A program made the translations under genes and the position numbers. This document shows, in pieces, positions 1 through 13,769 of a DNA stretch of 13,769 nucleotides. How positions within the stretch are numbered: the stretch's first letter is position 1; each line of letters begins with the position of its first letter. The stretch is taken from sequence record NC_028256.1. The stretch is one strand, 5' to 3'. Under the pieces are notes generated by a model, which was not told where the DNA came from, did not search any database, and saw nothing but the letters and a program-made list of their open reading frames with translations.

Positions 1-387
1 TTAAATACCCCTATTTCTCATTCTATCCCAAGTCTTGTGCCCTGGCAGATAATGTAGCAGGCTCCTGTAAGGCTCCTCTAGCTTCACAGCCTGGCTTAGC
101 ACCCCCCTATACTCTACTAGGAGCTGGTGCCAGTGCTTGCCTGGGCAGAATATGACTTTCCTGCCTCTGCGGAGCCTTCTTACGACTTCGAGCTCCGCCA
201 GGCGTCTTATCGCCCTCTCGACCGTGTGCCACTCTGGGCGCTCGTGCTTGGGGAGGGCGTAATGTATCCAGCTCCTTAGCCCCTGGTAGGTGAAGCACCT
301 TGAGGTCCTGCCTTCCCTGTAGACGTAGCGGTAGATCAGTATGAGTGTTCGGCGCTCGCTGGGTGCTAGGCTGTTAAGCGTCAGCAT
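1..387 (-). CDS. Winged helix-turn-helix DNA-binding protein (128 aa)
   Basis: ATG at 387, TAA at 3-1. Pattern helix (SERRTLILIYRY), recognition helix (WHTVERAIRRLAELEVV), wing (RRLRRGRKVIFCPG). Last gene of the leftward operon, overlapping the upstream ORF. Confidence 0.8.
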   Translation of the reverse strand: MLTLNSLAPSERRTLILIYRYVYREGRTSRCFTYQGLRSWIHYALPKHERPEWHTVERAIRRLAELEVVRRLRRGRKVIFCPGKHWHQLLVEYRGVLSQAVKLEEPYRSLLHYLPGHKTWDRMRNRGI

Positions 388-640
388 GCTCGGCCCGCCT
401 CTCCAGGAGCATCGAGTAGAAGCTGGATGTCTGGCTCATAACGCCAGCGATGAAGGCGGCATACATGGCCTTGCACGGGTTGCCCCTAAGACGGCTCCAT
501 ATTTCAGCAAGGACCAAGTCCCATCTCCCGTGTTTCGCAGCTAGATCAACTATACCGTCCATTATCTCCACGGCCTCGCTAATGGTCAGCCCCATTCTCT
601 CGTGCAACCTGGGCTTCTCGTATGGTAAGCAATACATCAT
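374..640 (-). CDS. Hypothetical alpha-helical protein (~88 aa)
   Basis: ORF-track frame 374..643; ATG at 640 chosen over TTG at 643. Tightly packed between the 113-aa and 128-aa ORFs on the same strand. Confidence 0.7.
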   Translation of the reverse strand: MMYCLPYEKPRLHERMGLTISEAVEIMDGIVDLAAKHGRWDLVLAEIWSRLRGNPCKAMYAAFIAGVMSQTSSFYSMLLERRAEHADA

Positions 641-646
641 CAAGAA

Positions 647-988
647 TCAACCCCTAGACTCCAGCTCTACCCTTAGCTTCCCGTTGCCGTCCAGCCTCTG
701 CTTGGCCGCATCTAGAAGCTCTCTGGCCTTCTCCTCGGCCAGTTCTTTCAACACAGCCCGAGTGAGCTCCCTTTCGAGCCCCAGCCTCGCATCTTCCAGG
801 ATTTTTCTTGCCTCTCTCAGCCTCTCAGCGGCTTCCGAGCGCTTCTCCCTGTCCACCGCCATGATCGAGGCATAGCCAGAGTAGCAGGCGTCGCTGCCTG
901 GGCATAATCTCTTCTCGATCTCGATCAAGACGTTTATGTAATGCTCAATCAGGGCCACGGCCTCAGCAACTACCCAAGACCTAGCCAC
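647..988 (-). CDS. Hypothetical coiled-coil protein (113 aa)
   Basis: GTG at 988 preceded by GGGTGAGGGAGG (SD). Glu/Arg/Leu-rich heptad-like C-terminal half. Confidence 0.75.
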   Translation of the reverse strand: MARSWVVAEAVALIEHYINVLIEIEKRLCPGSDACYSGYASIMAVDREKRSEAAERLREARKILEDARLGLERELTRAVLKELAEEKARELLDAAKQRLDGNGKLRVELESRG

Positions 989-994
989 CCTCCC

Positions 995-1261
995 TCACCC
1001 CGTTATTATTGCGCCTATCTTTTCCAGCACCTGCTCGCCCGCCTTGGTCAGGTAGTACTTGCCCTGCCCGTTCTTGTCGACAAGGTTCAGCGCGAGTAGC
1101 TTCTGCATGAGCCCGTGTGCGCTGCTGGGTGGTATGCCCAGCGAGTCGCTTATCTCCTTCAGGCTGGCCCCCTGGGGCTTCTCCCTCAAAAAACGCAGAG
1201 CCCTAAGCTCTCGGACGGAAAGCCTGTCCAGCCAGTTCACACTCGACACCTCACAGACCAA
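995..1261 (-). CDS. wHTH transcriptional regulator, MarR/ArsR/IclR-like (88 aa), candidate repressor
   Basis: Classic HTH (ASLKEISDSLGIPPSSAHGLMQKLLALNLV) plus wing YYLTKAG. TTG start at 1261 lies about 25 nt downstream of a TTAAATA box (1290-1284), which suggests a leaderless mRNA. Confidence 0.85.
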   Translation of the reverse strand: MVCEVSSVNWLDRLSVRELRALRFLREKPQGASLKEISDSLGIPPSSAHGLMQKLLALNLVDKNGQGKYYLTKAGEQVLEKIGAIITG

Positions 1262-1361
1262 TTCCTAATTTGGAATTTGGAAATATTTAAGTGTTTACCA
1301 TTTGGAATTCCAGTTTCCATTTTTAAACTTCCAGATTTGGAATTAAGAACGGGTTTCTACG
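1262..1361. promoter_or_regulatory. Divergent promoter region with repeated operator-like boxes
   Basis: AT-rich. TATA-like TTAAATA on minus (1290-1284) and TTTTAAA on plus (1321-1327). ATTTGGAA at 1268, 1275, 1300 and 1335. Boxes TTCCTAATTTGGAA (1262-1275) and TTCCAGATTTGGAA (1329-1342). Palindrome TGGAATTCCA (1303-1312). Confidence 0.8.
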
Positions 1362-2021
1362 GTGGCGCTCAGAAAACCCATAGTAAGCCCCACCACAGCA
1401 TCTATACTAATACTACTACTACAGAGGGCCCAAGCCTCAAGCGTCGAGCTGGCCGTCGAGCTGGGCGTCTACCCCAGCCAGGTCAACGCCTATCTGCATT
1501 ATTACAGGAAGCAGGGTATAGTCGAGAAGAGCGGCGATGTCTGGCGGCTCACAGAAGATGGTTTAAAATATGTGCAGGAGCGCTATGATTATTTAACTAA
1601 TGTGGCTTCGGCTTTCGGAATAAAAATTAATAAAGATGAATCAAGAAGAATAAATCTTTATTCCGAAATTAGAAAGGTCGCTGTTGAGTGGCTCAACGGC
1701 CACGAGGATTGCCTGTTTATCGTCGACTTCCTGGCTTTCCTATATTTCGAGAGGGGTAAGACGTACTTCGAGGCTGGACGGGGGCTGGCCGACAGCCTGG
1801 CAGAGGCCCTGGAAGAGTATAGTAGTGGTGGTTATGTCAGCCCCTTCCGCGTCCAGGAGTGTCTCGCAGAGCTGTCCCAGAGGGGCGTCGTCTACATCTG
1901 GCGGGGGCGGAAGGTCAGGCTGGCCAAGCAGCTTATAGAGGCCGCCCGAAGACAAGCTCCCGCAGCTCCCGCAGCCTCTCGACCACCTGGACGCCCTTAT
2001 CCGTCAGGCGGACGCATTTAA
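1362..2021 (+). CDS. Tandem winged-helix protein (219 aa), candidate replication initiator or regulator
   Basis: N-terminal wHTH (SSVELAVELGVYPSQVNAYLHYYRKQGIVEKSGDVWRLTEDG) and a second wHTH-like unit (PFRVQECLAELSQRGVVYIWRGRKVRL). GTG start downstream of TATA 1321-1327. Confidence 0.8.
   Translation: MALRKPIVSPTTASILILLLQRAQASSVELAVELGVYPSQVNAYLHYYRKQGIVEKSGDVWRLTEDGLKYVQERYDYLTNVASAFGIKINKDESRRINLYSEIRKVAVEWLNGHEDCLFIVDFLAFLYFERGKTYFEAGRGLADSLAEALEEYSSGGYVSPFRVQECLAELSQRGVVYIWRGRKVRLAKQLIEAARRQAPAAPAASRPPGRPYPSGGRI
1613..1668. repeat. Perfect 12-bp inverted repeat flanking an AT-rich 32-bp spacer
   Basis: TTTCGGAATAAA (1613-1624) and TTTATTCCGAAA (1657-1668). Spacer 1625-1656 has 6 G/C in 32 nt. 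Confidence 0.85.
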
Positions 2022-2217
2022 CCCTTACACCCTTCTCCTCGCTAAAACAAACCGTCTCCTCTATGAGCCCTAGCCTCTTAAGGTGCTCCACGTTCTGGTA
2101 GAACGAGCCCGACCCAGCGAAATCTATAATCTTATGCTGGGGGAGCTCCCTAGCGTTATACCTTATAAACGTTAATAGAAACTTCTCGACGCCGCCGCGC
2201 TTAAACAACAGCTCCAA
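1933..2217 (-). CDS. MarR-like wHTH protein (94 aa), reminiscent of SSV1/STIV F93-type regulators
   Basis: Recognition helix SFYQNVEHLKRLGLIEE, wing hairpin ending VRLTDKG. TATA-like TATAAG at 2260-2255 upstream on minus. Confidence 0.8.
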   Translation of the reverse strand: MELLFKRGGVEKFLLTFIRYNARELPQHKIIDFAGSGSFYQNVEHLKRLGLIEETVCFSEEKGVRVKCVRLTDKGVQVVERLRELRELVFGRPL

Positions 2218-2265
2218 GGCCTCTCTACCAAGGCTTAGTTTTGCCTGTGTAATTCTTATATGATA

Positions 2266-2281
2266 ATTCGGTATACCGAAT
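2266..2281. promoter_or_regulatory. Perfect 16-bp palindrome, putative operator
   Basis: ATTCGGTATACCGAAT is its own reverse complement. It lies next to the TATA-like box of the 94-aa wHTH gene in a divergent intergenic region. Confidence 0.7.
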
Positions 2282-2371
2282 CAAGAAGGGTTGGGATCCT
2301 TGGCTAGGGCTGGCCCAATAATAATTATTTCCTTAGGGGGGTTTGCATCACTAGTGGTGTTATTCTCAAGG

Positions 2372-2467
2372 GTGGATCGCGAGATTGCAGCGTGGCTAGG
2401 GCTAGGTGTCATTCTCACCATGATCCTTGCGGTGCTCCTTGGTGGGCATGTTGTGTTTAGACGCTAA
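2372..2467 (+). CDS. Small single-pass membrane protein (31 aa; 37 aa if started at GTG 2354)
   Basis: Manual translation MDREIAAWLGLGVILTMILAVLLGGHVVFRR, TAA 2465-2467. One hydrophobic helix with a basic C-terminus; AT-rich upstream stretch at ~2318-2330. Not in the ORF track. Confidence 0.6.
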   Translation: MDREIAAWLGLGVILTMILAVLLGGHVVFRR

Positions 2468-2565
2468 GTATAAGCCCGTTATTAACCCGATGAGCCATGC
2501 AAGGAACCCCCCGACAAAATATGTTAACTATGTCGACGCATTCCTCTATCAACCCTGTACACCCA

Positions 2566-2739
2566 TCACTTCCCGAATGTTGGCTCCTCGGCTAAGAGCT
2601 CTTCCAGCTCCGCCTCGTACAGTTCTATAGCCTCTAACGCCCTCTTACGGGCCTCTGGCCATCCCGCCAGCCTCATGTTCATCTCTCTCTTGAGCTTAAC
2701 CAAGAGCCGCAGGATGGCCTCACGCTCGCAGCCAGACAT
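2566..2739 (-). CDS. Small charged alpha-helical protein (57 aa)
   Basis: Manual translation MSGCEREAILRLLVKLKREMNMRLAGWPEARKRALEAIELYEAELEELLAEEPTFGK. ATG 2739 preceded by GGTGG..GGTG; GAG/AGG/CTG codon usage like the real genes. Not in the ORF track. Confidence 0.7.
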   Translation of the reverse strand: MSGCEREAILRLLVKLKREMNMRLAGWPEARKRALEAIELYEAELEELLAEEPTFGK

Positions 2740-2767
2740 CACCAGCCACCACTCTAATACAAAACGT

Positions 2768-2840
2768 GGGGTGGGGGCGGGGAGGGAGGCGCCCGAAATA
2801 GAGCGGAGGGCCAGGGAGAAATTGGGGCTTAGGGGTGGGG
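2768..2840 (+). other. Two tandem G-quadruplex consensus motifs in an intergenic region
   Basis: GGGG-T-GGGGG-C-GGGG-A-GGG (2768-2786) and GGG-CCA-GGG-AGAAATT-GGGG-CTTA-GGGG-T-GGGG (2808-2840). Confidence 0.6.
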
Positions 2841-2844
2841 TTCG

Positions 2845-3168
2845 TTAGAGGCCTGAGGCTACAGCGCTGAATATGATGAAGGCGAACGCTAGGCTTACCG
2901 CCAAGTACCCGTATATTATTGCTAGGGCTATGGCAGCCCTTCTCAGGCGTCTCCCTGGGGGGGCTATGGCTACCCACAGGGCGGCCGCGGCCATCGCTAC
3001 GGCTGCCGCCGCCTGGCCCGTCGCCCCGCTCCCAGTCGCGAGCGCTATTGGGAGCCCGAGCAGGGTTAGGGGTGCTCTCACGGCATCCCCGCCTAGAGCC
3101 ATGCCCAGCAGCGTGAGCGGCATGTATAGTGCTGTGAGGAAGAGGAGGGCTGGGACGGCCCTTTCCAA
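2845..3168 (-). CDS. Multi-pass membrane protein (107 aa)
   Basis: Three to four Ala/Leu-rich hydrophobic segments. TTG start preceded by GGTGG; TTAATTAA TATA-like box at 3204-3211. Confidence 0.7.
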   Translation of the reverse strand: MERAVPALLFLTALYMPLTLLGMALGGDAVRAPLTLLGLPIALATGSGATGQAAAAVAMAAAALWVAIAPPGRRLRRAAIALAIIYGYLAVSLAFAFIIFSAVASGL

Positions 3169-3220
3169 GCGTGGCCACCAAAAAATCTGGGGGGTTTAGG
3201 GCGTTAATTAAGGGCTACAG

Positions 3221-5257
3221 CTAGGAGGGCTGGAGGGAGATGCTCTCGATCACGCCATAGGCTTTAACGAAGACTCCAGAGACCTGTAACAGCGAGGCGT
3301 CGGCCAGAGCCTTCAGACCTACCTCGACATAGTAGTCGCCAGCACCTAGCTGGAGGTTGTTCAGCTCGAAGGACAGGGTTTTCACCCCCTCCATACCAGG
3401 GGGTAGATCCTTCTCGATAGTTACTACAGTATCCTCTACATGCTTTATCAAGTTGCCGCTGGGATCGTAGAGCTTCACAACGGCTATCACGTAACCCGTG
3501 TTTCCATAGCTGTCAACACCGTAGTAGTACACCATCATCAGGATCCTGAGAGTGTAGCTGCCGCTGGCTGGTGCATTGAGCCTAACCTTGCTGTAGGCAT
3601 ATGCCCATGCATCCTCGTATATATCGCTAAAAGCAGCTACCCTCAGCAGCCAGCCGTCTCCCGAGACACCATAGTCTGCATAATAGCTTGTTAGACTGAG
3701 GAAGCCAGTGCTGTCTCCTCCAGTCTCGACAAGCTCCCCGCTCCAGAGCGCCTTCGGCTCCTGCAGAGGGTCTAGGGGAGACCTCCCGAGCCTCTGAGCC
3801 AGGTCCAGGTACAACTTGAGGGCCTGCACCGCCAGGATGGTGCTCTCGCTGTTCACTACGGCAAAGGGCCACTCGCTGGGCATGGGTCTCAATGCTTCTC
3901 CCACATCATAACCTAGAGTTGCCAGGACTCCAGTTACAGAGTCGAGGCCGCTTGTAAAAGTGTCCAGGATACCCCAGGCGCTAGGTTTTGAGACGAGGCT
4001 GCCTATATCATAGGCGGCGGGCCACCATCCCCTGAATAGGGCTAGCCTCACAGGGCCCCAGGGTGTGTCGTGCTCATAATCCCACTGTAGTCTGACAAGG
4101 ATGCCAGCCAGCCTATCGGCCATATAAAGTATGTCGTTGCCAGCCACCCACCTATCACCAGTCGTGTCATAGTACTTTACCAAGGCTGCCAGCAGAGTCG
4201 CATTGAGATATACTGGATAACCCTTGTAGCTCCAGCTAAGCCCGTAAACATTGGCCTTCTTGAGCCCGTACCCATCCCATCCGCCCTCTATAATTGCCTC
4301 TGCGATTAGCTGCTCCGCTTCGCTCTGAGCACTGGCGCCATACTTGTCAAGGAGATGCATAGCTCTAAGTAGCTTATGTAGGGGGAACTCCTTCCACCCA
4401 GAGATAGCCTCGTTGAAAAGGCCGAGGGAGTCGAGAATGTAGATCCTGCTCTTGTAAGGATAGTTAACCAAGTAGTCGCCCACCTGCCAGGGGTGCCCTT
4501 CATAGCCGTTCCAGGAGAGCCAGGTGCTGTACCTGTAGTCGAAGAAGCTGTCTGGATACGTTTTACTCCTGCCAAAGAGCGGCGCATACACGTCGTAGTT
4601 AAAGTCTACAACATTGTCCCAAAGCTCCTTCATCTTACGTGGATAGTAGCTGTAGCCCTCGTCCTCCAGCAGCCAAGCCGCTATTATGGTGCTGTGCCTG
4701 AGGACGTATCTCGCACTGTGGAACTTGTAGTCGTTCCCCTCATAGATTGTTTTGGTGGTGCTCCAGCCCTGTGTAACGCCGTAGTACCAGTACGATCCTC
4801 TGGTGCCTAGCGCTAGGTCGAACTGGTATTCAGATTCGTCGACGTATACTAGTAGCTCGTCAGTATTGTAATCAACGTTAGTGAGCGATGCATAAATCAC
4901 TATGTCATAGTCGCTGTCGCTGTCGACATTGAAGTAGTATCGCCACGCTACCATATTGTTTGTGACGCCAACCAGCTCCGTCTTGTAATATTTGTCGCCA
5001 GGATCTAGGAAGCTACCTGGAACATAGAGTTCGCCGTTGTACTTAACCATGATTGTCGGGCTGGGGTAATCTGGCATTACGTAGTAGGTGCTACCGTTAA
5101 CGTCTACGGGCCTGATGGCATCGAGAACTGCCTGGACACCCAGGTCTATCGCATTCTGCACGTCAGTCAGCGTCAGCCCGCTGGCCTTCACTGGTACAGC
5201 ATAGAGTATCGCCTGCGCTAACAGGAGAGCGACCAGAGCTAGAGACGCCACCCTCAA
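3221..5257 (-). CDS. Large secreted/virion protein (678 aa) with a probable (alpha/alpha)-barrel core and beta-rich domains; candidate receptor-binding or glycan-active protein
   Basis: N-terminal signal peptide (MRVASLALVALLLAQAILYAVPVKA), Tyr/Trp/Gly rich. Helical repeats such as NATLLAALVKYYDTTGD...ADRLAGILVRLQW and NSESTILAVQALKLYL resemble six-hairpin glycosidase/prenyltransferase-type barrels. TTTTAAA at 5276-5270 upstream. Confidence 0.85.
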   Translation of the reverse strand: MRVASLALVALLLAQAILYAVPVKASGLTLTDVQNAIDLGVQAVLDAIRPVDVNGSTYYVMPDYPSPTIMVKYNGELYVPGSFLDPGDKYYKTELVGVTNNMVAWRYYFNVDSDSDYDIVIYASLTNVDYNTDELLVYVDESEYQFDLALGTRGSYWYYGVTQGWSTTKTIYEGNDYKFHSARYVLRHSTIIAAWLLEDEGYSYYPRKMKELWDNVVDFNYDVYAPLFGRSKTYPDSFFDYRYSTWLSWNGYEGHPWQVGDYLVNYPYKSRIYILDSLGLFNEAISGWKEFPLHKLLRAMHLLDKYGASAQSEAEQLIAEAIIEGGWDGYGLKKANVYGLSWSYKGYPVYLNATLLAALVKYYDTTGDRWVAGNDILYMADRLAGILVRLQWDYEHDTPWGPVRLALFRGWWPAAYDIGSLVSKPSAWGILDTFTSGLDSVTGVLATLGYDVGEALRPMPSEWPFAVVNSESTILAVQALKLYLDLAQRLGRSPLDPLQEPKALWSGELVETGGDSTGFLSLTSYYADYGVSGDGWLLRVAAFSDIYEDAWAYAYSKVRLNAPASGSYTLRILMMVYYYGVDSYGNTGYVIAVVKLYDPSGNLIKHVEDTVVTIEKDLPPGMEGVKTLSFELNNLQLGAGDYYVEVGLKALADASLLQVSGVFVKAYGVIESISLQPS

Positions 5258-5347
5258 GGCGCATCGGTGTTTAAAATATCAAGGATAATGTCTAGTCTAT
5301 CACTAATTCATGGCCGCTCTAGGCTACTCTAAACAGCTTCCATCGCC

Positions 5348-6353
5348 TTAAATCCGTCTGGCCAGAGCTACAGCTCTCGCCAGGGCGATTGCAGCCGCCA
5401 GGGCCCCTCCAGCCGCTGCAGCCGCCTCGGGCAGACCCCAGTACTGACCCCTTGCCTTAGCCTCTGCAATGTACTGCTTGGTAGAGTTGTACAGGTAGTA
5501 AGGGTCCTTTATGGCTGGGTCGTTAGCTGGCTCTATGAAAGTGTTCTCATGGTACTCGTTCCAGCTAGTTATGGCTATCAATCTCACTCTGTCAAGGTTG
5601 CGGAGCACCCATTCCCACTGCCTCTCGTACCAGCCCTGGGATAGGTCGTAGTCTATAGAGAGGCCAGGGCTCCTGAAGTGGTCATCCCTATAACGTGGGG
5701 TGAGGACAACATAGCCGTCCCTCCTCACCCTCAGCTCCCCGCTCAACGCATTGTCGTAGTCTGGCCAGTAGTCCCAATCCTGGTAGCCTGCACTGTCAAT
5801 GTCATTACCTACTATCCTGATTGCGTAGCCAGGGAAGTCGGGCCTCGGGTCGTATGCCAAGCCTATAGGGTTGAACGCCAGCACCAGGGGCTTGCCGTCC
5901 AGCCTGAGATATGCTCCTGGGTAGCGGTCGATGAAATTTTGCTTTATATAAGCTAGGGTCTGCTCCCAGAACGCCCTGTCATACCTCGAGGGGTCGTTGC
6001 CGAGATAGGGCTCAACGAATATGGCGGCCTTGAGTCCGTAGAGCTGCGCCCTCCAGAACACCCTCCTAGCCGCCTCGTCCTCGAAGCCCCCTGGCCCCCA
6101 CCACGATATGAAGAGGCAGTCTATGCCAGCCTCCCGCATCCTCTGGAGCTGCCAGTCGATAACCCTAACGTCCCTGCTGTCGTAGAGGCCGATAACAGGC
6201 ACTGCAAGAACAGTGCTGTCCCAGTGCCTCCCATCACCGCTGTACCATGGGTAGAAGTAGACGCAGACTATAGGCTGGCTAGAGGAGTATACCGTGATGG
6301 GGGCTGTAGATAGTGCTAGCAGGAAAAAAGAGTAGTGCTGCTTCTCTTCTCAC
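5348..6353 (-). CDS. GH99/GH71-like glycoside hydrolase (endo-alpha-mannosidase family) with signal peptide and C-terminal membrane anchor; frameshifted at 6324-6329
   Basis: GH99-type motifs: VYFYPWY (in frame upstream of the track's 6202 start), GLYDSRD, AGIDCLFISWWG, FVEPY and ITSWNEYHENTFIEP (ExxE catalytic pair). The SD-led GTG at 6353 is in a different frame; removing one T from the T6 run yields a 334-aa protein starting MRREAALLFFLLALSTAPITVYS. Confidence 0.85.
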
Positions 6354-6355
6354 GG

Positions 6356-7024
6356 CTACCTCCCCAGCTTGCCTACAATACCCACCATCCTGTCGAGAAT
6401 CTTTATGACGACACCGAAAACAGCAACAACAACCAGCAGCGGCATCACGGCGGCTACAGCCTCTGTTATAGCGCTGGGGTCGTACATGGCGCTATAATCT
6501 GGCTCCGTCGACAATGTTATACTGCCAGCGGTGAAAGCCTGGGTGGTGCCGTCAGGCGTGTGGGCCCATATGTCGGCTAGGCTAGGCGCATTTATGTTGG
6601 CTAGCTCGTACAGCAGGTTTCCAGCGTCGTCGTAGATCTGAAGCTTGTCCTGGCGGTACTTTATTGTAAGCCCTGCTAGCTGGCTCCAGTCCCCCAGAAC
6701 TACGTCAGTCGTGACGCCTAGCGCAGGGGCCTGTAGCACTATGCTCCCGCTGGTCTTGAAGAATAGAATCAGCACCTCATTAGCGGCTGAGTCCCTGAAG
6801 CTTAGTGCCAGGTTGTCGGTTGCTGGGGCGTTTGTAGTGGAGTCTATGTTAACCTGCAGCCCGCTCCAGGCGACGGTTATCAGTGCTGGAGGGTCTACTG
6901 GGAAGCTGTATGTCTGGTTGACTACTGTAGCGTCTATGGTTACGCTGGCCGCTGCCAGGGCTGGCGCTGCTGGCGCCACCAGCAGTGCTATAGCTATTGC
7001 AAAAGCGACTAGTGGGAGCTTCAT
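6356..7024 (-). CDS. Putative minor virion protein (222 aa): signal peptide, beta-rich ectodomain, C-terminal TM helix and basic tail
   Basis: MKLPLVAFAIAIALLVAPAAPALAA leader, NQT sequon, C-terminal AVAAVMPLLVVVAVFGVVIKILDRMVGIVGKLGR. Confidence 0.8.
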   Translation of the reverse strand: MKLPLVAFAIAIALLVAPAAPALAAASVTIDATVVNQTYSFPVDPPALITVAWSGLQVNIDSTTNAPATDNLALSFRDSAANEVLILFFKTSGSIVLQAPALGVTTDVVLGDWSQLAGLTIKYRQDKLQIYDDAGNLLYELANINAPSLADIWAHTPDGTTQAFTAGSITLSTEPDYSAMYDPSAITEAVAAVMPLLVVVAVFGVVIKILDRMVGIVGKLGR

Positions 7025-7045
7025 GGTAACCCCCTCTAGCGCGGT

Positions 7046-7303
7046 TTATGTGAAGCTCCTGAACACCCTCTCTATCACGTCGAAGATCTTCATTAGGAAT
7101 ATCAGGGGTATCAGCAGGGCGAAGAGGCTCATTATTATCGGTAGCATCTGGTTTATTATGCTTGTCATGTCTGTAGTCGTGGTCTGGCCGAGCACTGCAA
7201 GGGCTAGGGCTACGCCCGCCAGGGCCCTTGCCTTGAAGCCTGTGGCCGCGTGTTTGATGCTCTCTCTAAGGCCTGCCAGGGCCCTCCTTAGCCTACCTAT
7301 CAA
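7046..7303 (-). CDS. Candidate major capsid protein (85 aa, hydrophobic alpha-helical)
   Basis: First gene of the leftward structural operon. Basic N-terminus, hydrophobic leader, then amphipathic helix, hydrophobic helix and basic tail (DMTSIINQMLPIIMSLFALLIPLIFLMKIFDVIERVFRSF). SD-like GAGGCGGT before TTG. The MCP role is inference. Confidence 0.7.
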   Translation of the reverse strand: MIGRLRRALAGLRESIKHAATGFKARALAGVALALAVLGQTTTTDMTSIINQMLPIIMSLFALLIPLIFLMKIFDVIERVFRSFT

Positions 7304-7391
7304 GGCTACCGCCTCTATGTAGACCTGTTATGACTTCGAAATTGTTTAGAGCTCCTCTTTTACAATAGATTAAGGTGGGTGCCCCCGCTAC

Positions 7392-7676
7392 ATGGCGGCT
7401 CTCAGTCCTCCAAAGAGGGTGACCTTGGCGTTCGTTCACAGGGAGACTGGCAGTGTGCATAAGAAGAGGCAGTTCGAGTTCCGCAACGAGCATAGGGCCC
7501 TGATAAAGATGTGGGCCTGGGTGTTGAGCTACATGGAGGAGTACCCTCCGAAGTCCTACCGCCTAGTAGCATACATACATGAGGGCCCCTACCCCGAGTT
7601 CATAGCCAGAAAGCTCAGGGAGTGGAATATACGGGTTATAGAGCCCAGCGGAAAGGGTATAGAGGTGTACAAGTAG
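7392..7676 (+). CDS. Hypothetical cytoplasmic protein (94 aa)
   Basis: ATG 7392 divergent from the capsid operon, AT-rich upstream (TTTTACAA 7358-7365), typical codon usage. Confidence 0.75.
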   Translation: MAALSPPKRVTLAFVHRETGSVHKKRQFEFRNEHRALIKMWAWVLSYMEEYPPKSYRLVAYIHEGPYPEFIARKLREWNIRVIEPSGKGIEVYK

Positions 7677-7783
7677 TGGTGTGGTACCAGGACCCAGTGC
7701 AGGTCGTGCTGGTGACGTTCGTAGCCGCTGGTATGGCGTACCTAGGCTACAGGCTCGTTAAGCTTATACTCGACTCCTTCTAA
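7676..7783 (+). CDS. Small single-pass membrane protein (35 aa)
   Basis: Manual translation MVWYQDPVQVVLVTFVAAGMAYLGYRLVKLILDSF. GTG overlaps the upstream TAG, GAGGTG SD at 7661-7666, TAA 7781-7783. Not in the ORF track. Confidence 0.7.
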   Translation: MVWYQDPVQVVLVTFVAAGMAYLGYRLVKLILDSF

Positions 7784-8129
7784 CGATCATAGTCCTTGCC
7801 AGTCTAGATACTCTACCTCTAGGCAGCCTCCACTCCCTCAGCACGTACTCGACCAGGAAATCGGTGGCCTCGACTATCATCCTAGGCGCCCTATGCCTCC
7901 TTGCCAGGAGCTTTAGGAAGTTGAGCCTCCTAACAGCTAGCTCTTTCGTCATCTTAATTCTCTTACAGCTCCTGTTCTCGTAGGTGTACCCCCTCCTAAG
8001 GTCTCTTAGTATTAGCTTTGCTATTGCAGCGGCCTCGGCTAGAGTATCTATGCCAGGCCGCCTAGCCCTCCTAACATACACACCCTCCTTGCGGGCGTAG
8101 CAACTCTTAGGCCCCTGATAGACTGGCAT
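7764..8129 (-). CDS. Highly basic protein (121 aa), putative DNA-binding/genome-condensing protein
   Basis: About one quarter Arg+Lys by manual count. ATG preceded by GGGGTGGGAG SD. Confidence 0.8.
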   Translation of the reverse strand: MPVYQGPKSCYARKEGVYVRRARRPGIDTLAEAAAIAKLILRDLRRGYTYENRSCKRIKMTKELAVRRLNFLKLLARRHRAPRMIVEATDFLVEYVLREWRLPRGRVSRLARTMIVRRSRV

Positions 8130-8139
8130 ACTCCCACCC

Positions 8140-8919
8140 CTAGGGTGCTATGAGCTCGTCTAGATGCTCCAGCTCGTATCTTGCTACATCGTCTAGCTCT
8201 TTCACAACCATCCTCTCCCACTCGCTCCCCTCATACATCCTCCTCACGTGCTCCCACCTCGCCATATCCTCCCTCGCAATCTCCTCCAACGTCTTGCCCA
8301 GGGCTTCCTTAACCAGGCTCTTGGCATAGTAGTAGCCTAGAGACCAGTCTATGAGCTCCTTCCAGTCGTACTGATACGGGTCCACCCCCTTCTCCCTAGC
8401 CCTGTCGTGTATAGCCTTTGCTAGTGCTAGAGCCGTGATGTAAGTCCAGACCCTATCCTTTCCTCGTTTGTAGCGTTTGGGTATCCAATCCCAGACATCC
8501 TCGGCTAGCCTTCTAATGGCAGGGCTCCTAACCCATGTCCGTCTAGCCCTCTTGACAGCCTGGGCCAGAGTCTTGGCCGCTATCGCCCTGGCTAGGGCCC
8601 TCCTGGCATCCCTACTCTTAAGACCCGACTTTCTGGCTAGGCGGGCCGCTCCCTTGACAGCCCCCTGCTTAACCCCGTTTTTGAGCCTCCTAACGGTCTT
8701 AGCCAGGTCGTGGGTGTGCCTCCAGGCCCCCCTGCCTACCCTCTTGCCGCGTCTTTTGTCGAGGTGGGGTGTGTGCTTTGAGATGTGATTCCTGGAGCGG
8801 GCGTAGTAGTAGCCTGGGCCAGTCCAAGCCTTCTCGCAGGCCCTCCTGCTGTAGCCCCTCTCCTCGCACCATTTGAGTAGCTGCTTCTTGGTGTTGAACT
8901 TGTAGAGCTTGGTGACCAA
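8140..8919 (-). CDS. Basic DNA-binding-like protein with an acidic C-terminal tail (259 aa)
   Basis: Arg/Lys/Ala-rich N-terminal and central parts; Glu/Asp-rich end (KELDDVARYELEHLDELIAP). TTG after GGGGGCGG. Confidence 0.8.
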   Translation of the reverse strand: MVTKLYKFNTKKQLLKWCEERGYSRRACEKAWTGPGYYYARSRNHISKHTPHLDKRRGKRVGRGAWRHTHDLAKTVRRLKNGVKQGAVKGAARLARKSGLKSRDARRALARAIAAKTLAQAVKRARRTWVRSPAIRRLAEDVWDWIPKRYKRGKDRVWTYITALALAKAIHDRAREKGVDPYQYDWKELIDWSLGYYYAKSLVKEALGKTLEEIAREDMARWEHVRRMYEGSEWERMVVKELDDVARYELEHLDELIAP

Positions 8920-8983
8920 GGCCGCCCCCAGGCTGTATTGGGGTCTCTATGCTGGTGGTGTTTCTAACGTTTTCAAGGCGGCT

Positions 8984-10159
8984 CTAGAAGACTATGTCTA
9001 TCAGCGTCTTTATCAGCTCAACGGCTTTTGCCGCCAGGCTGGCGCTCGCCTCGAGGGCTGCCTTGGCTATGCCGAAGAGCCCCATAAGTATCCTGTAGTT
9101 CCTGTAGAAGAAGTCCACAACAGGCTCGACGCTAGTTTCCTCGACAGTCCTGAATATGCTAGACAGCAGCCACAGGCTCCATAGGACACCAGCATACGGC
9201 AGGAATACTAGCGTCCCCTGGACGGCCAGGGGGGCTACCGTCATTATCACGTTTACCAGCGTTCTTACGCCCCCCCAGCCCTTTATATACGTCTCGGTGC
9301 GGGGCTCGCTAACCTTTTCATATGCTGTACCCCACTCCGTCCAGACTATCCTGACATGCCAGGGCGTGTATGTTAGCTCGCTGACGACAATCTCATACGT
9401 CCCAGGGCCCTGGAAAGTCAGGAACGCATCCCTGGAGACCTTATCGAGAACACCGTCACCGTTAGTATCCGCTGCTATATGGGCGTAGAACTCTGTGCCA
9501 AGCTGGAGGCCGTCCAGGTAGAACTTCACCCTCACCCCACTCTCCTGAGGCTCAACCGACAGGACCTTAAGCTCTACGAGGCTGCTACAGTCTATCTGGT
9601 CGGCCATGATCTGGAACACGGGGTCTGGATAGCTCCCTGGGTCGTAGGGCTCCCAGCTGCCGTCGCCGTTGGAGTCCCATATCCTGACCATCTTCAGGTT
9701 GGGCACCGTATCCTCGCCAGTTATCTTGATCGAATAGTATTCGTCCAGGCTGGGTGTGCCATTAGGCTTGGAGACTATCATTAGGGCGTAGTACTTGTCC
9801 GCCGCCAGGCTCTGGCTCAGGCTTATTATGACAGCCTCGTCGTAGGTCGGTATATACTCGGCCTGGTGCAGCAGGTTGTAGGGTATACCGTCGAAGGTGC
9901 CAGCAGCCACTGGATCCTGGCTGTACTCCCTCAGCTCCACCTGGATGGCCCACCCGTCGTCGTCATACGCCTTGAAGACTATCTGCACGTTCCCAGCGAA
10001 GCTGCAGCCCCACCAAAGTATAGCCATAGCCTTGTGGAGCTTGTAGTAGCTGCCTGGCGGCTCTCCAGGCCCCCAGGCTGAGAGTGCCCTTGCATCGGTA
10101 GCTAGCCCTGGGAGCAGGAGTAGGAGCAGCAGCCCCGCCAGGAAGCCCCGACTCACCAT
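8984..10159 (-). CDS. Secreted/membrane-anchored protein (391 aa) with beta-rich ectodomain; candidate spike or adhesin
   Basis: Signal peptide MVSRGFLAGLLLLLLLPGLATDARA, two Dx[DN]xDG motifs (DSNGDG, DTNGDG), C-terminal hydrophobic and amphipathic helices. Confidence 0.85.
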   Translation of the reverse strand: MVSRGFLAGLLLLLLLPGLATDARALSAWGPGEPPGSYYKLHKAMAILWWGCSFAGNVQIVFKAYDDDGWAIQVELREYSQDPVAAGTFDGIPYNLLHQAEYIPTYDEAVIISLSQSLAADKYYALMIVSKPNGTPSLDEYYSIKITGEDTVPNLKMVRIWDSNGDGSWEPYDPGSYPDPVFQIMADQIDCSSLVELKVLSVEPQESGVRVKFYLDGLQLGTEFYAHIAADTNGDGVLDKVSRDAFLTFQGPGTYEIVVSELTYTPWHVRIVWTEWGTAYEKVSEPRTETYIKGWGGVRTLVNVIMTVAPLAVQGTLVFLPYAGVLWSLWLLSSIFRTVEETSVEPVVDFFYRNYRILMGLFGIAKAALEASASLAAKAVELIKTLIDIVF

Positions 10160-10215
10160 GATTCCGTAACCATCATTTCAATTACCCAATCAACTATTGT
10201 CTCGGTAGCGGAGTC

Positions 10216-10821
10216 ATGGCTGCTTATGGCCTCCCAAGTGTGGACGAGCTGGCTGTAATCGCTCTGCTCCTCTCAATAGGGCTCCTAGCTGTGATAATGG
10301 GGGCAATTATAGGGGAGAGCCTGGCCAGGGCATCTGGTGTAGGGGGGAGGAGGCCTAGGCCAGCAGTTCTCCTTGTAAAGTCGCCGCTAGAGGTCGAGCT
10401 GAAGGATAGGGTTATCGAGACTACGAGAGGCGACCTGATAGTCAGGGACGGCAAGGAGCTACTGGTATACAGGAAGCCAGAGGGGGTTAAGCCTGTCGAG
10501 GTCAGGCTTGGTAGGAAGACTGTGAAGGCGTACCTAGTTGACTCCAAGAGGGAGGTGTTCTACACGATACCAGAGAAGGTTGAGGCTCGCGTTGGGGATG
10601 GGAGCGTTAAGCTCCACCCTGCTATGGTGGACCCAAAGACGCTGGCCGAGTACATAGCCAGCAAGAGCCTGGAGAAGCTACTAAAGCCGATGAGGGTTGG
10701 CAGCCTCGAGGCTGTGCTCTACATGGCTCTAGGCGGCCTTATGGTGCTGCTCATGATATTCTTCGTCCTCCCAATGCTAGGCTACCAGGTCAGCATAGGC
10801 GGGGGTGGCGTGTTTGGCTAG
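10216..10821 (+). CDS. Membrane protein with N- and C-terminal TM helices and a central soluble domain (201 aa)
   Basis: TM LAVIALLLSIGLLAVIMGAIIG and TM AVLYMALGGLMVLLMIFFVLPMLG. First gene of the rightward operon. Confidence 0.8.
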   Translation: MAAYGLPSVDELAVIALLLSIGLLAVIMGAIIGESLARASGVGGRRPRPAVLLVKSPLEVELKDRVIETTRGDLIVRDGKELLVYRKPEGVKPVEVRLGRKTVKAYLVDSKREVFYTIPEKVEARVGDGSVKLHPAMVDPKTLAEYIASKSLEKLLKPMRVGSLEAVLYMALGGLMVLLMIFFVLPMLGYQVSIGGGGVFG

Positions 10822-11212
10822 TAGAAGGAAGGGCGAGGGTCGGGAGGAGGCTCTGCCGCTGGTAGACCCCTTCGAGGAGGATATAGACTGGGAAGCTGCT
10901 GCGGAAGACGAGGTAACTGGGGCCCACAAGATTGCTATACAGCTTCTAGCGGCCCCGAAGGGTAGGGCTAAGCTCACCCTCTCAGACCTCTCTGGAGGCG
11001 AGGTAAGGGCTATAGCAACTCTCAGGTCGATAGCCCAGGTGATACCAGATCCTGTTATGCTGGCGTACATAGACAACTACCTTTTGCTCAAGAGGAGCCA
11101 GAAGCGGCAGGGCGTCAAGGAGATCCTGGCCATAGTCGGGGCTAAGGGGCTGCGCGTACTGCAGGCGATACGCCTAGGCAGAACCAGGACAGTAAGGGAG
11201 GAGGAGTTCTAG
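10814..11212 (+). CDS. Hypothetical protein (~132 aa) adjacent to the ATPase; position analogous to fusellovirus A154
   Basis: Track frame 10805..11212; TTG 10814 preferred because it follows GGGGTGG (SD) and overlaps the upstream stop. The A154 analogy rests on synteny only. Confidence 0.75.
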   Translation: MASRRKGEGREEALPLVDPFEEDIDWEAAAEDEVTGAHKIAIQLLAAPKGRAKLTLSDLSGGEVRAIATLRSIAQVIPDPVMLAYIDNYLLLKRSQKRQGVKEILAIVGAKGLRVLQAIRLGRTRTVREEEF

Positions 11213-11228
11213 TCTGGAGGTGGATTAG

Positions 11229-11972
11229 ATGGGGGGTACCCCCGCCCTAGAAGAGTCCAAGGTCAAGGGCAACCTAGCGAGGCTACTGTGGAAGGAGATG
11301 AAGGAGCAGGACAGTAGCAGCGTGGTAGTGGCATTCGGGAGGACGGGAGCGGGTAAGAGCCAGTACGCCATGAAGGTCTCACACCAGTTCTACGGGGATT
11401 GGAGGGAGGTGCTCAGGCGGCTCGTGTTCACTCCCTTCGACTTCCAGAGGGCCATAGAAGAGCTTGATGCCCGTGATGAATGGATACCTGTCTTGGTATG
11501 GGATGATGCGGGGCCCTGGCTGGAGCTTTTGAAGCGTAACAGCTGGCACCCCCTGGCTATCGGGGTTAGGGGGGCTTTCGAGACCGCCAGGGTCAGGGTG
11601 GGGGCTATACTCCTGACTATGACCACGGACAGGAGCCTCCCTAGGAGCATAGCATACGACGGGTACCTCTACAAGTTCAGGGCCAAGCTCGTCAAGTGGG
11701 GCAGCCAGGGGGACGGGAAGCCAAAGAGCGTGGCTAGGATCCAGGTGAGGAGGGAGCGGGAGAGCGAGTGGGGCAAGTTCTACTGGGAGGAGGCCTATAG
11801 GGACTGGGTAACCCTGAACGTGCCAGTCTACGGGGAGTACCTGGAGCTGAGGAAGAGGTTCCTCAGGCTCTACAACAAGCTGATAAGGGAGGCCCCCAGG
11901 CTGGGGCCCAGGCAGGCCCTAGAGTTCATAGCGCGGGAGTGGGAGAGGATGAGGAGTGGAGGCGAGGGCTAG
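11229..11972 (+). CDS. P-loop ATPase of the SSV1 B251 (DnaA-like) family (247 aa)
   Basis: Walker A VAFGRTGAGKS and Walker B VLVWDDAG. Size and location upstream of the integrase as in fuselloviruses. Confidence 0.85.
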   Translation: MGGTPALEESKVKGNLARLLWKEMKEQDSSSVVVAFGRTGAGKSQYAMKVSHQFYGDWREVLRRLVFTPFDFQRAIEELDARDEWIPVLVWDDAGPWLELLKRNSWHPLAIGVRGAFETARVRVGAILLTMTTDRSLPRSIAYDGYLYKFRAKLVKWGSQGDGKPKSVARIQVRRERESEWGKFYWEEAYRDWVTLNVPVYGEYLELRKRFLRLYNKLIREAPRLGPRQALEFIAREWERMRSGGEG

Positions 11973-12258
11973 GCTCGCCTGGCTGCTATGGCTGCTACTG
12001 CTGCAGGCCCTGGACGCTGCTACAACGGTTCTAGCCGTCAGGGCTGGGGCAGTCGAGCTTAACCCCCTGGTTAGGCTGTTGCTTGAGAGCCCTTGGGCGC
12101 TGCTTACTGCTAAGCTGCTAGCAGGGTGGGCTGTCTGGCTACTTGCTGGAGGCTCTAGGGCTGCTATGCTCCTAGTCTCGGCCCTCTACATTCAAGCGGT
12201 AGCAGCTAACACGCTCAGCCTGCTTAAATCATGGGTAGTTTTAAGCAGCATGTTTTAA
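11956..12258 (+). CDS. DUF5658-like small membrane protein (100 aa)
   Basis: Motif LDAATTVLAVRAGAVELNP fits the LD-x2-TT...G-x2-E-x-NP signature. Three hydrophobic helices; GTG after GAGGAG. Confidence 0.75.
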   Translation: MEARARLAWLLWLLLLQALDAATTVLAVRAGAVELNPLVRLLLESPWALLTAKLLAGWAVWLLAGGSRAAMLLVSALYIQAVAANTLSLLKSWVVLSSMF

Positions 12259-12272
12259 GCAAATGGAGATGC

Positions 12273-13472
12273 ATGTGGGGTGAACCCCTCTTGTATGGAG
12301 CTGGAGACTCGACTGTAACATTGGTGCCTAAACCCTTGTACGTGTACGTCCACACCGTCAAGAGCAAGGGCAGGATATACCAGTACCTCGTCGTAGAGGA
12401 GTACCTCGGCCAAGGCAGGCGTAGAACCATCCTCAGGATGCGCCTCGAAGAAGCCGTAAGGAAGCTGCTAAACAATGAAAAGAAGGACAGCGCCGAAACC
12501 GCAGGGTGGTGCGGGGGGTGGGATTTGAACCCACGCAGGCCTACGCCAACGGGTCTTAAGCCCGCCCCCTCTAAGCCATTCTCATCGATGGTAATTGAAA
12601 AGAGAGATTCGGGTGATGGAGAATCGGAGCCTAGTTTTAAGCAGGATGGAGGGTTGATTGTTTCTGAAACTCTGGCTTCCAGGTTTCTCGAGTGGCTGGA
12701 CCTGCCAGAGGACTCGAGGCAGCTGAGGGACTACAGGAACAACCTGAGGCTGCTTATAGGAAAGCCACTGGACTGTGCTACTCTCCATGAGTTCGCTAGC
12801 CAGAGCAAGAGGAAGTATGAGACCGCCTCGAGGCTGCTGAGCTTCGTGGCCAGCAAGAGGGGCTTGGGGCTTAGGCAGCTTGCAGCGGAGCTTAGGGAGT
12901 GCCTGGGCAAGAAGCCTAGGAGCGGCAGCGACACCTACGTGCCCCCAGACTCGAGTATCCTCGAGGCTGCTAGAAGGCTCGAGGGGACTAGAGTCTACCA
13001 CGTGTTCCTCCTGCTGGTGGGCTCGGGTGCCAGGCTCTCCACGGTACACTGGCTGCTGCGCCAGGGCCTCGACTCCTCGAGGCTAGTCTGCCTTGAGGAT
13101 AGGGGGTTCTGCAGGTACCACGTCGACTACGTTAAGGGCGAGAAGCTCCAGTGGGCCCTCTACAGTCCTAGGGAGTTCTGGGAGAGAGTACTCGAGGAGC
13201 CCAGGCTAACCCTGTCCTACAACAGGGTCCAGGAGCAGATAGCGGGGGCTGGCGTCAAAGCCAAGCACATTCGAAACTGGGTCTACAACAAGATGCTATC
13301 CCTAGGGATGCCCGAGGGCGTAGTCGAATTCATAGTAGGCCATAAGGCGTCGAGCATTGGAAGAAGACACTACATGAACATGATAGTCCAGGCTGACATG
13401 TGGTACACAACATACTTGCCCGTAATCCCGAAAAGCCTTAAACTAAGCTGCACCACATGCTATGAGGGTTAA
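12273..13472 (+). CDS. int: SSV1-type tyrosine integrase, partitioned by attP on integration
   Basis: Catalytic residues R (SGARL), K (VKGEK), HxR (KHIRN), H (IVGH), Y (RRHYMN). SSV-like N-terminal KGRIYQYLVVE segment; tRNA-derived attP read in frame. Start uncertain (ATG 12273, TTG 12321 or GTG 12324; the track uses 12231). Confidence 0.95.
   Translation: MWGEPLLYGAGDSTVTLVPKPLYVYVHTVKSKGRIYQYLVVEEYLGQGRRRTILRMRLEEAVRKLLNNEKKDSAETAGWCGGWDLNPRRPTPTGLKPAPSKPFSSMVIEKRDSGDGESEPSFKQDGGLIVSETLASRFLEWLDLPEDSRQLRDYRNNLRLLIGKPLDCATLHEFASQSKRKYETASRLLSFVASKRGLGLRQLAAELRECLGKKPRSGSDTYVPPDSSILEAARRLEGTRVYHVFLLLVGSGARLSTVHWLLRQGLDSSRLVCLEDRGFCRYHVDYVKGEKLQWALYSPREFWERVLEEPRLTLSYNRVQEQIAGAGVKAKHIRNWVYNKMLSLGMPEGVVEFIVGHKASSIGRRHYMNMIVQADMWYTTYLPVIPKSLKLSCTTCYEG
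12507..12570 (-). other. attP: 3' portion of tRNA-Leu(UAA) including anticodon arm, variable arm, T arm, acceptor 3' strand and CCA (not a complete tRNA)
   Basis: Minus strand reads AGGGG GCGGG CTTAAGA CCCGT TGGCGTAGGCCTGC GTGGG TTCAAAT CCCAC CCCCCGC A CCA. Anticodon TAA at 12558-12556; 5' acceptor strand and most of the D arm are absent. Confidence 0.93.
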
Positions 13473-13616
13473 CACCCTTTTAGGACTACCGCGCCTAAAA
13501 GAGAGGGGTCGGAAAACTACAAAAGCAGAACGAGAAGGGGTGAGGGGCTGTGATGAGCGGCTTGGAATCGTAGCCGCTTAGGCTATGACGGAGCGGTGAC
13601 CTGGACCCGCTACGTC

Positions 13617-13622
13617 TTTTTT
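13617..13622 (+). terminator. T6 tract, possible archaeal intrinsic terminator for the rightward operon
   Basis: TCTTTTTTG about 145 nt downstream of the integrase stop. Confidence 0.4.
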
Positions 13623-13659
13623 GTCCCTGGACTGAGCCCCCACCCCCCAATTAGTCCTG

Positions 13660-13725
13660 TAGGCCCATTTGGGCCTATAGGCCTTTTGGCCATGTTTGGC
13701 CACTGGTCTGTTTATCTGTTTGGGC
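13660..13725. repeat. Cluster of overlapping GGCC-centred palindromes and TTTGG(G)C repeats
   Basis: TAGGCCCA-TT-TGGGCCTA (13660-13677), GGCCTATAGGCC (13672-13683), TTTGGCCA at 13685 and 13695, TTTGGGC at 13668 and 13719. Confidence 0.7.
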
Positions 13726-13769
13726 ATTAGCTTTAAATCGGGGGCACCTCTCTAATGCGTAGAATGGGG

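Follow-up and report, generated by a model that had tools for sequence, protein, structure and literature searches.

A predicted divergent promoter region with repeated operators between two winged-helix genes of the provirus APOV1 and its relatives

In the right operator region of phage lambda, three operators (OR1-3) lie between cI with its promoter PRM and cro with its promoter PR. To our knowledge, archaeal viruses offer few examples of a genetic switch that is understood, namely those of SSV1 (F55), the SNJ2 module and the phiH-type halovirus repressors, and we know of none among them that involves winged-helix (wHTH) proteins in a hyperthermophilic crenarchaeal virus. In SSV1, the ribbon-helix-helix protein F55, of 6 kDa, binds tandem direct repeats, ATAGATAG, and its sites overlap the transcription start and BRE (TFB-recognition element) of the early promoters and of its own promoter, with graded affinities (PMC5569661). 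In SNJ2, the virus-encoded wHTH repressor Orf4 binds a promoter palindrome and maintains lysogeny; it represses the integrase promoter, and induction proceeds via a homologue of Orc1/Cdc6 together with an antagonist protein (PMC10123103).

The DNA analysed here, hereafter the window, is the 13,769-nucleotide record NC_028256.1. It is the ~13.8-kb genome of APOV1, a temperate, inducible provirus that gene-sharing networks place with the fuselloviruses (PMC5882108). Reduced aeration is the published inducing condition for the provirus, and its host, A. pernix K1, is cultivable and has a sequenced genome. We identified a four-gene cassette, orf4-orf5-orf6-orf7, whose members are the only APOV1 genes common to ~10 elements from metagenomes or metagenome-assembled genomes (MAGs). 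Within the cassette, orf4 (995-1261, minus strand) and orf5 (1362-2021, plus strand) have opposite orientations and are separated by an intergenic gap of ~120 bp. This gap is very probably the main transcriptional control region of APOV1, because predicted back-to-back promoters and repeated TTCC/GGAA sites keep their positions even in distant relatives. The presence of divergent promoters and three operators in the gap is well supported by the sequence comparisons described below.

Two near-identical 14-bp imperfect palindromes had been reported in the initial annotation, and we recovered both, TTCCTAATTTGGAA at 1262-1275 and TTCCAGATTTGGAA at 1329-1342. Aligned with each other, the two disagree at 2 of 14 positions; within each, 6 of 7 dyad positions agree. 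Together with the heptad TTTGGAA (1276-1282), the first forms the putative operator O_L (1262-1282), located between the leftward TATA-like box and the orf4 start. The second, with the degenerate heptad TTAAGAA (1343-1349), forms O_R (1329-1349), located between the rightward TATA-like box and the orf5 start. O_R is the partner of O_L in direct repeat D1 and is 81% identical to it. The central operator region (1294-1321), to which, as to O_L and O_R, no strand is assigned, contains TTTACCATTTGGAA (1294-1307), TGGAATTCCA (1303-1312) and the heptads TTCCAGT and TTCCATT (1308-1321), and overlaps the expected BRE positions of both predicted promoters. A third, central site including TGGAATTCCA had also been proposed. 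Such a site exists, but the one conserved in relatives is a third TTCC-N6-GGAA (O_C) and not TGGAATTCCA; in APOV1 it corresponds to TTTACCATTTGGAA, which is degenerate in its left half, and the TGGAATTCCA palindrome is specific to the APOV1 lineage. Overall, the cores are arrayed with a 7-bp phase: [TTCCTAA][TTTGGAA][TTTGGAA] ... [TTTGGAA][TTCCAGT][TTCCATT] ... [TTCCAGA][TTTGGAA][TTAAGAA].

An archaeal promoter consists of a purine-rich BRE followed by an A/T-rich 8-bp box, and the box lies ~25-30 nt before the transcription start. Two A/T boxes, one per direction and each next to its own palindrome, are present where they had first been noticed. The leftward TATA-like box (1283-1291, minus strand) is ATATTTAAG on the plus strand and reads CTTAAATAT on the minus strand. 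The rightward box (1319-1328, plus strand) is ATTTTTAAAC, with TTTTTAAAC at 1320-1328, and resembles ATTTTAAAC, which precedes orf9 in APOV1. The predicted boxes are preceded by GGAAA(A)G stretches, and the two predicted BRE/TATA elements stand back to back, ~30 bp apart. The leftward A/T run begins 81 nt upstream of the orf5 start in APOV1, 77-81 nt from it in eight relatives and 71 nt from it in L005; the rightward run begins 43 nt before the orf5 start codon in APOV1 and 42-45 nt before it in 8 of 12 loci. The region resembles a bidirectional archaeal promoter that has one operator between each TATA and its gene and a further site at the centre, in agreement with the symmetric divergent arrangement originally suggested, and from these features we infer the TATA function of the boxes and the start-site positions. 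A literature search for A. pernix transcription start sites found none, and Rfam and ARAGORN searches over the whole window gave no RNA family or tRNA match.

The gap resembles the lambda right operator region in that two divergent promoters within ~100 bp are overlapped by three similar imperfect palindromic operators, and in that both divergent genes code for DNA-binding proteins, one standing alone and the other heading a long operon; in both cases the host element is an inducible prophage. Unlike those of lambda, the APOV1 promoters are predicted archaeal TATA/BRE elements, and the operators consist of 14-mers to which 7-bp-phased half-sites are added in varying number and orientation. There is also no sign in APOV1 of two competitors with opposite site preferences or of cleavage-based induction. 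Pfam searches with orf4, orf5 and orf6 returned only winged-helix families, with no S24 peptidase and no HTH_3, and the cassette proteins contain no sensor or self-cleavage domain. The predicted divergent promoters sharing a multipartite operator agree with the lambda-like switch put forward in the initial annotation. The lack of an HTH_3 plus S24 repressor by Pfam and the degenerate O_C of APOV1 speak against a strict lambda analogy; a lambda-like lysis-lysogeny switch in which a single wHTH dimer binds all three sites with graded affinity may operate at this gap. As with F55 at the T5, T6, Tind and Tlys promoters of SSV1 (Fuselloviridae), the setting is a crenarchaeal temperate virus and the sites lie over the start and BRE, both of them predicted in APOV1. 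However, the APOV1 candidates are wHTH proteins, the sites are TTCC-N6-GGAA palindromes and heptads rather than F55-type repeats, and no F55 homologue is encoded in the APOV1 cassette. With the orf4-orf7-orf8 genes of SNJ2 (Pleolipoviridae), the cassette shares the character of a multi-gene regulatory module kept among related proviruses; unlike in SNJ2, the operators are limited to the regulators' own divergent promoter and the cassette has no Orc1/Cdc6 gene.

The operator motifs are strongly concentrated in the gap. The 13.8-kb genome has only two TTCC-N6-GGAA sites, and the gap contains both (0.20 expected); all four genome copies of the heptamer TTTGGAA lie within 1269-1342 (0.74 expected); seven of the 29 genome copies of TGGAA fall inside 72 bp of the gap. 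When the intergenic 121 bp alone were shuffled with dinucleotides preserved, at least eight GGAA/TTCC cores, the number present in these 121 bp, arose in 1 of 20,000 shuffles, and at least two palindromes were equally rare (1 of 20,000). Chance or low complexity as the origin of the array is ruled out by the whole-genome and local dinucleotide shuffles together with conservation in relatives. We also considered a wider regulon, but when APOV1, L002 and L005 were scanned for phased pairs and for the palindrome with at most 3 mismatches, no convincing site turned up elsewhere, except for one within orf5.

Many MarR/PadR-type loci keep divergent regulators at a steady low level, and the operators described here could likewise hold the regulator pair steadily low, with no role in lysogeny or induction. 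The operator patterns are found nowhere else in the genomes, so that no regulon is visible, and the integrase and replication promoters of APOV1 lack the motif, both of which favour such plain negative autoregulation. The same operator type on both promoters is also in keeping with it, and taken alone would be expected to give simple co-repression, not a toggle or bistable switch. However, orf4 heads a multigene operon (four genes in APOV1, 12-14 in L005 and L009), so control of its promoter reaches far beyond the regulator itself, and the cassette is retained as one block across otherwise unrelated mobile elements. We consider it unlikely, though worth keeping in mind, that autoregulation is the whole function of these sites.

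Conservation in related elements bears out the layout: positions, orientation and half-site cores are kept while the proteins are only 45-60% identical. In nearly all relatives the order across the gap is O_L, leftward TATA, O_C, rightward TATA and O_R, and the operators combine TTCC-N6-GGAA palindromes with further GGAA half-sites at 7-bp intervals. Counted from the orf5 start, the positions are -100 to -103 for O_L, about -79 for the leftward TATA, -69/-70 for O_C, -42 to -45 for the rightward TATA and -18 to -33 for O_R. O_L has the same position and R-F-F heptad pattern in L002, L005, L008, L018 and L019, forms the perfect palindrome TTCCTAATTAGGAA in both L018 and L019, and is the operator closest to a perfect dyad in four loci; its core columns are invariant in alignment A5. 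An intact TTCC-N6-GGAA represents O_C at the usual position in L002, L015, L016, L018 and L019 and at -60 in L005, and O_R in relatives takes the form TTCCnnn plus TTCC-N6-GGAA. The distance from O_L to O_C is fixed at 32-33 bp, and that from O_C to O_R varies in 7-bp steps (35, 42, 49). In L005, both promoters are nearly identical when read outward, each comprising TATA, TTCCnnn, TTCC-N6-GGAA and the start codon. Within 14-17 kb of flanking sequence the phased patterns are near-exclusive to the gap, which holds five of five matches in L002 and five of six in L005.

Half-site arrays differ in number and orientation between relatives. In L015 and L016, O_L consists of three direct heptads with no palindrome, which is a poor fit to a classic symmetric dimer. 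The distant loci L037 and L038 have another operator type, TACC-GTATAC-GG(A/T)A; in these, the orf4 recognition helix is unchanged, PSS(A/M)HG, and the orf5 helix is altered (N42 to D or H, YY to AL). Seen in two distant loci, such covariation hints weakly at orf5 as the reader of the operators.

The orf5 family is rare, with 75 representatives among 1.84 billion proteins, and an orf4 orthologue adjoins every orf5 homologue found. Searching isolated viruses and plasmids with orf5 by tblastn gave APOV1 itself as the only trusted match; a marginal match to the N-terminal domain of the T4-type MotA activator (E = 9e-3) was not trusted. In IMG/VR, an orf5 profile returned APOV1 alone, the distant orf5 relatives P0018 and P0023 were not found, and a DNA-pattern scan yielded 15 other matches, mostly on low-GC contigs and three on contigs of ~55% GC (L025, L026 and L029), none of which showed the full three-operator layout around it. 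L005 is the only relative with a hint of integration, a tRNA-Gly at a provirus-like boundary. A 90-aa ORF overlapping this tRNA-Gly was considered as an integrase and rejected, as it has no similarity to the APOV1 integrase.

Both genes flanking the gap had been described as encoding wHTH proteins, and this description is upheld by Pfam scores above threshold for orf4 and by two winged-helix domains in the AlphaFold2 model of orf5. The first gene of the orf4-orf3-orf2-orf1 operon, orf4 encodes a small MarR/IclR-type protein that matches HTH_IclR at 40.9 bits (cut-off 22) and MarR_2 at 32.1 bits (cut-off 27). The annotated start, GTG at 1240, gives 81 aa, and an alternative TTG at 1261, which abuts O_L, gives 88 aa. 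A putative Shine-Dalgarno-like GAGGTG (1247-1252, minus strand) lies 6 nt upstream of the GTG, and GAGGTG or GGGGTG stretches occur at the equivalent place upstream of orf4 in relatives. At 81-88 aa, the protein is essentially a bare wHTH, lacking the dimerisation helices of MarR (full length ~140 aa) and the effector domain of IclR. Its PDB profile matches are generic MarR, DtxR N-terminal, AspA and PhiH1-repressor-like wHTH proteins. The sole rightward gene of the pair, orf5, encodes 219 aa with predicted wHTH domains at aa 10-73 and ~142-198 (mean pLDDT 83.7); Foldseek gave weak matches to MarR, ZitR, PF0095 and AspA, and the PDB profile search matched ZitR at 1.5e-4.

AspA of pNOB8 is thus among the weak structural or sequence neighbours of both orf4 and orf5, as might be expected if the gap were a centromere-like partition site coated by an AspA-like small wHTH protein. 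We regard this as highly implausible, given that the AspA similarity is of a generic winged-helix kind, that neither APOV1 nor the cassettes of its relatives encode a ParA/ParB partner, and that the sites are placed relative to TATA boxes and start codons.

The two remaining cassette members lie downstream. The 94-aa product of orf6 (1933-2217, minus strand) had likewise been taken for a wHTH protein, and its AlphaFold2 model (pLDDT 88.9) and top Foldseek matches to PadR/LmrR structures (E = 7e-4, TM 0.5-0.64) agree with a PadR/LmrR-like wHTH fold; its Pfam PadR score is 18.4 bits against a cut-off of 27. For the 128-aa protein, to which the same fold had been ascribed, we find only a sub-threshold Pfam match (E = 0.019). 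The orf6 gene is convergent with orf5, with a 3' overlap of 89 nt that is retained in relatives. Its predicted promoter (2255-2281, minus strand) has a TATA-like CATATAAG (2262-2255) with a perfect 16-bp palindrome, ATTCGGTATACCGAAT (2266-2281), directly upstream. This palindrome represents a putative second operator class. It is conserved upstream of orf6 in L002, L005, L008, L009 and L018, in the form of TTCTTTATTCGGAACTCCGAATAAAGAA and variants. The fourth member, orf7 (2566-2739, minus strand), encodes a 57-aa helical protein that is 65-73% identical to its homologues in relatives (63-76% by tblastn) and has no Pfam or PHROG match.

The site within orf5 is part of an AT-rich element (1613-1674, no strand assigned) composed of an inverted repeat, with arms at 1613-1631 and 1650-1668 that are 89% complementary over 19 nt, and then an operator-like TTCCGAAATTAGAA (1661-1674). 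The element sits in the part of orf5 coding for the disordered interdomain linker. Synonymous-codon identity is 0.90 inside the element versus 0.65 outside for 2-fold codons, and 0.81 versus 0.42 for codons of 3-fold or higher degeneracy; 78% of codons inside end in A or T versus 35% outside. An exact TTCC-N6-GGAA occurs at the equivalent intragenic place in L015, L016 and L018. These values indicate that the AT-rich inverted repeat is strongly constrained.

In iteron plasmids, the initiators RepA, RepE and pi have two winged-helix domains, autorepress as dimers and initiate replication as monomers; the lambda ori lies inside gene O. By analogy, the gap could be a replication origin in which the heptads serve as iterons for orf5 as a dual winged-helix initiator and the AT-rich boxes as unwinding elements, with the intragenic inverted repeat as a part of the origin, comparable to lambda ori. 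Several features are consistent with this: orf5 falls in the same size range (~200-250 aa), has tandem winged-helix domains by AlphaFold2, and has inverted repeats at its own promoter plus repeated half-sites; the half-sites are arrayed in varying number and orientation, and A/T-rich stretches have inverted arrays on either side; the constrained inverted repeat occurs together with GGAA heptads in the linker-coding part of orf5; and the cassette is the only block common to otherwise different small elements, as replication modules often are. We nonetheless judge an origin improbable. The A/T boxes measure no more than 8-10 bp and lie at a promoter-like 42-45 nt from start codons in most loci, there is no long AT-rich unwinding region, and the 7-bp units are far shorter than known iterons (~20 bp in RepA/RepE/pi systems). 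In addition, no Rep_3, RepA/RepE, Orc1 or Cdc6 sequence or fold match is among the Foldseek and PDB profile matches listed, APOV1 encodes a separate DnaA-like ATPase (orf19), and GC skew merely tracks the coding strand. It also seems doubtful that orf4-orf7 constitute a joint replication and transcription control module with orf5 as an origin-binding protein of a new, dual winged-helix type, and there is a similarly slim chance that 7-bp GGAA iterons for such a protein are located both in the bidirectional promoter of orf5 and in the intragenic AT-rich inverted repeat. If true, a joint module would explain why small mobile elements of Acidilobaceae-type archaea, otherwise unrelated, share this cassette alone.

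We favour, as probable, the reading that 1262-1349 is a bidirectional archaeal promoter with three TTCC-N6-GGAA operators bound by the wHTH proteins of the cassette. Archaeal repressors bound downstream of TATA usually act by blocking RNA polymerase recruitment. F55 of SSV1 (PMC5569661) and the wHTH protein Orf4 of SNJ2 (PMC10123103) are archaeal precedents for viral repressors that bind over the start and BRE. In the mechanism that we propose, winged-helix proteins encoded by orf4-orf7 would bind O_L, O_C and O_R. Recruitment of RNA polymerase would be blocked when O_L or O_R, the sites that cover the expected transcription starts, are occupied, and occupation of O_C would block TFB/TBP at both promoters. 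The two-domain orf5 would be the likeliest reader of the heptads, repressing the leftward operon headed by orf4 and, when more of the sites are occupied, its own gene as well. On derepression, this operon would yield the orf4 protein first, placing it in a Cro-like position, and orf6 may autoregulate separately via its own palindrome. We infer the identity of the binding proteins, the repression and the link to lysogeny from gene content and site placement. As APOV1 is an inducible provirus, the cassette is the best candidate for control of its maintenance and induction.

A conserved, compact region with defined operators would provide a testable entry point into provirus silencing and its induction by poor aeration. 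The phased half-site arrays and the constrained element within orf5 raise the question of how small winged-helix proteins read DNA at ~90 °C. Finally, the portable four-gene cassette may serve as a marker for related mobile elements in hot-vent metagenomes.

We identified two palindromes in the gap between orf4-81 (995-1240, minus strand, annotated as "HTH domain-containing") and orf5 (1362-2021, plus strand, annotated as hypothetical): TTCCTAATTTGGAA at 1262-1275, the left candidate operator (O_L), and TTCCAGATTTGGAA at 1329-1342, the right one (O_R). A leftward A/T box, ATATTTAAG (CTTAAATAT on the minus strand), lies at 1283-1291 and a rightward one, TTTTTAAAC, at 1320-1328. All four are located where the initial annotation, which proposed a lambda-like lysis-lysogeny switch at 1262-1361, had placed them. 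The central palindrome that it described, TGGAATTCCA (1303-1312), is also present but is specific to APOV1; the conserved central site (O_C) is a third TTCC-N6-GGAA, which in APOV1 reads TTTACCATTTGGAA (1294-1307) with a degenerate left half. The central element has outer arms (TTTCC ... GGAAAAGG) that fall on the expected purine-rich BREs of both promoters, so its symmetry may in part be basal promoter sequence.

TTCC-N6-GGAA occurs twice in the whole APOV1 genome (expected 0.20), both times in this gap. All four TTTGGAA heptamers of the genome lie at 1269-1342 (expected 0.74), and 7 of its 29 copies of TGGAA fall inside 72 bp of the gap. In dinucleotide-preserving shuffles restricted to the 121-bp intergenic stretch, at least 8 GGAA/TTCC cores arose once in 20,000, as did at least two palindromes. 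A chance origin is excluded by counts so far beyond both the genome expectation and the local shuffles. In register, the cores fall into three groups of 7-bp units (heptads; F, nnnGGAA; R, TTCCnnn), namely R-F-F at 1262-1282, F-R-R at 1301-1321 and R-F-f at 1329-1349, the last unit being degenerate. A repeat finder returned a 21-nt direct repeat (1262-1282 and 1329-1349, 81% identical) and a 24-nt inverted repeat (1260-1283 versus 1321-1344).

The search for orf5 relatives among 5.8 billion protein clusters yielded nine, with 48-62% identity. When 1.84 billion representatives were searched with a profile, 75 proteins reached E <= 1e-3, some 20 being full length; with so few matches, the family is rare. 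In the collections searched, orf5 is absent from other isolated viruses and plasmids. One orf5-bearing contig is labelled as an Acidilobaceae metagenome-assembled genome. Another locus, L005, lies beside cellular genes inside a 73-kb contig, with a tRNA-Gly at the boundary. This tRNA-Gly(CCC) (L005 3074-3152) sits exactly between the cellular genes (a Hel308-like helicase and saccharopine dehydrogenase) and the small-ORF block that carries the orf5-like gene, which suggests that L005 is an integrated element; a 90-aa ORF overlapping the tRNA has no similarity to the APOV1 integrase. In every fetched locus a small MarR/IclR-type gene points leftward and the orf5-like gene rightward, and in all but L017 a convergent orf6-like gene overlaps the orf5-like 3' end. 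When all 21 annotated APOV1 proteins were compared with these loci by tblastn, only orf4, orf5, orf6 and orf7 found matches, also in two loci with 14-17 kb of sequence. As no other APOV1 gene is shared with these loci, we regard orf4-orf7 as a four-gene cassette that is portable between elements differing in other respects.

Conservation in relatives, which the initial annotation had named as a check, is borne out: the proteins are just 45-60% identical, yet the orf4/orf5 gap keeps one plan, and at the level of sequence we consider this the decisive evidence. The gap of L005, for example, reads CTCAC TTCCTAATTTGGAA CTTGGAA GTTAATAAATC TTTCCCAATCTGGAA TCTGGGAAAAGG TTTTTATTG TTCCTAT TTCCGAATTAGGAA T-ATG. 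Relative to the start codon of the orf5-like gene, O_L starts at -100 to -103 (L005: -93), the leftward A/T box at a distance of 77-81, O_C at -69/-70 (L005: -60), the rightward A/T box at a distance of 42-45 in 8 of 12 loci, and O_R at -18 to -33. Outward from both promoters the order is TATA, TTCCnnn, TTCC-N6-GGAA, start codon. The O_L alignment has invariant GGAA and TT core columns. The spacing between O_L and O_C is constant at 32-33 bp, about three helical turns, and that between O_C and O_R is 35, 42 or 49 bp and so changes by whole heptads. O_L tends to come closest to a perfect dyad (at most 1 mismatch in four loci, and 0 in L018 and L019) and O_C and O_R have 1-3 mismatches, which makes graded affinity among the three sites plausible. 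The distant loci L037 (150-215) and L038 (665-740) have a more compact control region with a single palindromic TATA (CTTATAAG / TTTATAAG). Half-sites of the type TACC-GTATAC-GG(A/T)A flank it in 7-bp phase, which argues that the phasing is older than the GGAA core.

Three of the four viral proteins that the initial annotation took for wHTH proteins appear to be so. By sequence, orf4 is a bare MarR/IclR-type wHTH: it exceeds the Pfam thresholds for HTH_IclR and MarR_2, and in the PDB it neighbours small winged-helix proteins of a generic kind (MarR, N-terminal domains of DtxR, AspA and one that resembles the PhiH1 repressor). For orf5 all wHTH matches by sequence are sub-threshold; its AlphaFold2 model (11 homologues, pLDDT 83.7) has two winged-helix domains (aa 10-73 and about 142-198), connected by helices and a disordered linker (aa 84-90), with weak Foldseek likeness only, to MarR, ZitR, PF0095 and AspA. 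It belongs to a rare, unnamed family with two predicted wHTH domains. The orf6 model (pLDDT 88.9) is PadR/LmrR-like, with a long wing and a C-terminal helix, a predicted assignment by fold alone. For orf1-128 there is only a weak match (E = 0.019). The best-conserved cassette member is orf7-57 (2566-2739), a 57-aa helical protein 65-73% identical to its homologues (63-76% by tblastn) with no family match; possibly this small protein modulates or antagonises one of the cassette wHTH proteins. The start of orf4 is ambiguous (995-1261): TTG at 1261 adjoins O_L and would suit a leaderless mRNA, and the annotated GTG at 1240 has GAGGTG (1252-1247) upstream at Shine-Dalgarno distance, a purine-rich stretch also found in relatives.

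Archaeal repressors that sit between TATA box and start site prevent the recruitment of polymerase, and those over BRE/TATA block TFB/TBP. In APOV1, as judged from sequence, O_L and O_R lie between TATA box and expected start site and O_C over BRE/TATA; because these are the two repressor positions, the gap would act as a bidirectional promoter under cassette-encoded winged-helix protein(s). Viral examples of such repression are available (PMC5569661). We infer every functional step for the gap, and consider it probable that a promoter with operators bound by cassette wHTH proteins controls the two transcription units here, which makes the gap the leading candidate for a control region of the provirus. 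Simple autoregulation with no part in the life cycle would account for the confinement of the motif to the gap: the phased patterns TTCC-N6-GGAA, GGAA-N3-GGAA and TTCC-N3-TTCC are nearly all found there (5 of 5 in the 13.9 kb of locus L002, 5 of 6 in the 16.6 kb of L005). It is nonetheless unlikely, fitting less well with a cassette kept across different elements and with orf4 at the head of long operons (4 genes in APOV1, 12-14 in L005 and L009).

Within the provirus control region that we favour, three hints give weak evidence for orf5 as the reader of the heptads. The number and orientation of heptads vary between loci, with F-F-F at O_L in L015 and L016, which a two-domain protein with a flexible linker may fit better than a rigid symmetric dimer. 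Second, orf6 has a different operator: a perfect 16-bp palindrome, ATTCGGTATACCGAAT, at 2266-2281, directly upstream of the orf6 TATA-like box (region 2255-2281) and kept upstream of orf6 homologues as TTATTCGGAACTCCGAATAA, TTCTTTATTCGGAACTCCGAATAAAGAA and variants, is probably a second operator class and the autoregulatory site of PadR-like orf6. Third, in two loci, L037 and L038, the operator type has changed together with the orf5 helix (N42 to D or H, YY to AL), and the orf4 recognition helix is still PSS(A/M)HG. That a bistable switch of the lambda kind decides between maintenance and induction, along the lines initially proposed, is possible but somewhat doubtful, and the initial interpretation is supported in part: the promoter and operator layout stands and is kept in relatives, but Pfam finds no cassette protein with a CI-like cleavable architecture, and the same operator type at both promoters predicts co-repression unless affinities differ. 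Convergent orf5 and orf6-94 (1933-2217, minus strand, annotated as "MarR family") share 89 nt (1933-2021), as against 35-60 nt in most relatives and a co-directional orf6 homologue in L017; the overlap could cause transcriptional interference or antisense control between both regulators.

A codon alignment of 11 orf5 homologues revealed a patch of extreme synonymous constraint at about 1611-1668. Codon identity is 0.90 (2-fold) and 0.81 (3-fold or more) versus 0.65 and 0.42 elsewhere, and the rare AT-ending codons are kept, accounting for 78% inside versus 35% elsewhere. At the protein level this patch specifies GIK(M/I)NKDES, an invariant peptide of the linker predicted by AlphaFold2 to be disordered. 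In APOV1 it holds an AT-rich 19-nt inverted repeat (1613-1631 / 1650-1668), followed by the operator-like TTCCGAAATTAGAA (1661-1674); relatives have GGAATAAAGATGAATAAAGATGAAT...CTTTATTCC, then [TTCCAAA][TCAAGGA][TTAGGAA], with an exact TTCC-N6-GGAA in L015, L016 and L018. These features point to an embedded DNA- or RNA-level element with the half-sites of the gap. As a fourth operator it might serve in looping or as a roadblock; alternatively it may act as a promoter, internal or antisense, or belong to an origin. It is the main support for a more novel but improbable reading of the cassette as a combined replication and transcription module. A second patch (1812-1845; 0.83) spans EEYSGSSYVSPF, its serines being AGT codons in nearly all relatives.

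If orf5 were a dual winged-helix initiator, its replication origin might contain such an AT-rich constrained element with operator half-sites. We judge this origin reading quite improbable given the short A/T boxes at promoter-like distances, the 7-bp unit size and the absence of Rep/Orc similarity among the Foldseek and PDB profile matches listed for orf5; the two functions are compatible and not mutually exclusive. A centromere is highly improbable: it is favoured only by a generic fold likeness to AspA, and a ParA/ParB partner is absent.

The ICTV profile places the APOV1 provirus in the tRNA-Leu gene of A. pernix K1 and gives reduced aeration as the inducing condition; it names "several HTH proteins" and describes no regulatory sites (PMC5882108). 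Besides a DnaA-like ATPase (orf19), the record annotates an SSV-type integrase (orf21), inside which lies the 3' part of a tRNA-Leu(UAA) (~12503-12565, minus strand) with anticodon loop CTTAAGA, long variable arm, T-arm GTGGGTTCAAATCCCAC and ACCA. Being partial, it escaped ARAGORN and Rfam; it is the SSV-type attP, in agreement with the published integration site.

The functionally nearest systems include the textbook lambda OR region, SSV1 F55, whose sites overlap start site and BRE (PMC5569661), and the wHTH repressor module of SNJ2 (PMC10123103). The solitary orf5 and operon-heading orf4 may be likened to cI versus cro and the PR operon. By protein architecture, the region does not belong to the CI/Cro family, nor to that of F55, a ribbon-helix-helix protein that binds direct repeats. 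The genome of APOV1 was known, HTH genes included; new here are the putative tripartite, heptad-phased operator architecture, its retention within the portable cassette, a separate candidate orf6 operator and the constrained element inside orf5. As a candidate control region the gap is well defined and directly open to testing, in a field where very few examples have been worked out.

Follow-up and report, generated by a model that had tools for sequence, protein, structure and literature searches.

Where does replication of the APOV1 genome begin, and which protein starts it? The ICTV profile states that guttavirus genomes are likely copied by the host replisome and says no more, and the related fuselloviruses have no functionally characterised origin (PMC6080066). 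We analyzed the genome of this archaeal virus (record NC_028256.1), whose 13,769 nt are the window referred to below. The initial annotation had singled out an AT-rich island inside ORF5 and suggested that it is a replication origin lying in the gene of its own tandem winged-helix (wHTH) initiator. Our results support this suggestion. The APOV1 origin is probably embedded in ORF5, which would encode a WhiP-type initiator. This reading rests on the WhiP homology of ORF5 and on the origin hallmarks of that initiator found within the gene, in particular the bracket formed by the TACTACTACTAC elements; the intragenic repeats of Sulfolobus serve as the precedent. The features are collected in Table 1.

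Table 1. Features of the APOV1 genome considered in this work, in order of position.
Feature	Position	Strand	Remarks
ORF4, IclR/MarR-type wHTH	995..1240	-	Pfam HTH_IclR, E 1.7e-10; first gene of the conserved ORF4-ORF7 cassette
ORF4/ORF5 divergent promoter region	1260..1349		many GGAAT / TTCC-N6-GGAA dyads; second-lowest GC of the genome
ORF5, 219 aa, annotated "hypothetical protein"	1362..2021	+	WhiP-family tandem winged-helix protein; candidate replication initiator
IR(+), (TAC)n triplet run	1405..1422	+	exact TACTACTACTAC at 1411-1422; encodes Leu-rich helix 1
AT-rich island	1562..1680		GC and duplex stability both at their genome-wide lowest; proposed unwinding/initiator-binding core
Inverted repeat, left arm	1613..1631	+	exact part 1613-1624, TTTCGGAATAAA
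Period-10 direct repeats	1618..1654	+	consensus GAATAAAGAT, 3.7 copies; Tandem Repeats Finder and repeat search
Inverted repeat, right arm	1650..1668	+	exact part 1657-1668, TTTATTCCGAAA; inverted copy of the repeat unit
IR(-), (TAG)n-type run AGTATAGTAGTGGTGGT	1816..1832	+	complementary to IR(+); encodes YSSGG; repeat search
ORF6, small wHTH protein	1933..2217	-	convergent with ORF5, overlaps the ORF5 3' end
Operator of the same unit as the island	2262..2289		palindrome ATTCGGTATACCGAAT (2266-2281) and CGAATCAAGAAGG
ORF19, DnaA-like P-loop ATPase	11229..11972	+	RefSeq annotation and ICTV profile; possible accessory replication factor

The GC content was 0.28 over the 100 nt from 1562 and only 0.20 over the 60 nt from 1619, the minimum of a genome with an overall GC of 0.555. 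By nearest-neighbour calculation, the 50-bp window from 1621 has a stability of -53.0 kcal/mol and is the weakest duplex of the genome (mean for 50 bp, -72.6 kcal/mol; sd 4.5). TTTCGGAATAAA and TTTATTCCGAAA are exact reverse complements of 12 nt, and the 32-nt spacer between them (1625-1656) contains 26 A or T (81%). In the repeat search the arms extended to 19 nt at 89% complementarity. This 12-nt pair is the sole exact inverted repeat in the genome with arms of at least 10 nt and a spacer of at most 60 nt. Inverted repeats with 12-nt arms are expected 0.06 times per Markov-1 genome, and the probability of one in a 121-nt stretch of the local composition is 0.0017. GC3 was 0-12% in the island and 70-100% across most of the other ORF5 sequence. 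The initial annotation had reported an AT-rich island in a GC-rich genome, a 12-bp inverted repeat with an 81% AT spacer of 32 bp and a shift to A/T-ending codons. Each of these was confirmed, and the observation is stronger than reported.

Two properties were added to that observation, the period-10 array and the conservation of the DNA-level constraint. A period of 10 is out of codon phase, so a peptide repeat is impossible. An overlapping ORF was considered and rejected, as no ORF of at least 50 aa spans 1600-1670 in another frame; a frameshift site was rejected as well, since relatives do not keep the A AAA AAT run seen in APOV1. The constraint was measured in eight relatives whose contigs range from 42 to 63% GC, at positions with identical amino acids. 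Synonymous codon identity was 241/256 (94%) in the island versus 1686/3251 (52%) in the remaining gene. A GC dip lies at the same position of the gene in every relative, whatever the GC of the contig, and the period-10 units are conserved in 10 relatives. The codon identity and the out-of-frame array bear out the earlier proposal that the codons here are constrained as DNA.

Nine of the ten close relatives retain the arm pair GGAATAAAG / CTTTATTCC; it is absent in L012, which lacks the right arm. Lack of conservation of this repeat, together with lack of binding by the protein, had been named as a sign against an origin; the repeat proved to be conserved, apart from its absence in this one relative. 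In distant relatives, a repeat array occupies the equivalent linker position. L134 has six 10-nt units and L136 four CATACTAAAG units; L138 has units of the GAATACAAAAG type, and the L005 paralogue an AT tract together with four 21-nt repeats. A metagenome scan with the island pattern returned 120 loci, among which only L048 and L120 held relatives; the others were chance AT-rich matches.

The protein was modelled with AF2 at a mean pLDDT of 82.7. The order H-H-H-E-E occurs at residues 10-63 and again at residues 118-187, with helices between. The island codes for residues 85-103, and pLDDT is below 50 at residues 86-91. In the AlphaFold model the island thus coincides with the gap that separates the two winged-helix halves, which agrees with its earlier assignment to the inter-wHTH linker. 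When the ORF5 group was aligned with 20 WhiP proteins by hhalign, the match had a Prob of 98.9% and an E of 1.1e-17 over 178 columns and covered both domains. The tandem wHTH architecture proposed for the 219-aa protein therefore holds in both the model and the alignment. A search of 1.84 billion proteins with the ORF5-group profile matched P0044 (E 1.3e-5), which shares a 90% cluster with HIP57060.1, named "replication initiator protein WhiP" by NCBI. The virus-borne relative P0021 matched a named WhiP in BLASTP with an E of 4e-20. Protein identity between ORF5 and cellular WhiP is only ~27%. A genome scan for ORF5 relatives found one MAG only.

By these profile comparisons, ORF5 is a full-length homologue of WhiP, of the Cdt1-related family, with both winged-helix domains. 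The homology places ORF5, as a viral member and a candidate initiator, in the crenarchaeal WhiP replication initiator family. WhiP of S. islandicus is genetically required for the firing of oriC3, a requirement shown for that WhiP only (PMC3607249). General searches with ORF5 returned less specific relatives. Foldseek gave only generic winged-helix regulators (best 50 of PDB, best 50 of BFVD), and the matches listed from Pfam, NCBIfam, PHROGs and the PDB sequence search were all of the generic winged-helix MarR/ArsR/TrmB/Sso10a type; NCBIfam release 20 has no match under the name WhiP, even when the query is a protein that NCBI itself calls WhiP. Kinship with the Rep proteins of iteron plasmids, which the initial annotation had invoked, was not borne out, and WhiP is the relevant family. 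Pfam, PHROGs, the PDB search and Foldseek revealed neither a family nor a fold of the Rep, Cdc6 or phage O kind. Rep families were absent from the Pfam matches at E up to 0.1, and no Rep protein was among the best 60 of 130 PDB chains matching ORF5 or the 50 best Foldseek matches in either PDB or BFVD. The comparison against Rep, RepA and Cdc6 that had been recommended was negative for those families among the matches listed; the homology found was to WhiP.

In WhiP-type origins, inverted copies of the 12-mer TACTACTACTAC flank an AT-rich core in the order IR(+)/ucm/IR(-) (bioRxiv 10.64898/2026.08.15.744077). Exact TACTACTACTAC occurs once in the APOV1 genome, and this copy lies within ORF5. 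The element was found in every relative; all nine close relatives in the scan had the exact 12-mer 40-49 nt into the gene, and L012 had it at +94. The Leu codons of IR(+) are fixed as CTA/TTA across relatives, and the codons of IR(-) as AGT/GGT in all of them. Read on the minus strand, IR(-) of APOV1 has three mismatches to the 12-mer, all transitions, and is a degenerate copy; the APOV1 scan, which allowed no more than 2 mismatches, did not return it, and it would fail the Ori-Finder-Arch rule of at most 1 mismatch. An inverted partner within 1 mismatch is present in L134, L136, L138 and the L005 paralogue. The partner in APOV1 lies downstream of IR(+), at a spacing of ~410 nt, so the pair brackets the island.

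The triplet arms co-vary by lineage, with 21/22 Watson-Crick pairs in L138, 20/23 in the L005 paralogue and 28/34 in L136. They also persist outside LLLL/SSGSS codons in some relatives. The arms of L136 stand at the gene edges, one in a poly-Thr N-terminal extension and the other after the stop codon, and the left arm of L138 is upstream of the start codon.

The ucm is a short A-rich motif, ATTATACAAAC, found in the unwinding region of every Sulfolobales and A. pernix origin and needed for firing (PMC12141716). A cellular whiP locus, L140, matched the published pattern, with IR(+), an exact ucm TTATACAAAC and IR(-) just downstream of the gene. In APOV1, IR(+), the island and IR(-) are all inside the ORF5 coding sequence, not in intergenic DNA beside the gene. 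No TTATACAAAC was found within 2 mismatches between 1422 and 1816 of APOV1, island included, or within 1 mismatch in the related genes. By hand alignment, the island units match the ucm at 5-6 of 10 positions in APOV1 and at 7 of 10 in L138. As the ucm is lacking between the inverted repeats, we filed the locus as a variant and not as a canonical WhiP-type oriC. A search of the genome for ORB, the Orc1/Cdc6 site, found none at up to 3 mismatches with an ORB from a Sulfolobales genome paper as query, and no orc1/cdc6 gene is annotated in APOV1.

The repeat unit of the island occurs again in an operator upstream of ORF6, flanked by a TATA-like box and by an unannotated ORF that runs rightward (2291-2467). 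Close relatives have TCTTTATTCGG-N4-12-CCGAATAAAGA at the equivalent position, and in up to 20 kb of their sequence the exact 9-mer GAATAAAGA is confined to the island and the operator. The operator is not found in distant relatives, which do retain the island and inverted repeats. The synteny of the ORF4 cassette is conserved in relatives. ORF5 is one of three small wHTH proteins encoded in this cassette, and one relative of 15 kb carries two ORF5-type genes; both observations were counted against the origin reading. ORF19 encodes a DnaA-like ATPase, so ORF5 is not the sole candidate replication protein. In relatives ORF19 is unlinked to the ORF5 cassette, and no homologue of it was found in the related loci. 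GC skew tracks gene orientation and gave no origin signal; a scan for sigma-70 promoters and intrinsic terminators found nothing above shuffles, being a bacterial-type scan inapplicable to an archaeal virus; and no complete tRNA is present in the window.

These observations suggest how the origin could work. The WhiP-type plan, an AT-rich core flanked by inverted TAC-triplet repeats, would be written into coding sequence, with IR(+) among the helix 1 codons (1405-1422), the island among those of the inter-domain linker (1613-1668) and IR(-) among those of the second domain (1816-1832). Once excision has taken place, the ORF5 protein would bind three to four GAATAAAGAT units phased along one helical face and one inverted copy, and probably also the TAC-triplet repeats. 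The 50-bp island would then melt, and the host MCM helicase and replisome would be recruited, possibly aided by the ORF19 ATPase or by a host ucm-binding protein. The ORF5 protein probably also binds the palindromic operator (2266-2289), which would tie replication control to transcription of ORF6 and of the rightward genes. The elements, their synonymous-site conservation and the WhiP homology are direct observations, from which we infer binding of ORF5 to these sites and initiation here; the Sulfolobus literature supplies the need for WhiP at oriC3, its binding to AT-rich repeats in its own ORF and the TAC-triplet origin repeats.

Could the same elements serve another purpose? The island might be an intragenic binding array for a WhiP-like protein that acts in control, while replication starts elsewhere, for example at 2218-2565 or 1260-1349. 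Control could take the form of autoregulation, by roadblock or by looping to the 2266-2289 operator, or of initiator titration or handcuffing. Since the repeat unit is also a promoter operator, such a role is possible; in all close relatives the palindromic GAATAAAGA operator lies between the TATA box and the rightward gene, and the sequence is otherwise found only in the island. In Sulfolobus the ChIP-seq maximum of WhiP is inside the whiP ORF, where conserved AT-rich repeats are footprinted by WhiP with nanomolar affinity; the mapped initiation zone of oriC3 lies in intergenic DNA downstream of the gene and not at these bound repeats (PMC3607249). The island could therefore correspond only to the intragenic repeats of Sulfolobus. 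The stretches of next lowest GC after the island, 2222-2290 and 1260-1349, also suit an origin elsewhere. However, it is the island that the TAC-triplet inverted repeats bracket, and not these alternative regions. There is no TAC-triplet run at 2218-2565, and the sole ucm-like match there, with 2 mismatches, is within chance expectation. The operator is moreover missing in distant relatives that keep the island and the inverted repeats. We therefore regard a purely regulatory array as unlikely, though it is the alternative to be taken most seriously. The shared unit at the ORF6-side operator had also suggested a plain auxiliary operator; the WhiP homology and the TAC-triplet signature demoted that reading to a rival.

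It is improbable that ORF4-ORF7 form a lysogeny-control cassette only, with ORF5 as a WhiP-derived, non-initiating regulator, the island and triplet runs as its operators, and replication from an unrelated origin via ORF19, as in a fusellovirus. Two other small wHTH genes with dyad-rich promoters do flank ORF5, all Pfam, NCBIfam, PDB and Foldseek matches among those listed are MarR/ArsR/TrmB-type regulators, and ORF19 is annotated as a DnaA-like initiator. Against this, ORF5 is homologous over its full length to a genetically proven initiator and its cis elements are those of the WhiP origin; the relatives share the cassette and not ORF19 or the integrase, and neither a fusellovirus origin nor a role of the DnaA-like protein has been demonstrated (PMC6080066). 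A constraint on RNA or translation (an mRNA hairpin, a long-range helix between the 5' and 3' triplet runs, or a slow-codon pause at the linker) is the least credible reading and is very improbable. On the sense strand, most mismatched positions of the triplet arms are compatible with G.U pairing (24 versus 7 A.C), and at 37°C the hairpin has a folding z of -3.5. At 90°C, a temperature at which A. pernix has been cultured, it is predicted to be unfolded (0 kcal/mol), and the long-range duplex of APOV1 reaches only -5 kcal/mol. The hairpin arms show no compensatory changes among relatives, with the right arm missing altogether in L012, and the best Rfam match was not significant (E 0.1, 26 bits against a 58-bit threshold). 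Selection on codon speed does not predict exact nucleotide identity with 10-nt phasing. The left arm of L138 is apparently upstream of the likely transcription start, and cross-lineage duplex energies within the APOV1 group fail to separate own from foreign partners.

If the origin does lie in ORF5, APOV1 gains a concrete candidate initiator and a candidate origin of 450 bp. Three putative cis-acting DNA elements would then share one reading frame, kept by synonymous-site conservation across 42-63% GC, and would shape the protein itself, as a Leu run, a linker and a Ser/Gly run. A broader proposal, which we put forward tentatively and rate a little short of probable, is that APOV1 and many mostly metagenomic crenarchaeal viruses and integrated elements are compact WhiP replicons, with the entire origin in the initiator frame, and that cellular oriC3/whiP is one captured branch. 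The relatives covered by this proposal include a filamentous-virus-like contig. In a midpoint-rooted tree, cellular WhiP proteins form one well-supported clade among relatives on viral, proviral and short metagenomic contigs; because the root is the midpoint, the direction of capture is uncertain. If the proposal is true, a chromosomal replication origin came from such elements, the extrachromosomal source that has long been postulated. Candidate mobile relatives are now available for the proposed capture of Sulfolobus oriC3/whiP and A. pernix oriC2 from extrachromosomal elements. To our knowledge, the Desulfurococcales are without genetic tools, and a compact replicon could seed shuttle vectors for them.

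How does this arrangement compare with known systems? In phage lambda, repeated initiator sites and an AT-rich tract lie inside the O gene, in the stretch that codes for the linker joining the DNA-binding domain to the remainder of O, and O recruits the host helicase. The parallel drawn in the initial annotation holds for the architecture, an intragenic origin in linker-coding sequence, and fails for homology: it is an architectural analogy only, as ORF5 has no phage O or Rep family match in Pfam or PHROG. The APOV1 units are also 10 bp long versus 18-19 bp for the lambda iterons, and the APOV1 host is archaeal and uses MCM.

Iteron Rep proteins (RepE, RepA, pi) share the tandem winged-helix and the use of one unit for both the direct repeats of the origin and the inverted-repeat operator of a promoter, and Samson et al. 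found WhiP reminiscent of plasmid Rep proteins (PMC3607249). Among the matches listed, however, ORF5 has none to Rep_3/RepA in Pfam, the PDB sequence search or Foldseek. The APOV1 operator is not at the promoter of ORF5 itself, and the units are 10 bp versus 17-22 bp; the L005 paralogue alone has four 21-nt repeats beside an AT tract. The ucm/UBP element resembles the island in its ATA...AAA pattern, which reads ATACAAA in the L138 units, but no island sequence matches it within 2 mismatches, and the APOV1 unit is iterated in helical phase.

The closest counterpart is WhiP/oriC3 of the Sulfolobales and oriC2 of A. pernix. Both systems have homologous tandem winged-helix initiators, TACTACTACTAC-type inverted repeats flanking an AT-rich core, and AT-rich repeats in the initiator ORF, which are protein-bound in Sulfolobus; both are independent of ORB/Orc1 sites. 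They differ in layout. In APOV1 the ORF contains the whole IR/AT-rich/IR unit, whereas the cellular origin occupies intergenic DNA downstream of its gene; the spacing between the inverted repeats is ~410 bp versus ~125 bp, the latter as in L140; and the core is a period-10 GAATAAAGAT array instead of a single ucm TTATACAAAC. The APOV1 version is carried by a virus/provirus and related mobile elements.

APOV1 is a provirus of A. pernix K1 (RefSeq annotation, ICTV profile). Its annotated genes include a DnaA-like ATPase (ORF19) and an SSV-type integrase and no DNA polymerase, and the host replisome is thought to copy it (ICTV profile). The integrase frame, when read from an upstream ATG, includes WCGGWDLNPRRPTPTGLKP, which resembles the 3' half of a tRNA in translation; an SSV-type integrase with attP inside its gene would be expected to show this. 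ARAGORN found no complete tRNA in the window. In the AlphaFold model, the ORF5 protein forms two winged-helix units (mean pLDDT 82.7). Its RefSeq note reads "orf5-119", against the 219 residues encoded by the CDS (NC_028256), which is probably a typing slip.

As the initial annotation had described, ORF5 contains an inverted repeat with a 32-nt spacer of 81% A+T in a GC-rich genome. The two arms are exact complements, and a repeat search lengthens them to 19 nt with 89% complementarity. Genome-wide, this is the only exact inverted repeat of at least 10 nt whose spacer is 60 nt or shorter, and 0.06 repeats with 12-nt arms are expected per Markov-1 genome. This island is the GC minimum of the genome (0.20 over 60 nt from 1619, compared with 0.555 overall). 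Its duplex is also less stable than any other 50-bp stretch and falls over 4 sd under the genome mean. Independently of the inverted-repeat search, Tandem Repeats Finder reported a period-10 array there. Repeats of 10 nt fall out of step with the codons; the array is therefore a feature of the DNA that the peptide does not share. The island encodes residues 85–103, a low-confidence break and the beginning of the connecting helix in the model, which agrees with its earlier description as the linker between the winged helices.

Features of APOV1 in and around ORF5, and the integrase frame
Feature	Coordinates	Strand	Description
ORF4/ORF5 divergent promoter region	1260-1349		dense GGAAT / TTCC-N6-GGAA dyads around two TATA-like boxes
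ORF5	1362-2021	+	219 aa, annotated "hypothetical protein"; site of the finding
IR(+), CTA/TTA leucine codon run	1405-1422		near ORF5 5' end; same-codon peak
12-mer TACTACTACTAC	1411-1422		single occurrence in genome
Island arms TTTCGGAATAAA / TTTATTCCGAAA	1613-1624 / 1657-1668		exact inverted repeat
Period-10 array	1618-1654		3.7 copies, consensus GAATAAAGAT
IR(-), AGT/GGT codons for YSGSS	1816-1832		~410 nt downstream of leucine run; same-codon peak
ORF5 3' end with C-terminal tail	1933-2021		Pro/Ala-rich, ~20 aa; absent from relatives
9-nt tandem repeat AGCTCCCGC	1955-1975		x2.3, within the tail
Operator	2262-2289		perfect 16-bp palindrome ATTCGGTATACCGAAT, then CGAATCAAGAAGG
Unannotated 58-aa ORF	2291-2467		TTG start, just downstream of operator; relatives have a called rightward gene there
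GTTTGCAT	2341-2350		intergenic, upstream of ORF6; reverse complement ATGCAAAC, 8/10 ucm positions
ORF7	2566-2739	-	57 aa, predicted helical; best-conserved cassette protein, 63-76% identity to relatives
Integrase frame	12231-13472		from ATG 12231; RefSeq start 12273

We retrieved the DNA of nine close relatives of ORF5 (47–63% identity) from metagenomes and MAGs. The GC content of their contigs ranges from 0.42 to 0.63. In every one, the island DNA is nearly identical (GGA ATA AAG ATG AAT AAA GAT GAA TCA ATA CTT TAT TCC AAA) and GC3 drops to 0–14%. Shared amino acids use the same codon in 241/256 comparisons (94%) in the island, compared with 1686/3251 (52%) in the rest of the gene, and the island is the gene's highest window for same-codon use. 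The Fisher p of 2.5e-47 for this contrast is descriptive only, because sequence pairs are not phylogenetically independent. The constraint acts at the nucleotide level, as the A/T-ending codons had initially suggested, and is conserved among relatives. The arms are retained as GGAATAAAG / CTTTATTCC with a 21-nt spacer in 9/10 close relatives. APOV1 has one additional unit, and in one locus (L012) the three copies are all direct, with none inverted. A repeat array occupies the linker position in distant relatives too, with six 10-nt units in L134, four CATACTAAAG units in L136 and GAATACAAAAG-type units in L138. In still others it appears as short peptide repeats.

The same-codon test gave two more peaks in ORF5, which are mutual reverse complements and bracket the island (IR(+) and IR(-) in the table). 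In distant relatives the two arms covary (TATATCTACTACTTCTACTACT in L138, with 21/22 Watson-Crick pairs; TACTATTACTACTAATACTACGC in a paralogue on L005). They also occur outside Leu/Ser codons. In L136, translation of IR(+) gives an N-terminal poly-threonine extension, and IR(-) lies past the stop codon; the left arm of L138 is upstream of the start codon. On the sense strand, most arm mismatches in APOV1 and 12 related genes are G.U-compatible (24 versus 7 A.C, counts that are not phylogenetically independent), which would be consistent with some pairing at the level of RNA or of single strands.

Among the matches listed from generic sequence and structure libraries, ORF5 had none to Rep, Cdc6, Cdt1 or phage O, only MarR/ArsR/TrmB-type winged-helix matches, so the iteron-plasmid Rep affinity suggested initially was not borne out. 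Its identification as an initiator gene gained support from another family. In a search of 1.84 billion proteins, the ORF5-group profile matched a protein, P0044 (E 1.3e-5), in the same 90% cluster as HIP57060.1, "replication initiator protein WhiP [Ignisphaera aggregans]". A search with a protein of that cluster gave 35 relatives, including one more named WhiP. When the ORF5-group profile was compared with a profile built from 20 of them, 178 columns aligned across both domains (probability 98.9%, E 1.1e-17). A relative on a filamentous-virus-like contig (capsid Sulf_coat_C, Hjc) matched a named WhiP by BLASTP (E 4e-20). In a maximum-likelihood tree of uncertain rooting, one 100/100 clade holds the cellular WhiPs. 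The lineages around it were sampled from contigs that are viral, proviral or short and metagenomic, and the APOV1 group branches as a clade of its own. On this homology, we assign the ORF5 protein to the WhiP family.

L136 is a contig of 40 kb that also encodes a capsid domain of rudi/lipothrixvirus type (Sulf_coat_C), glycosyltransferases and an Hjc resolvase; its WhiP-like gene (10001-10920) lies at the switch from leftward to rightward genes. L005, a 15-kb contig, has a second, distant WhiP-like paralogue (4791-5441, - strand), and thus two such modules in one element. The paralogue has its own TAC-triplet inverted repeats. Its linker holds an AT tract of 33 bp together with four direct repeats of 21 nt (GCAACACTTATKSRCAGTAAT) that stay in frame.

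The third Sulfolobus origin, oriC3, depends on WhiP, not Orc1/Cdc6, and WhiP ChIP-seq recovered DNA most strongly from inside the whiP ORF (PMC3607249). WhiP-type origins have the pattern IR(+)/ucm/IR(-), with the inverted repeat 5'-TACTACTACTAC-3' and ucm 5'-TTATACAAAC-3' (bioRxiv 10.64898/2026.08.15.744077). UBP binds ucm and contacts MCM (PMC12141716). The cellular whiP locus L140 (406-kb contig) has this canonical arrangement just downstream of the gene: IR(+) GTACTACTAACTTCTACTTCTAC, exact ucm TTATACAAAC and IR(-) GAGTAGTAATTGTAGTAG within ~150 bp. The Desulfurococcales locus L139 is similar and more degenerate. By sequence, the CTA/TAG runs of ORF5 appear to be exactly the published inverted repeat, which lies 40–94 nt into the gene in every relative. 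No ORB-like site was found in the APOV1 genome.

Several results count against a WhiP-type replicator in ORF5. APOV1 IR(-) differs from the 12-mer at three positions, all transitions, and the IR spacing is ~3x that of the cellular locus. No exact ucm was found in the island on scanning APOV1 and related genes. The Sulfolobus initiation zone maps to the downstream intergenic region, not to the intragenic repeats (PMC3607249). GTTTGCAT also occurs at L139 6826-6835, flanked by the inverted repeats that follow a cellular whiP gene; either a lineage variant of ucm or chance could account for it (~5 matches at 2 mismatches expected per genome).

Upstream of ORF6, the island unit recurs as the half-site of a palindromic operator. 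In relatives the operator has the form TCTTTATTCGG-N4-12-CCGAATAAAGA, and the exact 9-mer GAATAAAGA occurs only in island and operator (up to 20 kb). In APOV1 the operator lies between a TATA-like box (TTCTTATATGATAA) and the rightward gene; as a further reservation about the replicator, the operator indicates that the ORF5 protein probably also regulates transcription. The dyad type of the ORF4/ORF5 promoter region varies by lineage (GGTTAAATTTAACC in L134, TTCCCAGCTGGGAA in L138), and the intragenic elements stay similar across these lineages. The ORF5 tail overlaps the convergent ORF6, and relatives keep this overlap.

A plain auxiliary-operator reading, which the shared operator unit and the cassette suggested, was displaced by the WhiP homology and the triplet signature. 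Under our preferred explanation, ORF5 would be a viral WhiP, 1405-1832 a replicator of WhiP type embedded in its coding sequence, and the period-10 island the initiator-binding and unwinding core. The island is very probably a binding target of the ORF5 protein, by a looser estimate; that replication initiates at this replicator is somewhat probable. An array for control only, with the origin elsewhere, is rather unlikely. A purely regulatory cassette, with ORF19 driving replication, is improbable; gene-content comparison showed the ORF4–ORF7 cassette to be common to relatives, and ORF19, the integrase and structural genes not to be. RNA or translational effects are very improbable, because the hairpin is predicted to be unfolded at 90 C, lacks compensatory change and has no Rfam relative.

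In our literature search, of incomplete coverage, no paper connected ORF5 of APOV1 with WhiP or named a replication origin for this virus. The candidate replicator differs from the canonical WhiP-type oriC in two tested features, the lack of ucm and the intragenic position, and thus would not be a canonical one. Its likeness to lambda O/ori is architectural. The proposed ORF5/origin pair would work like WhiP and oriC3.

Follow-up and report, generated by a model that had tools for sequence, protein, structure and literature searches.

A secreted protein with a predicted (alpha/alpha)6-type toroid and a candidate role in recognition of host-envelope glycans: orf9-678, the largest protein of the ovoid archaeal virus APOV1

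How viruses of archaea traverse the S-layer is for the most part unexplained, and virion-borne hydrolysis of glycans has so far been shown only for the betafusellovirus SSV19 (2025). Virions of SSV19 hydrolyse the host N-glycan (PMC12042106), an activity assigned by inference to the toroid domain of its tailspike or end-filament protein VP4, which has a GH76-like (alpha/alpha)6 core (PMC9351363). VP4 is the closest precedent for the product of orf9-678 of APOV1, an ovoid virus that clusters with fuselloviruses in gene-sharing networks and for which two minor capsid proteins have been reported (PMC5882108). Both are small integrating viruses of hyperthermophilic Thermoproteota with an SSV-type integrase and a DnaA-like gene, and orf9 and VP4 are each the largest protein of their virus.

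We analysed a window of 13,769 nucleotides (HE580237/NC_028256; all positions are those of the window). The orf9-678 gene, which belongs to the late (structural) block of genes, occupies positions 3221 to 5257 on the minus strand and encodes 678 residues from a TTG codon at 5257; its product is annotated as 'hypothetical protein' and has had no name to date. An identical gene is present in the genome of the host, A. pernix, where the protein record (P0004, 676 aa) uses a GTG start at 5251, two codons later. Nineteen full-length or near-full-length homologues (35–65% identity) contain no stops and RNA-library contigs lie on the gene, so that orf9 is a real gene and not a chance open reading frame. 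These contigs, from three runs (samples) of one study, cover positions 3171 to 5213 as well as orf11-12. They end at about 5212–5213, and the same three runs gave no contig on orf10 nor on positions 5288 to 6271. The TTG/GTG start is preceded, at a distance of 12–18 nt, by a TATA-like box (TTTTAAA, 5269 to 5275, minus strand), which suggests a separate promoter for orf9 and a (near-)leaderless transcript.

The reading of this frame as a secreted protein, made in a first-pass annotation from the letters alone, was borne out. Residues 1–26 (5180 to 5257, minus strand) form a Sec-type signal peptide with a hydrophobic core and a VKA|SG cleavage-type site, and similar signal peptides are found in the homologues. 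This is the only hydrophobic segment of the protein, which has no membrane anchor; no cysteine occurs anywhere in orf9, and the sequence carries only two N-glycosylation sequons. The aromatic richness pointed out in the same annotation is high indeed (14.9% Y+W+F, 9.3% for Y alone).

The annotation had also proposed an (alpha/alpha)-barrel followed by a beta-rich C-terminal domain, to be checked by AlphaFold and structure searches, and these analyses gave just such an arrangement. Two models were examined, a first one of orf9 (pLDDT 83, pTM 0.70) and a second one of residues 27–500 with a 59-sequence input (pLDDT 85, pTM 0.90). The signal peptide leads directly into the first toroid helix (residues 27–48, 5114 to 5179, minus strand), and structural alignments to toroids begin at residues 26–32. 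A beta domain of about 125 residues (49–175, 4733 to 5113, minus strand) sits in the models between this helix and the remainder of the (alpha/alpha)6-type toroid (176–495, 3773 to 4732, minus strand). A short linker then joins the toroid to an all-beta C-terminal sandwich (507–678, 3224 to 3739, minus strand). The three strings on which the barrel proposal was based, NATLLAALVKYYDTTGD (residues 352–368), MADRLAGILVRLQ (379–391) and VNSESTILAVQAL (468–480), are all present and coincide with predicted helices (349–366, 376–390 and 470–490). The fourth, the acidic loop VDSDSDYD (residues 111–118, 4904 to 4927, minus strand), lies within the inserted beta domain and is a possible calcium-binding loop; it does exist, but as a DxDxDxxD motif it is only moderately conserved, since F109, N110 and D118 are nearly invariant in this region whereas the middle Asp positions vary.

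Structural comparison places the toroid, some 12 helices paired into hairpins and arranged in a ring, in the six-hairpin, or (alpha/alpha)6 toroid, class (Pfam clan CL0059-type). Its closest structures are AGE, GH76, GH88/105, prenyltransferase/terpene cyclase and TED proteins, the very families suggested in the first-pass annotation, and feature and structure searches of the ESM Atlas returned six-hairpin-clan families only. When residues 27–500 were compared with the PDB by Foldseek no match had E < 1e-3; the top, non-significant rows were glycosidases and phosphorylases made of a beta sandwich and a toroid (E 0.006 or worse). Such an architecture is common to bacterial GH15 glucoamylase, GH63 YgjK and GH94, in which the beta domain precedes the toroid; in orf9 it instead follows the first toroid helix as an insertion. 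The C-terminal domain has a CBM-type beta-sandwich fold and can be likened to CBM4/6/61-type modules and to the distal domains of tailspikes and fibres (CBA120 TSP4, Klebsiella K2-2 TSP, Bdellovibrio Bd1399). Searches with the whole model (PDB, viral) gave chiefly short matches of 160–200 columns, of the type given to this sandwich by VIA/Atlas, while in the relatives the domain has only scattered weak Pfam matches (PPC, Wzt_C). The Atlas search gave no usable match for the inserted beta domain (49–175).

At the sequence level, single-protein and profile searches found nothing for orf9 in Pfam, NCBIfam, PHROGs or the PDB, and no link to a glycosidase or lectin family; tblastn against INPHARED phages returned APOV1 itself and no fusellovirus, and a scan of IMG/VR gave no relative. 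The protein belongs to a family without a name, of at least 150 clusters and with no Pfam model. Bacterial members lie in cellular, non-viral contexts, and one of them adjoins a pectate-lyase-fold protein. With members of the AGE superfamily (N-acyl-glucosamine 2-epimerase, cellobiose 2-epimerase and the sulfoquinovose isomerase YihS; PF07221) identity is 8–11%, and the PF07221 HMM does not match orf9. H188 and H301 are conserved in the orf9 family, and may or may not correspond to the catalytic His/His(Glu) residues of the AGE pocket. The AGE enzymes listed among the structural matches use free sugars as substrates; orf9, in contrast, is a secreted protein with a CBM-like domain and a beta insertion. 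As for the GH76 endo-alpha-1,6-mannanases (6U4Z, 4D4A, 6SHM), they are defined by two consecutive Asp, and no such pair occurs anywhere in orf9, which is why we rejected membership in this family. PF03663 (GH76) does not match orf9 at E≤10, and it matches one of 59 relatives with an E of 0.009. The sole conserved adjacent acidic pair of orf9, E198-D199, is confined to the close family.

Across 59 sequences sharing about 20% identity, a set of residues is nonetheless kept: R183, R187, H188, D222, Y266, Y268, S270, H301, K305, D381, Q391, E462, N469, E471 and T473, with S270 found in 100% of them. In the models, most of the conserved residues mark the N-termini of toroid helices or lie close to them. 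Among the domains, conservation is highest in the toroid (59–67% identity) and lowest in the C-terminal sandwich (33–40%). The polar residues R183, R187, H188, D222, S270, H301, D381, E462 and E471 look like an active site, and it is solely from this conserved set that we infer catalysis.

How far does orf9 resemble VP4? In both proteins the signal peptide is directly followed by the first toroid helix and the (alpha/alpha)6 core is interrupted by inserted domains; the beta insert splits the toroid of orf9, and the core residues of VP4 (Asp69/70, Tyr640, Trp1033) are likewise far apart in sequence. They also have in common a hairpin of the type 'KYG ... TGD/N ... A..LA..L..Q' and, close to the last helix, an NSE(S)T-type motif that is invariant (NSEST, residues 469–473, 3839 to 3853, minus strand, in orf9). 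On the other hand, orf9 is half the size (678 against 1236 aa) and is without the Asp-Asp pair, and it has two sequons where VP4 is heavily N-glycosylated. The C-terminal hydrophobic helices that seat VP4 in the capsid are absent from orf9, which is followed by a separate gene for a protein with three TM helices, and the CBM-like C-terminus and the paired GH99 gene are found with orf9 and not with VP4. BLASTP of orf9 against VP4 gave nothing, three hhalign comparisons with the VP4 family gave a probability of 8–10%, and VP4 was not among the top 50 structural matches. In the face of this lack of sequence or profile homology we rejected membership in the VP4 family; the link is one of analogy or possibly of remote homology, and by analogy orf9 most likely plays the part that the GH76-like toroid core of VP4 has in SSV19.

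We then looked at the neighbouring genes. Next to orf9 lies orf10-284 (5348 to 6202, minus strand), a GH99-like gene whose product keeps the WNEYHE motif and has a C-terminal TM anchor. Its open frame extends upstream to about 6322, with neither a start codon nor a signal peptide, and the GH99 gene of APOV1 is thus truncated. On the other side, directly downstream of orf9, orf8-107 (2845 to 3168, minus strand) encodes a small protein with about three TM helices. The order orf12-orf11-orf10(GH99)-orf9 is kept in proviruses of Pyrodictium abyssi, Desulfurococcaceae MAGs and Ca. Calypsonella, and the APOV1-like proviruses have the order capsid gene, orf11, GH99, orf9 and small 3-TM protein; a Staphylothermus locus has matches to orf10 and orf9 only. 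In at least nine cases GH99 and orf9 homologues are on one contig, and they are adjacent in most of the loci that were fetched. Four loci have the small 3-TM gene after orf9, and in one case, the Staphylothermus copy, the two are fused. Comparison of orf8 with the 108-aa protein of a Desulfurococcaceae provirus and with the fused Staphylothermus tail revealed no sequence similarity, position and TM pattern being their only common features. The conserved position and the one fusion make orf8 a candidate membrane anchor or partner of orf9. The two-component module with GH99 put forward in the first-pass annotation therefore stands in part: the conserved pairing supports a functional module, but the GH99 gene of APOV1 itself has no start codon, no signal peptide and no RNA contig. 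A complex prediction for orf9 (27–678) and orf10 (1–258) gave no answer (score 0.01), which speaks neither for nor against binding. The proposed target of that module, the S-layer N-glycans of A. pernix, is doubtful. A. pernix lacks STT3/AglB (PMC8993221) and we found none in the host genome that holds the identical orf9 gene, so that a classical N-glycan target may not exist in this host; orf9 itself has only the two sequons.

The reading we favour, with a probability of roughly 55%, is that orf9 recognises, and probably cleaves or modifies, a glycan of the host envelope at entry or release. The variable C-terminal sandwich would dock on a surface sugar and the conserved toroid pocket, putatively lined by the polar residues listed above, would carry out chemistry or tight binding; in relatives in which the GH99-like gene is intact, orf9 would act beside this membrane-anchored enzyme. 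It may attach to the virion, perhaps via the downstream 3-TM protein. Glycan specificity, catalysis, virion attachment and stage of action are all points that we infer, and against a glycan role speaks the lack of a membrane anchor, which leaves virion attachment without explanation.

This last point is accommodated by a different view, in which orf9 is an enzyme that does not belong to the virion: secreted by lysogenic or induced cells, it would remodel the cell envelope or an extracellular polymer, be it for virion release, for receptor destruction (superinfection exclusion, anti-aggregation) or for the nutritional benefit of the host. A signal peptide with neither membrane anchor nor capsid-binding segment, a TATA-like box that is apparently its own, contigs from cultures of unknown induction state and the cellular setting of the bacterial relatives would all fit. 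We consider this improbable, as orf9 shares its block with the putative capsid gene and, like orf11-12, has RNA contigs on it, its tailspike-tip-type C-terminal domain varies more than any other part, a trait of receptor-binding proteins, and the 3-TM protein, fused in one relative, offers an anchor. Somewhat less unlikely is that orf9 is a non-catalytic adhesin or spike, which binds a host glycan or protein or serves as rigid scaffold of a terminal structure of the virion, its conserved residues being there for binding and folding and not for chemistry. Indeed, the protein has no known catalytic motif (no Asp-Asp, no family HMM), its C-terminal domain is similar to non-catalytic CBMs and to fibre tips, enzyme-derived viral structural proteins can lose activity (Yuan et al., PMC12042106), and toroids that are not enzymes exist, such as TED and haptocorrin. 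Yet two near-invariant Glu, three Asp, two His, two Arg and an invariant Ser at about 20% family identity exceed the usual needs of binding, and among the closest structures almost all are enzymes.

A toroid with a chemistry unrelated to glycans, of the terpenoid cyclase/prenyltransferase, thioester (TED) or LanC type, seems very improbable to us. Neither DxDD nor DDxxD is present, and a class II terpene cyclase or prenyltransferase identity was rejected on this basis; a secreted protein would moreover be far from isoprenoid diphosphate substrates. With no Cys in the mature protein, a thioester, a Zn(Cys) site and a GH127-type Cys nucleophile are impossible, and we rejected TED (CGEQ), GH127 and LanC-like chemistry. 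The pairing with GH99 and with a CBM-like domain also argues against this possibility.

A bolder version of the glycan reading, to which we give limited credence, is that orf9 founds a new CAZy-type family of glycan-cleaving toroids, with a chemistry based on E462, E471 and D222, that opens the envelope and has a common ancestry with the VP4 core. If so, this envelope opener would serve gutta-like and other archaeal viruses with an SSV-type integrase, a common entry module would link ovoid and spindle-shaped viruses, and AglB-less A. pernix would display a surface glycan not described so far; the mismatch between a putatively glycan-directed protein and an AglB-less host points to such an Aeropyrum glycan. 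The family, with its at least 150 clusters, is a candidate new family of thermostable carbohydrate-active enzymes, and orf9 is a testable host-interaction protein for APOV1, the only cultured betaguttavirus. As a second toroid protein, unrelated in sequence, found in a different virus family and conserved with a GH99 partner, orf9 suggests, together with VP4, that viruses of hyperthermophilic archaea repeatedly make use of toroid glycan tools for entry or egress.

We read orf9-678 (orf9; window 3221-5257, minus strand) as encoding a secreted, probably virion-associated protein that recognises and probably processes glycans, that belongs to a new toroid family and that takes the role of the core of VP4, the tailspike of fusellovirus SSV19; we give this reading a probability of about 0.55. 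The gene is the largest of APOV1 and is recorded as 'hypothetical protein', and a literature search found no paper discussing it. The sequence strings quoted in the first-pass annotation were all found in orf9, which is indeed rich in aromatic residues (14.9%).

The same annotation had guessed an alpha/alpha barrel, and the predicted models agree with it. Model 1, built by AlphaFold with alignment A1, reached pLDDT 83.3 and pTM 0.70, and model 2, restricted to residues 27-500 and based on alignment A2, which is deeper at 59 sequences, reached 85.3 and 0.90. A signal peptide (residues 1-26) is followed by a predicted first helix (30-47), an all-beta domain (49-171), a helical domain (186-490) and a beta sandwich (507-678), the last corresponding to the beta-rich C-terminal domain noticed earlier. 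When compared with 48,161 PDB representatives by VIA-align, residues 28-492 aligned from the first helix on to the remaining helices, the beta insert between them staying mostly outside the alignment. The AGE epimerase 1fp3 scored 15.2 (244, 4.5 Å) with model 1 and 13.4 (249) with model 2, cellobiose and glucose 2-epimerases 14.5-15.2 and 12.9-13.2, and GH15 glucoamylases 13-14 and 11.1-11.4, respectively; GH76 mannanases (10-12.4), GH88/105 (11-12), terpene cyclases (12-12.5) and TED domains (about 10) were also recovered. Independent support for this toroid came from the ESM Atlas, where language-model features and the Atlas's own orf9 model both returned six-hairpin-clan families only (PcRGLX toroid, prenyltransferase, TED, GH127, AGE, GH88 and GH76). 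Only about 10-11 clear helices were counted, so that a degenerate ring is possible. For the beta insert, the ESM Atlas gave no assignable fold. The C-terminal sandwich matched CBM61, CBM4 and CBM6, the distal domains of the CBA120 TSP4 and Klebsiella K2-2 tailspikes, and many phage fibre proteins.

No match was obtained for orf9, as a single sequence or as a profile, in Pfam, PHROGs, NCBIfam or PDB sequences. A word-based protein search gave 19 homologues with 35-65% identity (alignment A1), the named ones all from Desulfurococcales (Pyrodictium abyssi, Thermosphaera, Staphylothermus and MAGs), and an exhaustive profile search with the family gave 152 cluster representatives at E<=1e-3, among whose named members are Nitrososphaeria, Woesearchaeota and Actinomycetota MAGs. 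Many members are proteins of about 500 aa with the beta and helical domains only; a second group exceeds 1000 aa and carries additional Flg_new_2, PEGA or CarboxypepD_reg domains. The shared core was covered by no Pfam model in any of the representatives and, within our reading, most likely defines a toroid family that has no name. Of 201 genomes sampled from the order, only 5 had a full-length copy, a sparse distribution of the kind that a provirus gene should show.

Conservation was scored over A2, whose mean column identity is 13%. S270 was invariant (59/59), and R183, R187, H188, D222, Y266, Y268, K/R271, H301, K305, D381, Q391, E462, N469, E471, T473 and Y483 were kept in 48 to 59 of the 59 sequences. 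Several of these residues are found where a predicted helix begins, or shortly ahead of that point: an RHST motif goes with the helix that begins at 186 and NSEST with the one that begins at 470, and D381 is within the helix that begins at 376. In six-hairpin enzymes, the pocket is placed at the N-terminal helix ends of the toroid. A scan of the orf9 sequence found no Asp-Asp pair, no DxDD, no DDxxD and no cysteine, and GH76-type, terpene-cyclase, thioester, GH127 and LanC-type chemistries were therefore ruled out. Among homologues, pairwise identity was highest in the toroid (59-67%) and lowest in the C-terminal sandwich (33-40%), a pattern typical of proteins in which a conserved working part bears a specificity domain that varies.

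The SSV19 VP4 core is an (alpha/alpha)6 barrel by cryo-EM (Han et al. 2022) that resembles a B. thetaiotaomicron GH76 endo-mannanase and includes the pair Asp69-Asp70 (PMC9351363), and SSV19 virions hydrolyse the host N-glycan with release of mannose (Yuan et al. 2025, PMC12042106); according to a 2024 review, no S-layer-degrading enzyme had been identified in archaeal viruses otherwise (PMC10791045). orf9 and VP4 resemble each other in that the first toroid helix comes immediately after the signal peptide, and a KYG...TGD/N...LA..L..Q hairpin is common to both. Further resemblances are that the orf9 toroid is broken by an inserted domain while the VP4 core residues are far apart in sequence, and that the NSEST of the orf9 family has a counterpart in an invariant NSETQPW of VP4. 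The probability given by hhalign for orf9 profiles against the VP4 family was only 8-10%, and VP4 was not found among the top structural hits of the orf9 models. We therefore take the relation to be a functional analogy, with remote homology possible, and not membership.

We infer the catalysis, the ligand and the virion location of orf9, and each can be read otherwise. That orf9 is a non-catalytic adhesin appears unlikely, if the least so of the alternatives; the CBM- and fibre-like sandwich has to be set beside the residues retained at the toroid helix ends. Less probable still is a secreted enzyme that is no part of the virion. Secretion, claimed earlier, is upheld by a hydrophobic N-terminal signal peptide ending VKA|SG, with a similar one in homologues. 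The APOV1 capsid has a 10.5-kDa major protein and two minor ones left without identification (PMC5882108). A chemistry not directed at glycans is very improbable.

The candidate starts of orf9 are TTG at 5257 and GTG at 5251, and the identical host-genome protein P0004 (676 aa) is recorded from the GTG, two codons in. A TATA-like TTTTAAA, 12-18 nt upstream of the TTG/GTG start (within 5262-5275), suggests a leaderless mRNA. An out-of-frame ATG lies at 5262-5264. Error-free contigs from RNA libraries of three samples of one study (3171-5213, 3409-5212 and 3173-5132) cover essentially orf9; most of orf11-12 (6274-7242) was also covered in two samples and a short part of orf11 in the third, and no contig covered the orf10 stretch 5288-6271 in any of the three. 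Transcript ends cannot be proved from such contigs and a coverage hole alone proves nothing; that one pattern recurs in three samples nevertheless speaks against mere carry-over of DNA and is consistent with orf9 having a promoter to itself. In an RNA run of a second study the entire region fell within one contig, which is thus uninformative.

The neighbouring orf10 (5348-6202, minus strand) matched PF16317 (E 1e-16), has a TM helix at its C-terminus and retains a WNEYHE motif, invariant across 30 homologues, which we take to contain the two catalytic Glu of GH99. Its relatives measure 335-350 aa, and the homologous frame in APOV1 (5348-6322, minus strand) is open upstream to about 6322, with no start codon and no intact signal peptide. 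Given this and the lack of RNA contigs in the three samples, orf10 is probably dead or unexpressed in APOV1. Two GH99-like proteins 56% identical to orf10 (P0222 and P0223) occur in Aeropyrum camini and another A. pernix strain, so that Aeropyrum has further copies outside APOV1.

The proposal that S-layer N-glycans are the target is doubtful in A. pernix itself, which along with one other archaeon is stated to lack the oligosaccharyltransferase AglB (PMC8993221): a search of host genome G053 (single contig, ~1.7 Mb), which carries orf9 at 100% identity (C1:482633-484669), gave no STT3/AglB candidate, and orf9 has only two N-X-S/T sequons. Four hosts that carry related proviruses did yield STT3 candidates. 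The target in A. pernix could instead be an O-linked or polymeric glycan, or the module may be fully functional only in the relatives' hosts.

The adjacency to GH99 recurs in relatives. When the fetched loci were searched by tblastn with every APOV1 protein, the order orf12-orf11-orf10-orf9 was retained in proviruses of Pyrodictium abyssi (with an orf15-like gene intercalated), Desulfurococcaceae MAGs and Ca. Calypsonella navitae, where the replication genes orf17-19 and a gene for an SSV-type integrase lie alongside, and GH99 and orf9 homologues shared at least nine contigs. The Staphylothermus locus matched orf10 and orf9 alone; there (L011 5804-8837) APOV1 proteins match in several pieces, which implies frameshifts in both genes, and the copy looks like a decaying provirus. 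After orf9-like genes, a small protein (~107-189 aa) for which several TM segments are predicted, three in the case of orf8, is encoded in APOV1 (orf8), Calypsonella, a Desulfurococcaceae provirus and another Desulfurococcales MAG (window 2845-3168, minus strand; L009 10128-10484; L004 10211-10537; L010 10097-10666), and in the frameshifted Staphylothermus copy (L011 7980-9353) the orf9-like ORF itself has a TM segment fused on at its C-terminus. No sequence similarity was detectable among these small proteins, which may be membrane or capsid anchors of orf9.

Distant family members lie next to orf18/orf19 homologues in virus-like elements, or, in another element, together with an SSV-type integrase and beside giant genes; one bacterial member adjoins a pectate-lyase-fold protein. 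A 506-aa distant member with the beta domain and toroid only was seen in a metagenomic element (L007 2957-3653; 8001-9521) that has orf18 and DnaA-like orf19 homologues, many small unannotated genes and AbiEii and HEPN genes. The toroid family seems to travel with the orf18/orf19 replication module well beyond Desulfurococcales. Just downstream of the orf9/3-TM pair, the Desulfurococcaceae proviruses carry a Fusello_VP2_Capsid gene (L004 10613-10858; L006 5063-5314), for which Pfam gave no counterpart in APOV1. By analogy, the orf9 toroid would play the part that the VP4 core plays in fuselloviruses, and the presence of Fusello_VP2_Capsid in gutta-like proviruses is a further gene-level link to fusello-like viruses.

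Follow-up and report, generated by a model that had tools for sequence, protein, structure and literature searches.

The only proven archaeal case of programmed frameshifting is that of fucA1, the gene of the GH29 α-L-fucosidase of Saccharolobus solfataricus P2, which is expressed by a programmed −1 shift. [quoted passage not shown] In fucA1, however, the −1 shift takes place at the heptamer A-AAA-AAT, with rare codons and a stem-loop on its flanks, the break is in the middle of the gene, and approximately 5% frameshifting was established by experiment, whereas in APOV1 the offset is +1, falls within the signal-peptide part and is free of flanking signals. A second group of comparable cases is that of the ‘savior’ or knock-down indels in viral homopolymers, as in the G-run of the herpesvirus thymidine kinase gene (Atkins et al. 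2016). The likeness lies in a viral gene with a short homopolymer in which a single-base indel would abolish most of the expression, while trace slippage may remain; for herpesvirus thymidine kinase, however, measurements were made of both phenotype and residual activity, and the host of APOV1 is an archaeon.

Signal-less +1 sites of the UUU_C type, working at very low efficiency, are found in influenza PA-X and in the amalgaviruses. There, as could happen in APOV1, the P-site UUU re-pairs to UUC in the +1 frame with no strong stimulator, but the A site is occupied by a rare CGN codon and the site is phylogenetically conserved, whereas APOV1 has the common codon CCU in the A site and its relatives do not have the shift. 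Bacterial contingency tracts, for their part, are typically at least 8 nt long and variable between isolates. They share with APOV1 a 5'-proximal homopolymer in the gene of a surface-glycan-modifying enzyme, a role that is presumed for the APOV1 protein, and differ from it in that the APOV1 run measures 6 nt and is invariant in all copies. As to the enzyme, the GH99 endo-α-1,2-mannosidases and mannanases (BtGH99 and BxGH99 of Bacteroides, and human MANEA) have in common with the APOV1 protein the fold, the NE(W/Y)HE motif and a Pfam score above threshold; unlike them, the latter, with an identity of only 17–21%, falls in a subfamily of archaeal proteins equipped with a signal peptide and a predicted C-terminal anchor.

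APOV1 of Aeropyrum pernix K1 is, to our knowledge, the only ovoid archaeal virus in culture, and the type and sole sequenced member of Betaguttavirus. The stretch of DNA analysed here, hereafter the window, is 13,769 bp long and identical to HE580237/NC_028256. HE580237 is a TPA record, that is, a third-party annotation, so that the sequence derives from the A. pernix K1 chromosome. The ICTV profile lists ‘a glycoside hydrolase’ among the 21 ORFs of APOV1 and mentions no frameshift, and in the database record the glycosidase gene is annotated as orf10-284, encoding a 284-aa ‘hypothetical protein’.

Layout of the locus and identity of the glycosidase

All features described in the following lie on the minus strand of the window. 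The cistron upstream of the glycosidase gene is orf11-222 (6356–7024), as given in the database record and conserved in synteny. Its stop codon TAG (6358–6356) is overlapped by a Shine–Dalgarno (SD) sequence, GGAGGT (6358–6363), which is found 4 nt 5' of a GTG codon (6351–6353) and is among the strongest of those preceding the 21 starts in the genome. Such an SD-led arrangement after the stop of the preceding cistron is the usual one for a distal cistron in a crenarchaeal operon. From GTG 6353, frame 0 reads V/M-RREAALLFFPASTIYSPHHGILL and then meets TAG 6281–6279, forming a mini-ORF of 24 codons and a stop (6279–6353), of which codons 1–10 (M-RRE-AALLFF) correspond, as judged from their sequence, to the predicted n-region of the ancestral signal peptide and to the first part of its h-region. 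The GH99-like frame (5348–6349; 333 codons and TAA at 5350–5348) is closed upstream by a TGA (6350–6352) overlapping the GTG, and contains the rest of the signal peptide, the (β/α)8 catalytic domain and a predicted C-terminal membrane anchor. The +1 offset between the two frames is located at a T6 run (6324–6329), read as CTC TTT TTT CCT in frame 0.

The first ATG, GTG or TTG of the glycosidase frame is the GTG at 6200–6202, which is the annotated start of orf10-284 and has no SD. A product starting there would have neither the signal peptide nor strand β1 (IVCVYF, residues 27–32 of the glycosidase-frame piece; 6254–6271), which both alignment and structural model place 5' of the annotated start. 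A first-pass annotation made from the letters had described the SD (6363–6358), the GTG and the short frame to TAG 6281–6279, all of which were confirmed to the base, and had further stated, correctly, that the glycosidase frame is closed by the TGA at 6352 with no start codon until 6202 and that a start at 6202 would omit the VYFYPWY strand.

The frame-0 and glycosidase-frame pieces were analysed separately and never as one joined protein. The assignment to GH99, also proposed in the first-pass annotation, is borne out at several levels. The glycosidase-frame piece matches Pfam PF16317 (GH99) with a score of 61 bits, the cut-off being 33 (E = 1.4e-16), and a profile built from 21 homologues matches the GH99 chains 4acy and 6zdc (E ~5e-16) and also 4ad1, all three of them endo-α-mannosidases of solved structure. 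The AF2 model (pLDDT 87.6) is a (β/α)8-barrel, for which the best 36 matches obtained with Foldseek against the PDB are all GH99 proteins (E from 8.5e-15 to 3e-12, TM ~0.6). The WNEYHE motif (5546–5563), with E265 and E268, aligns with the catalytic NEWHE of GH99 (SFNEWHE in 4acy) and both Glu residues are invariant in the 21 sequences; the PDB entries of BxGH99 include E333Q/E336Q variants. On the grounds of alignment and modelled fold, the APOV1 protein is predicted to be a GH99-like glycosidase.

The N-terminal block that is best conserved in 20 homologues, and which in the family takes the form (P)xVCVYFYPWY...RHW, is matched by residues 26–49 of the glycosidase frame (PIVCVYFYPWYSGDGRHW...). 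The stretch 5' of GTG 6202 is plainly part of the coding sequence, being aligned to this conserved block and forming β1 in the model. At the other end of the protein, an Ala/Leu-rich hydrophobic segment followed by RRI (5351–5434) is modelled as a single long terminal helix, and nearly all aligned homologues share a hydrophobic and basic C-terminal ending. The presence of a hydrophobic segment with basic residues at the C-terminus therefore predicts an extracytoplasmic enzyme anchored to the membrane or the envelope. By taking into account the SD and the start position in the relatives described below, GTG 6353 is identified as the predicted true start of the gene, the product of which would be a GH99-like, membrane-anchored protein made with a signal peptide.

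Other ways of entering the glycosidase frame were considered and set aside, namely non-canonical initiation (CTG, ATA, ATC or ACG), for which no codon stands at SD distance and by which the leader would lose its charged n-region, and termination–reinitiation after TAG 6279, where the next start in the glycosidase frame is 77 nt away and 3' of β1.

Downstream, orf9-678 (3221–5257) encodes a secreted multidomain protein with CBM-like jelly-roll domains, which is the conserved partner of the glycosidase. In its model (pLDDT 82), N- and C-terminal β-sandwiches are placed around a helical core, and one of the sandwiches is similar to carbohydrate-binding modules (CBM61, CBM4) and to distal domains in the tailspikes and tail fibres of Klebsiella phages. 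The gene is preceded by an A/T-rich box, which may be its own promoter; scans for sigma-70 promoters and hairpin terminators, both ill-suited to archaea, returned nothing. PHROGs gave no match for the glycosidase, orf9 or orf11.

The frame break in K1 and the intact gene of its relatives

The T6 run is present in 10/10 fetched copies, read-based assemblies of several runs included; among its carriers are the K1 chromosome BA000002.3 (L069) and the Logan assemblies SRR26374280/83/95/96 and SRR4136260. Four read-based contigs differ from the reference at window position 9148 (a SNP, leading to Thr338Ala in orf16) and, as they share this difference, they are independent of the reference and not copies of it. 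An identical 284-aa call is encoded by 16/16 contigs, no longer, full-length allele was found in a collection of 5.8 billion proteins (where the P0001 cluster has one member), and no run-length polymorphism is visible at the consensus level in the 10 copies and 16 contigs. When JGI metagenome contigs were scanned for the DNA pattern of the site with a run of whatever length, 0 matches were obtained, and IMG/VR contained APOV1 itself only. Between the reference of 1999 and the runs of 2023, the allele did not change in the K1 stocks. The occurrence of T6 in independent assemblies therefore excludes a sequencing error at the consensus level, and with it the sequencing or assembly error that the first-pass annotation had listed among its explanations, together with a comparison of independent assemblies as one way to check it. 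As such, T6 is not statistically unusual: the window contains 17 homopolymer runs of at least 6 nt and none of at least 8, and the A/T runs of at least 6 nt number 4, to be compared with 2.6 ± 1.6 in shuffled sequences. The significance of the site lies in the splitting of a conserved ORF, not in the T6 run itself.

A search with orf9-678 showed that its homologues share contigs with the glycosidase homologues, and four APOV1-like elements were newly found (L012, L075, L076–78 and L079–80), the first of which lies in a MAG of Ca. Calypsonella navitae. All four keep the gene order orf13-orf12-orf11-GH-orf9 and up to 13 APOV1 genes are common to the elements in the same order. An earlier reading of the homologues as cellular genes was dropped in view of this synteny and of the contigs shared with orf9-678 homologues.

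The glycosidase gene is intact in 4/4 APOV1-like elements, as a single ORF of 342–345 aa. In L012, L075, L076 and L079 it begins shortly downstream of the orf11-like stop, at a distance of 2–11 nt in the three with called genes, as is the case for GTG 6353. The leader, counted from the start codon to P(L/I)VC, is 26 residues long in both L075 and L076, and in APOV1 it is made of 10 codons in frame 0 and 16 in the glycosidase frame; that of L012 (...LFLFLLALTAAS...) spans the junction, matching ...LLFF of frame 0 and LLALSTAP of the glycosidase frame. In-frame T runs are also found in the leaders of L075 (T6) and L076 (T5), indicating that such runs are a by-product of Phe, Leu and Ile codons and no special signal. 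A single frame at this place is found in the four syntenic relatives and in approximately 50 other homologues. The two frames of APOV1 are thus, as the first-pass annotation had supposed, what remains of a single gene whose product had a signal peptide at its N-terminus, as demonstrated by the single-frame relatives and their matching leaders. The comparison with homologues, which it had also put forward as a check, gave four syntenic relatives with the gene intact, so that the break is specific to the K1 lineage and is not a conserved recoding. With the two-frame arrangement restricted to the K1 provirus, the main mark of programmed recoding is missing, since a programmed +1 site would be expected to have its two-frame layout conserved in the orthologues.

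Beyond the offset, no sign of further decay was detected in the APOV1 glycosidase gene, with no other stop in 333 codons. Private substitutions at highly conserved sites amount to one, which is the family median, namely an Arg-to-Asn exchange at the residue that immediately follows the second catalytic Glu. The terminal branch of the APOV1 sequence measures 0.58 versus a median of 0.44, and in the tree it groups with P0012 and not with P0027 and P0031, which are chromosomal paralogues of Aeropyrum. As far as can be judged from the sequence, the gene appears to have been under constraint until recently, and the absence of decay other than the offset implies that either the lesion is recent or the gene is still used. 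The lesion is real in the DNA and absent from the orthologues, which is the pattern expected of a pseudogene.

Approximately 10 of the 60 genome loci, those of the closest relatives included, show lesions unlike that of K1 in kind and position, with many of the broken copies coming from low-coverage MAGs. In L005 (75% identity) a TAG stands in the place of a Trp codon, and the copy of L009, which comes from a MAG of an Aeropyrum sp., is interrupted by two stops in frame; the leader is disrupted in L014, L020, L024 and L027, and internal frame changes are present in L020, L027, L046, L060, L061 and L064. Some of these lesions may be MAG errors. Being varied in site and kind, they fit sporadic inactivation and not a shared mechanism. 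An enrichment of N-terminal lesions, as would be produced by a general switch, was also looked for, without a convincing outcome (4 N-terminal versus approximately 8 internal, two in multiply broken copies).

Explanations for the offset

By taking into account the state of the gene in K1 and in its relatives, the locus is probably the result of a recent, strain-specific one-base indel in a homopolymer, by which a conserved viral envelope glycosidase was silenced or nearly so. Because the relatives keep the gene intact, a strain-specific knock-out is most likely, and not an evolved recoding switch. The indel in the short T run, in the part of the gene coding for the signal peptide, would uncouple the catalytic frame from its start codon and from the signal peptide. 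Ribosomes would start at the SD-led GTG 6353, read 24 codons and stop at TAG 6281–6279, and the enzyme would be absent, or would be produced in traces via ordinary, unprogrammed slippage on U6. As no initiation codon is present in the catalytic frame before β1, the enzyme would not be made or would be made only in trace amounts. The lesion would be young, the remainder of the gene being without decay. With respect to mechanism, this is an ordinary homopolymer frameshift. The first-pass annotation had ranked recent inactivation below its headline of a recoding or phase-variable switch; by taking into account the lineage-specific break and the intact relatives, the former turns out to be the best fit, while the latter is not supported, in view of the single frame of the relatives, the common CCU codon, a z-score for RNA folding of 0.02, the 6-nt length of the run and the lack of any length variant in 16 contigs and in the protein database.

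A few observations count against the knock-out reading. Except for the offset, the gene is pristine, with its strong SD and start codon kept, as continued use through slippage would likewise predict. The T6 allele has been stable from 1999 to 2023, and the APOV1 provirus is still inducible. Finally, UUU_C is prone to +1 shifts, the rare UUU codon is found in tandem and fucA1 sets a precedent.

In one alternative, which is unlikely, with a modest chance of being correct, compensatory or newly acquired +1 ribosomal frameshifting would provide a low but functional dose of the full-length secreted enzyme, the indel being a ‘knock-down’ that is tolerated or even preferred. The tRNA-Phe(GAA) on the second UUU would re-pair with UUC, and CUG would then be read. 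The re-pairing of tRNA-Phe that the first-pass annotation considered possible in principle is indeed permitted, and would be perfect, in the UUU_UUU_C context of the run, where the P-site UUU can pair with UUC; a P site of the UUU_C type is known to be prone to +1 shifts. Of the Phe codons, UUU is the less used (14% of Phe codons and 3.9 per 1000 in the APOV1 genes) and it occurs twice in tandem, CUG in the +1 frame is the commonest codon (44 per 1000 in the APOV1 genes), and the gene is otherwise intact. Precedents are available in the ‘savior indel plus compensatory frameshifting’ cases, in the signal-less, low-efficiency +1 sites and, among crenarchaea, in fucA1. However, the offset is found in 0/4 syntenic relatives, and the 0-frame A-site codon is not a rare one, CCT accounting for 24% of the Pro codons and 10.5 per 1000 codons in the APOV1 genes. 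Furthermore, no SD-like stimulator is present nearby, the only SD being 29 nt upstream of the run and too far for stimulation of the shift, and no stable or stimulatory RNA structure is predicted (fold of 6370–6230, 141 nt, z = 0.02 versus shuffled sequences). Nothing sets the arrangement apart from a fresh mutation. That T6 has been kept since low-efficiency +1 slippage, possibly aided by RNA polymerase slippage, gives a deliberately tiny dose of enzyme is, in turn, improbable.

A length of 6 bases is short for both RNA polymerase slippage and contingency-type phase variation. In the case of transcriptional slippage, U5 transcripts generated on the A6 template at 90–95 °C would restore the frame in some mRNAs, and would be favoured by the rU:dA homopolymer, which is the weakest hybrid, and presumably by the high growth temperature. 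Such slippage is very unlikely here: the 6-nt run is shorter than the RNA:DNA hybrid and than the tracts of approximately 8–9 nt or more known to slip productively, it is not part of a hairpin-assisted motif (no significant structure being found), the arrangement is not conserved in the relatives, and an oligo-T run is more likely to be an archaeal termination signal. Little probability is also given to phase variation at the DNA level, in which slipped-strand mispairing at the T run would switch the envelope glycosidase on and off. The position of the homopolymer near the 5' end of the gene of a surface-glycan enzyme recalls the bacterial contingency loci, and the L075 leader also contains a T6. 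The tract-length polymorphism typical of such loci is, however, not seen at the consensus level (10/10 copies with T6, and the same 284-aa call in 16/16 contigs), no full-length allele occurs among the 5.8 billion proteins, the tract has little length, T6 runs are nothing unusual in the APOV1 genome, and the T6 of L075 is at a different codon position and in frame.

It is scarcely to be believed that the annotated 284-aa product starting from GTG 6202 is a real functional protein, in spite of the database annotation and of its reproduction by gene callers, since this GTG is without an SD, the product would be without the signal peptide and β1 that are conserved in all homologues, and all relatives start approximately 50 codons earlier. 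An artefact of the 1999 genome inherited by the TPA virus record, conceivable in that HE580237 was derived from the chromosome and homopolymers are error-prone, has a negligible chance of accounting for T6, which is found in independent short-read assemblies of at least two accession series that differ from the reference elsewhere.

Implications for APOV1 and its relatives

The annotation of the type betaguttavirus is corrected by the present analysis, in that the real glycosidase gene is predicted to start at 6353. Furthermore, relatives of APOV1 were newly uncovered, and in at least four related MAG elements the glycosidase is conserved beside the 678-aa carbohydrate-binding protein. The conservation of this pair, formed by a GH99-like enzyme and a secreted carbohydrate-binding protein, suggests that the enveloped virus may recognise and trim glycans on the surface of its host. 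The enzyme would probably trim glycans of the host or virion surface together with orf9-678; a literature search on A. pernix glycans returned nothing specific.

Should residual expression be confirmed, the locus would offer a rare +1 case for archaeal recoding, beside the one proven −1 case. If low-dose slippage were true, crenarchaeal viruses would have their first case of +1 recoding, and hyperthermophilic archaea would have, after fucA1, a second and independent glycosidase expressed by frameshifting. With a strain-specific knock-out, as preferred here, what matters is that the reference strain K1 carries a broken copy of the glycosidase gene, which is relevant to the use of K1 and APOV1 as a model. 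K1 virions may be without a conserved surface enzyme. Propagation of APOV1 on new hosts has reportedly not been described, and a missing surface enzyme could bear on this lack.

The integrated element and its reference sequence

A 65-bp segment (window 12506-12570) that lies within the SSV-type integrase gene is present at both flanks of the provirus in the Aeropyrum pernix K1 chromosome (L069), where positions 3633-17466 span 13,834 bp, that is, the 13,769 bp of the record plus 65. This segment is the att core of the APOV1 provirus, and several contigs of the read-based Logan assemblies terminate at it. Four read-based assemblies (SRR26374280, -83 and -95, and SRR4136260) differ from the reference at window position 9148, with G instead of A in the minus-strand sense; the substitution changes Thr338 of orf16-391 to Ala and reflects either an error in the reference or a difference between stocks. 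As a separate detail of the record, the CDS at 1362-2021 is named 'orf5-119' in the database note, yet is 219 codons in length, so that the label is probably a typo.

Related elements and the conserved partner of the glycosidase

Up to 13 genes are shared, with gene order kept, between APOV1 and elements in other genomes, namely L012 (Ca. Calypsonella navitae MAG WWDU01000023.1), L075, L076-L078 and L079-L080, the conserved order taking in the integrase, DUF5658/orf20, orf19-orf11, the GH99-like glycosidase (GH) and orf9. Because descriptions of APOV1 place no other member in its genus, these elements look like uncharacterised relatives, or proviruses, within Desulfurococcales-type MAGs. The conserved partner downstream of the GH, orf9-678 (3221-5257, minus strand), has 13 homologues with 50-65% identity, several of them on contigs that also bear a GH homologue. 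Its AF2 model places a helical core between two beta-sandwich domains, one of which is similar to CBM61/CBM4 and to the distal domains of phage tailspikes, a similarity that suggests a secreted carbohydrate-binding protein, possibly the adhesin.

Other T6 runs in the window

Besides the run in the GH leader, the window holds three A/T runs of six, two of which are intergenic T6 runs on the sense strand: one at 3180-3185, 36 nt past the orf9 stop and 12 nt ahead of orf8, and the other at 13617-13622, 3' of the integrase gene. Both could be archaeal oligo-T terminators, although the former might instead belong to a promoter. The T6 run in the GH leader (6329-6324) might, by analogy, also cause some premature termination.

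Disrupted homologues and intact paralogues of the glycosidase

The closest GH relatives are interrupted by in-frame stops: in L005 (JGI 3300021973) the codon for the first Trp of QWEW is changed to TAG, and L009 (Aeropyrum sp. MAG WAKF01000049.1) has two stops, one of them at a conserved Trp. In L009, as in the homologue-bearing locus L006, the GH adjoins an integrase fragment with 80% identity to that of APOV1. The signal-peptide region is disrupted in four more homologues, at a different site in each: start codon and leader are apparently offset by +1 in L014 (~1640-1700) and L020 (~5650-5740), codon 3 is TAG in L024 (~2840-2860), and the start of the leader lies in a different frame (-1) in L027 (~3670-3740). 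Such leader disruptions could be genuine, or they could stem from errors in the MAGs.

The sole private change of the APOV1 GH at a highly conserved site is Asn 269 (numbered in the GH-frame piece; 5543-5545, minus strand), directly after the second catalytic Glu (WNEYHE-N), a position occupied by Arg in all 39 other family members compared. Intact GH99-like paralogues, with ~53% identity and forming a separate clade, are found on the chromosomes of A. pernix (P0027) and A. camini (P0031); the lysogen therefore owns a related enzyme whatever the state of the provirus copy.

Follow-up and report, generated by a model that had tools for sequence, protein, structure and literature searches.

A divergent GH99-like membrane protein encoded by orf10 of APOV1, with a frameshift at a T6 run

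How archaeal viruses pass through a glycosylated S-layer is largely unexplained. The window analysed here, a stretch of 13,769 nucleotides from sequence record NC_028256.1, carries a glycosidase-like gene between positions 5348 and 6353 on the minus strand. This is orf10 of APOV1, an archaeal virus that forms virions according to the literature and whose ICTV profile already mentions 'a glycoside hydrolase'. In GenBank and RefSeq, orf10 is entered as a 284-aa 'hypothetical protein'. The original prediction saw in it a membrane-anchored GH99-like endo-mannosidase with a receptor-destroying or superinfection-exclusion role. The locus raises the questions of which protein it specifies, whether that protein is a GH99 enzyme, and what use a virus would have for it.

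Gene layout and membrane topology of orf10

The segment 5348-6353 consists of two reading frames and is not one continuous ORF. The features of the layout are the following:

5348-6349, minus strand: GH99-like enzyme frame in translation, 333 codons, bounded by the stop at 6350-6352 and the TAA at 5348-5350
5348-6202, minus strand: annotated CDS orf10-284, which uses an internal GTG as its start
6279-6353, minus strand: short leader frame beginning at GTG 6353 (MRREAALLFF...), 24 codons followed by a stop at 6279-6281
6324-6329, minus strand: T6 run (plus strand: A6), at which a +1 shift separates the leader frame from the enzyme frame
6359-6363, minus strand: GGAGG resembling a Shine-Dalgarno sequence, located 5 nt before GTG 6353 and overlapping the end of orf11
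5351-5434, minus strand: membrane anchor, a hydrophobic helix at the C-terminus that ends in basic residues (LPEAAAAAGGALAAAIALARAVALARRI)

The enzyme frame comprises part of the leader, the (beta/alpha)8 catalytic domain and the C-terminal anchor, and codons 1-10 of the leader frame provide the true start together with the n-region and h-region of the signal peptide. At the same position, all full-length relatives have a Met, basic residues and a hydrophobic leader. The GGAGG at 6359-6363 is a putative ribosome-binding site. The annotated orf10-284 is very probably an unnatural product, a truncated artefact caused by the frameshift. Missing from it are strand beta1 of the barrel (residues 27-32 of the model) and four invariant residues, Y33, W35, Y36 and W43, and no GGAGG is present in the sequence upstream of 6202. 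An alternative start within the enzyme frame was considered and rejected: from 6349, where the frame is open, there is no ATG, GTG or TTG before 6202, and the sole nearby CTG lies about 37 nt from the Shine-Dalgarno sequence. For expression of the orf10 protein, the composite reading, in which the run is counted as T5, or an intact relative is advisable.

The C-terminal segment has a Kyte-Doolittle hydropathy of 1.82 and appears in the AF2 (AlphaFold) model as one long helix spanning residues 306-332. In APOV1 this segment is Ala-rich, contains an internal Arg and is weaker than in the relatives, where a stronger transmembrane segment and a K/R tail occupy the same position. The anchor ending in RRI that had been proposed from the sequence is thus found as a predicted helix at 5351-5434. 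The signal peptide proposed at the other end stands for the composite reading and for the relatives, but not for the APOV1 gene as it is, whose start and first 10 codons are out of frame. Both the leader and the C-terminal transmembrane segment are conserved in the relatives of about 340 aa, and hydropathy backs both. Sequence, profile and fold evidence together back the surface-display topology: the orf10 design is that of a type-I membrane protein, composed of a Sec-type signal peptide, an extracytoplasmic barrel, a C-terminal helix and a short basic tail.

GH99 fold, catalytic residues and specificity

The assignment of orf10 to GH99, as originally predicted, is upheld at the levels of family, profile and fold. 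The match to the Pfam family PF16317 (GH99) scores 61 bits, the cut-off being 33 (E 1.4e-16), a precomputed PF16317 hit is present in 53 of 53 homologues, and the single sequence of orf10 matches both BtGH99 and MANEA. A profile built from 46 relatives matches the GH99 entries of the PDB (Bacteroides, human) over the whole domain, with an E-value of 1.2e-31. The model of orf10, with a pLDDT of 90.6, superimposes on MANEA with Z 27.1 and an rmsd of 2.7 Å over 270 aligned residues (VIA-align), and on BtGH99 and BxGH99 with Z about 26. The next-best folds by VIA are 5ngw (Z 21.5) and GH71 (Z 19.9), and in Foldseek GH99 is best by a clear margin (E 4e-14). NCBIfam and PHROGs contain no family for orf10. 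With an identity of 16-22% to the characterised enzymes, orf10 belongs to the GH99 endo-alpha-mannosidase/mannanase family as a true, though divergent, member.

Three GH99 motifs were compared, with residue numbers following the stop-to-stop translation:

5546-5560, minus strand: NEYHE, whose E265 and E268 fall on the general base and the general acid of GH99
6095-6106, minus strand: SWWG, with W84, the second Trp, at the position of MANEA Y189 and BxGH99 W126
6005-6013, minus strand: EPY of the GH99 motif H[I/L]EPY (MANEA 222-226), read as FVEPY in orf10

In the alignment, E265 and E268 correspond to E329 and E332 of BtGH99, E333 and E336 of BxGH99, and E404 and E407 of MANEA, the roles of the catalytic Glu residues in GH99 being described in PMC6055899 and PMC11025385. 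The catalytic NEWHE of BtGH99 is matched by NEYHE, with Y for W in the EYHE at 5546-5557. The retained ExxE on which the original prediction was based is therefore present and aligned to the catalytic EWHE pair. The block SWNEYHE..IEP, both Glu included, is invariant in the 19 relatives aligned, and NEYHE is kept in 89 of the 94 family members scanned (one row reads NQYHE, and four rows are without a match). SWWG is likewise found in 89 of 94. Its second Trp is matched to MANEA Y189, which is index 109 of the MANEA chain with an offset of 80. This position sets the preference for the sugar at -2, Trp being the mannanase type with mannose at -2 and Tyr the glucose-specific type (PMC11025385, PMC7703563), so W84 places orf10 in the mannanase type. 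In the third motif, E113 and P114 are invariant, and the motif His is replaced by Phe in APOV1 and by Leu or Met in relatives. The segment that carries Y323 of MANEA (Y252 in BxGH99), a residue close to the active site, is an insertion relative to the orf10 family in the profile alignment and is consequently unaligned. Judged from family membership, the substrate would be mannosides or N-glycans.

Set beside MANEA and the Bacteroides enzymes, orf10 shares the (beta/alpha)8 fold (Z 26-27, rmsd 2.7-2.9 Å, about 270 residues), the E-x-x-E pair and the EPY, YYxWY, SWWG and GKPL blocks. Like the bacterial mannanases, it has Trp at the 189/126-equivalent position and is without the eukaryote-type '-2 loop'. 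It differs from the characterised enzymes in being about 45-60 residues shorter, with shorter loops, in reading EYHE for EWHE, and in the exchange of the His of H[I/L]EPY for Phe, Leu or Met. It also differs in being virus-encoded and C-terminally anchored: MANEA, a protein of the Golgi, has its anchor at the N-terminus, and we know of no membrane anchor in the Bacteroides GH99 enzymes. The low identity, the shorter loops, the lost motif His, the lack of an aligned counterpart of Y323 and the good matches to the related folds GH71 and 5ngw would also suit a GH99 fold with another specificity, or a non-catalytic glycan binder. We consider this unlikely, given that both catalytic Glu, the 189-equivalent Trp and EPY are kept almost without exception, and such near-universal conservation of the motifs argues for catalysis of the GH99 type.

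The frameshift at the T6 run

Skipping one T of the T6 run at 6324-6329 joins the leader frame to the enzyme frame, so that a T5 at this position would give one continuous gene of 334 codons. The composite begins with MRREAALLFFLLALSTAP... and its leader resembles that of the relative L011 (ALFLFLLALTAA). A sequencing error in the 1999 genome was ruled out, as T6 is shared by independent Illumina assemblies of 2016 and 2023; the frameshift is genuine. T6 is unchanged in three Logan assemblies of 2023 runs. A 2016 RNA-library contig and a 2023 DNA contig span the whole stretch with 0 differences, T6 kept, and a 2023 RNA-library contig covering 6220-6420 likewise has 0 differences and T6. These comparisons concern the run length in assembled contigs, in which minor T5 variants of DNA or RNA are invisible, and the RNA-library contigs serve as a check of sequence, silent on transcription or its level.

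The K1 copy differs from an intact gene by a one-base insertion, T6 for T5, which disconnects the body of the gene from its ribosome-binding site, its GTG and codons 1-10. Since the start region lies in another frame, the full-length APOV1 protein would be made only through rare +1 slippage. Cut off in this way from its start codon and signal peptide, orf10 cannot yield much protein in the K1 lysogen. The rest of the gene looks undecayed, with a deviation in only 1 of 73 near-invariant family columns, and no T6 run or frame change was found at the corresponding position in the intact relatives. A very recent loss of function is the most likely account of the APOV1 copy. The broken copy shows that APOV1 can persist, and on published evidence produce virions, without a normally expressed enzyme, a point against the function proposed below. 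The gene copy that APOV1 carries in K1 may be non-functional, which is relevant to the search for a susceptible host.

The same features could be read as a switch, in which programmed +1 frameshifting, transcriptional slippage or T5/T6 phase variation at the DNA level doses the enzyme or switches it on and off. The break falls exactly in a homopolymer, 10 codons past a good Shine-Dalgarno sequence and GTG, tRNA-Phe would be able to re-pair in the +1 frame (UUU to UUC), and the gene is otherwise undecayed. A precedent for programmed shifting exists in the alpha-L-fucosidase gene fucA1 of Saccharolobus solfataricus, which has a programmed -1 frameshift on A-AAA-AAT with demonstrated expression and is, like orf10, a glycosidase gene of an archaeal system split in two frames at a homopolymeric slippery stretch. 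In orf10, by contrast, the shift would have to be +1, there is no evident stimulator, and none of the relatives has the interruption. The 0 frame after the run offers neither a rare codon nor a stop that would stimulate a +1 shift, six T are short for efficient polymerase slippage, and all DNA and RNA-library contigs, which hide minorities, have T6. A regulated switch is on balance distinctly improbable, and recent loss of function is preferred.

The host genome of K1 holds a second GH99 copy, an intact paralogue 54% identical to orf10, which may make the loss of orf10 tolerable. Between this paralogue and tRNA-Leu(TAG), 400 nt away, is a vestige of an integrase N-terminus. A recent capture of orf10 from this host paralogue was considered and rejected: the well-supported clade that holds the K1 and A. 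camini-like copies, along with the copy of the P. abyssi element, is a different one from that of orf10.

Genomic setting and proposed role

The gene neighbourhood of orf10 was compared across the relatives, and its two direct neighbours are:

6356-7024, minus strand: orf11 (222 aa), the conserved upstream neighbour, with a signal peptide and a C-terminal transmembrane segment
3221-5257, minus strand: orf9 (678 aa), the conserved downstream partner, with a signal peptide

A gap of 2 nt separates the stop codon of orf11 (6356-6358) from the start codon of the GH99 gene. In at least ten APOV1-like elements, an intact GH99 copy sits between orf11 and orf9. The module is present in L011, an integrated provirus flanked by tRNA-Leu and a 64-nt repeat, in L092/L093, L101, L019 and L032, and in the P. 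abyssi island L100; it is further implied by the same-contig or adjacent-tag pairs P0011/P0065, P0013/P0058 and P0020/P0066. The conserved block comprises orf12, orf11, GH99, orf9 and orf8, five proteins that are all secreted or membrane-bound, and is common to APOV1-like viruses and proviruses of Desulfurococcales. In a tblastn search of 50,697 phage and virus records, orf10 and orf9 matched only APOV1 itself, and a scan of IMG/VR returned no relative. Other GH99 copies stand alone beside tRNA-Leu genes, the intact one in A. pernix K1 among them. These look like provirus remnants, as indicated by vestiges of orf20 and orf19 in L091 and of the integrase N-terminus in L088 and L099; no att repeat was found downstream of them.

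The partner protein orf9 has twenty homologues, which share their contigs with the GH99 homologues. In its AF2 model (pLDDT 81.9), the middle domain resembles an (alpha/alpha)6 barrel and the C-terminal domain is a CBM-like beta-sandwich (Foldseek, VIA). The helical domain matches GH76 structures, 6u4z among them, and the fold match of this part is weak (Z 11-13). From the model, orf9 is a candidate glycan-binding spike. A GH76-type catalytic Asp-Asp was looked for in orf9 and proved only half conserved, with YPDS in APOV1; catalysis by orf9 is accordingly left unclaimed.

The position of orf10 in a conserved block of secreted and membrane proteins favours a role in the virion or its morphogenesis over that of a lysogeny gene. 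The best explanation overall, and one that we regard as fairly probable, is a divergent, anchored GH99 enzyme that cuts mannose glycans on the outward side in the intact relatives and is frameshifted in the APOV1 copy. In these relatives, the enzyme would be located, active site outward, on the membrane of the infected cell and/or on the envelope of the virus, where it would cut mannose-containing glycans of the host surface, e.g. those of S-layer glycoproteins, probably acting together with the orf9 protein. Such an activity would let an entering virion reach the membrane and/or prevent new virions from adhering to the cell that produced them. The most likely function would be to cut glycans with mannose on the host surface during entry or release, in the manner reported for SSV19 virions.

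The originally proposed receptor-destroying or superinfection-exclusion role is a lesser fit. According to this proposal, the enzyme made by a lysogen would strip or remodel the surface glycans of its own cell, thereby destroying the receptor and excluding related viruses. The virus is temperate and the membrane-anchored catalytic domain faces outward, and the lone intact copies at tRNA-Leu could be exclusion genes kept after decay of the provirus. The gene, however, lies inside the membrane and structural block, directly coupled in translation to orf11 and away from the integrase and regulator genes, and it is frameshifted in the sole known lysogen, A. pernix K1. We therefore consider exclusion unlikely.

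Another possibility is that the gene is cargo of a cellular type that helps the host, by mannan foraging or by trimming its own glycans, and that the viruses merely carry it. The wider family is indeed cellular and widespread (Bathyarchaeia, Nitrososphaeria, Actinomycetota and others), GH99 proteins are known from archaea (PMC11025385), the A. pernix and A. camini-like genomes retain intact copies that stand alone, and the distribution is patchy, with copies in 27 of 256 genomes of the order. Yet the copies with a readable context in Desulfurococcales-type genomes either belong to APOV1-like elements, where they always adjoin orf11 and orf9, or lie directly beside tRNA-Leu together with integrase or orf20 vestiges. 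A fixed place in the envelope block of at least ten divergent elements is, moreover, untypical of a moron. This explanation appears improbable, and an envelope-associated viral enzyme remains the preferred one.

An extended form of the preferred explanation joins the anchored GH99 enzyme and the orf9 spike into a two-protein glycan-attacking module, with domesticated host copies and possible trans complementation in K1. Hosts would keep the GH99 gene beside tRNA-Leu after decay of the provirus as a domesticated surface glycosidase, and in K1 the domesticated copy may supply in trans what the frameshifted viral gene lacks. Bacteroides pairs GH99 and GH76 enzymes on yeast mannan, a combination echoed by the proposed GH99 and orf9 module. 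The extended form is tentative, conceivable rather than probable; if true, it would be the first case of an archaeal virus with a glycosidase borne on its envelope.

The only archaeal virion found in the literature with experimental evidence of glycan cutting is that of SSV19, reported in 2025. Virions of this virus release mannose from host N-glycan, and its tailspike has a GH76-like mannanase core (PMC12042106, PMC9351363). Like orf10, VP4 of SSV19 (Fuselloviridae) is a protein of the structural module of a crenarchaeal virus with a mannanase-type fold, and APOV1 orf9 resembles VP4 in its (alpha/alpha)6-barrel-like domain and GH76 structural match. VP4 is an (alpha/alpha)6 GH76-like protein of 137 kDa located in the tail, whereas orf10 is a (beta/alpha)8 GH99-like, membrane-anchored protein of 37 kDa in an enveloped and apparently tail-less virus. 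No sequence similarity of APOV1 orf9 or orf10 to fusellovirus records was detected. A second, unrelated type of mannanase in the envelope block of the APOV1 group would suggest a recurrent strategy of entry or exit in viruses of hyperthermophilic archaea, and the orf10 family supplies concrete proteins for expression and assay. Among enveloped animal viruses, the neuraminidase of influenza is a receptor-destroying glycosidase. By analogy, orf10 would likewise be an anchored, outward-facing glycosidase encoded among envelope genes and plausibly useful at both entry and release; the two are unrelated in fold and chemistry, neuraminidase being a type II and orf10 a type I membrane protein.

The host side was considered through N-glycosylation, A. 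pernix being described as without the oligosaccharyltransferase AglB (PMC8993221), which counts against the proposed cutting of host glycans. The species has an AglB-like ORF of 706 aa. The idea that viral-type copies decay in hosts lacking AglB was dropped after wider searches for STT3 and AglB. In the first sample, the copies were broken in 4 of 4 STT3-negative and 0 of 2 STT3-positive genomes. Across the order, the Pfam STT3 match occurs in just 134 of 256 genomes, which indicates that this search is insensitive. A closer AglB query recovered only a weak AglB-like match in K1, similarly weak matches in genomes G027 and G001, and a full AglB in genome G017, though the GH99 copy of the latter carries a stop.

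Family, fold and reading frames of orf10

There is good support for placing orf10 in GH99, taken in the broad sense. Pfam GH99 (PF16317) matches it with 61 bits against a cut-off of 33, and orf10 alone as query matches BtGH99 (E 9e-11) and human MANEA, NEYHE falling opposite NEWHE; searches of NCBIfam and PHROGs return no family. A word-index search yields 53 relatives, about 47 of which are 45-67% identical, some 340 aa long and derived from Desulfurococcales-type archaea. The profile of 46 relatives covers the whole BtGH99 domain (E 1.2e-31) and shares with it the blocks YYxWY, HW, PxLGxYSSxD, SWWG, EPY, GKPL and S(F/W)NE(W/Y)HExTxIEP. The AlphaFold model (pLDDT 90.6, pTM 0.85) is a (beta/alpha)8 barrel that runs on into a long helix at the C-terminus. 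For this model, Foldseek places GH99 structures first (E ~4e-14) and GH71 second (2e-9), and VIA-align gives Z 27.1 with MANEA (rmsd 2.7 Å over 270 residues, 22% identity) and about 26 with either BtGH99 or BxGH99; 5ngw (21.5) and GH71 (19.9) are the folds that come next.

The general base and general acid are Glu333 and Glu336 in BxGH99, equivalent to Glu404 and Glu407 in MANEA (PMC6055899; PMC11025385). When the five GH99 motifs given in PMC11025385 are checked, this catalytic pair is present in orf10 as EYHE. At the position equivalent to 189 it has Trp, which marks the mannanase type and occurs in 85% of archaeal GH99 proteins, and the eukaryote-specific -2 loop is missing, as in bacteria. 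EPY is retained, the His in front of it is not, and the GH99 Y323 segment does not align. The GH99-like assignment of the original prediction is sound, borne out by Pfam, profile, fold and catalytic pair; the substrate would be a mannose-bearing glycan. The ICTV profile of Guttaviridae lists "a glycoside hydrolase" for APOV1, with the family unnamed (PMC5882108). Because of this entry and the direct Pfam match, the novelty is modest; what is new is the recognition of the frameshift, of the conserved orf11-GH99-orf9 module and of the provirus-remnant copies at tRNA-Leu, together with the connection to SSV19 as a precedent.

Every full-length relative combines a basic and hydrophobic leader with the catalytic domain and, at the C-terminus, a transmembrane segment bearing a K/R tail. 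The corresponding features of APOV1 are distributed over two frames:

5348-6202, minus strand: orf10 CDS as annotated in GenBank and RefSeq, a 284-aa hypothetical protein
6351-6353, minus strand: GTG start of the leader frame, 5 nt downstream of GGAGG and 2 nt downstream of the stop codon of orf11
6324-6329, minus strand: T6 run joining the leader and enzyme frames
5546-5560, minus strand: NEYHE
5351-5434, minus strand: C-terminal Ala-rich hydrophobic helix with an ARRI end

The enzyme frame is open from 6349 down to a TAA at 5348-5350, and its first ATG, GTG or TTG occurs only at 6202. The upstream GTG belongs to a different frame, which reads MRREAALLFFPAST... and stops after 24 codons. Skipping one T of T6 (the T5 reading) produces a 334-codon protein starting MRREAALLFFLLALSTAPITVYSSSQPIVCVYFYPWY, in which a predicted classical signal peptide leads into the conserved first strand; this leader is much like that of an intact proviral relative (L011), ALFLFLLALTAA. 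The surface-display architecture proposed earlier is real in the family, through leader and C-terminal transmembrane segment, and disrupted in APOV1 by the frameshift. The catalytic motif and the RRI-ending anchor were both found; the signal peptide exists in the T5 reading, 5348-6353 not being a single open frame (the original prediction wrote "repaired ORF").

The extra T of the K1 provirus

Sixteen contigs have gene calls for exactly this 284-aa product, some of them from Logan assemblies of 2023 Illumina runs. Three 2023 Logan assemblies aligned with the window are identical in 181 of 181 columns, T6 included. Contigs of four runs (a 2016 RNA library, 2023 DNA, a 2020 synthetic metagenome and a 2023 RNA library) contain no substitutions or indels where compared over 5300-6420; the 2016 and 2023 DNA contigs span this whole interval, and a 244-nt contig of the 2023 RNA library spans 6220-6420. 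Since contigs of independent runs all carry the same T6, the extra T is a property of the provirus in A. pernix K1, on contig-level evidence that is blind to minority variants. A sequencing error in the 1999 genome is ruled out by the identical T6 in later assemblies. One 2023 contig, SRR26374280_10, measures 13,796 nt, the genome length plus a 27-nt overlap, which fits an episome that is circular and was assembled with overlapping k-mers; the depth of this contig is 23.6, compared with 18.9 for a chromosomal one from the DNA run.

Decay was scored on 73 near-invariant columns from 48 close relatives. APOV1 deviates at one (R to N269), intact members at 0-3, and by this measure orf10 appears undegraded apart from the extra T. 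The sole deviant position, codon 269 of the enzyme frame (5543-5545), replaces the Arg right behind the second catalytic Glu with N; classical GH99 enzymes have Gly there. The simplest reading is a very recent inactivation of orf10. That T6 is a switch rather than a lesion is possible at low odds, as this position lacks a T6 run in relatives and no stimulator of +1 shifting is apparent.

A conserved block of secreted and membrane proteins

Together with its neighbours, orf10 forms a single same-strand block, orf12 to orf8, whose products are all secreted or membrane proteins:

orf12: C-terminal transmembrane segment
orf11: signal peptide and C-terminal transmembrane segment
orf9, 3221-5257: 678-aa secreted protein with a signal peptide
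orf8: three transmembrane segments

The L011 element, a 14-kb provirus in a Calypsonella MAG, contains almost all APOV1 genes and a split SSV-type integrase, and ends in a tRNA-Leu and a 64-nt repeat. Blocks of this type also occur in L092/L093, L101 and an island of the complete Pyrodictium abyssi genome (AP028907.1:185989-208040) that adjoins tRNA-Glu(CTC), with fragments in L019 and L032. The P. abyssi island carries orf19, 18, 17, 16, 13, 12, 11, GH99, an orf15-like gene and orf9, an order unlike that of APOV1 in that the orf15-like gene lies between GH99 and orf9. The 20 detectable orf9 homologues share contigs with GH99 homologues wherever checkable (e.g. adjacent tags F7C36_00350 and F7C36_00355). 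The trio orf11, GH99 and orf9 occurs in at least ten elements, and the GH99 gene is uninterrupted in all of them except APOV1 and the visibly decaying L019. Among 50,697 records of isolated viruses no relative is detectable outside APOV1, and among IMG/VR contigs none is. In-frame stops or frameshifts affect MAG copies at G001:C49:48831-49760, G006:C163:8364-9242 and G017:C4:24443-25333, in genomes G186, G256 and G258, and at L019:5732-6666. The family is patchy (27 of 256 genomes of the order), which together with the broken copies indicates frequent loss.

The orf9 model (pLDDT 81.9) consists of an N-terminal beta-sandwich, a helical middle and a C-terminal beta-sandwich resembling carbohydrate-binding modules and phage tailspike C-terminal domains (Foldseek E 4e-7 to 1e-3; VIA Z 11.1). 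The helical part matches (alpha/alpha)6 barrels at Z 11-13, weak for helical repeats, including a weak match (Z 11-12) to GH76 alpha-1,6-mannanases such as 6u4z; this structure comes from a B. thetaiotaomicron strain of bovine origin and is like the enzyme to which the SSV19 tailspike was compared by its authors (PMC9351363). The GH76-type Asp-Asp pair is only half conserved, YPDD reading YPDS in APOV1. Given the weak helical-repeat scores and the half-conserved pair, the model makes orf9 a likely glycan-binding spike rather than a shown enzyme.

Virions of the fusellovirus SSV19 convert the host heptasaccharide N-glycan into smaller products and free mannose, which its authors credit to the GH76-like core of tailspike VP4 (PMC12042106); a 2024 review regards archaeal-virus passage through the S-layer as otherwise unknown (PMC10791045). 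By analogy with SSV19, and from genome position, the GH99-type enzyme of intact relatives would be exposed on the envelope and/or the cell membrane, where it would cut mannose-bearing surface glycans at entry and/or release. The lysogen-side, receptor-destroying role originally proposed is possible and less likely than this virion or egress role.

The surface glycans of A. pernix, which is said to lack AglB (PMC8993221), are a weakness of the substrate assignment. A link between decay of viral-type GH99 copies and AglB-less hosts, suggestive in a first sample, was dropped because the Pfam STT3 search lacks sensitivity for this order (matches in 134 of 256 genomes) and a closer AglB query recovered a full AglB in a genome with a broken GH99 copy, besides weak AglB-like ORFs in K1 and related genomes. 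A 706-aa open frame of K1 (G016:C1:1249865-1250530) resembles the C-terminal part of an Acidilobaceae AglB weakly but significantly (E 3.5e-21, 29% identity) and may, from its sequence, be a very divergent oligosaccharyltransferase; a like match occurs at G027:C1:1196563-1197231.

Lone GH99-like copies beside tRNA-Leu

K1 also encodes an intact 375-aa paralogue, 54% identical to orf10 and located 400 nt downstream of tRNA-Leu(TAG). The relevant loci are:

G016:C1:367641-368675 (= L099:718-1845), minus strand: K1 paralogue
L099:2246-2333: tRNA-Leu(TAG) by the K1 paralogue
L008, L009, L020, L054, L088, L089, L090, L091: tRNA-Leu-adjacent lone GH99 copies in Desulfurococcales-type genomes

A stretch of 47 residues that matches the APOV1 integrase in its N-terminal part (residues 53-99) reaches 78 nt past this tRNA towards the paralogue, so the paralogue apparently lies in the remains of an old provirus. 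It could complement the frameshifted orf10 of APOV1.

At the eight non-proviral loci, the lone copy lies 230-840 nt downstream of tRNA-Leu on the same strand, with four anticodons represented (gag, cag, tag, caa) and otherwise unrelated neighbourhoods; nothing similar occurs among about 55 distant loci. No att repeat was found downstream of these copies, and in L091 orf20 and a piece of orf19 still lie between tRNA and GH99 gene. From the tRNA-Leu position and these remains, the lone copies look like leftovers of provirus decay, and their persistence suggests that it pays the cell to retain the enzyme. A quick maximum-likelihood tree places APOV1 with other viral copies and L089, L090 and L091 (SH-aLRT 88, not among the starred, well-supported clades); the Aeropyrum chromosomal copies and the P. 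abyssi element copy form a different, starred clade. At another GH99 locus, L015, an exact 69-nt repeat of the tRNA-Leu(GAG) 5' part (236-304 and 5187-5274) lies 5 kb upstream of the tRNA, and an integrase fragment adjoins the tRNA, which suggests another integrated element of a different type.

Follow-up and report, generated by a model that had tools for sequence, protein, structure and literature searches.

In inoviruses, the coat protein pVIII and the protein pIII both wait in the membrane before assembly, and pIII combines receptor-binding domains with a C-terminal anchor in the membrane, which becomes part of the coat. The fusellovirus coat protein VP1 is released by cleavage from a longer precursor, and we know of no ectodomain fusion for either VP1 or VP3. 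In pleolipoviruses, consecutive genes encode VP3, a small and better conserved membrane protein, and the spike VP4, which is more variable, N-terminally processed, held by a C-terminal transmembrane (TM) anchor and thought to bind receptors; no module common to the two proteins is reported there (PMC3384331).

The window considered here is 13,769 nucleotides long and constitutes the complete genome of APOV1 (HE580237), a member of the Guttaviridae. These form one of the archaea-specific virus families. According to the ICTV profile, APOV1 virions are ovoid and enveloped and carry one major capsid protein of 10.5 kDa together with two minor proteins; the profile cites a thesis and names in its text no ORF for the 10.5 kDa protein. 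In the literature, APOV1 and the fuselloviruses are assigned to one gene-sharing module.

Two adjacent genes on the minus strand, both annotated as encoding a "hypothetical protein", are examined below: orf12-85 (7046-7303, TTG start) and orf11-222 (6356-7024), referred to as ORF12 and ORF11. The literature within reach, which did not extend to the primary APOV1 papers, yielded no published function for either gene, and a literature search found no description of a module common to both. A sequence-only reading had proposed that such a module exists at the two C-termini, and that ORF11 is a capsid-protein paralogue with a fused beta domain which co-assembles into the shell; the positions that it gave for both ORFs, and the two 41-aa strings that it quoted, are exact.

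Relatives of the gene pair

Word-seeded protein searches with ORF11 or ORF12 alone returned no match except the queries themselves, Pfam, PHROGs and NCBIfam hold no family for either protein, and a phage genome collection contained no relative besides APOV1 itself. An exhaustive phmmer search with ORF11 recovered six relatives at 27-44% identity, in each of which a small gene of 74-90 aa lies directly upstream of the gene corresponding to ORF11, here termed the fused gene; downstream come a GH99-like gene and, on contigs long enough to include it, a gene for about 675 aa. A profile of these upstream small proteins gave a family of 26 members, and the pair is also present at six further loci beyond those detected by phmmer. 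Searching viral contigs for related loci with ORF9-678, or with the module alignment A3, produced nothing.

Scored as far as each contig extends, the order small gene, fused gene, GH99-like gene and a gene for about 530-680 aa is retained at 11 of the 12 distinct relative loci, which derive from metagenomes and archaeal MAG contigs. The exception, L019, belongs to the six further loci and is a decayed provirus in which the fused gene is truncated and the module lost. Most of the APOV1 genome has a colinear counterpart in L004, a contig of 12 kb. Some members are proviruses, since they lie within archaeal contigs 100-630 kb long, of which one bears the name Desulfurococcaceae. ORF12 and ORF11 constitute a conserved adjacent gene pair heading the putative envelope or structural gene block of APOV1-like viruses.

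Domain organisation of ORF12 and ORF11

ORF12 has the appearance of a pre-protein. Residues 1-39 (7187..7303, minus strand) form a leader with a basic n-region, a 13-residue hydrophobic h-region and a predicted cleavage site after V-L-G. The predicted mature peptide, residues 40-85 (7049..7186, minus strand), extends over 46 aa to the stop codon at 7046-7048 and is taken as the reference copy of the module. It consists of a Thr-rich head, a Pro-containing TM helix and an amphipathic C-tail, with one hydrophobic segment (residues 46-81), and AF2 places a helix over residues 43-84. Among the 26 family members the leader is variable in sequence and 24-47 aa long, always with 4-9 Lys/Arg, and in 21 of them an uncharged stretch of 9-15 residues directly precedes the site. 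Every member has V, T, A, S or G at -3 and G or A at -1 of the homologous position (A-H-A in some), followed by Q, E, N or A, and a predicted mature part of 44-50 aa. Since the leader varies while the -3/-1 site is kept and the mature length is nearly fixed, we infer that the leader is removed, leaving a 46-aa peptide that starts at Q40. With the leader retained, ORF12 is modelled as a two-helix hairpin. The mature part is better conserved among relatives than the ORF11-type protein, with mean column identities of 66% and 44%, respectively. With ORF12 as query, an Atlas feature search reached scores no higher than 0.85, which serve as leads only.

ORF11 carries a predicted signal peptide at residues 1-24 (6953..7024, minus strand) that ends in A-L-A, where cleavage would occur, and lies within a hydropathy segment covering residues 1-32; AF2 shows a helix at residues 3-15 and then a low-confidence linker. 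The ectodomain, residues 27-176 (6497..6946, minus strand), is modelled as a galectin/ConA-like beta-sandwich of 12 strands, and the C-terminal module, residues 182-222 (6359..6481, minus strand), has diverged from the ORF12 module, of which it is a copy, and has a TM helix shorter by four residues, the stop codon being at 6356-6358. The AF2 model has a pLDDT of 84.6 overall and of 93-97 in the ectodomain block, and ends in a long helix at residues 183-221.

In Foldseek searches with the ectodomain, fungal galectins were the best matches (E 2e-7), and VIA-align to 3wg3_A gave a Z of 12.5 over 150 of 163 residues with an rmsd of 3.7 Å. GH16 glucanases, GH32 C-domains and animal galectins followed as weaker matches, the ESM Atlas added ConA-like, LamG and CBM domains, and further matches were LamG/ConA-like domains from tail and structural proteins of phages. 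The fused beta domain of the sequence-only reading is thus supported by a confident model, with pLDDT above 93 over residues 27-176. The fold is shared with galectins from Agrocybe (AAL/ACG) and Coprinopsis (CGL2/CGL3) and with GH16 glucanases and GH32 C-domains, but identity to ORF11 is only 11-15% and there is no Pfam lectin match. Four ectodomain residues, P100, G111, W113 and D126, are invariant in the family. Galectin/ConA-like domains often bind sugars and are widespread among the tail and structural proteins of phages, and we know of no galectin that carries such a membrane module. Given the fold and the neighbouring GH99-like glycosidase, the ORF11 ectodomain is probably glycan-binding.

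The C-terminal module was also considered as an archaeosortase-type sorting signal (PGF-CTERM and its relatives), a reading that we reject. No NCBIfam/TIGRFAM CTERM match was obtained at E<=1 for ORF11, ORF12 or seven relatives, and the module differs from CTERM signals in having a 14-residue tail and in existing also as a free-standing protein.

A homologous membrane module

Within APOV1 alone the relationship is real but statistically invisible. BLASTP of ORF11 against ORF12 gives no alignment at E<=100. The best Smith-Waterman alignment scores 36, with p about 0.02 against shuffles that keep the head/core/tail architecture, and pairs P195 of ORF11 with the second proline of ORF12, a register different from the one-gap register proposed earlier, which scores 14 with 8 identities and has a p of about 0.02 against the same kind of shuffles. 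Other APOV1 membrane segments score 12-34 against the two 41-aa strings. A hidden Markov model (HMM) built from the small-protein relatives only places APOV1 ORF11 at E 0.42, the noise level, and one built from all 13 modules places it at E 1.5e-11, a value which is not independent because the ORF11 module itself was included.

The relatives resolve the matter. Composition-adjusted BLASTP between cognate small and fused proteins yielded E values of 9e-10 (L009), 2e-8 (L004), 4e-7 (L010) and 9e-4 (L002). When the mature regions of the small proteins were aligned by hhalign to the C-termini of the ORF11 family, a profile-profile check that the sequence-only reading had itself suggested, the probability was 97.8%, with E 8.7e-13 and a score of 57.1 over 43 columns. 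Two hundred column-shuffled controls had a mean score of 9.5 (sd 2.2, maximum 16.6) and a reversed alignment scored 14.3, while natural controls, comprising the signal-peptide regions of the same proteins, the Pf1 and Pf3 coat proteins and SSV1 VP1/VP3, scored 8-17. A likeness scoring 57, against 17 or less for shuffled or natural membrane helices, exceeds that of random TM segments.

The small-protein HMM was also run on every six-frame ORF of at least 40 aa in four genomes, APOV1, L002, L004 and L012. Beyond the small proteins it found ORF11-family C-termini in L012 (8.5e-13), L002 (2.6e-6) and L004 (0.047), and it matched no other annotated membrane protein in the four; one unannotated ORF at E 0.24 ranks just above APOV1 ORF11. 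None of these genomes revealed a third copy of the module, and a PDB sequence search with the module profile gave chance matches alone, with E above 1. Because relatives with the same gene order provide significant matches, both between cognate proteins and between profiles, it is almost certain that ORF12 and the C-terminal module of ORF11 are homologous, and ORF11 is upheld as a paralogue of ORF12 over that module.

The register has to be corrected. The first proline (ORF12 P55, ORF11 P195) and the K-I-x-D motif (K72-D75 and K208-D211) occupy homologous columns, as had been proposed, but the two D-xxx-I landmarks are offset by three residues, so that their resemblance is coincidental, and two indels are needed instead of one gap. 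The ORF11 helix has a four-residue gap relative to ORF12, and the short helix is common to the relative L022.

Matched evolution of the two modules

Fused modules are closer to their cognate small proteins than to permuted partners (p 4e-5 for 11 pairs, 0.0056 for 6 pairs); in 5 of the 11 pairs the cognate ranks first among the matches, and in 3 it ranks second. A tree of 22 modules unites the small and fused modules of clade B in a single clade (support 98/97). A topology constrained to hold all small proteins in one clade is worse by 10.3 log-likelihood units, with an AU p of 0.047, a marginal result from an alignment of 44 columns. Features also vary together by clade in both paralogues, namely the position of a basic residue 16 or 17 after the proline and the presence or absence of a second proline. 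The ORF11 module of APOV1 is sister to the L022 fused module (support 97/98), both having the short TM segment.

At L018, 36 consecutive nucleotides are identical between the small and fused genes, and L021 is similar, the identical runs of the two loci measuring 22-36 nt; the modules are near-identical within each of these loci, and the identical runs indicate gene conversion. At L018, L020 and L021 the module is attached to an ectodomain without detectable similarity to that of ORF11 (hhalign probability 1.8%), and the L022 ectodomain is homologous to it (97.3%). The two APOV1 modules are the least alike, ranking 11th of the 11 pairs at 12% identity, from which it follows that matching of the modules is not strictly required.

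Concerted evolution of this kind can arise as a by-product of adjacent homologous DNA. Its occurrence in the relatives argues for functional coupling, most likely through co-assembly in the envelope. The earlier claim of co-assembly thereby gains indirect support from relatives, through the permutation result, the clade-B grouping and the 36-nt run at L018, and the presence of the module on an ectodomain dissimilar to that of ORF11 fits the "display platform" part of the display system that had been proposed. A complex prediction for three copies of ORF12 residues 41-85 with ORF11 residues 170-222 scored 0.02 relative to a mark of 0.34 and speaks neither for nor against binding.

Transcription of the pair

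A candidate promoter element, TCTAAA..TTCGAA-like, lies at 7329..7351 (minus strand) as a conserved motif about 25-50 nt before the ORF12 start; L002 and L004 carry similar upstream motifs at the same distance, and L009 and L012 have TATATATA boxes there; what precedes the small gene is either the conserved motif or a TATA-like box. Shine-Dalgarno-like sequences precede both genes, the one before the ORF11 start, GAGGGGGT, being read directly from the 21-nt spacer (7025..7045, minus strand), in which there is no T-run. A T6 run at 6324..6329 (minus strand), 27 nt after the ORF11 stop codon, is a candidate archaeal terminator, and a T5-T6 run follows the fused gene at 6 of the 7 loci examined. 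In APOV1 the GH99 reading frame is broken at this T6 run.

RNA-seq assemblies from three samples of one study contain contigs at 6237-7260, 6220-7262 and 6274-7213, each comprising ORF12 and ORF11, which as contigs cannot prove a single transcript, its ends, strand or level, and which could include DNA carry-over. Their ends fall at 6220-6274, and across the T6 run they are free of indels. In the same three samples ORF10 has no contig and ORF9 is covered, and because this hole over ORF10 recurs, uniform carry-over of DNA is disfavoured. In a fourth run, from another study, a single near-identical contig spans the entire stretch, and this run is uninformative. The spacer without a T-run and the contigs spanning both genes are consistent with co-transcription, and ORF12 and ORF11 are probably co-transcribed.

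Comparison with coat and envelope proteins of other viruses

The sequence-only reading had also linked the small protein to fusellovirus and inovirus coat proteins, and this connection is not borne out at the sequence level. ORF12 and five relatives have no match to PF06281 at E<=1 to 5, the SSV1 proteins VP1 and VP3 themselves matching that family at 2.4e-19 and 1.8e-38. The VP1/VP3 alignment scores 17.4 against the module alignment A3, and the comparison with SSV1 VP1/VP3 that had been suggested gave hhalign scores of 13-17; these values, like the range of 8-17 that includes the inovirus coat proteins, represent noise. No family member matches His1_capsid. With the inovirus coat profiles PF05371, PF05356 and PF19199, L004 alone matches PF19199, with 20.8 bits where the cut-off is 24.6, and the five other members tested, including APOV1, have no match. 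The matches of this one relative to PF19199 and to phrog_1646, "major coat protein", are sub-threshold, lie within the noise defined by SSV1 VP1, and are not accepted as evidence; SSV1 VP1, as small hydrophobic proteins do, gathers spurious Pfam matches near E 1e-3. The hhalign score against the Pf1 coat protein, 14, is not significant.

The remaining similarities are those of organisation. Fusellovirus VP1 and VP3 recall the APOV1 pair in being adjacent and paralogous; they are small hydrophobic structural proteins with two hydrophobic helices, and mature ORF12 has one. Inovirus pVIII has, as is predicted for the small proteins, a long basic leader and a single-span mature peptide (36 + 46 aa in Pf1), and in Pf1 gene 8 is followed by orf437, so that there too the next gene encodes a protein with a signal peptide. 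The C-terminus of pVIII is Lys-rich and neutralises ssDNA, in contrast to the ORF12 tail, K-I-F-D-V-I-E-R-V-F-R-S-F-T, with a net charge of about +1, and inoviruses are filamentous with ssDNA whereas APOV1 infects an archaeon and has dsDNA in an ovoid, enveloped particle. Sequence paralogy between the pIII anchor and pVIII is not known to us, whereas the ORF11 anchor is demonstrably a paralogue of ORF12. Pleolipovirus VP3 and VP4 share the gene order and predicted topology of the APOV1 pair, as well as an enveloped virion, by analogy alone; VP3 differs in having several TM helices, and the hosts are halophilic euryarchaea.

A possible role in the virion envelope

The mechanism that we propose builds on the homology, domain architecture, synteny and concerted evolution of the pair. 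ORF12 would be made as a pre-protein whose variable basic leader is removed, leaving the 46-aa single-span peptide with its Thr-rich head outside, the Pro-containing TM segment, and its amphipathic tail inside. ORF11 comprises the signal peptide, then the galectin/ConA-like beta-sandwich, and then a homologous copy of the ORF12 peptide as membrane anchor. Both proteins are predicted to insert N-out/C-in into the host membrane, which would become the envelope of the budding, non-lytic APOV1. With an anchor copied from the small subunit, ORF11 could occupy a subunit position among the ORF12 peptides and so display its probable glycan-binding, possibly receptor-binding, domain on the virion. In the relatives, gene conversion or selection keeps each anchor in step with the small protein of its own locus. 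That ORF11 and ORF12 co-assemble in the virion envelope we consider slightly favoured.

It is rather doubtful that ORF12 is the published 10.5 kDa major capsid protein, because its mass fits poorly (9.3 kDa for the precursor and 5.36 kDa for the predicted mature form) and ORF13-94 provides an alternative. The products of ORF2-89, ORF8-107, ORF20-100, ORF6-94 and ORF13-94, at 10.2-11.3 kDa, are all nearer to 10.5 kDa, and ORF13-94 is a basic protein of 11.3 kDa. The most far-reaching version of the model is put tentatively and is, on balance, unlikely: mature ORF12 would be the main envelope or coat building block, a pVIII-like procoat protein of an archaeal virus with dsDNA and an envelope. 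The lectin of ORF11 would then be displayed by fusion to a copy of the coat subunit, recurrent conversion would keep the adaptor matched, and ectodomains could be swapped.

The same homologous module could instead have a role in the host membrane and outside the virion, for instance at a site of assembly or egress, in excluding superinfection, or in a partnership where ORF12 assists the lectin or acts as its chaperone; another product of 10-11 kDa, such as ORF13-94, would then be the major capsid protein. The masses favour this, since ORF13-94, ORF20-100, ORF8-107 and ORF2-89 fit 10.5 kDa better than mature ORF12 does, and ORF13-94 is kept at the same place in relatives. We nevertheless think such a role fairly improbable: mature ORF12 is more conserved than the ORF11-type protein, it heads a block of secreted and membrane proteins, and, APOV1 being enveloped, abundant viral proteins of the host membrane are expected in the particles. 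It is more improbable that the anchor was copied passively, as a handy TM segment whose similarity to ORF12 reflects conversion between adjacent repeats and requires no contact. The identical runs at L018 and L021 do reveal conversion at the DNA level, and the APOV1 pair has drifted to its low identity with both genes retained; yet the copied unit extends beyond the TM helix to the head outside and the amphipathic tail inside, clade-specific features (the +16/+17 basic residue and the second proline) co-vary in the paralogues, and the module occurs on two different ectodomain types.

That there is no homology at all, the likeness being what any two hydrophobic helices would show when each has a polar head and a basic end, is scarcely credible. 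It could draw on the lack of a BLASTP match and the noise-level HMM value in APOV1 alone, and on the spurious Pfam matches of small hydrophobic proteins such as SSV1 VP1, but it is already refuted by the relatives, in which cognate BLASTP reaches E 9e-10, the hhalign score of 57 stands against a control maximum of 17, the HMM is specific to ORF11-family C-termini, and the L018 and L021 modules are near-identical. Co-assembly of ORF11 and ORF12 in the envelope is the reading that we carry forward.

Implications for APOV1-like viruses

The analysis defines a candidate envelope subunit, predicted to be a processed 46-aa peptide that could be missed on ordinary gels, and, in ORF11, a candidate receptor-binding lectin. 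It also leads us to propose a structural rule, whereby the lectin would be held via a copy of the subunit and kept matched to it by concerted evolution. A family of at least 26 APOV1-like elements has emerged from hot-spring and vent metagenomes and from Desulfurococcaceae-type genome bins, and these relatives make covariation and structural work feasible. If the proposal is correct, the pair would represent a natural counterpart to phage display in an enveloped, hyperthermophilic virus, and a clear case of a minor virion protein arising by domain fusion onto a paralogue of a coat subunit.

Fused genes in relatives and wider likenesses

The fused gene of APOV1, ORF11-222, encodes a signal peptide, a galectin/ConA-like beta-sandwich and a C-terminal module homologous to the small membrane protein ORF12-85. 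Fused proteins of a second type, 223–230 aa in length, are encoded in three relatives (L018:2619–3293, L020:4280–4951 and L021:4280–4972). Similarity of their ectodomain to ORF11-222 is not detectable, and their fused modules share up to 60% identity with the cognate small proteins. The genes downstream of the second-type genes also differ, encoding proteins of 321–325 aa and then 532–546 aa, and the former yield no GH99 match. In two further relatives the fused gene is damaged: an in-frame stop follows codon 134 in L012 (2542–3180), with the downstream module intact, and the C-terminal module has been lost via a frame change in L019 (4298–4825), which is a provirus in a Desulfurococcaceae bin. 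Both have the appearance of copies in decay or of errors in the assembly.

Outside these loci, the ESM Atlas neighbours of ORF11-222 include clusters of hypothetical Nitrososphaerota proteins, of 222–224 aa, whose whole predicted layout is the one seen in ORF11-222: a signal peptide, then a beta-sandwich, then a C-terminal helix (TM-score 0.61–0.63). The mature coat protein of phage Pf1 (L014:929–1066) starts with G-V-I-D-T-S, and most members of the small-protein family to which ORF12-85 belongs carry T-[IV]-D-T-S among the first five residues past the predicted cleavage site; a mature length of about 46 aa, predicted for the family, is also common to both. This likeness is a curiosity only, its hhalign score of 14 lying at noise level.

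Other small ORFs

ORF13-94 (7392–7676, plus strand) encodes a basic, soluble protein of 11.3 kDa and is transcribed divergently from ORF12-85. Its position is kept in every relative locus for which the contig reaches upstream of the small gene, and the L002 counterpart shows 70% identity. In mass, ORF13-94 agrees better than ORF12-85 with the 10.5 kDa published for the major virion protein of APOV1. ORF8-107 (2845–3168, minus strand) would encode a hydrophobic, three-helix protein of 10.7 kDa, and its counterpart is missing in L002 and L004, where an ORF7-like gene directly follows the homologue of the 678-aa gene. ORF8-107 is either APOV1-specific or not a gene.

The GH99-like gene and its expression

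The N-terminus of the GH99-like enzyme of APOV1 is split (6203–6355, minus strand) at a T6 run (6324–6329). Upstream of the run, a single frame holds a GTG start and about 10 codons. The GH99-like continuation lies after the run in the +1 frame and enters the annotated ORF10-284; its homologue in the relatives' enzymes (334–351 aa) is the signal-anchor and S-S-x-P-h-V-C-V-Y region. Since contigs from RNA libraries of three samples carry no indel at the T6 run, the frame break is no mistake of the reference sequence alone. Among the same samples (X3–X5), no RNA-library contig covers ORF10-284 (5262–6131); ORF12-85/ORF11-222 and ORF9-678 are both covered. Of seven loci examined, six have a T5–T6 run 3' of the fused gene, and this candidate terminator or attenuator may separate the ORF12-85/ORF11-222 pair from the glycosidase gene.
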